This document shows, piece by piece, positions 1-64,000 of a stretch of 64,000 bases of DNA. The stretch spans positions 1-64,000 of the forward strand of contig RBZT01000234.1 in the NCBI GenBank assembly GCA_003693705.1, given 5' to 3'. Each line of letters begins with the position of its first letter. The first letter of the stretch is position 1. A model generated the notes under the pieces. It did not search any database. It was not told the DNA's origin and saw only the letters and a list, made by a program, of their open reading frames with translations. The stretch comes from Polymyxa betae A26-41. Taxonomy: Eukaryota > Protista > Endomyxa: Phytomyxea. The position numbers and the translations under genes are program-made.

Positions 1-309
1 GCAGACTCGACTAAACGGGTATTGATGTTGTTGTAGAGAAATCATAGAACAATATCCGTACAATGTAACATTATCGGGCTTATATGAAGAGTGTCGTTAT
101 AGAGAGGGAGGACTGTAGTTTGTAAGTTACTCGGGTCGAAGAGTGGCTCGACCTGATCGACCAGGGTCAACTCGATGACAGAGACGCGACGGACACCGAG
201 TGGACCCCTTGACTCCTGACCCCACTGCCCTCCAAGTTCCAGAGTCATACCAACTCCCCCTTCCACCATCTGCATCTTCTAGGTACTTTGTTACGCTCAG
301 CTAAACAAC

Positions 310-2284
310 ATGACTCGAGTCATGAGTCGAAAGCGGGCCGTCGTGCTGGCCGCCACCGTATTGGTTGTCGTGCTGCTTCGCAACACATGCGCTACGACCT
401 CCCCGAGCTGTATTCCATGTCGGTATGTAACGTAATTAGAATGGTCATTCCGTAATACTGAGATCATGTTACAAGACGATTAAGGTGCCACAATATGGTC
501 AACGTTTGATTCAGGAATTGAAAGATGATCTTGCTCGTATCGGATCTAATCCAGATCCTCCTACATTTGAGAATACTCTTCTACCACTGGATCCCATTTT
601 TATAAATGGAACTCTGCACGATTTTCTTGTTCAGCTCATATTATTGGCAATGAGATGGATGACAATCGAGCCCTGCTTTTCATACAACTAAAAGACCCAG
701 CTCTGTTCCAGAACACGAGTGTTTATCAGCGTATTCGATCAGTTGTGGATGCGATGTCAGAGCAGGATGAAGAGCACCGATTTGCCTTAGCAGCTGAGGC
801 ACATTTCCGAGATTGCGGCGCCGACCTCAATCAGATCAGTCAGGAACGATTCAATGAGTTGACCAAGGAGCTTAACAAGCAGATTCGTAACTCCAGAATC
901 ATTCCTGATCCGTCTTCGTATCGACGCCTGATCTTGGCACAAACAGAGAGAGTCCAGCTCTCACAACAATATGATAATGTTGCAAATTCAAAAATCTCAC
1001 GGTCATGTGCTGGATCTGTTCAACAAGTTGAATCTACATTGAGTCAATATGCTGATTTATTCAACCAAATTGTAAGGCCGCCCAAACCTTTCACTTTTCA
1101 CCTCGTGATGTTTCTTTTTTCACATTCTCTATTCAGGCTAATGTCAACTTTCATCATGATATCTGACAATCTGATTTAGGATATAATGCATTTTCAAACG
1201 CAGCTAGACCGGAGCTCGTACACCTTTAAAGAATATGCGAATGAAGTCCGAGCTCGACTATTCTCGTTGAACCAGAATCGCTTCCTAATTGAAGACGTTA
1301 TCTGGAAAGGAATCTTCTTCGTTGCCGAACAGCTCTACGGACTACAATTCACTGAGCTCAGCAACATTCCCAAGTTACATCCTCATGTTCGTGTATTCGA
1401 GATACAGGAGGACGATGGCACTAAGCTCGGCCTTCTATTCATGGATCTCAAACGTCGCCCGAACAAAACTCCTAACAAGGACTGCGTAATGCCGTTGATG
1501 ACGAGATCATCCAATCTTCATCTTGATCAAGCTGCCTCCATCATTAATATTGTGCTCCCAGCGGATTCATCTCATATGGATGTTGATCAAGTAATTGATG
1601 CTCTAGGGCTTTGTAGCTAACTAACGAACTCTGTGTTTAGATGAACAGCCTGTTCCATGAATTCGGTCATGCTCTGTTCTCGAACCCGAAATATTCGATA
1701 TTATCAGCGTGCCTCGGCCCTACGGATTGGATTGAGTTTCCATCTTAATTGACTGAGATGTGGGCAATCGATACCCAAGTTCTGCAGCATATTGATCTAC
1801 ATTAACTGAAGAACAAATCTCTCAGATTCAGAATGAATACGTTGTCTTCGATGCGATCACAAAGCTCAAAAATTTACTCAATGGTATTGCTGGGTATCAT
1901 TGGAATCGTATCACTCACGATCCTAGCGATTTCAGTTTGTTTATTGATGAGCTGAGGAGCCAGTACGGTCTCGGATGGATACCTCGGGTGGAAGAGTATC
2001 TGGATCCGCTTGTACTCAGATTCCCGACCGCAGCATTGGCGTATGGATATTCATATTGTTGGGGTATAGCAAGATCTGCACAAGAATGGGTGAAGAATAA
2101 TGGAGGTCTCTGTAGAAAGGTTGGAGATCTTCTACGTAATGAGGTCCTATCAAAGGGTATGTCTGTACCATATCACCTAATGACACAACTCTTTCATCAT
2201 TACGAAAGTCTAATAACCATGATCCCGAATTTGGGCCAGCTCGACGTGCGCCGGTCCCCGACCTCTCAATATTCTTCCGTGTAA
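310..2284 (+). pseudogene. Decayed M3A metallopeptidase of bacterial peptidyl-dipeptidase Dcp type, with signal-peptide-like N-terminus and introns
   Basis: HEFGH zinc motif at 1656-1670 follows a GT-AG intron (1591-1640). Dcp-like blocks: PPTFENTLLPL, GIFFVAEQLYGLQFTE..LHPHVRVFEIQEDDG, YSYCWG..WVKNNGGLCRKVGDLLRNEVLSKG. In-frame TAA at 1746-1748 in DWIEFPS*LTEMWA (normally EFPSQ) plus apparent frameshifts. Hydrophobic leader MSRKRAVVLAATVLVVVLL. Confidence 0.85.
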
Positions 2285-2469
2285 AGTACAATAAAATCCG
2301 TTTGTTATTGATGGAAGCCCCGTCTCCGCCATGGTATTACGATGTCAACCTCTGGAAAACAAACGTGTTTCCCGTGGATGAAACTCGCGTCCCCTCCATG
2401 ACGCGATCCCCTTACAGCAAGTAACTCCGTGACCAGCGACAGCCTCAATATGATGTGGGTTGATATAAG

Positions 2470-3548
2470 CGGGAAGTCGTTCCAGCCGCCGGCGGCTGGG
2501 AGGCCACGCAGCCTCCGGCCGGTCCTTCATAGTCTGTGACTGATTGAGGGGAGGCTGGAGCAGCCTTCTAGCCTGCCACAATAAGAGCTTGTATCGGCAA
2601 CGTTTCTGTAATAGATATTTTCAAGCTTTATTTTTAGACGGCAGCGTGATTCTAAGATGTTTTATTAATTCGATTATCGTCCATGATGCAGCCCGGTCTC
2701 TGTCTGACTATAATCACGACAACTTGTCGTTGATTGACGAGGACGACCACTTTGAAAATAATGATATGAAAGCTTTGCCTGGGTCTTGTGAATCAGTACG
2801 AAACAATTCGCCACCATGCTCCGGATCAGATGAGTGAGATACGAAATCACTGAGGCAATAAAATCCCAGGAACTTTTTACGTTCGATTCAGGTGAAGCTC
2901 TGCCCTTTGACAAATCTCATCNNGATGCTCGAAGTGGTTAAACGGACATTCTCTGACCAAAGTGTTTGGGTTGCCAGAAACACCAAGAATTTTTCACAAG
3001 TATAGTTCAGTAATCGATTACAATTCGATGATCAGAAGAGGCTATTTCTATTGTACGTTCGGATTGCCGTAGAAATCCTAAATCCTCTGTATCATCCGCA
3101 GATACCAGATCCGCGAATTTTGCGATGCTGTGGTCATCGATGGCATTAAATGGATGCAATCCATACAGAATGACATGCATTGCCAATACTCTTATCAATT
3201 CGTTAGGCATATCTGTTATCGGCAGTTACTCGCACGCTCGATCGAAGGAATCTAATATTATCATCACAGCAATGAGATCTTTGACACATAAGATCTCAGC
3301 TCTTATGGAATGCAAGACTTGCCGTTTTCATGGTCTCGTTTCTACAAAAAATCACCGCTCTGGAGCAAAGTGTCCATTTTATAGATCATGAATACAGATT
3401 TAAAATTGGTGGGCAGGCGAAAGGCGAGGGCAAGAAATATGAGGTTGGGAGGGTAGGAGGCTGCTCCAGCCTCCCTCAATCAGTCATATGAAGGATCGGC
3501 CGGAGGTTGCGTGGCCTCCCAGCCGCCGGCGGCTGGAACGACTTCCCG
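2470..3548. mobile_element. Non-autonomous Mutator-like (MULE) DNA transposon
   Basis: About 100-bp terminal inverted repeats (2470-~2570 CGGGAAGTCGTTCCAGCCGCCGGCGGCTGGGAGGCC... and its reverse complement ending at 3548), flanked by a perfect 9-bp target-site duplication TGATATAAG (2461-2469 and 3549-3557). No intact transposase; NN gap at 2922-2923. Confidence 0.9.
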
Positions 3549-3652
3549 TGATATAAGGATGTATGATGTCATGACCCTGAGAACGTATCGATGACAGTCG
3601 AGTCTGATAATGAGTTTATTCCGTATATTGAATGTTGTATGATGATATGTAG

Positions 3653-4155
3653 TTAGAAATGTGTATGAAGAGGGGGTGGTTTTAATCCGAAATGAAATCT
3701 GTCATCCATCATATCATCATGATCTTGAACATCATGCCCATGATCATGGAAATTATTCGTCATAGATTGTTGACCTATATAATACAACATGGGTCAGGGC
3801 GTACTGGTCCCCAACACTACCCACATCCTCTCATACCATTGATATTGAGATTCTTGGTAGTCACCGTGGTATCCTGATCCGAATGCTCCTCAGCTGAACG
3901 ATGCGAATCCTGCCAACGGGTCAGACCCCCCGGACCCCAACATTCCCTGCCCCCTCAGCCCAGCGGGCCAGTACGTACCGAGTCCCGATCCACGTTACCA
4001 GCAAGAACATGATGATGGTCGTGGTCGATGATAGGATCGTCCAGCAGGTGGCCGTGATCGAAGAACTCCGCCCGGGCCGGCACGACCAGCATCAGCAGGA
4101 TCGTCAGCAGGGTGGTGGCCAGTACGACCGGGTACGACATCGTCCACTTCATCAT
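3653..4155 (-). CDS. Small secreted His/Asp-rich protein (about 123 aa, 3 exons)
   Basis: Exons 4155-3979, 3909-3837 and 3774-3653 join in frame across GT-AG introns. Signal peptide MSYPVVLATTLLTILLMLVVPARA, then EFFDHGHLLDDPIIDHDHHHV...NFHDHGHDVQDHDDMMDDRFHFGLKPPPLHTHF*. Confidence 0.75.
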
Positions 4156-4393
4156 GTCAGGAACAAGATTGCTATGAGGGTTTTAGGGCTAGTACATCCA
4201 GAAAGCCGGATCCGCACCGGAAGCCGTGAGTCATCATGATACGTTACCGATGGGGGCCAGCACTGCCGGCAGATTCCGGTGGAAATTGAGGAGCAGTACG
4301 GCCTATATACATAGAGCGTAGGCGCCGATCTTCCTATCTCGGGCTGCGAGTAGATAGGATGATGTTACACGATTTGAGAGCCATGAGCCAGTG

Positions 4394-4414
4394 AAACCCT
4401 AAACCCTAAAACCC
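4394..4414. repeat. Interstitial telomere-type repeat (AAACCCT)n
   Basis: AAACCCTAAACCCTAAAACCC; a second copy AGGGTTTTAGGG lies at 4177-4188. Confidence 0.7.
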
Positions 4415-4472
4415 AGAGAACCAAATACCAGTCTGAGAATCAAAACATTTTATTGTGTGCAGTGCCATTTCA

Positions 4473-5480
4473 TCATCGGATTTTGGAATTGCTGATCGGG
4501 AACCCAGCGGCATTACGATCAAGAAACTCGGAGTCCGGAGTCCCGGCTGCTAGTTGAGTGGACAGTACGACCTCCATCACCTCCCGGATAAAATCACGAT
4601 TGTGTTGATGGTGATTATTGTCAAGTAAGTCCTTGACGGTCTCCGATCCGGACCCGATCTCACGATTGCTCCAGGCCCATAACGCCCAGTAATGACGCCA
4701 TATGCCCCGGGCGGGGTCGTGCTGGTCCTTGGGATCCGCCCAGGCCTTGAGATAGTCCGCGTAATACACACAACGTCGATGCAGATTATCCGGCACCATG
4801 CGATACGTCGAGGACCAGTACGACAAGGCATCCAACACATCCGGCATCGTCTTCGCCCGAAACGGAATCGCATCGTCCCCGACCTCGATTCGGGCGCGGA
4901 CCACTTCGTACCCGCCCCGCTGCCCGTCGTCCGCGTAACGTCGCGCCGCAAATTCCAGGGCGTCGCCCAGCTGCTGATGACGATCGGCGACCAGGGCGAG
5001 AACGTCGCCGAGGCCGGGTCGCCGCGCCACGCGCCGCACCATCTCGGCCGCGTCGTACTGGCCGACGCGATCCAGGACGATCCGGAACAAGCGGGTCTTG
5101 GCGGCGACGTCAACGAACTCGCAATCGACGATGTTGAAGAGAGCAGCGACGGGTAGAGGCGTCTGACATCGATCCAGATAGGAGAGATAAAAGTCGAAAT
5201 GGACCGTGTTCAGAGCTCCAATTCCAATATCCGAATCATAGACCAGGAGCTGGGCGGAGACGTACCCGTCCAGACATTGGAGATCTCCAGCACGAGCTGC
5301 AGTCAGTAGGGGCGGTACGGCGGTAATGCGTGGCCGAAGGACACCGTCGTCGATGACGGCGCTGATCGGTTGATGATGATGATGGAGGCCCAGAAGGTGA
5401 CCGAGTTTCAGGACGGTCTTCATTAGGTTTAGGAATGTAGTTAAGAGATTGGAAATGGGACGGGCGTCGTTGGTTGCCAT
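4473..5480 (-). CDS. Hypothetical protein (335 aa, single GC-rich ORF), with one weak ankyrin-like motif
   Basis: Long uninterrupted ORF with GC-rich codon bias. AATAAA lies just downstream on the minus strand. PPLLTAARAGDLQCL resembles an ankyrin helix pair. Confidence 0.6.
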   Translation of the reverse strand: MATNDARPISNLLTTFLNLMKTVLKLGHLLGLHHHHQPISAVIDDGVLRPRITAVPPLLTAARAGDLQCLDGYVSAQLLVYDSDIGIGALNTVHFDFYLSYLDRCQTPLPVAALFNIVDCEFVDVAAKTRLFRIVLDRVGQYDAAEMVRRVARRPGLGDVLALVADRHQQLGDALEFAARRYADDGQRGGYEVVRARIEVGDDAIPFRAKTMPDVLDALSYWSSTYRMVPDNLHRRCVYYADYLKAWADPKDQHDPARGIWRHYWALWAWSNREIGSGSETVKDLLDNNHHQHNRDFIREVMEVVLSTQLAAGTPDSEFLDRNAAGFPISNSKIR

Positions 5481-7439
5481 GATGATATCTCTGCTTCCGA
5501 ACTGGGATCACACGGACCTGATCAATCGCTGTGATGAGATCAATGACCCCAAAACTTGTATGAATAATTCCGCTGCCAGACGTTGTTGAGAACAAGAACA
5601 GCTATAGGTCAATGACCGCCTCTGTTCGGTTTTATAATCTGATAGCATCAGAAGAGTGTTAAAATGGAGCCTTTCACGCTTTAACAGTTTATAATAGATC
5701 ATTTGCGGTTAAATTCATTTCACATTGTCGGTTTTCACGAATTTGGTGTATCTAAAGTACTTATCAGGTGTTCTCCGTCTTCGCTCTGTTTATTTTTGAC
5801 ACAGATTTGTCAGGTTTCCGAGATCTTCCACACCTTGATCTAATCACTACTGCAATCAACAACGAATCGTCGCTTTGGACTTTGTCTCGCGTTATCTCAA
5901 TAAACCACAACTAGCTCACTGTACAGCGGCAGGGCCATCACCGAGCCTGTTGTGACAGTCCGCCGCCTCGGACGTGCTGGCCCGCTCCATGACGGCCGCG
6001 GCCCAGACCACGTCCAGTGCCGGTTCGAGAACGAACGTTCCCGCTGTTCGATCACGATCTCAACTGCATCTGGCGCAGAACCATTGAATCCATGCCGGTC
6101 GTACTGGTGATGGGGATGGCGCGGGGTGGTGCTGGCCCCGATGCGTGCTCGAATGTGCCGTTCGGCGACGACGCCCTTCTGGCTCAGCCCAAATGACAGA
6201 CGTCAGATTTGTGGATGTCGACCTGCATATTCGAACTGAAGACCGCCATTCGATCGTGGTTCCGGATTCGGGACGAATTCCGGGACCGGAGCCAGTACGA
6301 CCGGCTCGAGCTGGAGATCCGCCGGACACAATGATGCGATACAGTTCTATGATCGACGTTGGTGTTCGTTTGCAGGCGGATCTCTGCCCGGAAGAGACAA
6401 AGATGTTCTAAGATGGACCAATGTGACCGGAGATGGAATGGTCGCGATCTCCTTTAATATGGTTGACGGGTTCAATGGGCCTTTCAGCACGTCCTACGAA
6501 TTGACGCTGAGCGATTTCCGTGCTGACGACAACAAGGAATCGATGAAACGATCGATTTGAAGCTTATTCGGTTTGTTGGTGATCAAGCTTGTACACTTGA
6601 ACATAAAGTAGAATAAAGAAAGATATATCATAGAGCTGTGTGTGTAGTTGTTCGAGAGAGCTTTAATCAATAATCTGCATGTTGCAAGTTCTGCATGGAA
6701 AATCTCACATCTAATCGCTGTTGTCATGAATCCCGTAGTTTTGTTCTGCTGAATCATAATATAGGATTTAACAAGAGCTTCATTATCTCGATATGACTTT
6801 CCTGTGGCATGTCAATATCGGCCAATGCCACTCATTTATAAATCGAGTAATAAAATGTATTCACAAAACCAACTTTTCCAGGCTGTTGAAATAGCATCGC
6901 ATCTAGTGAGAATCAGTATGAGTAAGAAGCTTAATACATTTCTTGATTGTTAGAAAGCAAGTTCGTCCGAGCTCGCTGCCATGTCAGCGATCATATTTTT
7001 CACACCCAACTTCGCTTTCCATAAAGTCTCGTTGATACCTCCGGCAGTCATCCCAGCCATGAACCTTTTCTGTGACCGCAATACGTTGCGGCATGTTGAA
7101 TTATTCAGCCGACAGCTTCAATTAGATTTGTGCTCACCATTGCTGGGCTCTCGCATGCAGGATACTGTACAGTGATTGCAGCGATAGTCAAGATAAAGCG
7201 TCAAACTCTTTCTCCAAGAAAATTGACATCATTTAAGCAGCAGTGCTTCTAGTCGTTTATGGACCCAGTATTAATTTAACACATGAGAGATGCATCTGTG
7301 TGATGAAGGCTGTGTAGGTTTAGGACTTCCCATCCTATTTGCCAGACCAAAATCCAGCCGTTCGAGTCAGACAGCCCCAGTTATTTGCTGATTCGTCAGT
7401 TGGGATCCATTGTTGATTTAACATCTGCCTGCCTGCACA

Positions 7440-10187
7440 TCACGCAGACATTTGTTCGCATTCGTATCGAATGAAAGCGTCAACAGATGGCTGAGGAGCT
7501 GCATCCAGCAGGTTGTTGAGAATATCCCTTGGACTTCGACTAAGTCCCGGCGCTAAGAACCGCTCTCGAAATCTACGTCCAGCAATTGGCGACATTGGAT
7601 CCGACTGGAAAAACTCTTTCCATATGTGCGACGATATTAATCGAGAGTATAGATAGCTGTTCAAAAGTCAGATATGGAATAACTAAGACCGGAATGGCTT
7701 TGATACAACACGCTGACGGCGATTATATCAAAACTGTACCTGTAATAGGTAGCACCATAACCACAAAAGTGAGAAAACGTTGTGTAAGGGTGTGTTCCCT
7801 CAACAAATTGATACGACATGTGATTGTTCTGGATCTCTGACCACACGCGTGTCAATTCTGAAACATGTTAAAGCGAAATAGCAACAAAGCTCTAGCCTGT
7901 TAGTACCTGGTATGGTGTCCGAGCGTCCAAATAAACGTTGGTCCATCAAGGCATACGTAACTTGGGTTTGTGTTTCAAGAGCAAAAAACATATTCCTAGA
8001 GGCCTGCAATTTCTCCAAATACGGTCGCATAGCACCATGACTTTGCCCTGACGCAAGAGTTAGAGCAATCCCGGATCAAGTATGAAACATCTACCTGTTA
8101 TCACCGATAAGATTCGGTAATCCCAGATGAAGTGTTCTAACAAATGCGAAGCAATTTCGACGAAATCACTTGGTCCCCTTGTGCCGGCCAAGTGCTTTTA
8201 ACGTTGTTAAAAATTTCTTTTCAGTTCAAAGAGCCAGAGCGTACAGAGTAATTCGAGTCTGACAGAAACAAATGTAGGGCGTGGCCAAGCTCGTGAAACA
8301 GAGTAACGCATTCGGAATGCCGAAGACAACGATTGCTAGGATTGAAACTGCAGATAATCACTGCAGATGGGATGACCCTATATATCAAACAGTATCAACT
8401 AAAATAGATTTCTGATTCAAATGAATTTATACTGCCCTGGAGAAGGATTTTGGACAGTGAACTGGGCAGGAGCTGAGAGCTTGTCTGGTCGTGCATAAAG
8501 ATCGAGATAGAGAGTCCCAACATGATTCGCATTGTAGTCCAATACTAGGAACTTTTGTAACTGATTCTTGAATGAATCCGACTCGACATTGTTTAAAGGG
8601 CATCGTTTGATTTGTATTCCGAACAGGTTCGTTATGATTGCATTGAACCCAGAAAGCAACTTATCTGCTTGGCAATAAGAATATTAAACTGAGTGCAAAG
8701 AAAGAAATCGAATGAAACGAACGATGTGTAAATCTATTAAATTTACCTAAAGGAATAGCAGGGATCTGGGCGAAGCTTAGTCCCATTTGACGGCGAATTT
8801 GGGTGGTATAAAAGGGTACGTCCCATGCATCAATAGGCGCCTCTCGGGATCCGTTCCTTGCAAACTGTAAAGCCTTGATCTCAGTGCTTGCTTTTGATCG
8901 GACGCGAGCGGATATTTCATTCAGAAAACTAAAAACTCGAGACGATTTCTGCATTAGCATTGATGATCTGTTATGCATTCAGCCATCAACACATACACAT
9001 GCCGAAAACACCAGTAAAAAAATTAAAAAGAAAACTTACAGTTTCAGATCGGCATAACAAGAATATCCCAGCATTTTACTATATTCTTTCCTCGATTTCA
9101 CTAATGAGTCAAGCACATTCAAGTTATCCTTAGCTTGAGAATGAACCTGCATATAGATCGCTCTGCGAGTAAGAGGATCTGTGCAGTGGGAAAGAAGAAT
9201 ATCTGAATTCGAAGGTGACAAAAGTACATAATCGCCCTATGAATCGATTGATTTTGAGAACATTGGTGTCGCTGGTCAAACCAACCATATGAAGAATATT
9301 GTGAACATACGAAGGCAGATGCCTTTTATGAACTCCAACAGGGTTGTCGAAAGATGGATTGAGAATATTGCGATGAAACCCAGTTTCCAATTTGGCGATT
9401 TGAAACGAGAGATCGGAGAGCCGAGTTTGGGTCTCGGAGGACAGCCCAATCCCGCTATGTTTCATATCGAGAATCAAAGTCGAGACCATCTGCTTCTGCT
9501 CTGGACTCAAAAAATCAAAAATTGATTTTTGAATCCTATCATGCGAATTTAGATGAATGACCATCAGTCGATTGCTGCATACTGGTCAAGGCAGGTGTAG
9601 ATTTTTGGATGGGAATTCAACTCGACCATAAAAGTAGACATCCGTTCATGAGCGATCTGGCCCTCCTTTCGCCAGGTCTCTGAATTTCTTAGTTCGACGT
9701 CCAATCAAGCGAAATTCGACATACCTTGAGGATGTACATGACGAATGAGTTCAGAAGCATCCAAAACACAGCAGCATTCATCCGAGATTTGATCTACTAA
9801 TCGAAGCGATTCTAAGGAGCTGGTAATGGAATCAGAAAATCTTCAAGAATAAACAATGAAAATGCAGGCACTAGGAAATCAATCTATAATTGCTTAGAGA
9901 AGCAAAATAAAGCGACTCCAAGCACAATCAAATAGAAAATCTCAAAACCGAGCAACCAATCGACAATTTATTTGAATATTGACATACTGCTGTGTTAGCG
10001 GCAATAGATCGATCAGAGATCTGCATTGGCTTATCGATTCATTAACCAAATCGCGAAACGCGGCTGGATGGTCTAACCCAGGGACCCCAAACAAACCCGG
10101 GCGTATCGCCAGCGAGGGTTGCCTTGCCCTTGCCGACGACGAAAGCACAGCCGCCCCCGACAGCCGGCGCCATACATCAAAAAGCAT
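7440..10187 (-). CDS. MIPEP: Mitochondrial intermediate peptidase (M3A, Oct1/MIPEP-like), multi-exon
   Basis: Presequence-like MLFDVWRRLSGAAVLSSSARAR; GLFGVPGL; LGYSCYAD; GTLYLDLYARPDK; TLFHELGHAL (HELGH at 8281-8295); FSHFCGYGATYY; AGRRFRERFLAPG. Confidence 0.92.
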
Positions 10188-10248
10188 GAGCGGGTAACCC
10201 AATGAGTCTGTGACGAGAGAGAGGTACCGTGATTGAACGAAGGCTCAC

Positions 10249-10635
10249 GGTTAGGCCCTATCTGGACCCCATGACCCCAACAAGTCTTTATACCCTTATA
10301 TGTGCTCTCTCACTTTACTTGAAGAATTCTCACTTGGCAATCGCTCTCTTCTCCTCTATACAATGTATCTTGGTTAGGCCCCATCTGGACCCCATGACCC
10401 CAACTCTCAATGCCAAGTCTTTATACCCCTATATGGCTCTCTCTTTACTTAAAGAGTCCTCACTTGGCAATTGCTCTCTTCTTCTCTATAAATTGTATCT
10501 TGGTTAGGCACCATCTGAACCCCATGACCCCAACTCTCAAGGCCAAGTCCTAAACCCCTATATGGCTCTCTCCTTTACTCTAAAGAGTCCTCACTTGGCA
10601 ATTGCTCTCTTCTTCTCCTCTATACATTGTATATT
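10249..10635. repeat. Tandem repeat, 3 copies of a 123-134 bp unit
   Basis: Units start at 10249, 10372 and 10502, each GGTTAGGC(C/A)..TCTG(G/A)ACCCCATGACCCCAAC...CTCACTTGGCAAT..CTCTCTTCT...TGTAT. Confidence 0.9.
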
Positions 10636-10896
10636 GGACGGCGGTTTGCCAGTCCTCCTAGCGCTGGCAATACAGAACAAGATGCCGGATGTCGAGATCA
10701 GCAGCTGTGGAATCTAGCCGGCGTCTTCTTTCAGACGATCGCGATGCATTCTCCTGTAACTGACTAATTAGTGTATTCCGAGAATATGTCAAGCTTCTCT
10801 GTTGTTTTTTTGCAGATATTCTCAATCGGATCGATTCCCTGATCTATTAGAAATATCTGTCATCATATATATGGCCGTTCTGTTGACATATCGATT

Positions 10897-12798
10897 ATGG
10901 GCGCCGTCATCGAACGGGTCCTATTACTATTAATTATCATTCATATTAGCAGAATACGGGCGGCACCGTTGCAATGCTCCGATTTTGCCAACGATATTGT
11001 CGTGACGAAATCGCCGGTGCCTGGCAACGTCACATTGGCAATCACACAGACAATCAACGGCTCAGACGCCTTTGATTACCTCTGCTACTGCATAGCGTTT
11101 CCTGTCGGAAATAGGCTAATTTCGTTAGCAGATATCACAGGTCTAAACGTGACCAATGCAAACGTAAACCCAACGCTGTCGTCGTCATTTGGGCTGACAC
11201 TCCCCATAGCTAACAGTCGACGAGCTTCCACCTATATCGTCACTGCAATGCTTAACCAGTCTAAATCTACTGAGTCTACAAGGCCAGTTCCTTCCAAACG
11301 GGCCACCGTCCAATTGGATCGCATCCTTCGGAAACCTGGCAGTATTAGACTTATCTTACTCGCATATGCAGTACCTAGACATTGATGTATTAGCGATGCT
11401 AACAAAGCTGACGACATTGTAATTATAATCACCGTCACCTGCCCTGGCTGGTTTGACTGAAAATTCTGTCAGGGACTTACGAGCAAATGCTTTTGCGTTG
11501 CTGCCAAACGACCTCTTCGTGAACAATCCAAAATTAAATCAACTGTAAGGCGACACATTCGATATTTGCGTTTTCATTGAACCAATGTGCAGGTATTTGG
11601 ACAACAACTTTATCCTGGATCCACTACCGTTAGGGATATTCACGAACACGACGTCCTTGTCATTAGTGTAGGAATTAAGAGAGCCCTTATTGCGAGATCT
11701 CAATCATTACCCTGCTTAGTTCGCATTATAATACGCCAAGGTTGTCATGTTTACCTCCTGTTTCGTTCACTTCACCGTTCTCGCCCGGATCGCTGCCTGT
11801 TTGCTCGGTTATGAGCTCTTTTACTTCAGTAAAACTATCAGGAAGTAAGATACGAGATAACATTTAACAATACCTTTGAGTTTGGCTCATGCTTGAATCC
11901 TCCCTGGTTAGCTAAATGCTTGGCTGTTTTAGGTTCGATATCTTGTCGTCAGTTACGATTGTCATATCTGCAAGGCTGGGTGACAGAATCTGACCTGCCA
12001 GAAATCATCATCGATCTATCGATGATGTCCAGAATAGATTCCAGTCGGTTCGTTAACCCAGCTGTTATCCACCACGGAATGATGACATCCCTGGTCGTGG
12101 ACATCTTGCCAGCATGGCGTCAGGGCCAGGTCGAGGCCAAGTCTTTAGTTTATCTAATCAAGAACCAGCTGCTGGATCCAAATAGTATTTTGATGTCAGG
12201 CGTTATAACGAAGCAACTGACTACCAGCTCCGTCGTTGCAGATGTTCCTGTAATACGAAGGTACTGATTGATTGATATGGAGTAGCTTTCTACTGTTATG
12301 TTTTTCGCAAAGTGCTATTCTTGACGTTATGGTTAACGTGTTGTCCATGACGATAGGTTCTGTAAAATTACAGGGCTATACCAGGCTGATGCTGCAGTTT
12401 GCCCAACAGCTGGTGCAACTTTATCGGGTCTTCTGCCTTCCTGGGCGTATCCAGCTGCGGCGGTAGCTATTGGAATTCTAGTTGGGCTCTTTCTGAGATT
12501 CTGCTGTATGAGATGTCGTAGTAGATCGCCAGAAAGCAGAAGCCTGGCTCTGGTATGCTAGAGTTTGCGCCTTCTCACATGATGCAGTTTGCCCTTTTGC
12601 AATGTTTTTCAACTGGCATCTGCAATGACTTTTATTTGCTATCAGGGCAATGGCTCTACCTTGCAGCAAATGACGATGAAGGGCTCCTCTGTCCTTGTAC
12701 CAGTTGTGCAACCAATACAAGGATTATCTCCAAAAGCCGGCTTACATTCCAGTCTACCAGTAGTGTATTGCAACACTCATCAGTACTATAGCAACTGA
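10897..12798 (+). CDS. Single-pass (type I) membrane protein with signal peptide and leucine-rich repeats
   Basis: Signal MGAVIERVLLLLIIIHISRIRA. Spliced LRRs NLAVLDLSYSHMQYL, KLTTLDLRANAFALLPNDLF, KLNQLYLDNNFILDPLPLGIF. TM helix WAYPAAAVAIGILVGLFL followed by RFCCMRCR (~12445-12520). Short cytoplasmic tail ends at 12798. Confidence 0.75.
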
Positions 12799-12908
12799 TC
12801 ACAGGTATCTACTTCTTCAGCTTCGGTTTTTGAAAGTATTTGCTGACCAAAGATAGGATTTGGAAGAACAGGAACGTCGTCCCGTCTTCATTAGAAATAA
12901 TCACTTTA

Positions 12909-15900
12909 TTAAACTCGTATAGACATTCGGCATTTATCGACGACATCAGTTTTCAGAGATGTGCATTCTGGATTCTTTTTCAGAATTTTATGTGCCACTT
13001 CGATAGCTTCGATAAAACGCTTTGCATTCAGATAACTGAAAGCAAGCTTGTATCCTACAGAGCTAGAAGTTTCTCGATGGCATTGCCAGGCGTTTTCAAA
13101 ATATTGTGCAGCGTCGTTGTAGTTCTTCTCTTGATTCATAATTTCACCAAGAAGCTCCCAAGCTTTAGCCGAAGATCGGTTTTGAACCAATGCTTTTCTG
13201 CAAAGCTTCTGTGCCATTTCACTCGAGCCTGCCTGTCAAGAAGACGTCAGATTTGTAAACAAGAACCAAAACAGAAACAGCAATTCAAAGAAATCGAATA
13301 CTTAAAAAAAGGTCTTACCGCAATATACATTTCTGCTAGCATCAACCAGCTCCTTTCAAACTCATCCGCATACTTATGACCAGTAGGCATATTGGCAATA
13401 ATCCTGAGCGAGTCATAGATTTCAATATTGACAAAAAAAAATTACATTCGATTGACGAACTTTAACTGATTTCTTGCCTTCGATGAGTCTTTTTGGGCCA
13501 AAAACGCATGAGCTAATGTCAGGTATGCTGGCACAAACTCGCGGTCTGCCTGAATCATTTCGATAAGTTTAGAGATCACACTGTTAACTTGGTCGTGATT
13601 GTTTGAGGTGATGGTAATACAGGCCCGAAGGATTTGAGCATTTCTTGTGCCTTCTTCGTCACCTTCTACTTTCTGTTCGTATTCTGCAAGCAGCTGAGTA
13701 GCCGACTCTACACGCTGCTCCACCTATAAGGAGGGTATAAGCAAGAAATCGCTAAAAATAACCAGAACTTACAGCACTTGAAATTAACTCTTGATACTCT
13801 GAATTTAAATACACATCGATCATTTGAGATAAAGCTCGTTTGGACCAGACGGGATCCGTTCGTGCCAAATTGAAGTTATGTAATGCGTCACGAGGTTTCT
13901 TCTCATACAAGTTCACGATTCCCTGAATAAAAAAGCGCTTAATCATAAAAGCTCCTCCAATCGGCCAGATTACCTCAATAAACGACAGGCAAGAGTTAGG
14001 GTTTTCTCCGAATGCTGTTTTGGTCGCATTAAGAAACTTCTCGGCTTCGTTCAACTGTCCAGATCGCTTCAAGCATTGAATCAAGCTATCCAGAGCATAC
14101 AGGTCCTTGGGATTGGATTCCAAAATGGACTTGAAATAATTGGCTGCACTCTGAAACAATTAGCGGCCTAACAATCCACAGGTTCTACAGAGAGAAATAC
14201 CTCCTGCTCATTCAGCTTGAATTTAATCTCAGCTAACATGAGCTGTGCTTTCTCGTGCTTTGGAGAAACATTCAATAAGGCGTCCAAAGCCTTCTGGCAT
14301 TCCTGACTATCACCCGAAGCAAGTTTTAGCTGGGCTAGAGAAAGCAGCGCCTCTTCGTGAGAGGGACATAATCGAATGGCTTCAGCATAATATAACTCCA
14401 CCTGGTCGAGAGCCTTGGTTCTTCTCATAACAGCGGCAAGCTGGCAAGCAATTGTACTGTGGAGATTTATAAGAAGCTAATTGAGGAAGCAAATTGGTCA
14501 CTCTACCCAGCCTTGTCTCGTTGCACTTCCACTGAAGCATCATTCGCTCCAGACATTTTCGTGGCATCAAGAACGCGTTTCTGAAGAGAATAGGCTTGCT
14601 GCAGAGAATGAATTTCGTCCTTGGTTTGGTGCAAACGGTTGTAGATTTCGGTCAGAAGCAGCAACGCATTGACACGATCTGGAACACAATTTCCAGATGA
14701 TTCCCCTTCCTGAGAACGAGATTAGTAGCTGCTTATGACATAAGGAATGAAGAGCAGACCGATTGTGACGAATTTGTAGAAGAGCCACCAGCTTTTGTCA
14801 TCACTTGCTCTGCTTCCTGGAATCGCCCGAGATTGAAAAGTAATCTGGACAGCTCTGTGCTTAACAAAAGTCCCTGCTGTTCGCTTTTATTTTCAGCAAT
14901 CGTTTTCTCATAATATGCGACCGCCCTCTAATTAACGATTAGACTGAAGACCATATGACAATGAAGAGAAAAATGCAAACCGCATAATCATGGCAGGTGA
15001 CCAAGGCACTCCCAATCCTGGAATAAATGCTCGGATCCAGATTTTGTCCCGTGCTCCGAGCATATTCGACAACTTGCTCAAAGACTTTGATGGCTTTCAT
15101 TGGCTCTTGAATTCGAAGGTACGCATCAGCTAACAGTTGTCGTGTATGAAGCGAAGGTGCGCTCTGAGCCAACTCCTCGAAACATCGAATATATTCTCGG
15201 CGATTGTGATGATAAAACAGATAAATATTCGCAATCGCCAATCGCGCCCGCGAAAGGTATGGCGATGTTTCACCGATCTTCTTTAACATCTTCAATGCAC
15301 CGTCGACTGAAAATATCAGCTGTAAGAAACGGCAGAGACAGAAAACAGGACAGTTACCGTCAGAGCGACAAAGGCATGCAAGCTCAGCATCAGCAAGCAG
15401 AATGCGATCAAATTCGCAAGATCCATCAAACTCATTCCGAGCATCCTGGAGGATTTTCGCAGCTTCTGGAGCCATTTTTTGTTTGGCATGAATTTGTGCT
15501 GAGACTAAAAATAACGATACTCGCTCGTAGTCGGGTACTTTAACCTTTGACGATTTGAATCGAACACCTACAAGATTCTCGGATGAAAACGACGAGTAGA
15601 AAATATAGGAACACATTTACCTGGAAGATTCATAGCTGATTGAATCAACGCCAGAGCCTCGTTTGATTTTCCACGGGAATCCAGAATCAAGCTCTTCATG
15701 ATATGGTACGTGACAGTATGCTGGACTTCGAAATTCAGAGATATCGCTTCCTGAAGAGCATCGGCAGCCTCCGAGTAATTCTGCTTTTCGATGTGAATCT
15801 GAACCTGTAGCATCCGAGGCTCGACAGCACTGGGATCTAGACGAGTGCAGCTCTGGAGAATTTGATCGGATTCAACGAGTTTGCCATCTAAGAATAACAC

Positions 15901-18095
15901 TCGAGCAAGCAGTAGATGAGGACGAAGTTGGGAAGGCAGAAGCTTAGTGCAGACATTAAGCACATCTGATGCTAATCCTAAAGCTGGACGAGGTGGATCG
16001 CATTTCTGCGTATCATGTCAGCTGATTACTGCTATAAACAGTGCTACGAACATTTCTGGGAGATGATCCGATGGCGTTCAGTAGTTCTTCAATGACAGAT
16101 TGAAAATACTCGGTCTTGTAATTTACCAGAAATTCAGGAGTGAACCTAACCTAACAAGCGTGTGAGATGGATCAAGAGAGCATTCATATTTGATAACATC
16201 GGCATATTTCTTGAAATGCATCTCAAGAGCTTTGCAGAAAAGATTAGCAGCAGAGCCATCAGCGCCTCCTTGCCTTTTCATTAGGATTCCTTTCATTGTG
16301 AGCAATTCGATGGTGGATTCACTCTCCACATCCGACTCTTTCTGTAATTCGATCAGATTAGAAATTCGATCTATTAATATCGGCAAAATCAACTAAACAA
16401 CGAATCCAATGAGAAAATTACAATCGAAAATCGCAACCTGGATTTCGCTTAAAAACTCCAATTCGTGAGCAGCATCGGCTAATTGACCACGGACGATCTT
16501 GCATCTGATCATTCCATACAACGCAAGCATGTTGCTTTCGTCCAGCTGAGATGCTTCACTGTACAGCTGAAGTGCACTGGAAATATCATCCATTAGGAAT
16601 GCCTGATAAGCTTGTTGACTACGAATGGTTGAACTCGACGGATCGAGACGAGCTGCAGATTCAATGCATAAACGACTGTAAAGCCAATTAGCATAAAGCA
16701 ACAACCAAGTTCCAAAACGAAACTAAATCTGCAACAAAGGTATTCTTGCATCTGAAATATGAGCAGAAATTTGAAGCAGCTTAAAGGCATTACGCGAGTT
16801 CTGATATATGCCTGTTTCCAGCACTAAACGTACACAAAAGCCGGCTAATGTCGTAATAGAGAATAGAATTCTGAGATTCCACCGCGGCAACCGAATCGAC
16901 CAGGTCTTGAGCCGCAGAAACCGCTCGTGTTAGATCTGAGTTCCGAGAAAGCAAAAGAAAGATATCTAATATCTACCAGCGTATAAGAACGGGTGCAAAC
17001 AGCGAATTGCTCATAGTCCAACCTTAGCATCGATGTTTTTCGGATCCTTCTTGAGAATGCTTTGGACGGATTCGTTTGCGTCATCTGGGAGGCACAGACA
17101 GAGCTGAATTCTCGCTTTCTCAAGAAATCCAGGATAAAAAGACGGTTCTGAAGTAATGACTTGGTTGATGCTTTCTTCAGCTAGCTTAAGACGCTGGTTC
17201 AGCTCATACCATTTAGCTCTTCCAAGCAGAAGCTATCAAACATGGTCAAATTAAACAGCACAGCATCAGATAGGAGAGCATACCTCTAACGGCTTGCTTT
17301 GATCCCCAATGATGGTTAAAGCTTGGTTGAAATACATCAAACTCTTCTGAGATAACGTCTCATTGTCACATGTCAAGTTAACCCATCCGATTAATATTAG
17401 CGCCTCGAGGTTGTCTTTATTGTCTCCCAGTACTCGTTCTAGACATTGCCTAGCTTGCGCGTGCTTCCCAATCAGCCAGAAATAAGTCGCCGCGAATAAC
17501 AACGTTCCCGGATCTTTCTGTTCGATAATCAATAAATCCAGGGTTTACAGACCGCCATAAATTATGTGGAAAACCAATTTGAGAACATAAAACAGCACTG
17601 ACAGTCCTCGATGAAGCTTTTAACTGAGACTTCAAACCTGATACCGCATCGCTGTCTATTTTGCAATCAGACAGAGGCTTTTAACTGCTGATCACGAAAA
17701 AGCAAACCTGTTCGTTTGAGAGCAGAGAGCAGAGCTGACGTAATGGCGAGGCCCATAACTGGTGAATTCTGCATGCTTTGTAATTCAGTGATGACGTCAT
17801 TTCCGTATGAACCTGTCCAGCATGAGTACAAACAAAATAACCCTACAAAATGTGGTCGTATAGTGAAACTCTGCTTTCATTCAGCTGATGTTATACACAA
17901 AATGAAACATTGAAATAAAAATATCGCCAAACCCTGTTGAATTATAGCGATTGATTTCCAGAACCGGGCAAAGTCACGTTCTGGCGCCCCATGAAATTGC
18001 AGCTTTTGTTCACAGAGCATCTGGACATGGCGAAAGAAGCCTCGCCTGCCATAATAACTGACAAGTTGCTGGAAATACGGCGTCGTCTGCGACAT
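12909..18095 (-). CDS. TTC21B: Intraflagellar transport complex A TPR protein IFT139/TTC21B, multi-exon
   Basis: N-terminus LVSYYGRRGFFRHVQ and C-terminus KAWELLGEIMNQEKNYNDAAQYFENAW..VGYKLAFSYLNAKRFIEAIEVAHKIL..VVDKCRMSIRV match TTC21B termini; TPR-like exons throughout. Confidence 0.92.
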
Positions 18096-18724
18096 ATGAG
18101 CATGAAAGCATCACTACTCACAAGCACAATCGTCACAGATGACGTTGCCGACGCCTGGCCCTGGGTGTTTGTATACGATGATCGGTAATCCTCGAAACAC
18201 ATTTTGAAGCCAGCTACAAGAATTAACCTTAAGCGATATCATGACAGCCCAAATACTTTTATCGCATTAGAATACATTCTATACAAGACCAGACTTGAAA
18301 AATACATATCGAAATTATGGCATTTTGTTTAGAACTTTTGGGACACAATCTCAACGAGGCAGCTCGGTAGAAGTGGCCAAGCCGGCCAGGTTCAGCGGTC
18401 AACTGTGTGAAGCTATCAACTCGTTCATCGATAGTTCGACATACCGGTACTATACTTTTCGGTTTTATTCCTGTTGCTCAATGTTTGGCATTTGTTATAG
18501 AGAGTCCAAACCGAAATCTCTCCGCGAGATTGCTTGACTGGTTTAACTGCGTGTTGATTACTTTATGTTCAGTAGGTGCCAGCAAAAGTAACGAATGTAA
18601 TTCGGCGGATTCACTGTCGTTTTGTAAGGCGACGCGGATTGCGCTACAGCAGCAAGGCGCCGCAGTCTGCAGCCATAAGGCGGTTTATGTTTCGTCCAGC
18701 GAGCTCACATTAAAGAGTAAAACG

Positions 18725-20467
18725 ATGCTCTCGTCGGGCTCTGCATCGTCTCTGTTAACCAAGAGACGCGCCTCAGATTCGCCTGATTTGCTACTGAAGC
18801 GTCGTCTGCATCATCGCCGCTCGAAATGGCGCTGCACACGTACCCAGGTTATGCTGCTTTCCCTTATATCGCTGACAGGTACAAATCACCAAAAACATTT
18901 TGAGACTGGTTTCCATGTGCTTTTGTATGTCTGAATTCAGAATAGGCGTGTTTGCGATAGTTGGATGGACCATGTATATGTCTCGTCCTGCTCAATTACA
19001 GTGGCGAGTCAACGATATTTGTGGATATAAATCGAGCCTTTACGACACGAACGTAACCAGCCAGCTTCCACCTGGGAACTATTTTATAGCTGCAAATTTT
19101 CATCAGAATGAAAAAGTTCTGCCGCATATATTGCACGAAATTCTCAGGTACTCGATTATATTCGTCCTGTCTGGGTTTCGGTCGTCAAGTTTTTGATAAT
19201 AATCAGGTTTTCGGGCTTGTTCAATGAAGGGAACCGGGTGTTTGTCTCAGTGTTTGAGTCTGGCTCATCAGATCTTACCAAAGAATGGCTTACGTATTTC
19301 GAGGATGTCCTGAAGGCTCGTCAGGTTCCAAATAGGATCGTGACATCCGAATCTGTTCGACTTCAGGACGAGCCCAGGATCGATTTTCTTGTTCGCGTCA
19401 GGAATAAGGCGCTTGAGCCGCTTTTTCATCAGAGTTCACTTGAATTTGTGCCTGATTATGTCCTGTTCTTGAACGATGTGGTATTTAGAATTTCAGCGTT
19501 TTCAAGAATTCATTATTTCTTAAAATCTTTATTGACGTCGTCAATTTTTCAAGTATGCGAGGCTCTTATTTGGGTTCTAGTTTTTATGTCGAGATGATAT
19601 GATTCGTCTGGCGCAGCGCGTTTCAATGCCGGAAACCGATATGGCGTGCGGGCTGGATTTTTTTTTCAATAACGAAGTGGCTGGTTCCACTGATTTATGG
19701 TTCTATGATACCTGGGTTGCCAGAGATATTGAGGGAAATAATTTAGCACCACTGCATCCGTTCTTCAGTAGACCAGAGGATCAAAAAAAACTGACCCGAT
19801 CTGATCCAATCCCAGTGTAAGTCGAGTTGTTTCAGTCTTACTTTTGAGGACTGTTCTGATTATTGTTAGGTTCTGCTGCTGGAACGGCTTGGTTGCGGTC
19901 AAAGCAAAGCCTTTCCTTGAAGGCATCCGTTTCAGGTCTGAACACGAATCAAACTGTGCTGCATCCGAGTGCACCCATCTTTGCAGAGACCTATGGAATT
20001 CTGGTAAGTTTCATTAGAATTCATCAGCATTCTGTACAGTTTTTTCATTTGTGTCCGACGTTTCACAGTCCTTCATTGATCAAACGTAGAAATTCAGCTG
20101 TATAACAGGCTATCAGCATATTGTGATTGATCCGGCAGTAGCTGTTGGATATAACTATCAAGTTGCAAGTCATTTGGCTGTAAGACCTCCGGCTGGGGTC
20201 GGATCCTTTCATAGCAATCCATTTGCTGTTGTCGAATACCCCAAAACCCTTCCGACTGACTTCATGTGTCATAGTGTGGTAGGAAAGGACAACCATCCCT
20301 CGGTATGTTTCCAGATTCGTTGCCAGTGCTTCATGCTGATGATGGATGCTAGATTAGAAGAAGGCTGCCAATCTCAAAGCATGAATCAGCGCCGTAGCTC
20401 TCTGTGTGCAAAAAACGTGAGAGTGTACAAATATGATGATTCATTACCAAATGTAAGATTTCTGTAA
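18725..20467 (+). CDS. CAP59-family (GT69) alpha-1,3-mannosyltransferase-like type II membrane protein
   Basis: YFIAANFHQNE, VFVSVFESGSSDLT, RIDFLVRVRNKALEPL, VLFLNDV, DMACGLDF, FYDTWVARDIEG, FCCWNGLVAV, ECTHLCRDLW motifs across exons. Confidence 0.88.
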
Positions 20468-20500
20468 ATGCCGAGAATAATACAATTTGATTTATCAATG

Positions 20501-21631
20501 TTACCAATTAATGGGGATGAAGCAGAATTCTTTTGAGGGTATTTTAAAGTTACAATCAATTTCCAAGTTCTCATTCAATGATGCCAGTCTGATGAAATGC
20601 AGACGATTGTAAGCACCTACTTCATGATTCAATACGCCTGTCTAGTGAACGTCTAAGAGCAATTTACCTGGGACCGTTGTGGAAATTTTGACTTTGATGC
20701 CTGCCACCATATGTCGCATCGATACCACCATGCTAACGCTTTTCTTCTTCGCTTTGTACTGACCTGCAGGAAAGGTCTTAGAATAACCGATTCTCGCTTT
20801 AAACAAACGGCAAGGTTTTGACCGAGTTCAGAAACGATTGAACTCAAAATACAGCTGCCGTCACACCTTGGAATACGTGCGATTGTGGATAATCGCCTGG
20901 ATGACATTGACGATATTTAGGTATGAAAGTACCTGGCGGGTCATTCAGCAAAGCATAATGCACCTGGATTAAGAGTGAGATTAAGCAAATGCTGTTAACC
21001 ATCTAGTTTACAGTTCCATCGCAAAAGAATCGAATGTATCTATAGTATGAGAAGCGCTGAGGGCGATATCCAGACAATTCTGTTCCTTTCGCCCAGTAGC
21101 TTACGTGAAGGTAATAAAATCCATCGAACCGTAAATGAGGCTCATGGATAAATTTCTGAATATCAAATTCAGATGCCATGCCAATTCTGCAAAGACGGTA
21201 ACCTAACCTGCTTCCAATCGGATTTCAATGAAGGCTGTCTTGGGATTGACTGCTCACCAAACTGGGCAGCATAAACGCCTTGCCACAGATTGGACTGAGC
21301 AGCAACTCGGTGCCATAGCCATGAAAGGCATGCACATCGGGCCAGACTAAACGAAGGTTCACGAATCCGTTGAAAACAGGGCCAAAAACTTACCTATATC
21401 CGTCAAGAAATGAGAATATTAGCGAAAGTTGATCCGAATCGAAAGGGAAGTCACTGAATAAACGCTAAGTTCGGACAACACATCAGCATCCTGTCGAATT
21501 CGGTACAAGTTCGGTCTAATTTCGATCCCAACAGGGCGATGAACATTTACATGATTTACAGAGTGGGATAGATCGGGAACGAGCCCAAGCCGTTCCATGC
21601 ATGGTCTCGGAACCGATCTTAGCACAGCCAT
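20501..21631 (-). CDS. FBXO9/HRT3-like F-box protein (5' end uncertain)
   Basis: Spliced exons give EPHLRFDGFYYLH and SYYRYIRFFCDGT, the conserved FBXO9/Hrt3 C-terminal motifs; ends KEFCFIPINW*. Confidence 0.6.
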
Positions 21632-22324
21632 GGCCACACTTATCAAAATAGCGTAGCGCCAGACACGTCAGCGAAGCACCCGGTCTGCGTACTGTACCAA
21701 TTATTATTCCAAGCGCACCGACTTGTTTTACAATTTTCGGAAGCTATCTAGAATGACCGCATGCCAGCTGTCACTGTCTTCGCATCGTCGGGATCTTATC
21801 ATGTTACTACAAAATCTTGATGATTTTCTAGAAAAAACGACGCCAAATCTGACATGTCTGAAATTGAACTGTGTAAAACCATGGTCACGGATTCTCTAAC
21901 CAATAAGCTGCCGGAAGTTTAGCACAGTCAGGCAATCAGTCGTCAGCTTGTTCAGGCAGCACAAAATTGGATGGAATCCAGAATTTATCGGCGCCCCTCG
22001 AAAGCTTTGGCTGCCTGTTCACAGCTTCCACGAGTAAAGAGCGGGACAGATGGCATCGAGCCTTCTGCCCTACGTGCGTGCTCAATCGAGCAACAGATCG
22101 AAGAAAAACAACTTTTTGAATCAGATTGGCTACGGAACTTTTAGCGCGCCTATAAGCGTGAGCACAATGGTGATTGCAGGAATGGGTTGAATGAGAAATG
22201 AGTCCGCAGGTAGGCCGCGCCTCCTGAGTGTTTAAAGGCAAGGCCTCCTGGATTCTTTTTCGGTCTCACTTTATTAATTTTAATTTCCTGTATCGGCTTG
22301 CAGCTGTTGGCGAACAGCTCGGCG

Positions 22325-24368
22325 ATGCTGCAAACGCCAGCGGCGCCGTCGAACTGGCCGCATGCGATAGATTCTCTGTATGATAATGGAAAACGCCGGC
22401 GCAAACAGTATTTTCCCGATGGGTTACCGGGCATGTATTTGCTCAGCAAAACCGAAGTCGCCGACGATATTGACTTGATCGAGGCGGATGCTGACCGGAC
22501 AGGTTTCAGTGCTCGGCGTAGAGCCTGCCGATCTGATGCCAAAGACGAAGCTGAAATGGATCTTGATCTTGGGTACGAAGTTTGGTTATTTATTTACACT
22601 TTGGCATTTAATCGGTCATAAATGGCATCATGATTAAGTTGAGGAGCATTATTTCGTTTCTGTCAATTTTCACTGTTTTTTGCTTTCTTACTGTTTTCGT
22701 TGCTAATTTACAATCTGATATATCTTCACAGAGAGATAGCTAGCGGCGTTCAAAATGGCAATGGAGGACAGAATAAAGCATCTAAGCGTCAACGACTTCT
22801 GGAAAGAATTCTGGATGAACACGGCATCAGGGAAGATGCCCGTGTTGAATTGACCAAGGTTTGGTCGACCGTCTTTTTTCAAAAGAGAAACGTTTGCTGA
22901 ATTCTCGCATGTTTGCTCTACTGTTTTCAATGTACTATATACGATGCTTAAAATGTTTAGGCTCGACGAGCTCTTGATGATATCGGGGAACAAATTCTGG
23001 CGATTGGCGATGAGACTGCAAGAGTCGAAAGACATATCGGTAATCTGCTGTTTTTTTGCAGCTTATTATCCGTTTTTATTAAAATTTGCGATTTAGCGCA
23101 ATGTAAGGCTGAAGAGGATTCTTTGAAAAGAATCCTCTTTAAAAAACACAGTGAACTCCAACAGATCACCGAAGAGTTCGAACAGATCAGGACGGTTTTT
23201 CTAATGAAGATTGATGCAGAGACTGAGAACATAACGAAAACAGAAGAGCAGGTAATTTTCTGAAGCGATGTTTTCCCAGACAAGATCTGTTGTGTATTGC
23301 GTTATTCACTTGGCTCTATTTCTCGGTTGAAACTGTACCAACACGCTGTCCAGATTGACGTTTTCGTTCGCTATGAGCAGACATTGGCCGAAAGGAATAA
23401 TGCGATCAGCTCACAACAGAAAGAGATTGAAGCATTGAAGCATGAACTTTCTGTTTTGAAACAGTGTACTGACTATCGGCAAGCCAAGACCGAACCAGTC
23501 TATCATAATGGCGTCGTGGAAGTCGAAGAGGCTTCTGGATCCGTCGGGACGCCCTCAATTGATTTCTTTATGCAGCGATGTTCTACAGAACTGCAAGATT
23601 TCACAAATCATGTCAAGACTCTCACAGTTCATCTGACTGATATTGAGCAACAAAAAATTGATTTGGAGCAACGGCTGCGGCATAGCATGTTGCAGTTGGA
23701 ATCCGCTCAAAACGAGATCAAGAAACAGTCTGATATTGAGGCACAGTTAAAGGCAGAAAATGCTGCATTAAAAGAGAACGTTGAAAGGGCCCAGGGAGAG
23801 GCGAAGAAGATCGCAAAGATGACGGAACATTTATCTTGCGATGTGGAGATGGGAAATGAGCGAATTGCGGCTTTTCAAATGGTTGTCGAGGCTGCAGACC
23901 AGCGCGTTCGAGTCGCCGAACAAAGGCTTCATGAGGTTACCCACGCCCAGGCAGTTTTAAAAGGTGCAAACATCCAGTTGCAGGTTTGCTTCATTCTCAG
24001 TCCTGTTTCGGCGCTTATTGAGTGTTTTTTAGAGAAAATTGACGCAGTTGGCTGAACAATATCAAGCTTTAAAACAAGAGCGAGATGGTTTAGAAATGGA
24101 TCTTGCCGGCGGTGGAAATGGCTCTCCTCCGTCGCCTCTTGCCCAAGGCTTTGAAGACGATAGGCAAGATAACAATGTCTCATCCAACAATGTCTCCGAT
24201 ATTTATGATAACGGCGTCTTGGACGACAACGGTGACGGTGAGACCATGGCTTCAGGCGTGGTTCAACAGTCTCCGATGCACCCAGAAGAAGTCACAACGA
24301 CCGTTCGAAAAGTTGGTCGTCCGAGTAATAAGTCACTAGCGTCTCGTAGACGTTCGTCTCGAGCCTAG
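22325..24368 (+). CDS. Coiled-coil protein of unknown function, multi-exon
   Basis: E/Q/K/L-rich heptad exons (e.g. 23350-23983) with GT-AG introns; basic C-terminus RKVGRPSNKSLASRRRSSRA. Confidence 0.65.
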
Positions 24369-24771
24369 GCAGTTCTTGCACATAACGTAAAATGCAGCTT
24401 TAATAAATTCCACTGCTGCGAAGACATCAATCCTGTTTTGAAATGTATTCAATCACAAAACACGATTAGTGATATTCATTCAAACAATCAGTTTCTATGT
24501 TTTCCTGTATCTCAAAGTTTAATGAGAAACGAACTGTGAATTGGATTGGATTTTGCCTGATTTTACATTTGTGCTGCAGGTTGTGCAAAAATCCTCATTG
24601 TCCTGTATAGAATCTCACTTTCCTTTGGTCATGAGATTATAACACAGCATGTTGAACCTCCGTGATTCTAAGAGCATTCACTGGAACAACAAAAGTTCAC
24701 GTGATGAGCTGAAACCAGTGCGTCTTGCGTTTTGAACTGAAAATGTCGAGCTGGGGCCTGAAGGTCTCTGC

Positions 24772-25722
24772 ATGTTTGGATGTGAAGCCAAAGGAGGCCG
24801 CGCCCCTCTTCTTTGCTTTAATGCGGCAAAGAGCTGCTGGTCGCTGTCGATGGCGACCAACGCCGACAACTTGGCTTGGATTTCTGATGAGGACGATCCA
24901 GTAGGTAACCAGAATCGTCCATTGGGATCATGTCGAATAACATATCGACGAACCATAGGTAGATGTTGAACGTCGCCTTCGCATCGCAAGAATGACGGCA
25001 CCAATGCCATACGATGACGATGAGATGACACCAGCCCAACTCTCCAGATTCATGGCCACTGCCCGGCGTCTGACATCAAGAAGGAACCCGGATTATATGC
25101 AGATCGAACGTGAGAAACGGAATGATCACACGACATACTACAATATTTTCTTCGTCATCGATACGAACGCGATTCTGCAATATTTCGACTGGTTGCTGTC
25201 GATCGGCCCCATATTTGCAAACGAGAGTATTGTCATAATCGTACCATCAATCGTTATGGACGAGCTTGATGGGCTTAAGGTACCGTCCATGGGTTTCTAT
25301 TCTTTATCTTTTTTGTCAGCGTTTTAAACGACATTTTGTAGTATTTTCAAAAAATATTCTAATATACCGTTAAGAATGGTGGCAATGATTTAGCTGCTAG
25401 AGTGAGGCAGATATCCCGACAGCTTTACGATTTGCTAAGGAGACAAGACCGGTCTATCCGGGGACAAGTTGTGACCAGGGCGATGTTATCGGATCTACCA
25501 GCCACAGCCTCAAACGACGAAAAGATTCTGGCTTGCTGTGTCTGGCTTAAGAGAACTACCAGAGTTATACTCTTCACAAGCGATGTAAATCTTAAAGTGA
25601 AGGCGCTAGTGGAGGGTATTCCGGCCGTTGGAAGTGAAGACATCGACAAAGCTGTGAATGAGGACGCCATTGGTCCATTCATTGACAGTTCATATAACGA
25701 AACTGTGCATCAAACCTATTAG
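24772..25722 (+). CDS. PIN-domain (Swt1-like, PIN_4) ribonuclease
   Basis: VIDTNAIL, IIVPSIVMDELDGLK, NDEKILACC, VILFTSDVNLKVKA provide the acidic PIN residues; introns at about 24901-24958 and 25280-25373. Confidence 0.85.
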
Positions 25723-25880
25723 TTCACTTTCTATCTACAACAATCTATTGTATTTCTATGTATTTCTACTAAATTATATCCCAACCCAATTCCCATTCTA
25801 ATATGCTGAACCAAGATATGAGTCAACATTGTCAACCCTTCGATTATGTTCGTGATGACTCATTTACCACATTGACCGAC

Positions 25881-26183
25881 ATGCGTTATCGCTCGATATT
25901 GGTTGCCGTCACGCTCTCGGCATTTGTAGCAGTTGCATATTCGGCTTCAGCCGATCCTTTCGAATTCATCAGATGTCGAACTGACTGCTTGCGTCGTCAA
26001 AACGTCTGTGTCACATTCTGTCAGAAAACTTGCCGCATTTTTGAACATCAAACTGTCGATGAAGAAGAATGTGGTTTGTTCCTGGATAAATGCAACCAAT
26101 GCTGGACAGATTGCCACTCCAGCGCATTACAATGTTTCGAGAAATGCTATCCCGATTACGATGCGGCTGCTATACATCATTAA
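25881..26183 (+). CDS. Small secreted cysteine-rich protein (100 aa, 11 Cys), effector candidate
   Basis: Signal MRYRSILVAVTLSAFVAVAYSASA; mature part has repeated CxxxC motifs (CRTDC, CVTFC/CQKTC, CWTDC, CFEKC); intronless. Confidence 0.8.
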   Translation: MRYRSILVAVTLSAFVAVAYSASADPFEFIRCRTDCLRRQNVCVTFCQKTCRIFEHQTVDEEECGLFLDKCNQCWTDCHSSALQCFEKCYPDYDAAAIHH

Positions 26184-26445
26184 TCTGGAAGAGCCTCGAA
26201 GTCCTATCTTCACCGAAACAATGCCGCAAGTTCAAGTTCTATCGTAAACAAAAACGGCACGGTTGCTCAAATTAAATTTGATTAAATCTCCCAGTATTCC
26301 AGCAGCAGTGGTACCATGATCCTTTGAGAATTGCGATTTTGTTTTTCATTCAGTATCAGTGGATATTGTGACGATCCTGGAAAATGCAAAGGGGCGCTTT
26401 ATATAAATAAAAGACGATGCATGATTCCATATTATACATTGACGA

Positions 26446-28603
26446 CTAGGAGTATCGTATCAAGGCCTGTTCAGCGAAGAATTTCACATCAGGATCTGAA
26501 TCGTCCTTTTCCGATAGTCAGTATATAACATTGCCCAAAATCAAATCTCATTTACCTTTAGTTTCTGTAAGACAGGCTTCACTTGGGTCGACTTATATGA
26601 AGACTCCAGGTATTGACCGATTTCGATCAGACTTCGAGCAACGTTCAATCGAACTACCATTCAAATCAGACGTACAATAACAACAGAAGACATAATTCAC
26701 CATTCGGGGTCGGATCTTTGGCGGCGTTAACCAAAATCGAAGCTAACGTCGTGGATGCAAACTGGCCCTTAAAGGATGTAATACATTCCATCGCGATTTG
26801 GTGGGGAATTAAGCGATGCAGATAATTACTCTTGGATTCGAACAACTTCAATATTTCAGGAATCAGTTTTGCCTAACACGGCGGTTCATAAGAACGACAT
26901 CAGCCGGAAAAGCAACATACCTGGCCCCATTCGACACCAAAGTTCTGAATGAGTAGCTTAATCTGCGAGGCAGTAACCGTCCTTACCTCAGAAACCGTAT
27001 CGCCGATTAGCCTCATCACTATATGATGATATTTCTGTTCATAGACAGAAACTGGGACGCTCTTAGTCAGAATCGGGATCTTTACAACCACACCCAATCG
27101 AATACGCCACTAAATCACAGAGCATTAGATACGAGACGACTCGCTAAATTCAAAACCAGAAAGAAAATGGCAAGCAATGCCATCCAAAAGTAACGAGACC
27201 AAGTATGCAAAAAGTAGATGAATCTTTCAGAATCTCAATTTTACCTTGGCGTCATTGGAGAGTGTCGTTAAGGTGGGAGCGAGCAACTGAGCCCAAGGTT
27301 CACTACCGGGAGGCGTGATCGTCACATCGATGTTATCTAAGATGTTCATTCGAACCTCGTAAATCTCGTCAGTGAGCAACTGCAGTAATAACGGGAACAT
27401 GGTCGTTTGAGCAGCTTTTAAATCGACCAGAGCGCACAAGGTCGGCAGCACCTTGGCGAAGCCGAATCGCGCATCTTCGAATGGATCCGTCGAGAGCGCT
27501 TTCGCCACCGGAACAATGTGCTGGCTAGTTAACGCTGGTCCAACAGCTTTTGCAGTTTCGATGATCGATTCGATAGAAGCCGCCCGAACTTCGCCTTCGG
27601 GATCCACCAACAATTTGCTGAAAATCGGCATGAAATTGGCGCTCTGAACTTCGGCCGGAGACGCCGCACAGATGGCACCGAATCGTCGCGCCAGATGGCG
27701 ACGAACCCGCCAGCTCATGTCGGCGGACGCTTCCTCCACCAATGGAATCGAGATGTCGTTCGCCAGCGTGGCATCGATAACCTTGGCCGTCTCCACAGCA
27801 CAATCTGCCAAATACATTCGCGACGCATCCTGATCTTCTTCACAAAGCGCTCGAAGCAGCGTCACTAAGTCGGTTCGTAAAAACGTCACACCGACAATCG
27901 AGCAGAGTTCAGGCAGGGCGGCAAACGCCGTTTTTCGGACCATTGGCGTTTCGTCAGCGATGAGCTTGGCAATAATCTGGCGTAGCGTCGATTTGCCTTG
28001 ATCTGATGTGACCCGTTTGTAAATCGGAATGATGAGCTGAGCTGATGAGCAGCGCCCTGAGAACCAAGTTGTTGACGCCAGCCTCTCACAACATGGCAGA
28101 AGCAGCTCTAATGCTACGGCGGGAGATGATAAAGCCGCGATTCTGGCAGCGCCTCGGGCGGCCGCTTCCCGAACACACGTCTCATCGGCCTGCATCAAGG
28201 CTTCCAACATCGTTAAAACGCTGCTAGCTGGTAAATTCACAGCTGGTGAGCACAACTCTCCTAACTGTTCAGAAAGAACTGATAGCGCCTCGTCGCTGAC
28301 CACCCGATCAAATGTCTCCTGCAATGGCGAGACGCCAGCACATTCTGCTCCGCTTGCAGCGGCGGCAGCATTTTCATTGGCCATCTCGTCAGCGTTTCTC
28401 AGCGTTGCAAACTGGGAGAGCATTGGCAGAAGTTCGGCCTTGGCACGAGTTGGTCCCAGGGCTAGCGCTACTGTCTCCAGACGTCGGAGCGTCTTCAATA
28501 CGATGGCGGTATCTTCGCTGTAGAGCCCATCATGCAGGAGTTTGAGCGGATCCATAGCAGGGGACGCCGCGCTTGGATACTCGCCTCTGGGCGTCTCTCC
28601 CAA
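26446..28603 (-). CDS. PPP2R1A: Protein phosphatase 2A scaffold (A, PR65) subunit, HEAT repeats
   Basis: LETVALALGPTRAKAELLP, ETCVRE, WFSGRCS, DETPMVR, DMSWRVR, DPEGEVR, WRIR, DPTPN VR, DSDPDVKFFA. Confidence 0.92.
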
Positions 28604-29145
28604 CGACGATTATGACGGGAAGCCCGGACCGAGGAAGAGGGCGGCCACAACTGCAGACGACCGTCAGACCCTTTCTTGAAATGAAGCTGATGACAGGCCG
28701 GCTGGAATCGGAACTCGGAATGGGTCCAAGGACCAGCTTAGGGTGTGGAAAGGCACGCTTTTTTCCGATCCTGGATTATGTTAGTTTCGTATCGGATCGG
28801 TTCTAGATTGATCACCTTTAGTCAATGATGGATCGCTAGGCAATCGGTTGTGATATTTGAATTCTAATTGCCCTTTGTTTCTCGATGATGCTGATAAATG
28901 TTGACAAATAAAAGGTGACTGTTTAAAGGGAGAGAGCGCAACCTCTTCTCAGGCATGGTCGATGTAACATATTACACATTCAGCTTGGATCCATCTCATA
29001 TGGGATCTCTCATTTCTTAATTAATTGCCATAACTGTAGAAAGTCTGATTAGAGAGCGTGATTGGCATTTGCCAAGGAATCGGTGAACCCGATTGGTTCA
29101 GGACGCAGTTTCTTGCCGTCTTCAAGAAGCTCTTCTGCGACTGGA

Positions 29146-31444
29146 ATGGGCGACGATGCCGAATCGTTCGCGTGCTGCATCTGCAGCCTAAGCTTAGACA
29201 GTATGAATCTGATGGAAAGAGAAGCCCATGTGAACCAGTGTTGCGAGGATAGGGAGAGCTGTGATGTGGTTTCCATTAGCTCCACTGAAACTACCGAACG
29301 GTATGACCATTCAGCAACGAATCCAGCACTGCTGCACCCAGCTCAATGCGAACAGAAAAGTCTGTCGAGTTATTCTATTTCGAATAATAATTTTGAAATC
29401 GTTCATGATCGTGTTGAAATAAGTCCAAATTTTCTTGATTGTCTGAAGACGTCCAGTGATTCCACTTGTCGACATCTAAGTTCGGAAAAAGGAAGTGATG
29501 CGAAGGATGAAAATCGTCAAATCAATCGGGCTAATATTAGCCATGAATTTAACACTCTACTGAAAGAGTGTCAAACCGATGTTCCTCGCTGCTCCTTTCC
29601 GGGAACTTCGACTGGCTCTGAGTCTGACGATGGTGTGGATGGCGAATTGACGTTTTTCAGAAATCGTAGAATAGGCCAAACTGACCTTCTACGTCGACTG
29701 AAAGCTTCTGGCAAAATTTCTGGTTTGGGTTCCGGCGTTACCTGTTGCTTTTGAATAACTCAGTCAGCAGAATCGAGAGTCAACGAAGGAGGCGTTGTCG
29801 AAAAGCATGAACTTCCTCAATCCAAAGATGGCGATCAAAATGCAGACTCAGGTTTGCTTTCAGCCTGAAGCTTACATAACTTTCTGATTGACACATATAG
29901 ACAAAGAACTTGATTTCAGCTGTAGAACATCAGAAAAGTCGTTACCTCTCTCACGCGATGTGATTTCTGATGGTTGGGTCGTATCCCTCTGCTATTCCGA
30001 CTTTACGCTGACAGATCTGTAGAAGGCGTATTCGACATAGCCACTAGATTTACAACCACGAGTCTTTGCTATGAATCTGTTTCTGTAGCATTCTGCTCAA
30101 TGTGACTGTCTAGATCTCGTCGCCGAAGCTCATGAGCCACGTAAAACGTTCCGATGCTGGCTTTGTGCGAAAACAATCACGTTAGGGTCGCTATCAAATA
30201 CTGATCATATCGCCTTCTGCTCGGGCCTAAATCGCCAAATTCTGGATGCTATTTTACCCGATTGCGAGAACCTGTACGATTATCCAGACGGATTGCTTTT
30301 TTTGTGACTTTTGCTTTTAGCTCAACGCCTCAAGTGCTTCCACCTGCAATTGAGCGGATCGATTCGATCATCGATAGGCTAAAGAAAGTTCGTGATACTC
30401 TAAACGTATTGAAATCGTAGCCCTCGGTTGTGTTATTGTTCTGATGCTTTCTAGGGACTGTGCCCCATTCCAAATTCGAATGAGCATTCGGCTCAGTCCA
30501 AGGCGCTGCCAATAAGATCAAAGCCCGGTACCTCTCAGGTAGGCTTCTTGCATTTTTTCTGCTGTTTGACTCACAAACGCCAAGAGGAAATTACCTGTGA
30601 AAGGGCTTTCATCAATCCCATCAGAAGACCAAGAGAACTGTTTTTCAGCTGTTAATGAACGGACAGAAGCTTTACCACCCTGTCCTGACTATAAATCCAT
30701 GTCGGTTCCTGAGCTCAAGGTTAGCTTGTAATTTGTGGAAGAACTTCAAAAAGCAACTTAATCAGGGCCTTTCTCGCTACTCGTCCTAACTGATTTCTAG
30801 AAATTAATGGCGAAATACGGTTATCGAGCTGGAACCAAAGCCTACATGGTTCGGGAGCTCACATTGGCTTGGCAAGCACTGCACTCTCCTGCAGAACCCG
30901 CTCCAGATTTTTGCCCACAACCTGACGAACCAGAAGCTGAATTACCGCCAAGGGATTCCTTTAGATCACCAGTAAGATCTAGAGCTCGGAAGGTCGTTCG
31001 TGGTTCCCCTTTTTCTTTCAATAAACCCGATGTTTAAATTTTGTCGTTATGTTTTCGTCAAAGTTCGAGATTTCAAATGCTGTCAAGACGTTCAAGCATC
31101 ATACTCTGAATTTGAAAATGTTTAGACATCAACTGCTGATTGCGAATCGAGAAGCGAAGCTATCAAGAAGTTCATTGTAGATCATGAGCGTCTTCTCGAG
31201 CATATTCTATGCCTTCAGGTTCGATAAAAATCATCTTATTACCTATAATTAATGCTGTCTCAATCAGCCGATCGATATAAAAGAACTGCACGCTGCAATG
31301 TGTCAACGAAACATAGCTGTCTCGCTAAAGGTCGGTTTTGTGCCAACTGATGGTATGAATCTGTCGCTCATTCTTTGGTAGGACGTTCGAGCATTCTGTC
31401 GCTTTCATGGACTAAACGTTGTTGGCAATTGGAGAAAAACTTAA
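29146..31444 (+). CDS. SLX4: SLX4-like structure-specific endonuclease scaffold
   Basis: UBZ-type fingers CCICSLSL..REAHVNQC and CWLCAKTI..DHIAFC; SAP-like PDYKSMSVPELK-KLMAKYGYRAGTKAYMVRELTLAWQ; C-terminal Slx1-binding-type EAIKKFIVDHERLLEHILCLQPIDIKELHAAM..SLKDVRAFCRFHGL. Confidence 0.8.
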
Positions 31445-31749
31445 AATTTTCTCATTAGCAGACCAATCTCCAGCGTGGCAGAATATCGGGAGACAGAAAC
31501 TGTTTTGTTGAACTGGTGATATAGACAGGTCTTTGAGTCGATGCATTGCGGATTTTGGGGTTTAATTCGAAAACAGTGATGTTGTAGGTTGAGTCAATGA
31601 TGACTCCTGCTCCTTCTATTAATTCAGTGAATAATGCATCTGGGCTCATTCAGCCTATTTAAAAGTTGGTCGAAGCCAGGCTCACCTTTCTCTTTAACTT
31701 AAGCATTCAACTCTGTTGTTTGCAAGGACTTTAAAATCGACTTAATTTA

Positions 31750-32700
31750 ATGGAAGAAATTAATGCTGTCACAGCTCGGCGGGCCAAATCTCTGGACAAC
31801 GTTCCGAAATCACGCCGTCATTCCCAAACTTTAATCTTGGGCTACGATCTCGAACGTGTCATCCGCAAAACATTGCAAGGCTCAGTGATGCTAATGAAGC
31901 AATCGAGAACAGGGCGTCAAGTTGCCGTTAAGGTCGCCCATAAAAGATACGTTGATAGCGGGTTGGCGTCGAACGGAGTCCGAATCTGTGAGAACGTCCG
32001 CAACGAGGCCAAACTGCTGAAAGCGCTGACAGCGACGCCCTGCGCTAACATCATCCAATTACTGGATTACAGAGAAGACCCTGACAAATTCGTTCTGGTC
32101 ATGGAGCTGGCCCAGGGCGGCGAACTTTTCGACTGGGTCAAGGCGCATGGCAAAGTATCGGATGCGAAGGCGCGAGCCATGTTTCGCGGGATTACGAGAG
32201 CGGTGTCGTTCCTTCACAAACGCAACGTCTGCCATTTAGATTTGTCTTTGGAGAACGTCCTGCTAACGACAGATTCCACGCCGAAGCTTTGCGATTTCGG
32301 TCTCGCTCGCGTGTTCGTGCCTGGCGTCAAGTTTCGCGGGAACGTTCACGCCAGGCCCGGGAAGCTGTCATACATGTCGCCCGAGGTCTATTCAGGGGCC
32401 GATTTCGATGGTTCTGCCGCCGACGTCTGGTCGCTAGGTATCGTACTCTTCATCATCGTGTTCGGGTTCCCGCCGTTCGAAGTCGCGTCGCGCTCTGATG
32501 TTCGCTACGACTTCATGCTGAAACGGGGCCTGGGTTCCCTGCTGCAGGAATGGGACCTTCGAAAGGAGATCAGCGACGACTGCCTCGATCTGATCTGCAA
32601 AATCCTGCAGCCAGAATCACAACGACTCACCCTGACCCAGGTCCTGCAGCATCCTTGGATGACCAGCTCGAAAGTCCTTGATGCTGTGGTTAAAGAATAA
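31750..32700 (+). CDS. CAMK-group Ser/Thr protein kinase, intronless
   Basis: VAVK, MELAQGGELFD, HLDLSLEN, DFG, GKLSYMSPE, DVWSLG, HPW motifs. Confidence 0.93.
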   Translation: MEEINAVTARRAKSLDNVPKSRRHSQTLILGYDLERVIRKTLQGSVMLMKQSRTGRQVAVKVAHKRYVDSGLASNGVRICENVRNEAKLLKALTATPCANIIQLLDYREDPDKFVLVMELAQGGELFDWVKAHGKVSDAKARAMFRGITRAVSFLHKRNVCHLDLSLENVLLTTDSTPKLCDFGLARVFVPGVKFRGNVHARPGKLSYMSPEVYSGADFDGSAADVWSLGIVLFIIVFGFPPFEVASRSDVRYDFMLKRGLGSLLQEWDLRKEISDDCLDLICKILQPESQRLTLTQVLQHPWMTSSKVLDAVVKE

Positions 32701-32954
32701 GGTTCATTACTAAAGGATTCTACCATGCCGCGATAGGAAGAAGTACGACAGAGCAGCTCTTGTTGGAATTCAAAATGATGCATCGCACAGGTCTGAGTTT
32801 ATAGACTATTCACTATTGAATGTAGCCTGTAGGTATGTAGGTAAAGAGAGACAATTTGGATTTTTTGACGTAAAATTTGCCAAAAAAAAATCGCGCAGAT
32901 TCCACGAACTTTTGCGCCACTGTATGTGTGCAGAAAATTTTCTCCATTTTCATC

Positions 32955-33407
32955 ATGATTCGAAGGAGCATCGCTGCTGTTATAGATCGGCTAGCTTGTG
33001 GACGTTGTCGGCATTCGACTTTAGTGCCTCAACGATGTCTAGCTCCTTTCAGACCGAGCGGCTTTCGAGCATTTTCAAGCCTACCCGCTAAGGGATCTGT
33101 CGATTCTGGCGTCGTTTCTTCAACATCAGAGGCAGATCCAAGGCTCCATATACTGTTTACTTGCAAGGTGTGCTCCACGAGATCTGCAAAGTCCATGTCA
33201 CGCCAGGCTTATACCCATGGTGTCGTAATCGCCCGCTGCTCAGGCTGTAACAATCTGCATTTGATCGCCGACAATCTCAACTACTTCGGTCGCGGCCGCT
33301 GTAATATTCAAGATATCATCGGCGATAAGAACATTGTCAAAATCGACGATGGAACCTGGGAGGTCCCTCCAGAAGTCGTTGCCGGTGGCTCAATCAACAT
33401 TGCTTAA
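32955..33407 (+). CDS. DNLZ: DNL-type zinc finger mitochondrial Hsp70 escort protein (Zim17/Tim15/HEP1)
   Basis: FTCKVCSTRSAKSMSRQAYTHGVVIARCSGCNNLHLIADNL with an Arg-rich presequence. Confidence 0.92.
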   Translation: MIRRSIAAVIDRLACGRCRHSTLVPQRCLAPFRPSGFRAFSSLPAKGSVDSGVVSSTSEADPRLHILFTCKVCSTRSAKSMSRQAYTHGVVIARCSGCNNLHLIADNLNYFGRGRCNIQDIIGDKNIVKIDDGTWEVPPEVVAGGSINIA

Positions 33408-33486
33408 CCTTTTCGTACGCTAATAGCCTTAATCAATCTACTTCAGCGAAACAATATAACGCATCCAGAGCAGCTCGCTTCTGATA

Positions 33487-34299
33487 TTATGTATTGTTGT
33501 CAAGATCCTCTAGAAACAGCTGCCTTGCTTGTGCCATTAAGCTCGGTACTGCCATCATGGCCAAGATAGCAGCTCTTCTCTCAGTGAACAAATGCCCATT
33601 TCGTGTCTGTGATGGTCTAGCTCTGGAAATTGGAGGCTGTCCAGATTTGCTTTTCGGTCTTCTCCAGGGCAGAATTGGTGCCATCGATATTAGAACCTGG
33701 CCCAAAGCTCTCTGGACGTCGTCCTGGACAGGTCTCCCATTTGGGTCGAAATATTGTCTTAGTCCCATCAATAAGAAAGCAATGTCGAGATTGTCATCGC
33801 TAGCTCCATTTTGTTGAAACATTTCGCTTCCTAATAGGCGGCTAACGGTCAAAAGGAAGATCACCTTCCTCGCCAATATCCTCATGCCTCTATGATGATC
33901 TAGAGCTCGCTTATGGATTTGTTCCTCTTCAAGTGATCTTGAAGTTGTTATGGCTGCAAATTCTGATGGAATTGGCGGCCAGGGGTTTGGATTGGCAAAC
34001 ATTTTCATCGTCGTTGGCTGTCCGCTTTCTTGCGTTAAGAACTCCTTGATCGCTTGCTGGATGCGGAATTGTGCCATATCGGATGAAAGCGACGTTTTCA
34101 GAAACGTATCCAGTTGGCTGACAGAAAACTGCTGCTGATTCGACGCATTGGCTGAAGATAGATTCCTGATTGACGATTTTGGTGAGATTTGTAGTCTCTG
34201 AGAATTTACATACAGTTTGCTTGTGGCCGCTTGCATGCCAATCGCTTCTCGAATGATGATGACATTGATAATCACGAGGTTAGTCAGTCGCCAATTCAT
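33487..34299 (-). CDS. Hypothetical, probably secreted protein (about 270 aa), intronless
   Basis: Long ORF; MNWRLTNLVIINVIIIREAIG resembles a signal peptide; no recognisable domain. Confidence 0.6.
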   Translation of the reverse strand: MNWRLTNLVIINVIIIREAIGMQAATSKLYVNSQRLQISPKSSIRNLSSANASNQQQFSVSQLDTFLKTSLSSDMAQFRIQQAIKEFLTQESGQPTTMKMFANPNPWPPIPSEFAAITTSRSLEEEQIHKRALDHHRGMRILARKVIFLLTVSRLLGSEMFQQNGASDDNLDIAFLLMGLRQYFDPNGRPVQDDVQRALGQVLISMAPILPWRRPKSKSGQPPISRARPSQTRNGHLFTERRAAILAMMAVPSLMAQARQLFLEDLDNNT

Positions 34300-34544
34300 C
34301 GATGACGCCAACAGGGCAACCGAAACCGATGTCGAACCTACCTGGCCGCCAAACGTCCTTGCGCACAAGGGCCCGACCCGATTAAGTGCCTGGCGACACT
34401 TAGCCTAAATCGGGTCTTGCCGCCTTCAAAGCCCCGAGACTTCGGAAAAATCCCCCCAACTACACAATGCTTCGATTCTCATTCTTAGCTGATAATCGAC
34501 TATAATCATTGTCCCAGGTTAAAATGCCCTTCTCTTTGGGTTGC

Positions 34545-35306
34545 TTATTTATCAGTGATAGAGATGTATGGATCAGGTGATATATCTACAGGCTGGAATT
34601 CGATAGCAGCTGCAGTCACCAGCGCTTTACCGAATTCGTTGGCGACCGCAGCCAGAGCTAGTAAAATACTGATCAGACGATCTTCAACCAGTGAAAACTC
34701 GGCAATGGAACAAATCGCTCCTCGGCGCATGCACCGCTCCATTGCGAATTTATCTTTGGCATCAGCATCGTCTTTCATTTTGGCACATTGCCCAAAACGC
34801 TCGCCGAGAACGAAACAGAACCCTTCTTCGTCTTCCTCCGGTCTAGCCTTGATTTTACCACTACTGAGGCAAAATCTGACATACTTTAACGACTCCCATG
34901 CGACAAGATCAATGGGTGGTAAGGCCCACGAGCTAAACAAATCCAGCAGGTTAGAGAGAATCGACTCGGGCGATAATTCAGGAATCAAGGCCATATTGGT
35001 GGCCTCAACGGGTATCTTATGACCATTGATCATGAGGTATGGAAACGACGCTTCTTCTTGCTGTTCCGGTTTGATAATCTGATAGACTTCACGACGTCGT
35101 TCGACAGGCATCGCTTGCCAGACATGGCGAATGGCCGATTCGTGCGCATTCCAGAATCGCTGCAGTTGCGCGTGCAGATGCCGAACAGCGGCTAGGCGCT
35201 GGACATGAACCGAATCGCCATCGATGGGCGAGCTTGGAAGCTGATCGTGATCCTCGACCTGATTGTCATTGGCATTGGCCTCTGATTCAAGAACCACACG
35301 ACCCAT
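34545..35306 (-). CDS. Hypothetical protein (about 250 aa)
   Basis: Long uninterrupted ORF with globular composition; start uncertain. Confidence 0.6.
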   Translation of the reverse strand: MGRVVLESEANANDNQVEDHDQLPSSPIDGDSVHVQRLAAVRHLHAQLQRFWNAHESAIRHVWQAMPVERRREVYQIIKPEQQEEASFPYLMINGHKIPVEATNMALIPELSPESILSNLLDLFSSWALPPIDLVAWESLKYVRFCLSSGKIKARPEEDEEGFCFVLGERFGQCAKMKDDADAKDKFAMERCMRRGAICSIAEFSLVEDRLISILLALAAVANEFGKALVTAAAIEFQPVDISPDPYISITDK

Positions 35307-35762
35307 GATGACGAAGTAATCGACGACAAGCTTAGATGAGTGGCCGCGCCCCACTGGGCAATGCGGCCTCTCATCCTTTCCATCTTCGTTTTTCTTTCGT
35401 GAAAGCGTTCAGAATCATATTTGGACGGCATACGAGAGAGCCCGCTGAGCCGCTGCGGCTTTCATGATTCGACATCGCTTCCGACTTTTGGTCTCCGGCT
35501 CGACCACTTCTTTGGAGTCCAGGGAATCATCTCCAGGGCGAGATTCTGTTTCGTGGCATTACACATTCGTTAATTCATCCAGTAAGAACTCTATCGGATG
35601 TCAATTTCTCGACAAATATATAAGCATTTTTGACAATGCATTATTAGCTGTTATTTCAGGATTCCTCTGCTTTTCTGCAAGCTTCCTTTGAAAGTTTTTT
35701 CATTCTAACGTAGATTTATTGCTGTTGCTGGTTCTGGTAGATTTATTACACTCGCAATAGAG

Positions 35763-37145
35763 TTACTTCTTTTTTGCTCCCTTCCCAGATTTTGATTTTC
35801 CCGATTTTTTCTTCTTCTTTTGTGCAGCCCTTTCGGCTCGTTTCTGTTTGGCGTTTCGCCATGCTTTCTGGATGGTGGCAGCTGCGTCTTTGAGGCGTTG
35901 AACATCGGCATCCTTCTCCGCCTGGATCTTGGCGGCTGCAGCTTCTTGCGCTAGGCGTTCTTCTCGTTCCTGTTCCATTTTCCACCGAGCTTCTAGCTGA
36001 TCCAGCTGTTCTTTCGCCTCGGGATATTGTGTTTTTAGCTGCGACAGCTCTTCCTTTTTCTCTGCGAGCTCCTCTGCAAATTTCGCTTCCCATGATGCCA
36101 GTTTCTGTCATTTTCATGTCGTTTTCAGCTTTTGTAAGAACAGTCGATGAAGCCTACCGATCTGTTGGTTTCGATCTGTCGTTCCAGAAACTCTTTCGAC
36201 TTCCCCGAAACTTTCGCTTCTCGCTCGCTGTCGGCTTCGCATTGTGCAATTTCTAGCGACACTGTTTGTTAGTTGCTCTGAGGATCAATATCTAGACTAC
36301 CATGTCGTATGGCTTCGTGCTCGTTCAGGCGTAATCTTTGCACCGTATTAATCGAGGCTTTGGAGATATCGGTCTCTAATTTGGCCTGGACCGCAAGATC
36401 ATCGGTCGCTTTCTTCAGTTCGCCTGTCAGTTGTGTGATAGCATCATCGATGTCTGCGTTTCGTTCTGCGAATTGATCCTCGATTTGCTGAAGTTCTGTT
36501 TCTAAAGCCTGGCGCTGCGCTTCAGCTGCACTTTGTCTTTGCAGCGTCTCTTTCAGCTGGCGATCTTGGCTCAGGCACCGCCACACCTATATGGATCCTT
36601 AGCTGATGGTTCAGCACCCCCAAGACTGTCAACCTTCTCGGATAATGAGGTGAACGTTCGTTCGGGTTCTGACAAATCGAAGACGAGCTGCTTGAGTTGA
36701 TCGACCAGACTGGAACACTCGGTGGCGATCTCGCCCAATTTCCTGACATGTTCCGGGTCTTCGGCGCCCATGGCTTTTGCGATCGATCTGCGACAATAAC
36801 GCAGGTTTTCGACGGTTTCGGTCAGTTCGTGCTCCACATCCGTCGCGTTTCTTCTGGACAGCTCATCGGTCTTGGTTGACCTTTACGAATCGTCATCTGC
36901 CAAGATCTATATGGAACAAGCGAATACTTCGAGGTTTCACGGCTCTGTGCTAATTTGTGATATTGTTCCTGCATATCAGCTTGTGTATTCAGCAGGGACG
37001 TCATCGTGGCCCTTGCCGCCGCCGATCGTTTGCCGACCTGCTCCGATCGAACATGCTTCTGCAGGCATCGAAGCAGTTCGAGGCGTTGGATGGTCTCTTC
37101 AACGACAACCGAGAACCGCGCCGCATCGGTTTCAGACAATGACAT
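35763..37145 (-). CDS. DRC10: Dynein regulatory complex protein 10 (IQCD)
   Basis: N-terminus DAARFSVVVEETIQRLELL, long coiled coil, C-terminal IQ motif AAATIQKAWR and Lys-rich tail KKKKKSGKSKSGKGAKKK. Confidence 0.8.
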
Positions 37146-37247
37146 TGTCTGATAGAAACCCTAATTAGGGCCGAGTACTTGATACGATCTCGTAATAAAG
37201 CTGTGAATGGAACTTGTGAATGTATTATACTATGTCTATAGATTCAT

Positions 37248-40200
37248 CTAATAACGGGATTCCAGCCATTGTAGCAGATCTACATATCGGCCGCTTTGTC
37301 TCACTGCAACAAAATCAGTTGAGGAATTGGAATGATCATGGTCATGGGACGTACACATGAGTTTTCCCTGTATGATCTGGATATAGAGCCGATCTCGACC
37401 CAATCGATAAATAAAATCATCCTCTCTAGCGATAGGAATCGTGACATTCATCTGCTGGAATCTCTGCTTCAGATGTTCAATGGCTCGATCAACTGTCTCT
37501 GCATTCTGCAACAGCAATCAGCACCAAACCAACACTGAATCATGATCTCGTAATCCTACAGCTCGTGATGGCGTCTTCCTCTCACCCTTCTTCGATCTCC
37601 TCGGATTTCTCGCTTCGCCTTTTCTCGTTCCGGGAACATTCCACTCGATTGGCTCCGTCACGACGCCTTCCTTCACAGCCGTATCCGTAGCAGACGACAA
37701 TCGCCGAATGAGATCATCGGCGATGGATTTCGCTGTTAGCCTCCTCTGCCTTTCTAGCTGTAGCTCCATATCATTGGCCTCAGCCTCAGCACTGGCCGCA
37801 TGCAGAGCCATCGCTAAACTTTCCAGCTGAGCACTGAGTTTCATTTTTTCCTGCGGTGGCGGCGGCGTCTCTATCAGCTCCGGCACCGGCGCGGACGTCG
37901 TCATCTGCGCCAGCTGTTCCAAGGCTTCGTCGCGCTCCTTCTCCACCGTATACAGAGTCAACGTTGTCATGCGCAGCTTCTCTTTGAGTTTGTTCATCTC
38001 GGATTCCAGACGACGAATCTCGGCGCCGAGATCGGGCTCCGGACTGGCGAGGAGATCGTCCTCGGTTCCCGCCAGCACCTGTAACGCCAATGGAGCCGCC
38101 GCCGCCGCCACATCGCTTCCGCCCTCCATCTATTCGATCTCTAATTGCAGATCGTTCGTGGTACCATCACCAATAAACAAATCCGAGAGCGTCCTGATTT
38201 ATTGCGATTCCCGAACCGGCGCCATCATGTCGCTGTATTTCGGCCAGCACGACGGCGATGGCGGCGATGGCGACGGGCGCCAGACCAGGCCGCGGGAGCG
38301 CTCGGTCAGCTCGCGGCGCAGGCGGTCGGCGTTCAGCTCGAAAACTGTCAGGTTCTCCTTCTCCGGATTCAGGAGGTGACAGTCGTCGTCGTACTGGCCC
38401 TGGATATCCTCGAGGCAGCACTGTGTGCGGACGGGGTCACGGATACCGCTGTATCTCCATTGAAGCAGGGCTCTGTATAGGTGACGGTGTTGATGACGTC
38501 GCAGACAGGCCCGGAGTGCGGCCCGACCACGCACTCGCCGCAGCCAGACCTGGAACACGGCTCGCACGCGATTCGGGTCGGATCGGATCACGGCCGCTCT
38601 CATCATGAAATAATCGCGCCTAAAGCAGCGGGTGAGATTAAGACCATTATCTCCAGGGCGTGATTGCAACATACATTGTCGTGAGATCGCTCAGCGTCAC
38701 CTGTAACGAATTCGTTTCGGCGTGTAACGTATCCAACTGGGACCGGAGCTGTCCCACGACCAGATCATGTCGATCTTGGGCCTGATTCAGTTCGATCTGT
38801 TTCTCTTCATTATACACAGCCAGACGTGTTAATAATCGATTTCTATCGGCTTGTAATCGTCTCATATCTTCTTCAATCTTATGACGATATTCATCCAGTT
38901 CACGACATCGACCATGCGCAGCCACCAACCCCTCGTACTGATCCCGTAACGTATCCGACTCACAGCTGGCCGCCGCCAGACGTCGCCGTAGCACCAGGCA
39001 CGCCCATCGCAACAGGTCATTGCGCCGGGCCAATACGACCCCGGTCTGGTGCCAGAGGCGGATCAGGTGCACGGGGCGGATCGGCGCCGGTGTCTGTGGA
39101 GGCGGCAGCGCCCGCCACCGCTGTAACGCAAGACCCAGGTGCCAGCGGGCGGCGTCCCGCACCCGGACCAGTACGGCGCGTTTCAATCGCCGACAGCGGG
39201 ACGCGTCCGCGTGCCAGGCCGAGACGATGCGGGCCTGCAGGTGCCGGACGCGCTCCTGACGGAGTCCGAAGAGTGCGCCGAGGCGGCAGCTTTGGGCGCC
39301 GCGTCTCTGCCATCCTGTGTGCGTATGATCGGATCAGAGCGAGCCCGGACCCCGGATTGGACCAGTACGTACGGCGGAAGTAGATTGCGCAGCGCTGATG
39401 ACGGGAACGTGCCATGACGAGTCCGCTCAGGAGGAGGTAGTACGACTGAATGAGGCTGGAGCCCAGTGACCAGCGGCGTAGGGCGAAACGTTGCTGTTGG
39501 CGTCGGGCCAGGGCCAGTACGCGCCGGATCCGTTCCCGGCGCTGTCCGTATGCTGCATGTGTCAGACGCCAGGCCCGCCACTATGAAACATAATCAGATT
39601 AGATGGTGAATGAAAAAGCATTATGTAACACACCGCATCAGTGATGGTGATGTAACGTGAACATCGCCGAGCTGTACGATTACGGACTGTAGCGTGTTTC
39701 CATCCGCATAGAACTTGTCTCTAATGTGTAATATATCAGATATTATGCAGATAGGAGATCACGGACATTGAATGGACCTTGATAGATGTAGCTCTATGTT
39801 TATGTGATTCCTGAATATGAAATCGTTCTGTACAGCGATCGGACTTATATGAACGCCATGAATAGAATGTATCTGTTAATAGTTGTATGATATGATGTGA
39901 TTCATGAGTAAGTTCAATATTCAATTGCATCAGGGCAGTATGACGTCTATCAGCGGCAGTCCACTGAAATCGTCTGCCGACCAATCAGTACATGAACCGA
40001 TTTCTTTCAGACGATTTTCAATCACATGAATGCAGCTCGAAGACAGCGCCATCTCTGTATCTGATCGATTCTCTCAAACAGGCTCTGAAACCTCCGCAGC
40101 TGACTGCAATAACGACGCCACGATCGTATCGCCATCGTCACCGACCTCCTCTGAGCATCATTCAGGCACTCGCAGAAACCAATACAAATGTTGCTTCGAC

Positions 40201-43200
40201 CTGGATCGTGCATCTGCATCGTATGAAGGCGCTCTGCACTAAATGCGTCCATTGTATGAAGGATCTCCATCGACCAACTCCGTGGTGAAGTCCATTGTGT
40301 CGACCGATCATCAGACTGCGTCTGACGGCATCTCTACACCAAGCCACCCCACCATCAGTCATGACAATCACCCCACAACCCCATATTCGTTACCGTTTCA
40401 GGCGGTCACGCTGTACACGCGCCGTCCAGGTCCGCAGCGACCGCAGCAGGACGCGGGCACGGAGTTCCCCGCACAGACCACGGCGCACACGATTCCTCTC
40501 CGTGATGATCCGCAGCGCCAGCAGGCCGCGCTCATACCACGCCAATCGCTGCCGTAACTCTACCAAGGGACCCCGTCAGCATCGGGGGCCAGTACGGCCA
40601 TAGGCGATCGACCGAACCGGATCGGGCGGAAACGCGAGCGAGTGCCGCCTGATGGGAGCGTTGACGAGCGCTGTCCTGGGCGCAGTGCGAAGACCAATGA
40701 TGTAACGCGGATTGTAACGCCCTGATTCGTTACACAGTGTTAACGTGACACCCAATGTGGTCCGTGAGCCGTACCGGAGTCGGGAACTTTCAGCCAGAAG
40801 CCGGACCGTGACCTGTAACGCACGGGCACCCGCCGATCGCAACTGACGACATTGGCTGCGGTGTTGTTCGACCTGGCACACGCGAGCTATGTAACGTTGC
40901 CTGCGTTACAACACGCATTAACGGTTACATTGTGCAGCGGGGTGAGTCCGGTACGACCGGCTTACCATCGATCGAACGCCGATCCAACTCGGGAGCGTCG
41001 AGCGATCCTCGACATAGTCTGCAAAATGTAACGTCGCCGACGACGTCGCCCGACGTAACGTCTCCATTCCTGAAACGTAAACGGCAATCATCAGTCAAAG
41101 TGACAGCAGCCTCACAAGAGGTTGTTTTACAAGAAACGCGTAACGTGACTTGACGTGTTCACAGACACGCCGGACGATTGTAACGTGATTCTGTACTTGA
41201 CGGTGATCGGACACGTAACTCTGCCAGTCATGCCACGCATGTCGGACGCGGCTCCGGACCCAGACCTTCACACATCGCGACAGACTGCGCAGTCTAGCAA
41301 CCCGGTGGGCGTACTGCCCCAGCCAGCACTGCAGCACGCGATACTTGATGTTACGAATACCACGACGTGATATTTGCTGGGCGGTGATATCGGCCTCTTT
41401 ATCGAGCTATAGCGTATGGTAAGTGATGGAAACCCTAAACCCTAAGGGTTTTACGTACATGCGCCTGACGGTTCCATTTCCTTAAAGTATGCAGTGCGTG
41501 ACGTCGCAGATGATGGCGAGAGACCCGGAATATCAAGCTGCGAATCATTGCGGTCTGGTAACGTCTGCTGCACCATCGCTGCAGCCAGCGCCGTTTCGCA
41601 GATAGCCGATGCGTGCGCGCTTGTTGTCGGTGTAGCTTGGCAGTCCGCCAACGCGACCAACTGGACATTACACGGCGCAAACGGATCCGGGTATCGAAAT
41701 GTGCCAGTGCCTGTGCAATAACGTTACAATGCTCAAGTCACGATAACGTTTCGCCAACTGCGAACCAGGGTCTGATAACGTAACCGGCGGTCCTCATCGA
41801 CGTAGCGTTGCCACAGATGTAACGCGATCGCTATGGCGCGTTGACGCTTGCGACGGACTGCACGACGGATCAGACGGAGACGTCGCGCTGAGCGTTGCCA
41901 CGTTCGCAAAGTCCGCGATACGAAACGACCTTGGTAACGAGAATCCAGGACAGCATCATGATGCCGTTCACTGTCACATTTCTGCCTGGTTCACAGTCAG
42001 TAAACCCTAACCCTAGAGCCCTAAGACCCTAATCCTACTTCCATTTCTGGAATGCCATACAGACACTGTATGTGTTCATCTTGGTCATACAGCGGCATAA
42101 TGCGCGACGGACATGTTGTCTGTCACGGACTCCGTCACGCCATTTTTGCAGCACACGTTTACGTAACAGGTACCGCACGCTACACAGCAATCAGCTCGGG
42201 CATCTTCACATATTGGTAACATTAACAGACCGTTCACGATACAGCTGCTGATGTTTCCGTCTTTGCACATATCGTCTCCAGGCCGATATCGTTCGCATAC
42301 AGATACGCAGGTCGTACACGCCCTGGGCCTTCTTCTCACCCAGTTCCTGCGCAACCACACACCTCAGCCTCTCTGTATTATTATTGCTACCACGGATCAG
42401 TATGACCTGGGTCATATCGAGCAGTTTGTTCTTGAGATAGGCGACGTACCAGCCCCGTACACAGTGACGCAGCCTGCGATGTCGTTGAAGTAGCGTTGAC
42501 CGCACCATACTACAGCGACTGTCAGAGAGGGCGGACTCCGTGACGGAGATGATGGATGGATCCCACCTTGTTCTGGTATGTTTCTGGATTCTGATGAATG
42601 ATCTCCAGCGGAGGAACGTGGATACTAAGGCCCGTAGACAGTATGCGGCCTGTGTCTGTAGTAGCCGAGGTAACATAAGATCCATGAATGACTCGATTGT
42701 TCGAGGTGGATTCTGTATCGGTACTGAATAGAGCAACGTGTTAAGTATGATCTGTAGAACTGCAGATATACGTTACCATTGGTGTATACGATACCGGACA
42801 TGGGACTGCGAGCTAATGATACGTTCTTCGATGCACAGGCCCGCTCAAGAAGCGGGATCGGAATCGTGATGGAAGATCGCGTGTTTTGATACCATGTACG
42901 TAACGTTTTCGATAACTGGACAGACTCAACATCAATCATCATGTGCTGTAACGTTAAAAACACGGAACGCAACGTAAAGCACCCGATCAAAAGCCCAGCC
43001 TCAATCAAACGCCATCGTTACCTGGCAATGAGTGATGCGTTTCACAAGATGGTGCAGTTGGAGACGACGGCGGTAACCCCACCTCCATCTGAACCAGTAA
43101 CGAAGCAGCCATCGTCTCTGTAACATCACTTCCTCGATCTGATCGATTTTATTCTGTAACCGATCCTGTCTCAATTGACGCCATTGAAAGGCCCATCGTC

Positions 43201-46200
43201 GCAGCCAGCGTCGTCGTCGTTCACGCTCAATATCATCGCGCTTCACACGACGACAACGCGCATATTGTTTCTGCATTTCCACTGAGATTGGGGGAGCGGG
43301 GTTGGCGGGGGCCGGTATTACCCAGCATCGGAAGGCGATCTGGGCGCGGTTCTGGAGACAATGCGATCGCAGACGTTGGAAAACGTTGGAGCGGCGGATG
43401 GCTGAACGCCATATTGTGAAGCCATCGCGAACCTGATCGAAATTGAACAACGCTTTCAACAATGTGAGAAACAATTTGTTTAAAAAAAAATACAAAAAGA
43501 CAGAAAAAATTCCATGAAAATGTGGACGACTTTGCCGTAGACCAGAATTCGGACCGCGTGATCCGCAAGGTAACGGAAGCGGTGGCCTTTCACAAGTGCG
43601 CGGCGCCACATGCACCAGCTGTAACGAATATACGATCTGCCAAATGGGTCGAATCACGTTTCATATCGTTGATCGGGTATCGTACCGGGTCCGTTTCCAG
43701 TTGGTGATGGCGTGTAACAGAGATGTAGCGTTAGACTCGTTATGATACAAGTTCCGATGCAGTAACGAGAGCCAGGCACGTAAACACCTAAGTCACTGTC
43801 AACTCCGTCCGTGATAACTGGAACCGAAAACCCTAGATAGCCGTAGGAGACAAATCCGGTGCAAACCAGGGTAACGTGTGCACATACTGTCTCTGGCGGT
43901 TATTTACGATACGTTCAGGGACGTAACGTATGCGAGTACGATGAGCCGCGTAGTTCCGCCACCAGTGTATAGCGTTACCAAGAGCCACATAGCGTGATCG
44001 CCGTGCGACAGCATTGGCGCAGATCTGATTGGTGGCGGACGTGCGTGTAACGAGATGCCACTGGCGCCAAGCGTAACGTAACTGACTGCGCAGGAACCGA
44101 CTCACAGTCCGTGAGGCCAATTCACGCTGACGACGCCGTCGTAACGTGATATGCAGCCAACGATACAGCAGCTGCTGTTTGCGATGATGTCGACGTTGCG
44201 CCTGAAACGTTACGGCGACTTGAACAGGGAGTGGCGATACGGCCTGCCAACGTAACATAACGATACGTAAGAGACGCGCTTGAACAGTCTGTCCGATTCG
44301 AGCGATGGAACGGGCCGCGTTGTGTTGCGCTGTAGCGATCCGGCGCCAGTGCCGTAACGTAGAATGTAACGCCATGCGCACATAGCGTTGTAACAGCCGC
44401 TGACAGAGCGGTCCACGTCGAACATGATGACGCCACTGTCTCCATACGTTACAGACATTGCGCTGTTGGTCATGTAACATAACCGCGTGCACCTTCCAGA
44501 TACCCATCTGTAACATAATCAGCACGATTCCAAACGTCTCACGGTAACGTAAGCAGGTCAATCGGAACGTCAAATATGCCAACAGACGATTTCATCCAGC
44601 GTCGATGATGGTCACGAAAAAACGAAAACCAGAAACGTTAGCACAGGGACTCACCTGAAGTCTGCGGTGTTGTATCTGTTTCGTTACAGCTGCATATGCA
44701 GTCCAGTGCCTCCATGCATTGCGGACCCTATCTGCCTGAGCTCGACACTAACGTAAACATAGGGGCAGGAGGTTAGTACCGAGCCGAGGTTAAAGAGTGA
44801 CCTACCAGTGCCGCAACCAAACGCTTAGTACAGGCAACACGTTTCTCACGTAACGTGGCCCACTGCTGTAACATTCGTTCCCGGAGACGGGTCGACGAGC
44901 TGAAATTCAGGGCGATCTCGGTAGCGCGACGAGCTTGCGTCTGTATACCGACATGAGTAACGTTATAATAATGGCTTGGTTGTAACGTTACATTGGACTG
45001 GAGTTGAGCCCAGACATATTTCAGTCTTTCCAGTCGGACATGTAACAGCCGATAACAGATCAGCTGACGAGCTCGATGTCGGGCTGCAGTCCAGCGGCTC
45101 CCTGCGGACGTAACATCAAGGTTACGTTACGTGCAACATTACGGCCACGTTACAGGCATGGAATGCGGACACTACTGTACGCTGCCTCCATCGCACGATA
45201 ATCTCACGGCGACGCTGACGCAATCGCCGGATACACGTTACCCATTTCTTGAGTAACAGAATCCCAGACCGGCGTGCGCACCGTCGATCGATGCGACCTG
45301 CGTCATGGTGGTCAGGCTGGCCCCTATAGCGCGGGTAACGTGAATGCGGCCTGATATGTACCTAGTATCGTGTGCAGAGTCGATTTGCGCTGTCGGCTGC
45401 TCTGGACGTATTGGCGCCATCGCTGGAAACATGATCGTCGCGAATGTAACGTATTGGAGCATAACGACATCCATCGGGACAGTACAGCTATATGGGACAA
45501 TCAGTTCCACAGCAATGACTGCAACGTAAGTGATTGAAATTCGGAACGGAAAGATCCAACAATAGGCCAGGTAGCAAAACTATGATATTATGTTTCAACT
45601 GGAATAAACGTTACCGTGAATGAGATTTGGTGGTCTTTGTCCACGTCTCCATAAACGTAACGTGTGTCTTATAGTGAATGTGATCATGATATGACCGACC
45701 CGATTCCATAATCTTCTCATATAGATAGATCTCCTCATACTTAATAGACAGGATCGTAAAATCCGTCTCCGTCCATGATGTTCACTGCGTTCTTCACATC
45801 GCTGCTCGCTGCATTGGACAGCACGCCAATGCGACAGAGCGGCACGCATTCGGACGTAAATGTCACGGCGCAGGATACGTCGAAGTAGGTGGCGCCGATC
45901 TCGATGTAGTTGCCTCCATGCTTGTAATGCCAATCGCTGCCTGTATCGGCGTCGTAATCTGGCAGCCAGATACTCCGCCCCTATTCATGTTAGGGTTTTG
46001 AGGGTTTAGGGTTTAGGGTTTCTCACCTCGATATGCTAGGCCACCGAGCCGCCATTTTCGCCATGCTATCCTAAGACGAACAGTACAACCGAGCTGGATT
46101 GATCGTTGTACGGCCTCCGTGCATTGTCGCCGTCGTACTAGCCGCTGATGCCAACGCAGGAACGTTGCACAGCCCAGCTGCTGGCGATGACGACGCAGCG

Positions 46201-46954
46201 ATTCGGTCTGACGGCGAACGCAGCCGACGCTGTACGCCAGCCATTGCCGAATCGCCGACCGCGATCGGTGCAGTACGACTCGGCGTAGACGTACCAGCCC
46301 GGCCCTGGTCCGCAGCCTGGATCTGAACACCGAACGCCACCCCGAGAGAGCCCGCTGACGGCGGCGGCGATCAACCAGCTGGAAAACGGCGTGCTCAAGA
46401 TGCTGACCGTACTGCCCCTGCTCCTGACGAACATATCGCCGCCACTGCTGCAGGTAACAGCGCTCCGTGCTAATGGTCGACGTGTGCTGCAACAGAGCAT
46501 GACGCCGTACTGTCCCGAATGCTTGGCGCAGGGCAGCGGCCCGCGTAATGCGGACAGCGCGCTGCAGCCGCCTCCGCAACAGACGACGTTGCGTGGTCTG
46601 CAACCGCCATGTTTGGACGGTACGACTCAATCGGACCCGGCGGCATTGCTGACGGAATCGGCGCGTTTCTCGCCGGCGGTCCTGACAAGCGCGCCATGCG
46701 TGGAACGCTCGTCGCCGCCTCTGTTGCTGCCGATGTCGAGCGACGAAATCGCCGGCGAACGCATCGGCGTCATCCTGGTTGAGGAAGACGGCTCGTGCAG
46801 CGGCCATGATGATGGGTGATAGAAGCCCCCGATGCAGAGCTGACGCTAATGCAGCCTGTGCAGCATACCATCGGTCCAGATGAGATGCTTGATGTAACAG
46901 ATTGTGTCGCAGAACGGCCACCAGATTGGCATCGGAGTCGCCAGCTGGGGCCAT
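37248..46954 (-). CDS. Giant Sfi1-repeat (centrin-binding-like) protein with coiled coil and C-terminal GAS2/GAR-like domain; many exons
   Basis: Dozens of Arg-rich repeats ending in (F/L/W)xxW(R/K/H), e.g. RRAFHAWRA, SRTVQTWRL, CYLQQWRRY, STFLRWRSF, RYAWRQWHL, LALQRWRAL. Coiled coil near 38700-38950 and 37700-38030. Terminal IAREDDFIYRLGRDRLYIQIIQGKLM-VRQSGRYVDLLQWL resembles GAS2. Single-gene continuity checked only at some junctions. Confidence 0.7.
41407..41458 (-). repeat. Intron containing telomere-type repeats in both orientations
   Basis: Minus strand: GTACGTAAAACCCTTAGGGTTTAGGGTTTCC...CTATAG. Confidence 0.7.
41986..42038 (-). repeat. Intron largely made of degenerate TTAGGG repeats
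   Basis: Minus strand: GTAGGATTAGGGTCTTAGGGCTCTAGGGTTAGGGTTTACTGAC...CCAG. Confidence 0.75.
45981..46026 (-). repeat. 46-nt intron made almost entirely of (AAACCCT)n
   Basis: Minus strand: GTGAGAAACCCTAAACCCTAAACCCTCAAAACCCTAACATGAATAG. Confidence 0.8.
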
Positions 46955-47172
46955 ACTGCCCCCTTCCCAGGTTGTCGGATTTGTGGGTCTCAACAGCAAT
47001 GTTCTGTGCCGAGTATGAAACCTTGCAACATCTGGTCTGGTTGCCGTTTTTTCTCTTTTTTTCAAAAAAATTCGATTATAACGATATCAGTTAATCCATT
47101 ATTGTAAACGTTGTTAGGCATGTTTTTATGTGTGTTTTGACAAAACGTCGAAGTTTGAAGGGTGGATGGGAT

Positions 47173-47846
47173 CTAAAGCCAAATGGAAGGGTACTTCTTC
47201 CTCCTGAACTTTTCAAATACGATCGTGAATACGATCAGAATACAGGACCCTATGATAAGCGGGAACATCAGATAGAAGAACGAGACCATTGACAACGGTT
47301 GATGAGCTATTATATAGGCTGTAGCACCACCAGGTGGATAGGAGATTCCAATCACCTAACAAATCACAAATCAATATTTCCTCTCTCTACAATTCCATCC
47401 CGAAAAATCACAGCGATATTTGAAAACAGCGAAATTTCAACATCATTTCGCATCGCTGGGAAATGTTCGCTTAAGGAAATCTGCTCGTGCAGACGGATCA
47501 CCTTCATGAGCATTGTGCTAACAGCAACGGACAACGATGAACGAATCCATGTTGATGATGGCGCTGGCAATGCATAGGCGAAGGCAGAGGCGGTGACCGC
47601 TGACAAGACCTGCCCGCCAATCACATGTCGAGGGATGGCGGCCACCGACGTCGGAATCGCATACATGATGACGACGGCGGCGCCGAACGACCCGTTCAGC
47701 CATGGGAAGTTGGTGGCGACGGTCAGACCTTCGAGGACGATGAAGGTGACGAACGGACCCAGGAACGAATTCAGAATGTGGCGGGGATAGGGCGGGCGCC
47801 ACGATCGGGACACCCACGTCTCCCGCTCTGCTTTCACCGAGAACAT
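47173..47846 (-). CDS. HPP-family integral membrane protein (2 exons)
   Basis: GSFGAAVVIMYAIPTSVAAIPRHVIGGQVLSA, SLSVAVSTMLM, and SYPPGGATAYI at the HPP(GGATAL) motif position. Confidence 0.85.
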
Positions 47847-48133
47847 TACAGATGAACCCAGCCTCCGATCATAGATTTCGACAACGTCGATGAAAAGAGC
47901 CCAGCGAAGGTTAATCAGTCTCTCGTGATATGGGTCAAATCTGGAATCAGTTTTTATTATAAAGTCGTTGGTGACTCTGAAAATGAAACTTTTTATTGGA
48001 TTAAAATCGACTTTGAAATTTATTACTGCATATTATAGAGAGAAATTTGAAGTGAGACGATCGAGCGCTTATAGAGAAGAAACCGTCATCGTGGGTGCAG
48101 TGTTTGCTGACAGACAACATCATAGTTAGTCCG

Positions 48134-49991
48134 ATGTTCTTATGGAGGCTGGGGCGGCGACGGCGTCCGTTCTGCAGGTTCCTGTCGGTCGTGGCCAAGG
48201 ACAACCAGCAGCGCTATGATCTGGTCGTGATCGGGTCGGGGCCGGCCGGCCAGAAATGTGCCATCAATGCTGCGAAGATGAACAAGCGGGTGGCCATCGT
48301 CGATAGCGGCGTCATGATGGGAGGCGTCTGCGTCCATAAAGGCACAATCCCGAGCAAGACGTTTCGGGAAGCGATTCTGTATCTAACGGGATACAGACAG
48401 CGAGGTTTCTATGGCCGAGACCATCAGGAACGGGAACGAATCGATTTCTATGATGTAAGTCCTGTCTAACAAATTCGTTCAAGCTGTCTGTAAATCTTGT
48501 TCAAATAACCTTTATTATGAATGCAGCAGTTGAATGGTTTGTGCTGTAGATTATGGAGCGAGTGAAGAAGGTTGAAGGATGGGAGACCGAAGTCATCGTC
48601 TCGCAGCTGCAGCGAAATAACGTGACGGTGACGCGAGGCCTGGCGTCGTTTATCGATGCCAATCGCATCCAGGTTCAGCATGATCCCAGAGAGGCTGCTG
48701 AAGGAGTTGTTCATGATTCGGTACGTTTTCTGCTGCTTTTTACCTCGTTGTAATGGCTTAGCTGGTTGTCTCTTGTGTTTCATGCAAAATCTGAATCATC
48801 TCCGTCCAGAGCATGATAGAATTTGATTACGCTATGGTAGCTACCGGAACATTTCCTGCCGGATCGCCATTATATCCCTTCGACAGCAAATACGTTTTCG
48901 ATTCGGACTCGATCCTGAGCGTAACAGCCGGAAATGTTCCTAAGAATATGATCGTCGTTGGTAGTGGCGTCATTGCTCTAGAATACGCCTCAATGTTCAA
49001 TGCATTACCTGGGTTGGTTGCGATGCTTCTCCCATCTTTATCGCAGAAGCGTTCGTGTTCGTGGAACAATGCGTATTGACGTCCTTTCAGATCGCGGGTG
49101 ACGATCATCGACAAAGCTGCTCAATTTTTGAGTTTCGCAGATCAGGAAGTCTTGGACGTTCTTCGCGATAGCATGCGTGGGAACGGAGCAACTTTTAGGT
49201 TGGGCGAAACCGTCACCAAAGTCGAGGTTCGCGAAGGTCGCGTCCATGTCTGGCTGGAATCTGGAAAGATAGTCAAAGGCGACGCGCTGCTATACGCTGT
49301 GGGCCGTCAAGGGAATACTGCCAATCTGAATCTGGAAGCAATCGGCATTGAACCAAACAATCGCGGTCTGATTCCAGTGAACCAGCAATATCAAACCAGC
49401 GTCCCGAACATCTATGCTGCTGGAGATGTAATTGGGTTCCCTGCACTGGCGTCGGTGTCGATGGAGCAGGGTCGAATCGCATCCAATCACATGTTCAAAA
49501 TGCCAATCGAGAGCAGCATCAACTTGTTCCCGTACGGGATCTACACGATTCCTGAAATATCCATGGTTGGCGCTAGTGAACGTGATCTAACACATAAACG
49601 GATCCCTTATGAGACCGGCGTTGCCAAGTTCGATGAGCTGGCTAAAGGGCAGATGTTGGGGCTCAAGCATGGGTTTCTGAAGATTCTCTTTTGCCCCAAC
49701 ACCAGAAAATTGCTCGGTGTCCACGTTATTGGTAAATTTGCTTTCTTTGTTGATTGTCGCGTAGTCTATGCCTGACCTAAAGACAGGTGAAAACGCCACA
49801 GAAATCATCCACATTGGGCAAACTGTATTAACGATGGGCGGAACTATTGATTATTTCAGAGACCACGTGTTCAATTTTCCTTCTTTCACTCAGGTAGAGA
49901 TGCCTAGATGCAAATTAAGGCTTAGCAGAATCACGACCCTCTGTAATAGGCATACCGGGACGCCGCTTTGGACGGAATACGAAGGCTCTAA
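48134..49991 (+). CDS. sthA: Soluble (Si-specific) NAD(P)+ transhydrogenase with mitochondrial-type presequence, multi-exon
   Basis: [32 protein letters not shown] (Thr in place of the second redox Cys, diagnostic of Sth), [64 protein letters not shown]. Confidence 0.92.
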
Positions 49992-50009
49992 TACAATACT
50001 TCGTCTCGG

Positions 50010-51344
50010 CTATTGATCCGAGATTGTTTCACGAACTGCTTTCATCATATTATATGATACGTTAATTGGGAACGTCGCAAACCAAATCGTTCGCTTGAAC
50101 TGTCGTGCCAACCACGGAGCCTTTTCTTCTAAATGTCTCTCTATCATCATACGTTATTACAACTCTGCAACACGCTCGCCAAAAAGAGGAATTGTCGAAA
50201 GTTTGTGAGAATTGAGAAATATTGTGGGAATTTGCTACCTAAGATATCAGGCAGTCTATAGCCCTCATCACCTTCGGCAGAAACCAGTGATTCAACCAGA
50301 AGCTCCTCCATCCGACTTTTATCAACACTAAGTATCCTTGCCTCATGCTGTGCTTCAGCAAGGACGCACTCCATCTGTTTTATACGCTCCGTTACGTGTC
50401 TCATTTCATCTTGCAGCCCACTAAGGATTCTTTGTGAACGGTGTTCTTCTTCCTCCAATAGCTCCCGAATTATTCGGTTGTGAGCGCTAACAGACCATTT
50501 TCAGAGTTAACAATCCAAAATCGATGTCTTAAAAAAATAGTGCCAACCTCGCCTGCTTTCTCCAGAGCTTAATTTGAGTGCTACGAGAACATTGTCTTCT
50601 ATCTGCGGCGTTAAGAGCTGTTTGAACTACAGAAGCTTCATCGCGGATACGACGCAGCTCATTCTCCAGAACTTGCTGATGAACAGAGGCTAATGTGATA
50701 ATTAGGAAAATGTTGTGATCAAAGACTACCGAACCTATGATTTGCAGCTTCACCAAATCTGAGTTTAACTGCTGAAGACCTTGGAAATCATGCGAGCGTA
50801 TGGAATCGAATCCTTTCACAACAGTTTGTCTTTGAAATGGAAATTGATCGCAACGCTAATTGCCAGTTAGGAACAAAAACGAAAAAGAACATTCACTAGC
50901 AACTTGCTCGAATCGCTCAATTTCAGTAGAGAGGTAAAACTGAACTTGAGCAAGATGGCGCTGAAGTGAGAATAGAGCAGATCTGTTATCGTCACCGTCT
51001 GCGTTTTCAAATCCTGGAATATCGTCGATGACCAGGATGAGCATATCTTCAAGCCGTCGCATGCGGGATATAGATTTGGATAAGTTACGAATAGAAGCAT
51101 CAGCCTATTATTTCTCAGTATTGCAAATCAGCACAACCGCCTTTATAAAAGTTTATTGTAGGTATGAGTACTTAGCAAACAAGGGCATAACCCCAAACTT
51201 TAGGACTTATTAAAACATAGGTGCATCAACCAAATTACGACGTACAGAAGCGGATGCATTCTGATTTTCAGGCCAATACTGGCACAAGGATGCCGACTCC
51301 TGGTCCTGACGAACAATGATTCGTCCCTCCTGGTGGTCGTCATG
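50010..51344 (-). CDS. Coiled-coil protein of unknown function (5' end uncertain)
   Basis: Several GT-AG-bounded exons encoding heptad-like sequence (LENELRRIRDEAS, LQDEMRHVTERIKQME); ends VRETISDQ*. Confidence 0.55.
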
Positions 51345-52356
51345 ACTTGAGGATTGCATGAATGGCTAGCAAGTGCCAAGTACTGTACCAAAAAACGGAT
51401 TTAAAATCGCGTTACATGCAAGCCAAAAAGTAGGCGCTCACAGTCGCGCAAAAACTGCTGCGCAACATTCCTGTCACTCACAAAAACAAAAAATCAAAGC
51501 AGTCCTAGTCCGCAATGTGAATTTGATCCGCACTGTGTTTACAGTTTTCTTTTTTTTATGCGTGATAAACCGGAAAGATGCAATAGTCATATGGAAGATC
51601 CATATGGAAGGATGGAGTCCAAAAAGCGTACCAGCGATGACCTGCTTCGAATTTCGCGAATTCTACAGTTTATAGTCTATAAAACGAAAGTATTTTGTGT
51701 TATTTTTAAAACCAGCGGACTGTTGCAATTCCCTCTTCTTGACAAATCATGTCTCGGTCTAACTATCGCCAAGTTACGATCCTGTTGAGTGCGGTCGAAA
51801 CCAACGAGCTCATTAAACTGCTCGGTTCCCGCTGTTTCACATCGATAACATGATAATTTCCACCATCAACTAAATAGATATGCATGGCAACCCAGCGACA
51901 TTCGAGTTTACTATTAATTCCACCATAGTAACTCAGAATCCATTATGCCAGATGATCGAAAATTGTTCGGTGTCATCGACGTCTTGGATCGGAGCGAAGC
52001 AAAATTTTGTTAATCTTTACTGACAGAAATTCCAGATTTTTTTTTCGTTTTCATTTCAAACTGGCTGATTTCTTTCATCCTAGTGGAATTCCAGCTCTGG
52101 AATAAGACAATAGTGAGATCCCCCACCTACCGATCACCTTACGAAATGGTTTCTTGCCATTAGCTAATCGGCCAGGTAGTCTAAACTGGCTTTACAGTTG
52201 TTGGAAATCAACATCAGTCTTCGTATTGGTTATTTTGCTGGTGCTATAGACTTCTAATGCGCCGATTCATTTGAAGGAAACGTGAGAGTCGACTGAAGTG
52301 CAGCAAAAAGTCGAAGTCGCGGCCTCGATCCAATCCATATCGAGGTTGCTGTCCGC

Positions 52357-53082
52357 ATGGACAATGGCGACCTGGTGTGGTCGTCTCCAACCAAGCCAGA
52401 CGCCAGCGTCCGGGCGGAAGGTGAACGACGGCCGGAATCATCCGACAGCTCCATTCCTGGGGTCACCATCAGGACGCTTAATCCTAATGATCTGGACAAC
52501 CTGCGCCAGCTCGATAAGCTTCTGTTCCCGGTCACCTATTCTGATTCGTTCTATCATAATCTGCTAGCGAATCCTAACCTAAACAGGGTTGCTGTGAATG
52601 CTGATCGCGTATGCCATGATCATCTGAAAACCAGCAGGTGCTGATATGAAATATTTTAGGAAATTGTTGGCTGTGTCACCTGCCGTTATGTTCGCTATAA
52701 ACAGTATGGCCGCTCTGTATGGGTATCGACGATTCCACAATGTGTTGGATATATTTCGACTTTGGGTGTCAGTCCGAATTATCGCCGCCGTGGTCTAGGA
52801 AAACGTCTTCTAGAAATCGCCCTAGAGGAGCTTAGCAAAGAATGCAACACTGTTATATTGCATGTGAAAGCTGATAATACCGCTGCAATTCAGCTCTATC
52901 TTAACGCTGGCTTCGTTCGGGTTAAATATTTACCGAATCATTACTTGTTCGATAATCAGTATCACGACGCCATTCAGCTGCAACGAGGTCAATGTGATAC
53001 TATTCACTCTTTAGATTCAGCACTGGACCATGAGGATGATGGCTCGTGGCTTTCGTGGGCACCCAGATGTACCATATTCTAG
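52357..53082 (+). CDS. GNAT N-terminal acetyltransferase, NAA60/NAA50-like (2 exons)
   Basis: LFPVTYSDSFY, GYISTLGVSPNYRRRGLGKRLL, LHVKADNTAAIQLY..GF, LPNHYLFDNQYHDA; ends in CTIF*. Confidence 0.85.
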
Positions 53083-53223
53083 CCAAATTTAGATTTCATT
53101 ATGCATTACCCATATATCGATTATTGTATTTATCTGTTTAACTAAAGTCTGAATTCGCAGTCTCGATGTTTGTCTGTTAAGTTGAACAGAATTCATGCTT
53201 GGAAGCTTTATTGAACTTTTGCA

Positions 53224-54414
53224 TTAATATACCTCCCAGTGCAGGGACCAAGGGCCTTGGTAATGCTCTTTCTTGCCAGAAGAGAGATTGTCGACTTCGA
53301 TTTGGGTGACATCCCGAACCTGATCAAGATTGAGCCCATTACAGAACTGAAAGTAGGCTTGCGTGACATCGACAACACGATCATACTCAAGGCGGGCCAT
53401 GTTCATCATATCGCGATGCATCATCCCAATCATGCCCATAAAACCAGCTGGTTTGCCATTGAACGTGACCCGGATTGTTTGAGAATCCATCGGAGAGGTC
53501 ACGTTATGAAGCAACACAATTAAATGTTTGTGATCGGGAACGCCAGCTTCCATAGGTTGGAATTGTATTCCGGTGCCGATACCTCCATCAACAGCAGAAG
53601 CCGCTCGTCGGAAAACATCATTATATGGAAATTTTACATTTCGACCGTATGCTGCTTGAAACGTCGTAGTGGATCCCACGAGATCATAGCCTCCGACAAC
53701 CTGATCGTTAAAAGCGGCTAAATTAGCTTTCGGATGTAGTGCTATCCACATCGAAAACACGACGTTAACGAAAGAATGATGTAGCCAGAAGATCGGGTCA
53801 AATGCCGACGTCTTGACAGGAACCATTGTACCACCGATACTGTTGTGGACGATAGCATGAACGGCTTCCAGCTCGCGTTGAAATTCGCCAAAGTCGTTTC
53901 GTGTTAATGCACGATAAACGTATTCGGCAAGATACGGCGCACTCAAATCTTGCCAATCACGGGTGGTTAAGACGTTTCGTAGTTCGCCACCCTGTGCACT
54001 ATCGTACATGTAGCCAGTGTTTAGAGGGTTTCGTTGCCCTTTGTATGTTGGAGAATCGATAATTGGAATATGAATCTCTTCGGTCCAGTCCCAATACGGC
54101 CACATATAGCCCAACTCGTTTTCCATGAAGATCAGATACGCCCGATGCCATGCAAGAAAGGTTGGTTTTTCGTGTGGGCATTGATACCGGTCATCACCAT
54201 GCATTCGAGCGATATCAACGTATTTGCCAGACTCTTGAAGACGGCCAAGCTTGCCAAGAAACTTGTCAAGATCGGAACTGGATTCAGCTAGAGCTCGGAT
54301 ATCAACAGGTGTTTGAGCATCAGATTTGTTAAGCAAGAGAAGCACGACGCCGATCGTGATTCCAACGGCGATTAATGACACGCCCATCAAAATTATTGCT
54401 CGTTTGCTGACCAT
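53224..54414 (-). CDS. Tyrosinase / type-3 copper oxidase with N-terminal membrane anchor, intronless
   Basis: CuA: ARMHG..CPHEKPTFLAWHR; PYWDW; CuB: EAVHAIVHNSIGG..SAFDPIFWLHH. Hydrophobic residues 6-28. Confidence 0.93.
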   Translation of the reverse strand: MVSKRAIILMGVSLIAVGITIGVVLLLLNKSDAQTPVDIRALAESSSDLDKFLGKLGRLQESGKYVDIARMHGDDRYQCPHEKPTFLAWHRAYLIFMENELGYMWPYWDWTEEIHIPIIDSPTYKGQRNPLNTGYMYDSAQGGELRNVLTTRDWQDLSAPYLAEYVYRALTRNDFGEFQRELEAVHAIVHNSIGGTMVPVKTSAFDPIFWLHHSFVNVVFSMWIALHPKANLAAFNDQVVGGYDLVGSTTTFQAAYGRNVKFPYNDVFRRAASAVDGGIGTGIQFQPMEAGVPDHKHLIVLLHNVTSPMDSQTIRVTFNGKPAGFMGMIGMMHRDMMNMARLEYDRVVDVTQAYFQFCNGLNLDQVRDVTQIEVDNLSSGKKEHYQGPWSLHWEVY

Positions 54415-54886
54415 AAGTCAACGTGCTCGCAAGTGCCGTTTGTTGATGGCAACAACGGTGCCAGGGGATTGGTAAATTGCCAGAAGGCTTGGGATTGGAT
54501 GGCCCTTTGGAGATGGAATTTAGCCCGGTTCCGATTCTGGAAGAAGCATCGGAAGTGACTCATGCGGGGTCGGCTGTCGATTTGGGTGCGGCAGTTCGGG
54601 TGTTGCTGCCAGAGACGCCAATGTGCTGTCGCCATCGCATCCGTATGAAGTCGTCAGCATGCCTATTAAGCATAACATAGAAGATTGTCAAGATTTCAAA
54701 TAAATTTCATACGAAAATCTCGAGTATCGTAACAGGTCTTCGCGGGACCTGCAGCCCTATAAAAGGGGTGACAAATTCAATTTGCTGCTTGGGGCGGCCA
54801 CCTCTTCTCTTTGACGATCATAGTGTATGTAATATCGGTCGGAGCTGCTGCATGATCGCCTGATCGTATGGCCGTTGGCCAGCCGA

Positions 54887-57800
54887 ATGTCGTCGCGATG
54901 CATCGATTACTTCGCTCTGGTTCGATGTCGTAACACTCCGGCTTTCACAACCGAAGTACAATTGCGGTTTCCGCTTGATGATCATGCGGATTGTGCCTTC
55001 CCGAAAGAATTGCACATGGTAATAAATTGATATAGTTAGTACAAAAGTATTTATTCGGAATTATAGTTCTGCTTTCCTACTGGGGATGACATTTTCCGCC
55101 GACCTGAAACGGTCCTTCGAGAATTTAGGTTAATGAAGTCATAGCAGCGCTGTGTTTGTAGCTGACGACGATATCAGCTTTCTCTTAACAGAAATTGATG
55201 GACGCCGTGTATACGTCAGCATTATTCGATTTCCCGATGAACACTCAGATGGATCGGTCTGCTGTCTTGCGCTGACGTCACATTGGCCGTTCTACAAACA
55301 AATGCTGCAATTCCTAAGATATCTTCGTGCAACTCTTACGACATCCAGGTAGCTGTCTGCCCTGATCGCTGCCGTTTGGTCCAATAAGACTTTTACAGAA
55401 CATTTGCCGCTCCTCTTGAATCAATCCTTACGAATCTGATTTTTGAGGTTCCATTGCCTCCTCGTGGAAGAACAGAGGTATTAAGATTGTTGTTAATGAA
55501 CTTCATCACAGTGTCTTATTGTTGACCTTAGGTGATCGTGCCATTAATCAGCACAAATACCGCCCCAATGGAGCTTTGCTTTAGGCGGCCGCCACCAAAT
55601 TCTGGCGCTCTTATTGACTACGACTTTAGTGCATTGTTTTACTACTTCTCCCTCGATAGCATAATCACTGTATTCAGCGCCATATTCAGCGAAAGGCGAA
55701 TTGTGCTGGTTTCAAGTCATGAATCATGCTTGACGACGCTATTCGAAGCTGTTCGTATTACACTTCTCTTGCAATTTCCTTTTCTCAGACATGAACAGTT
55801 CAATTGCTTAATTTTTCCGTTTCTATGGCGTCATGCATATATTCCACTCTTGCCCTCGTCTCTGGTTGATTACATCTGCGCTCCAATGCCGTTTTTGATG
55901 GGAATATGCCGAGTGTACTTGCCAGAAAAATCGGCTCTCAATGGCGTCGTGCTCATCGATTGCGACATGAACCATGGTATTCTGGCCTTGAGACTTTTTG
56001 TGATTTCCATTTTGAAGTTTATATTACAGTTACTTTCTTTGACGAGTCAGGAAATGAAGCGACGCCAACTCCATTGCCCGCTTTACCAGATCGTGCCGGA
56101 AAACAGCTTTTGAAACGCTTACGGGCCTTAATTTCACTACAAGAAACGTAAACCCGACATTATTCGTTTTGCCTTTTGCTGGTGATTAATACGCAATGGC
56201 ATAGAAATCTCGTCTGCCCGCCTGACGTTCCCATTGATCATGGCTCAGTTAAAGATTGTTTTCTACGATTCTTTGCCGCCATCTTCCTCAATTTTCATTC
56301 CCATTTTGATGACTCCAAAGAACAATGCTTCGATAAGAAAGCGTTCCTCGAAGCCTGCTCAGAACGGTTTAGATGCCTATCGTACTGCAATCGATTGCTG
56401 ATTGTCCATTTAGCTGCGAGTTTGTAAACCAACTGCTAAATACGCAGATGTTTGCTTCGTTTCTTGACGAGCGCATTCAGTTCTCAGATGATATGGATAC
56501 TCTGCTTTTTGATGAATACATTCGGCGAGAGCAAGGGAAACCGGCAGCATTTCTTGCAGACACTTCCCAGGTTGCCGATATTTAACAATTCGCAACGTAT
56601 TCATGGTTTCGTTTAGACACACCAGTCCCGGTATGTTTGCCAATCGCCGATAACGAGCGGGAAGGTCACGTATGATTTTGGGTTTCCTCAAAGTTGGGAT
56701 ACTGTGTCAATTCCTGCTTCAAGGTCAACCGAAATTCTGGTTGATATCTCAACAGAATCCCAGAGAGCGACAACTACGGTATGTCTTGGCTATTTCTCCT
56801 TACTTCTGCTTTCTAATGATTATAAGGGAATGTCATATGCCTCTTTAAAATTCTTCATGGATCAGGCAAGAATATCTCATGTCAATTGTTTCTTAAATCT
56901 CACAGTCCAACAGAAAACATATTCTCGAAAGCTCCACACAATGTCTCAGCAGTGTGGGCGGGATGATCAAATGTTTCTGTCCATTGTTAAAAGTATGAGT
57001 GAATGGACTACGTTGCAACGTTCAGCTGCGACGACGGAATGCAAATTGCGATTGAATAAGATGAGTCCTGGGGATGAGTTTTCAATTGCTGACGTTTGGA
57101 ATCAAGTTTGCGTTTATGTTGAGTAAGTCAGGCAATCCAGTATGTATTGATATTTTGTTTACTAAAGTTAGAGCGACCCAAAATACCAGACATGCTGAAA
57201 TGAAGACCATGAACTCTTTGAACGATGATCTGGCCGAACAGATTCACTTCATAGATCGAGAAATTAGGATTCTTTTTGACGAATCAAAGTAAAGAGTGTC
57301 TCAAAATCTACATCATGCATTAATGCAGTGGATTCAGGCAACTTGATGCCGAAGCTACCATGCGCAAAACGGAACTGGAGCGTGTCAAGCTGCTCTTGGT
57401 GAACTCGCGCCAGAAGTTGGCATTAACCGAGCAAGAATCAAGACTACCAGCAGATTTACGCAAATCCGTTTCTCTTTTCAGGCAAAGTGATCTATCACGC
57501 CTTGGTAACGCTTCAGTTTGCATAAACCCATTGATCTCACGAATCTTGCCTTGTAGTCGCTGCCAGATCAGAGGTTCAAGCAATAAGTATTGAACAGAGC
57601 GAAGCGGAAACTGCTTTCTGGACGCATTTGGATCTGTACAACTCCCGGATTCCACAGATTATTTCGGAGCTTCAACGATTGAATCTATGTCGCGTAGCTG
57701 CTCTGAAATCAGCACTGAAGCTGTAGGTACAACGAAGTGTTGAGCATCGAATGTCTAACACTGATATTGTAGACTGACTTCCAGCCGATTGGAACAACTT

Positions 57801-60800
57801 CATCAAGAGACGTTAGCGCTTCAGAACCTTTCAGATTCCATCAATTCTGTCAACATAGACGAGACATTGTGAGTTTTCTACCACCAGCATCATCCAGGTC
57901 TGACAATGATTCAGGTTTCGAGACAATTTTCCTGCAGCATCTGTCCAACCTAGTCCTCACACGGAGCCAGAGTCTCTTCATGCATTCACACCAAGCCCAG
58001 TTCCTACACCAAGCGTGAGGCTCGGGGCATCAGATTCTAGGGACTCGCCAGTAAGCTAAGCTTTTTGTCGCTCTGATTCATTTATTCTTGACTGCGATTA
58101 AAACTTTATATAGACTAATTCATTAGCGAGAATGTCTTTCTCAGCGGACTCCACCAAGTTGTTCCGTTATTCGATTTTACTTTGGGGGCAATTTGATGTA
58201 GTATTTCAACATGCTGTTCATGGAAAAGCAGTTGTAAAGCAACTCTCTATTATCGTGGATGCTGCTTCTGGTCTTTTCGAGGTATACTTGCTCAGATCGA
58301 ACGTCGCTCCTGGTTTTGATAATTTAACAGTTCGTCTCTCGCAGCATGGGTAAACTACCTAAATCCAGGTTTGTCTCATCATTCAATATGGTCGCTCAAT
58401 CATAGCTCAATCACAGCAGCGGTCCATCTCGAACAATATCGGCAACTGGTTCATTATCTTCAAAGTTAGTTTCTGCCCGCTACATTGTTCGCCATTGTGA
58501 TGTGGAAAACGCGATTGACGATCAGCTCGATGCGCTTTGCTATGAAGGCTCTCAACAAACGTTACTGATATCACGAAAACTTCAGCAACTAGTTAGTCTA
58601 TATTCCTGACAGACTCTGCCGAATTCTTATCTTCTTTCAGTTTGTAGAGATCCGAGTCTTGAAGCGGGAATGTAAGGGCTCGTTCACAATGATTCAGCGC
58701 CGTAGAAATAAACTCGAATCCGATATTCAAGCTGCGAATGAGATTTATCACAAAAATGGTGCTGTGGGATATCCAGTTTTCTCAAATGTACTGGCATAAG
58801 TTGGTACTGATACGACATAAATTTTAACCAATTTCCTTAGACCAATTCAGTTTCAAAATCGCAAAGAGAAATCGATATGCTTGCCAGGCAATGGGAAACC
58901 GCTCTGGTTCAACATCAGCTTGGCAATGCACATCTGCTCGATCAGTTTCAGAGGATCGAGCAACTCCGCCTTACGTCGCTGAAGAAGATAATGACCGATC
59001 TGCATAGCGCTTTGAATGATTTCTGTTCTAATTGGAGAGAAAGTACGAGCAAATGGTGCAAAAATGTCGGCGTTGCTGATGTGATATTTTCAGTGCAAGC
59101 ACGGCTTCTATCAACAGTCGATGATGTCAACGTTAGCGTGATCATTGCCGAATATGCTGCCCAATTTCCAGAAGAACAAAGCAACAAAGAAGTAATGGGA
59201 ATGTGCTTGAGCGCATTCACGAATGTAACTCTGGGATTTAGCTGTTTGATTTTGTTGGAGATGGAGTCGAGCACGTTTCCGGCTTGATAGCCTTAATGGA
59301 GAATCTTGTCAGTATCGATGAAAAACTGTCCAGCAAGCTACGAAAAATAGCATGGAGTATAGAATTTCAAGAGGTACAGAACGGCAAAGTGTTTAACTTG
59401 TTTTTGATGCAAAAGTTTAGGCGATGCCATCTATATCAAAGGCATTGGGGTCGGTTTCATCATTTTTCCAGTTTTGGCCGAAAGCGCTTGATAAAGATGT
59501 CATGATCCGGAGGTTGAAAACTTGAAACATTGTGAAAATCTTTCTAAAACGACATCAGGGACGACATTGTTGAACTGCGACGATTGCGAGATCAATGGCA
59601 ATCGAAACTCGCTATTGCCATAAACAAGGCTCAGGTTAGGTTACTTAATCAATATGAAAAGCCATCACCAAAAGTCTTAGGTGGAAAAGAAGAATCGAGA
59701 TGCTGTGGTATCATCATATGAGCATGCTCGAGCTGATCTCGCCAAAGCAATGCAAACAGTCACTCAAAATCGGGAGCGTCTTACCAGAGCCGAGTCGGAA
59801 AGTTCCCAGCCCGACGCTGGCCTGAGAATAATGAAGTTTATGAAAACCCCAATTGACAAACAACGGTAAGCATCCTCGAAAGGAAATAGCTTTCCCAACT
59901 AAATTGTGAAGGATTCGCCTTGTAGAATCTCAGGCTGAACTAGAAGCAGCACATGCTAATTGTAGTCGTCTCGAACTGGAGACGAAAAATACAGAACAAA
60001 AATACACTTCAGCGATCAGTTCACTTCGCGCCTTTGCACTGGTCGGGAATTGGGCAGAGCCTTTGTCAGAACCTAATATCCTTTCAGGAAATCGAACAGG
60101 CTCGCCTCAGTGGCCTCTTTACAATAACGAAAAAATTCATGCAACATGTCATGCAAGGCAACGGCATTATTGCTGATGCTGTTAGTTCGTTGGCGACGGC
60201 TGTTCGGGAGGGTATATAGTGTGTCATATCATCGTTGTGTATATACACCAAGCGTTGTTTGTAGTTGATGTCCAATTGGACATGACTAGCTGGGTCGAAA
60301 CCATGAGAACGAAAACCTCTTTCGAATGCCCAGAGGTTGTCTTACGTAATCTGGAACGGGGTGTTGAAGATGCAGATCTGCAAATACAAGATCGGAGTGA
60401 TGGTGCTTCAGCTGAACCACAATCCATGAAGTATCTGCGTCCAATTGCTGAGCACGGTAAGACGACGCCATACCCAAATGGTATCACTAATATCCTTGCA
60501 GCAACACTGGAAACCACAACCACATCAACTGCCATTTCAGGCAGTAACTCTCCAAAGCCGTTTTACACAATCAATGATCATACAAACGGAGAAAATTCTC
60601 TATCAGTATGAACACGAACTTATACACCGATTGATGATAACCATGACACTACAGAATGAAACAGACGATGGGCGTTCCAATCAAGCACCTCTTGCGAATG
60701 AAGCTCCTGAAGGATTTGATCTGGCCCCTCCCCAACGAATAAGGCATTTGGCTGCCGGTTTTGTCTCCGATGCATCAAGTGTAAGTACTCTAAGCGATTA

Positions 60801-60801
60801 G
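54887..60801 (+). CDS. DENN-domain protein (Rab GEF) fused to several F-BAR/BAR-like helical modules; many exons
   Basis: uDENN CIDYFALV..RFPLDDH..HMFCFPTG; cDENN SERRIVLVS..FPFLWRHAYIPLLP..DYICAPMPFLMGI; dDENN FLRFF..TQMFASFLDER. FCH-like YSILLWGQFDVV (58167+), FQRIEQLRLTSLK and FQEIEQARLSGL. Confidence 0.75.
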
Positions 60802-61044
60802 ATGCAATCATCGTTGAGCGTATGAGCATCAAAAATGGCCAATGCAGAAAGGGACAGACTGCATATTTGCTTTATCAAACAACGATACAAACAGCAGGCC
60901 AGAAAGAATCCCATTCCGGTAGATCTTTAAAAATGTATAATTATTTCATAAATGATAAACTGCATACAATATTAATGGCAATAGTTACCATGGAAACAGT
61001 AAAATCATCGGTACCGCTTAGACAGATATATAAAACGATCGTAC

Positions 61045-61592
61045 TCAGTGCCTAACACAAAGCGGTGGAAAGTGGTCAATTCTTCGCCGTTTACGGAACA
61101 TAATCAGGTTTCGACAAAGAATGAAACGCCCGATTTTATATTTCTGGTCTTCTTCAGCGGTTGATAACTACAGCCCATTGATTTCTGAACTCAGTACGAA
61201 TATTGAATAGGCATGTATGGCTTACATAATGCCAACCAAGCTCAGCTCCACATTCGAGGCAGTATATTGGACAGATGACATGCAAGCCGGTGTTCAGCAT
61301 TTGCTGTCTCGCCGGACCGAATCGTAAGTTCGCCCTGGAATCACTGTTGGCAGAGGACTTAACCAAAAGCATCCAGTTCATATCCTCACACAAAGTTGAA
61401 TAGATAAGCAGGGCTTGACTGACTGATGAAGTTCTACCATCAGTTTCAGAACAGGCTCAATTGCACTGAGCCAGCAATGACACCTACTTTGCTGATCAGG
61501 TCGCGCTTCACAGCCAGGTGCATCCGACAATGGCGGCAGATAATAACCGAATCCGTCGAACCGTTATAATATTGGACCAGAAGATGACCCAT
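61045..61592 (-). CDS. YPEL: Yippee-like zinc-binding protein
   Basis: ICRHCRMHLA..DLISK, PAYLFN, QMLNTGLHVICPIYCLECGAELGWHY, DQKYKIGRFIL. Confidence 0.9.
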
Positions 61593-61695
61593 GATCGGAT
61601 GACACTAAGTGATAGTTCCCTGCGATGAACCGAAATCTTATATGATGCGCAGCCGCTCATTGCACCCCGCTGAAAGCCATCTATAGTCTATCGGC

Positions 61696-62733
61696 ATGGC
61701 GCGACCGCCAATCATCTTCTGCCATGCAATAACGAGGTTGCTGCTGGGCGGTTATGCCGGCCCATCCGCAACAGGCGCAGATTGAGGATCTGGAGGGGTT
61801 CCATCGTGTATATAGCATTTGTTGCTGGTTCCTGTTTGTGTGTATAGATGTATCGACACCAGCAAGCCATTGTTGAAGATCTCGATAAGAGAGCCTTTCA
61901 GCGTAGTATTCAGCTATAAGCTTGCGAGGGATAGAGAAAACTGGAACAGTGACGTCTGAGGTATCAGTTTAATTGCAGAGATGCTGACGATGGAGAACAG
62001 CTTCCAAATGCTTTGTTAGAACGGGATTCGATTCCGTAGCCATATCGATCGTATAGTGCAGTTCGTCGTTCTGAACTCGAATCTTTCTTCTACCATAGAA
62101 AATCAATACGATTATAAAGCACATTCATGAACCATACCGAATCTGGGTGACAAACGGTGAAGAAGCGTGGCTGATTCGATTTATTGCTTTCGACTCCAGT
62201 TCAATAACAAGTTCGCCGCTACTATCAATGAGGTGTTGTTTTCCAAAGGCCTCAGAACAAACTACTTCTCTGCATTGAGTGTTCCTTCGCTGATCTCAGT
62301 TAGGCCCTTAGCATGACAGAAAACGGCTTCGATTTTGTCGTTATCGAAGACTTGCAGGTAGCCAGACTCACCGTGCATTGGCATCGATGTTTCGAACTGG
62401 AATCGTCACGACTATAAGCTCAAGGCGAGAGATGGGCATGGACATACATTTTTAGTTTGCTGTATCATGAAGAGAAATGGCTGGCCTGTAGAGGAGAAGG
62501 AGATGGAATCTTGGTACTTGAAGGACTTGATAGTTGGATACTCACCAGACCCCATTCCTACCTTTCGAGCATCAATATCAAGTGATAATTTCATCCCATA
62601 TCAACAAACAACAAAAATCAAACCAAAACGTCGTAGCAAAAAGCCATTTCGCACTACCCATGAGCCTGTAAAGATGTCACATGGAATCAGTAAGGGCAGT
62701 CATCTACCCACCAAAAAGATCCTGAACAATTGA
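61696..62733 (+). CDS. Hypothetical multi-exon protein
   Basis: Short GT-AG-bounded coding-like segments ending in ORF ..ESWYLKDLIVGYSPDPIPTF..; structure not fully resolved. Confidence 0.35.
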
Positions 62734-62779
62734 CAATTTCGGATGGATCTGCTTAGAGGATTCCATTGTCGGATGAGCA

Positions 62780-63189
62780 CTCATTCTATATTTCGTCGAA
62801 ATTTGCCAAAATAAAGAAACCAAACGGAAGGTATCAAAGTTGCGCAATCCGCTGCTTTATTCCTTTGGCTTGCTTTCAACAGGTTTTTCTTTGTTCGGTT
62901 TTCTTCCCACGCCAGAGTGACTCGTTTCGACACTGTCTTCGCTGTCGGTATCGTCCAGCATGGCTAGAAGTAGAAGAATATCATCGCTGTCGTCACTATC
63001 GCTGTCGTTAAACAGTCTCGACTGTCACTGTTGCCAGAATGTAGCTTGATCCATGATCGATCGCAGATAGTGATTGCACGTGCCGGTGGAGGACCCCGTC
63101 CAAACCTTTATTTCAAATATCAATATGTAAATGTGATGATAAAGATGTAATTGCGCGCGTTGCTGCCGGTGCTGGCGGTGCACATGCTC
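62780..63189 (-). mobile_element. Possible PIF/Harbinger transposon relic
   Basis: Minus strand begins TTA|GAGCATGTGCACC (Harbinger/Tourist-like end with TAA/TTA flank), followed by a broken frame FNDSDSDDSDDILLLLAMLDD..SGVGRKPNKEK resembling Harbinger transposase N-termini. Second end not found. Confidence 0.3.
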
Positions 63190-64000
63190 TAAAAGTTAAA
63201 TAAAGCAAGCGTTTAAAGCAAAATTTGTGCGGGAGGGAATTAAACCTGCTCGCTTTGAAACAAAAGCAATCTATAATCAAACTCGATATGACACGCCAAT
63301 CACTTCGTGGGCGACTGTTGGAGGATGCTGAACAGTGCTTTCTGCTGCTCTGCATGCAATATGCCATATCTCGCAATAGGAACCGTCATCGCGCTGATAG
63401 GTTAAAGCAAACTTGCCAATAAACTGATACAGTTTATTGCTGTGCTTCGTCACGTTGGAAACTCCATTTGTTTTGATTTTACACAGAATCATTCCTGTTT
63501 AGGTTCGAAATGTCGCGCCTCGTCGCAGGTTGCCTAGAGACCTGGGAGGTATAGGAATCTGAGGAAGAAGTTCGATGCTGTGCGATGCCCTTTAATAAAG
63601 AAATAGAAGAACAACAACCTACAACCGGTAGTACGTAATACTTGAAATATATGCATTGAACATTATAAAAGCTGAAAATGTTGAAGGATAGAGCCAATAT
63701 AATTACGGACGAAAATGAAGCAGATGTCAATTAAGTTTAGAACGTCATATGACTATAAAAGATCATAGTTAGTTCTATCAATTCGAAGATTAAGGAGTTT
63801 TAGAAAGAGAAGAAGGGCGAAAGCAATAACGACACTGCCAGAGGTACTAACTCCATCATTGCATTGTCATCGATGAAGGATAGTTTGGGATATTCGGCAG
63901 CTACGCTTAAAGGTCCCATAATGGCAACCAGCCACCAGACCGCTTCCCGAATCGTAGCTCCAATCGCAGCCCAAATCGCCCAAACGGCCACAGTCGCGAT

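Follow-up and report, generated by a model that had tools for sequence, protein, structure and literature searches.

A candidate giant Sfi1-type repeat gene and an adjacent GAR/GAS2-like module in Polymyxa betae

Coding features of the locus

The window analyzed here is a 64,000-nucleotide stretch of the Polymyxa betae A26-41 assembly (contig RBZT01000234.1), and its minus strand carries an intron-rich coding stretch that runs from ATG 46954 to TAG 37250-37248, as the initial annotation had described. The stretch holds a candidate Sfi1-type repeat gene, a short ambiguous junction, and a module that ends in a GAR-like domain:

38199..46954, minus strand: candidate Sfi1-type repeat gene from splice-aware draft models (ATG 46954, ~26 exons, in-frame stop TAA 38201-38199)
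38430..46762, minus strand: degenerate 30/33-residue Arg/Trp repeat array, motif [L/V]xx[A/T/V][L/F/W]xxW[R]
38675..38965, minus strand: first coiled-coil segment, which closes exon 39314-38675 (draft residues ~2132-2227), with weak KIF21A-like and ERM_helical matches
38217..38619, minus strand: last exon of the repeat gene, carrying two further Trp repeats together with a short coiled coil and a tail rich in Pro and Ser
38130..38216, minus strand: ambiguous 87 nt, readable as an intron (GTTCGG...AATAG) of phase 0 at both ends or as 5 codons and a stop followed by a 69-nt spacer (38198-38130)
37560..38129, minus strand: ORF/exon from ATG 38129, directly after TAG 38132-38130, encoding an acidic coiled coil of 190 aa with coiled-coil family matches
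37506..37559, minus strand: 54-nt intron (GTAGGA...TTGCAG), its position conserved in a relative
37355..37505, minus strand: first exon of the GAR-like domain (50 aa, helix 1 and strands 1 to 4)
37304..37354, minus strand: 51-nt intron (GTACGT...CTGAT...TTGCAG), in frame and stop-free
37248..37303, minus strand: last exon of the GAR-like domain (18 aa, strand 5 and helix 2), with stop TAG 37250-37248

The repeat gene is built of short-intron exons whose boundaries are computational (~26 in all), and on these predicted boundaries the draft product has 2,366 aa, a mass of 287 kDa, and a pI of 11.9. A good 55-nt intron at 38674-38620 (GTATGT...TTTAG) joins the last repeat exon to the exon upstream, and repeat-profile matches at 38436-38612 fall inside that last exon. 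The coiled coil that had been placed after the repeats is present, with weak coiled-coil family matches. The announcement of the P. betae assembly mentions no annotation (PMC6328671), and the repeat gene is previously unannotated. The next ORF downstream, the candidate DRC10 gene of the initial annotation, begins ~102 nt past TAG 37248.

Sfi1-type character of the Arg/Trp repeats

A long Arg/Trp repeat array had been proposed for this stretch, and the Trp and Arg content together with the spacing of the tryptophans confirms it. The repeat protein is very basic, proline-poor, and helical, at 20% Arg and 4% Trp; the 2,284 aa translated from the exons include 85 Trp and are 19.7% Arg, proline makes up 1.4%, and both Pro and Gly are scarce. 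Counted inside single exons only, 30 Trp-Trp distances measure 29 to 34 residues, compared to 10.2 in shuffles (maximum, 19), and in the draft joined model Trp recurs at lags of 33 (n = 21) and 30 (n = 15), compared to 3.4 expected. Thirty-five repeats lie wholly within single exons, and there are ~55 to 69 Trp anchors overall. The enriched columns of the repeat are -7, -4, -3, 0, and +1, with a reversed W/L/L triad at 0, -3, and -7; there is hardly any conservation upstream of -8, and no tandem repeat was found at the DNA level in the array.

Several of these properties are those of Sfi1 repeats. The pattern [FWL]x2W[KRH]x21-34[FWL]x2W[KRH] occurs nine times, with shuffles averaging 0.08 and never exceeding 2, and the ScanProsite criterion of Kilmartin asks for at least two occurrences (PMC2173958). 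The lags of 30 and 33 fall within the 23- to 36-residue Trp spacing of Sfi1 (33 in human), and a low-confidence AF2 model of a 220-aa repeat exon (pLDDT 60) consists of helices of 38, 58, and 48 residues, which is consistent with the proline-poor continuous alpha-helix of Sfi1 and not with a helix-turn-helix. The nearest ESM-feature cluster to the repeat protein also includes Sfi1 proteins. The strict Sfi1 consensus A-x7-LL-x3-[F/L]-x2-W-[K/R] has no match in the draft repeat region, shuffles giving ~0 as well, and A-x12-[F/L]x2W[K/R/H], for which at least three matches are needed, has one.

The Pfam profiles by which the initial annotation had proposed to check its two identifications, PF08457 (Sfi1) and PF02187 (GAS2), had no match on single exon or ORF pieces: none of the 26 exon translations, each scanned singly, matched PF08457 at E<=10, and Pfam searches of 10 ORF pieces and the C-terminal pieces recovered neither Sfi1 nor GAS2. 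Six-frame genome scans with both profiles were silent, but their controls were silent too, and these scans are uninformative. With exon 1 as the query, a word search gave zero relatives and an exhaustive search of 1.84 billion representatives gave zero matches; a word search with the piece 38202-38690 and sequence searches of the PDB found nothing, and neither metagenome scans nor a prokaryote-genome scan recovered related loci. In searches of the P. betae genome itself, exon 1, the 220-aa exon, the GAR piece, and the repeat profile each matched this locus only.

These results bear on an alternative that we consider unlikely, namely, that the Arg/Trp repeats do not bind centrin as Sfi1 repeats do and resemble Sfi1 by convergence, the protein being a TPR/HAT-like solenoid, a calmodulin-binding IQ-like array, or a basic filament protein that evolves fast. 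The zero and single matches to the two alanine-containing consensus patterns and the scant conservation upstream of -8 would fit such a protein, but the repeats agree with Sfi1 in their period of 30/33 residues, in their [FLW]xxW[KR] core, and in the enriched position -7. Predicted helices longer than one repeat, with Pro and Gly both scarce, are unlike 34-residue helix-turn-helix repeats and led us to reject a TPR/HAT-like solenoid, and the single IQ match is marginal (E 4.6). The absence of PF08457 from all exons and of any relative in the exhaustive search also speaks for the alternative, but accepted protist Sfi1-like proteins likewise lack sequence homology (PMC10180636; bioRxiv 10.1101/2022.01.06.475287), and there is precedent for naming a protein Sfi1-like by motif in such a case (PMC10180636). 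Dozens of degenerate Sfi1-type repeats are partly supported, by motif and periodicity; in these two respects the earlier identification of Sfi1 repeats stood, but PF08457, the strict consensus, and sequence relatives gave it no backing.

The GAR-like module and its junction with the repeat gene

From ATG 38129 the module encodes 258 aa, the last 68 residues of which form the GAR-like domain. The C-terminal peptide quoted earlier is found at 37505-37355 and 37303-37251, but at the junction GKLM is followed by LRQSGRY and the sequence does not read GKLM-VRQ. A low-confidence model of an 89-aa piece that includes the translated 51-nt intron (pLDDT 58.5) has the topology H-b-b-b-b-(intron-coded loop)-b-b-H, in which the translation of 37304..37354 forms a disordered loop (residues 58 to 69, pLDDT below 50), and the five antiparallel strands and two flanking helices of the GAR fold are present in the model. 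GAR domains took ranks 1, 2, 4, and 5 in Foldseek-PDB and came first among 48,161 chains in VIA, where their Z values of 6.5, 6.4, 5.4, and 5.4 are middling (rmsd 3.6 over 72 aligned residues for Z 6.5 and 2.8 over 68 for Z 6.4); frataxin scores 5.7 to 5.8. In an ESM-Atlas shape search, rows 1 and 2 were PF02187 (GAS2) clusters.

PF02187 itself had no match at E<=10 in the 50-aa exon or in the intron-retaining 89-aa piece, and the Cys-Cys-Asp-Cys zinc site is absent, the spliced 68-aa domain having no cysteine and ending just past helix 2. In a manual alignment, LMLRQSGRY lies opposite a GAS2 segment that we take to be VMVRVGGGW, with the arginine kept, the tryptophan replaced by tyrosine, and one of three glycines kept. 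The zinc site is a feature of GAR domains (PMC10656233, PMC12084551), and their microtubule-contact residues are R252, G254-G256, and W257 (PMC12084551). The GAR/GAS2 end of the initial annotation is therefore supported as a fold, by its first place in all three structural searches, but not by PF02187 or the zinc ligands. Because that profile match and those ligands are both missing, microtubule binding by the P. betae domain is doubtful and should not be assumed.

The module has a counterpart in a relative, where the ORF P0001 is 53% identical to the ORF at 37560..38129, is also Met-initiated, and is conserved up to the ...RA/GT donor; the same-strand neighborhood is kept there as well.

Whether the module belongs to the repeat gene turns on the 87 nt at 38216-38130. 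An in-frame TAA (38201-38199) and TAG (38132-38130) separate the two, and with these stops intervening the 9.7 kb may not be the one reading unit it had been taken for. We give even chances to the presence of two adjacent same-strand coding units, because the TAA is in frame and ATG 38129 directly follows the TAG, because the Met that opens P0001 in the relative stands a few residues ahead of the conserved block and this ORF lies ~250 nt past the previous one, a distance longer than any intron predicted here, and because the stretch just past ATG 38129 is GC-rich and coding-like. We also count for the two-unit reading that plasmodiophorid genomes have reduced intergenic space and overlapping UTRs (PMC4815078). 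The gap of ~102 nt after TAG 37248 indicates that very short spacers occur at the P. betae locus.

The other reading is a single gene, in which an 87-nt intron at 38216-38130 removes the TAA and yields a 2,619-aa cytolinker with a putative centrin-binding Sfi1-type rod, the coiled coil, and a C-terminal GAR-like head; we regard it as a serious possibility, though somewhat short of even. The repeat and module ORFs share a frame, and a phase-0 GT (38216) and the AG before the ATG delimit a clean 87-nt intron that a length-based splice model picked unprompted, but neither a branch point nor a pyrimidine tract is clear in the candidate, which carries T at +3. Other predicted introns of the gene also have GTTCG donors, ATAG acceptors, or lengths of 76 to 127 nt, yet the downstream exon would have to start exactly at an ATG that directly follows an in-frame TAG. 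The GC content of the gap (0.44, compared to 0.70 for the preceding tail) is intron-like, and a 69-nt spacer is extremely short to hold a terminator and a promoter; on the other side, AATAAA overlaps the TAA, and the spacer just downstream measures ~102 nt. A short noncoding gap in an intron-dense gene is much more likely to be an intron than a spacer. Exon-like same-strand ORFs precede the module on the contig of the relative too, and the Met of P0001 may be a gene-caller artifact, although that ORF does start like the P. betae module and at its longer distance from the ORF before it.

Readthrough of both stop codons is rejected, the two being in frame and 22 codons apart, and an acceptor at 38079 (TTACAG) is less likely, since the sequence upstream of it includes the conserved ALQ and a GC-rich stretch that looks coding. 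AATTAG, considered as a promoter motif common to both short spacers, is not enriched, and its downstream copy lies within a telo-box.

Unjoined, the products measure 2,366 and 258 aa, and the initial estimate of 2,500 to 2,900 aa holds if the predicted 87-nt intron is spliced (2,619 aa) but not otherwise. The central proposal of the initial annotation, a fusion of Sfi1 and GAS2, is not demonstrated; the module has its own ATG right after the stop codons, and the predicted 87-nt intron is plausible.

Possible function and relation to known systems

Under the two-unit reading, both proteins would be part of the flagellar or centriolar cytoskeleton of P. betae. The repeat protein (46954-38199) would be a basic long-helix protein of ~2,366 aa with at least 35, and perhaps ~60, repeats of 30/33 residues, each bearing the triad L/V (-7), L/F/W (-3), and W (0) followed by Arg, the signature of an Sfi1-type centrin site. 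Each repeat would bind one centrin, and the centrin-decorated helix could form a calcium-responsive fiber at basal bodies or centrioles. The second protein (38129-37248) would combine its acidic coiled coil with a 68-residue GAR/GAS2-like alpha/beta sandwich in which the zinc site is lost and the glycine hairpin largely gone. It resembles SNAP1 of Trypanosoma brucei and may be an adaptor, either between proteins or, weakly, to microtubules. The repeat protein and the module would be transcribed separately; they are genomically linked, with the linkage conserved in the relative, and may act jointly. Should the 87-nt intron be real, we would tentatively propose a 2,619-aa spectraplakin-like protein, with a coiled coil between the Sfi1-type rod and the GAR-like head, that could link a calcium-sensitive centrin fiber either with microtubules of the flagellar root or spindle or with a partner protein.

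Plasmodiophorids parasitize crop roots (those of sugar beet in the case of P. betae), serve as virus vectors, and cannot be cultivated, and there is almost no molecular description of their zoospore flagellar apparatus, cruciform mitosis, or penetration organelles. Our literature search found no paper on Sfi1 in plasmodiophorids and, in the literature covered, no description of an architecture with an Sfi1-type rod and a GAR-like head. A giant Sfi1-type scaffold side by side with a SNAP1-like GAR protein provides two candidates for a centrin fiber system and its anchoring. If the two are one polypeptide, this would be a new way of coupling centrin filaments to microtubules; if they are two, the repeat gene would belong to the widespread Sfi1-repeat family as an ordinary, if very divergent, member and lie beside a small cytoskeletal gene.

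The repeat protein resembles Sfi1p and human SFI1 in its tandem helical repeats with a conserved Trp, F/L at -3, and K/R after the Trp, in a spacing of 23 to 36 residues (33-mers in human), in its low proline content, and in the lack of conservation outside the repeats (PMC2173958). It differs from them in having two to three times more repeats, degenerate alanine and LL positions, and an Arg content that reaches 20%, and in lacking both an Sfi1_C domain and a PF08457 match on any of its exons. The giant scaffolds of ciliates (Paramecium PtCenBP1, Spirostomum GSBPs, and the Stentor Sfi1 family) are likewise >2,000 aa long, with dozens of W[KR]-ending repeats (PMC9946354, bioRxiv 10.1101/2025.08.11.669701). 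Like the P. betae protein, they were identified by motif and not by homology; no sequence similarity to them was detected, and the gaps of ~46 residues in Stentor contrast with 30/33 in P. betae. To our knowledge, Rhizaria, unlike ciliates, have no myoneme-type contractile cortex. Plasmodium PfSlp is another large protist protein that is Sfi1-like solely by its accumulated centrin-binding motifs, and it interacts with centrin at the microtubule-organizing center (PMC10180636); centrin binding is experimental in PfSlp and inferred in P. betae.

For the GAR-like domain, the GAR domains of ACF7/MACF1 and GAS2 (PDB 5x57, 5ve9, 1v5r, 9kbw; PMC12084551) are the top structural match in three libraries, with ~70 residues folded as a helix, five or six strands, and a helix. 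A manual alignment retains YRxG...R...aromatic...L..[FW]L, including an R252-like Arg and a W257-like aromatic residue, but P. betae lacks a PF02187 match, all four zinc ligands, and, by the same kind of alignment, two of the three hairpin glycines, as well as CH and EF-hand partner domains. A single-gene layout would be analogous to that of spectraplakins, which are giant rods with a terminal GAR domain. A further parallel to the module is SNAP1, in which coiled coils precede a degenerate C-terminal GAR-like domain missing most zinc- and microtubule-binding residues; SNAP1 does not bind microtubules and is a flagellar-root (microtubule quartet) protein located beside the basal body and the centrin arm (PMC10656233). 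The module of P. betae appears to share this arrangement of a coiled coil and a terminal, degenerate GAR-like domain.

Structure of the repeat gene

Genome searches covered the Polymyxa betae assembly (27,085,814 bases, 1,001 contigs), the published draft of which is unannotated (PMC6328671); gene models were drafted with a splice-aware procedure that allowed GT-AG introns of 40 to 220 nt and scored candidates by length and then by codon composition. Three-frame translation of the minus strand revealed a chain of short Arg/Trp-rich open segments from 47086 to approximately 38200, followed by two segments of other composition. Both draft models begin at ATG 46954, the earliest in the first open segment and preceded by AT-rich sequence, and continue through about 26 predicted exons down to 38217, separated by introns of 46 to 127 nt (median, 58 nt). 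The exon boundaries are computational, and several between 45600 and 43400 differ between the two models; database queries were single exons, and the joined models were used for counting alone. Plus-strand ORFs overlying the locus had no family match, Rfam recovered nothing over it, and no DNA-level tandem repeat of the size of the protein repeat was found there.

The repeat gene has 9.1 GTAAC/GTTAC pentamers per kb, versus 0.95 per kb in the rest of the window; they are densest in the central 5 kb (40500-45500), in exons and introns alike; in 38619-37248 their density is 0.73 per kb. Because it fades short of either gene end, this enrichment is no marker of gene boundaries. With 36 copies, CGTTAC is the top coding-strand hexamer; many of the donors are GTAACG, and many of the acceptors are ACGTTACAG. 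Introns 46026-45981, 42038-41986, and 41458-41407 are largely telomere-type CCCTAA/TTAGGG (2 to 3 hexamers each), and TRF identified a TTAGGGT array at 45990-46021.

Evidence for Sfi1-type repeats

Of the 2,284 aa in the 26 exon translations, 19.7% are Arg and 85 are Trp, and the Trp spacing is periodic: within single exons only, 30 Trp-Trp distances fall at 29 to 34 residues, compared to 10.2 in shuffles (maximum, 19), and in the draft model lags of 33 (n = 21) and 30 (n = 15) stand against 3.4 expected. A Trp-anchored alignment is enriched for L/F/W at -3 (1.75 bits), A/T/V at -4, and L/V at -7, and also for Arg at +1; we take this pattern to be the reversed hydrophobic W-L-L triad known from centrin sites of the Sfi1 type. 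The Sfi1 consensus of Kilmartin is AX7LLX3F/LX2WK/R with a spacing of 23 to 36 residues (33-mers in human SFI1); the repeats are proline-poor, and the same paper supplies two ScanProsite criteria (PMC2173958). The strict consensus has no match in the draft repeat region and A-x12-[FL]x2W[KRH] has one in the repeat protein, while [FWL]x2W[KRH]x21-34[FWL]x2W[KRH] has 9, versus 0.08 in shuffles; proline content is 1.4%. The initial annotation had called this a giant Sfi1-repeat protein, a claim supported by the periodicity and the looser Kilmartin pattern but not by the strict consensus or by Pfam, since PF08457 was unmatched on any exon at E ≤ 10.

That Pfam result, together with the lack of any relative of exon 1 in a word search or among 1.84 billion representatives, would suit repeats of a kind other than centrin-binding Sfi1 repeats. 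We regard this as improbable. Missing sequence homology is usual in the Sfi1 family: Stentor Sfi1-like proteins are defined by motif counts, as is the Sfi1-like protein of Plasmodium (PMC10180636). In language-model features, the cluster nearest to exon 1 has PF08457 in 12% of members (score, 0.90), and a cluster with 97% Sfi1 is also within the 30 nearest. A repeat profile of our own construction matches this locus alone in the genome, which we take neither as evidence of a sole gene nor as a claim of SFI1 orthology. Single-sequence AF2 of a 220-aa exon gave helices of 38, 58, and 48 residues (pLDDT, 60); helix-turn-helix repeats of 34 residues are disfavored because these predicted helices are longer.

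The probable GAR-like module and its boundary with the repeats

Downstream of the repeats lies a short module of coiled coil and C-terminal domain.

Predicted features at the 3' end of the locus, in order of transcription
38674-38620, minus strand: intron, 55 nt, good
38619-38217, minus strand: last repeat-bearing exon, encoding two further Trp repeats and a short coiled coil, then a tail rich in Pro and Ser
From ATG 38129, minus strand: acidic coiled-coil exon, 190 codons; the ATG is directly 3' of an in-frame TAG, 69 nt past the TAA
37559-37506, minus strand: intron, 54 nt
Between introns 37559-37506 and 37354-37304, minus strand: exon of the putative GAR-like domain, 151 nt
37354-37304, minus strand: intron, 51 nt, in frame
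To TAG 37250-37248, minus strand: last exon, 56 nt

The last two exons encode a 68-residue domain that, judging from its model, probably adopts a GAR-like fold. AF2 of an 89-aa piece (in-frame intron read through) predicted, at a low pLDDT of 58.5, a helix followed by four strands, then a disordered loop encoded by the intron, two more strands, and a closing helix. Foldseek against 350,542 PDB chains placed the ACF7 GAR, GAS2-GAR on microtubules, ACF7 EF-GAR, and a Gas2 domain at ranks 1, 2, 4, and 5, with all E values >0.1 and a top probability of 0.85. VIA-align to four GAR/Gas2 chains gave Z scores of 6.5 (rmsd 3.6, 72 aligned), 6.4 (rmsd 2.8, 68 aligned), 5.4, and 5.4; a 48,161-chain VIA search, independent of Foldseek, again ranked the ACF7 GAR first, with frataxin (5.7) and a Mediator chain (5.6) between it and two GAS2 chains (5.4). 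The first two rows of an ESM-Atlas shape search were clusters with PF02187 in 95% and 100% of members. The individual scores are all middling, and the fold is considered likely because three libraries agree and the sequence carries a YRxG...R..G.aromatic..L..WL pattern.

The GAS2-like end of the initial annotation thus stands as a fold match in three structure libraries, without a PF02187 match or zinc-site cysteines: Pfam recognized neither the 50-aa exon nor the 89-aa piece, and a PDB sequence search and ESM features returned nothing for the C-terminal domain. In a manual alignment to what we take to be the GAS2 sequence, an R252-like Arg is kept, W257 is replaced by Tyr, and one of three hairpin glycines is retained. 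GAS2 contact residues include R252, W257, and the hairpin glycines (PMC12084551). Canonical GAR domains are held together by a Cys-Cys-Asp-Cys zinc site (PMC10656233, PMC12084551); the spliced domain has zero cysteines, so that such a site is impossible, and by its sequence the GAR-like domain is degenerate. Intron 37304-37354 is a stop-free multiple of three, and its retention would add 17 His/Ser/Asp-rich residues, frame intact, in the loop before the last strands.

Whether repeats and module form one gene turns on the 87 nt at 38216-38130. The frame of the last repeat-bearing exon continues to TAA 38201-38199, and we put the chance that repeat gene and module are two adjacent genes at about even. 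A single fused gene is a possibility that we hold tentatively: the two ORFs share a frame, and an 87-nt candidate intron can be drawn from a phase-0 GT at 38216 to the AG within the TAG that precedes the ATG. Its GC is intron-like (0.44, versus 0.70 for the preceding tail), and its length, GTTCG donor, and ATAG acceptor recur in other predicted introns. In addition, most short gaps in an intron-dense gene are introns, and an intergenic spacer of 69 nt would be very short. However, the module begins exactly at an ATG after a stop codon. In the candidate intron, moreover, position +3 is T, the 3' end is rich in purines, and a clear branch point is missing; the TAA also overlaps an AATAAA. Tight spacing also occurs downstream, where the next minus-strand ORF begins at ATG 37145, approximately 102 nt past the module's TAG, and Plasmodiophora genomes show reduced intergenic space and overlapping UTRs (PMC4815078). 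Fusion demands Met as the first exon codon, and two genes demand a chance splice-compatible GT, AG, and frame; these coincidences roughly cancel out.

The only relative found of the coiled-coil module, P0001 (204 aa, 53% identical; 3,671-nt Logan contig, ERR10755939), bears on the same question. It opens with Met, five residues ahead of a conserved ALQVLAG block, approximately 250 nt past the preceding same-strand ORF, a gap exceeding every intron predicted in the repeat gene; this also argues against fusion, but the Met may be a gene-caller artifact. Because seven short same-strand ORFs precede it on its contig, its source is probably another plasmodiophorid. The module and its neighborhood are conserved in this one relative. 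The identification of the downstream ORF at 37145 as DRC10 in the initial annotation gained no support, as three of its exon pieces gave nothing significant in Pfam and PDB sequence searches (best, DUF4200, E = 0.33). Just upstream of this ORF is a palindromic telomere-like box, CCCTAATTAGGGTTT, at 37156-37170.

Proposed mechanism and comparison with known systems

The repeat protein is very long, basic, and predicted to be helical, with periodic Sfi1-type Trp motifs, and a coiled-coil module with a GAR-like fold is its neighbor or is attached to it. By analogy with Sfi1 and related proteins of ciliates and apicomplexans, each repeat would bind one centrin, and the decorated repeats could form a calcium-responsive fiber at basal bodies or centrioles. 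The module would dimerize via its coiled coil and anchor to root microtubules or a partner protein. The sites suggested in the initial annotation, namely the flagellar root, cruciform mitosis, and the Rohr/Stachel, are speculative.

Our literature search found no papers tying Sfi1 to plasmodiophorids or describing an Sfi1-GAS2 architecture, and Stentor has the two families in distinct proteins. The closest described analogue of the Polymyxa module is Trypanosoma brucei SNAP1, which combines coiled coils with a GAR-like domain at the C terminus, from which most zinc and microtubule residues are absent (PMC10656233); microtubule binding of the Polymyxa domain is therefore not to be assumed. As it stands, the locus is a new, very divergent Sfi1-repeat member adjoining a SNAP1-like GAR protein, and the fusion, if RNA confirms it, would be a new variant.
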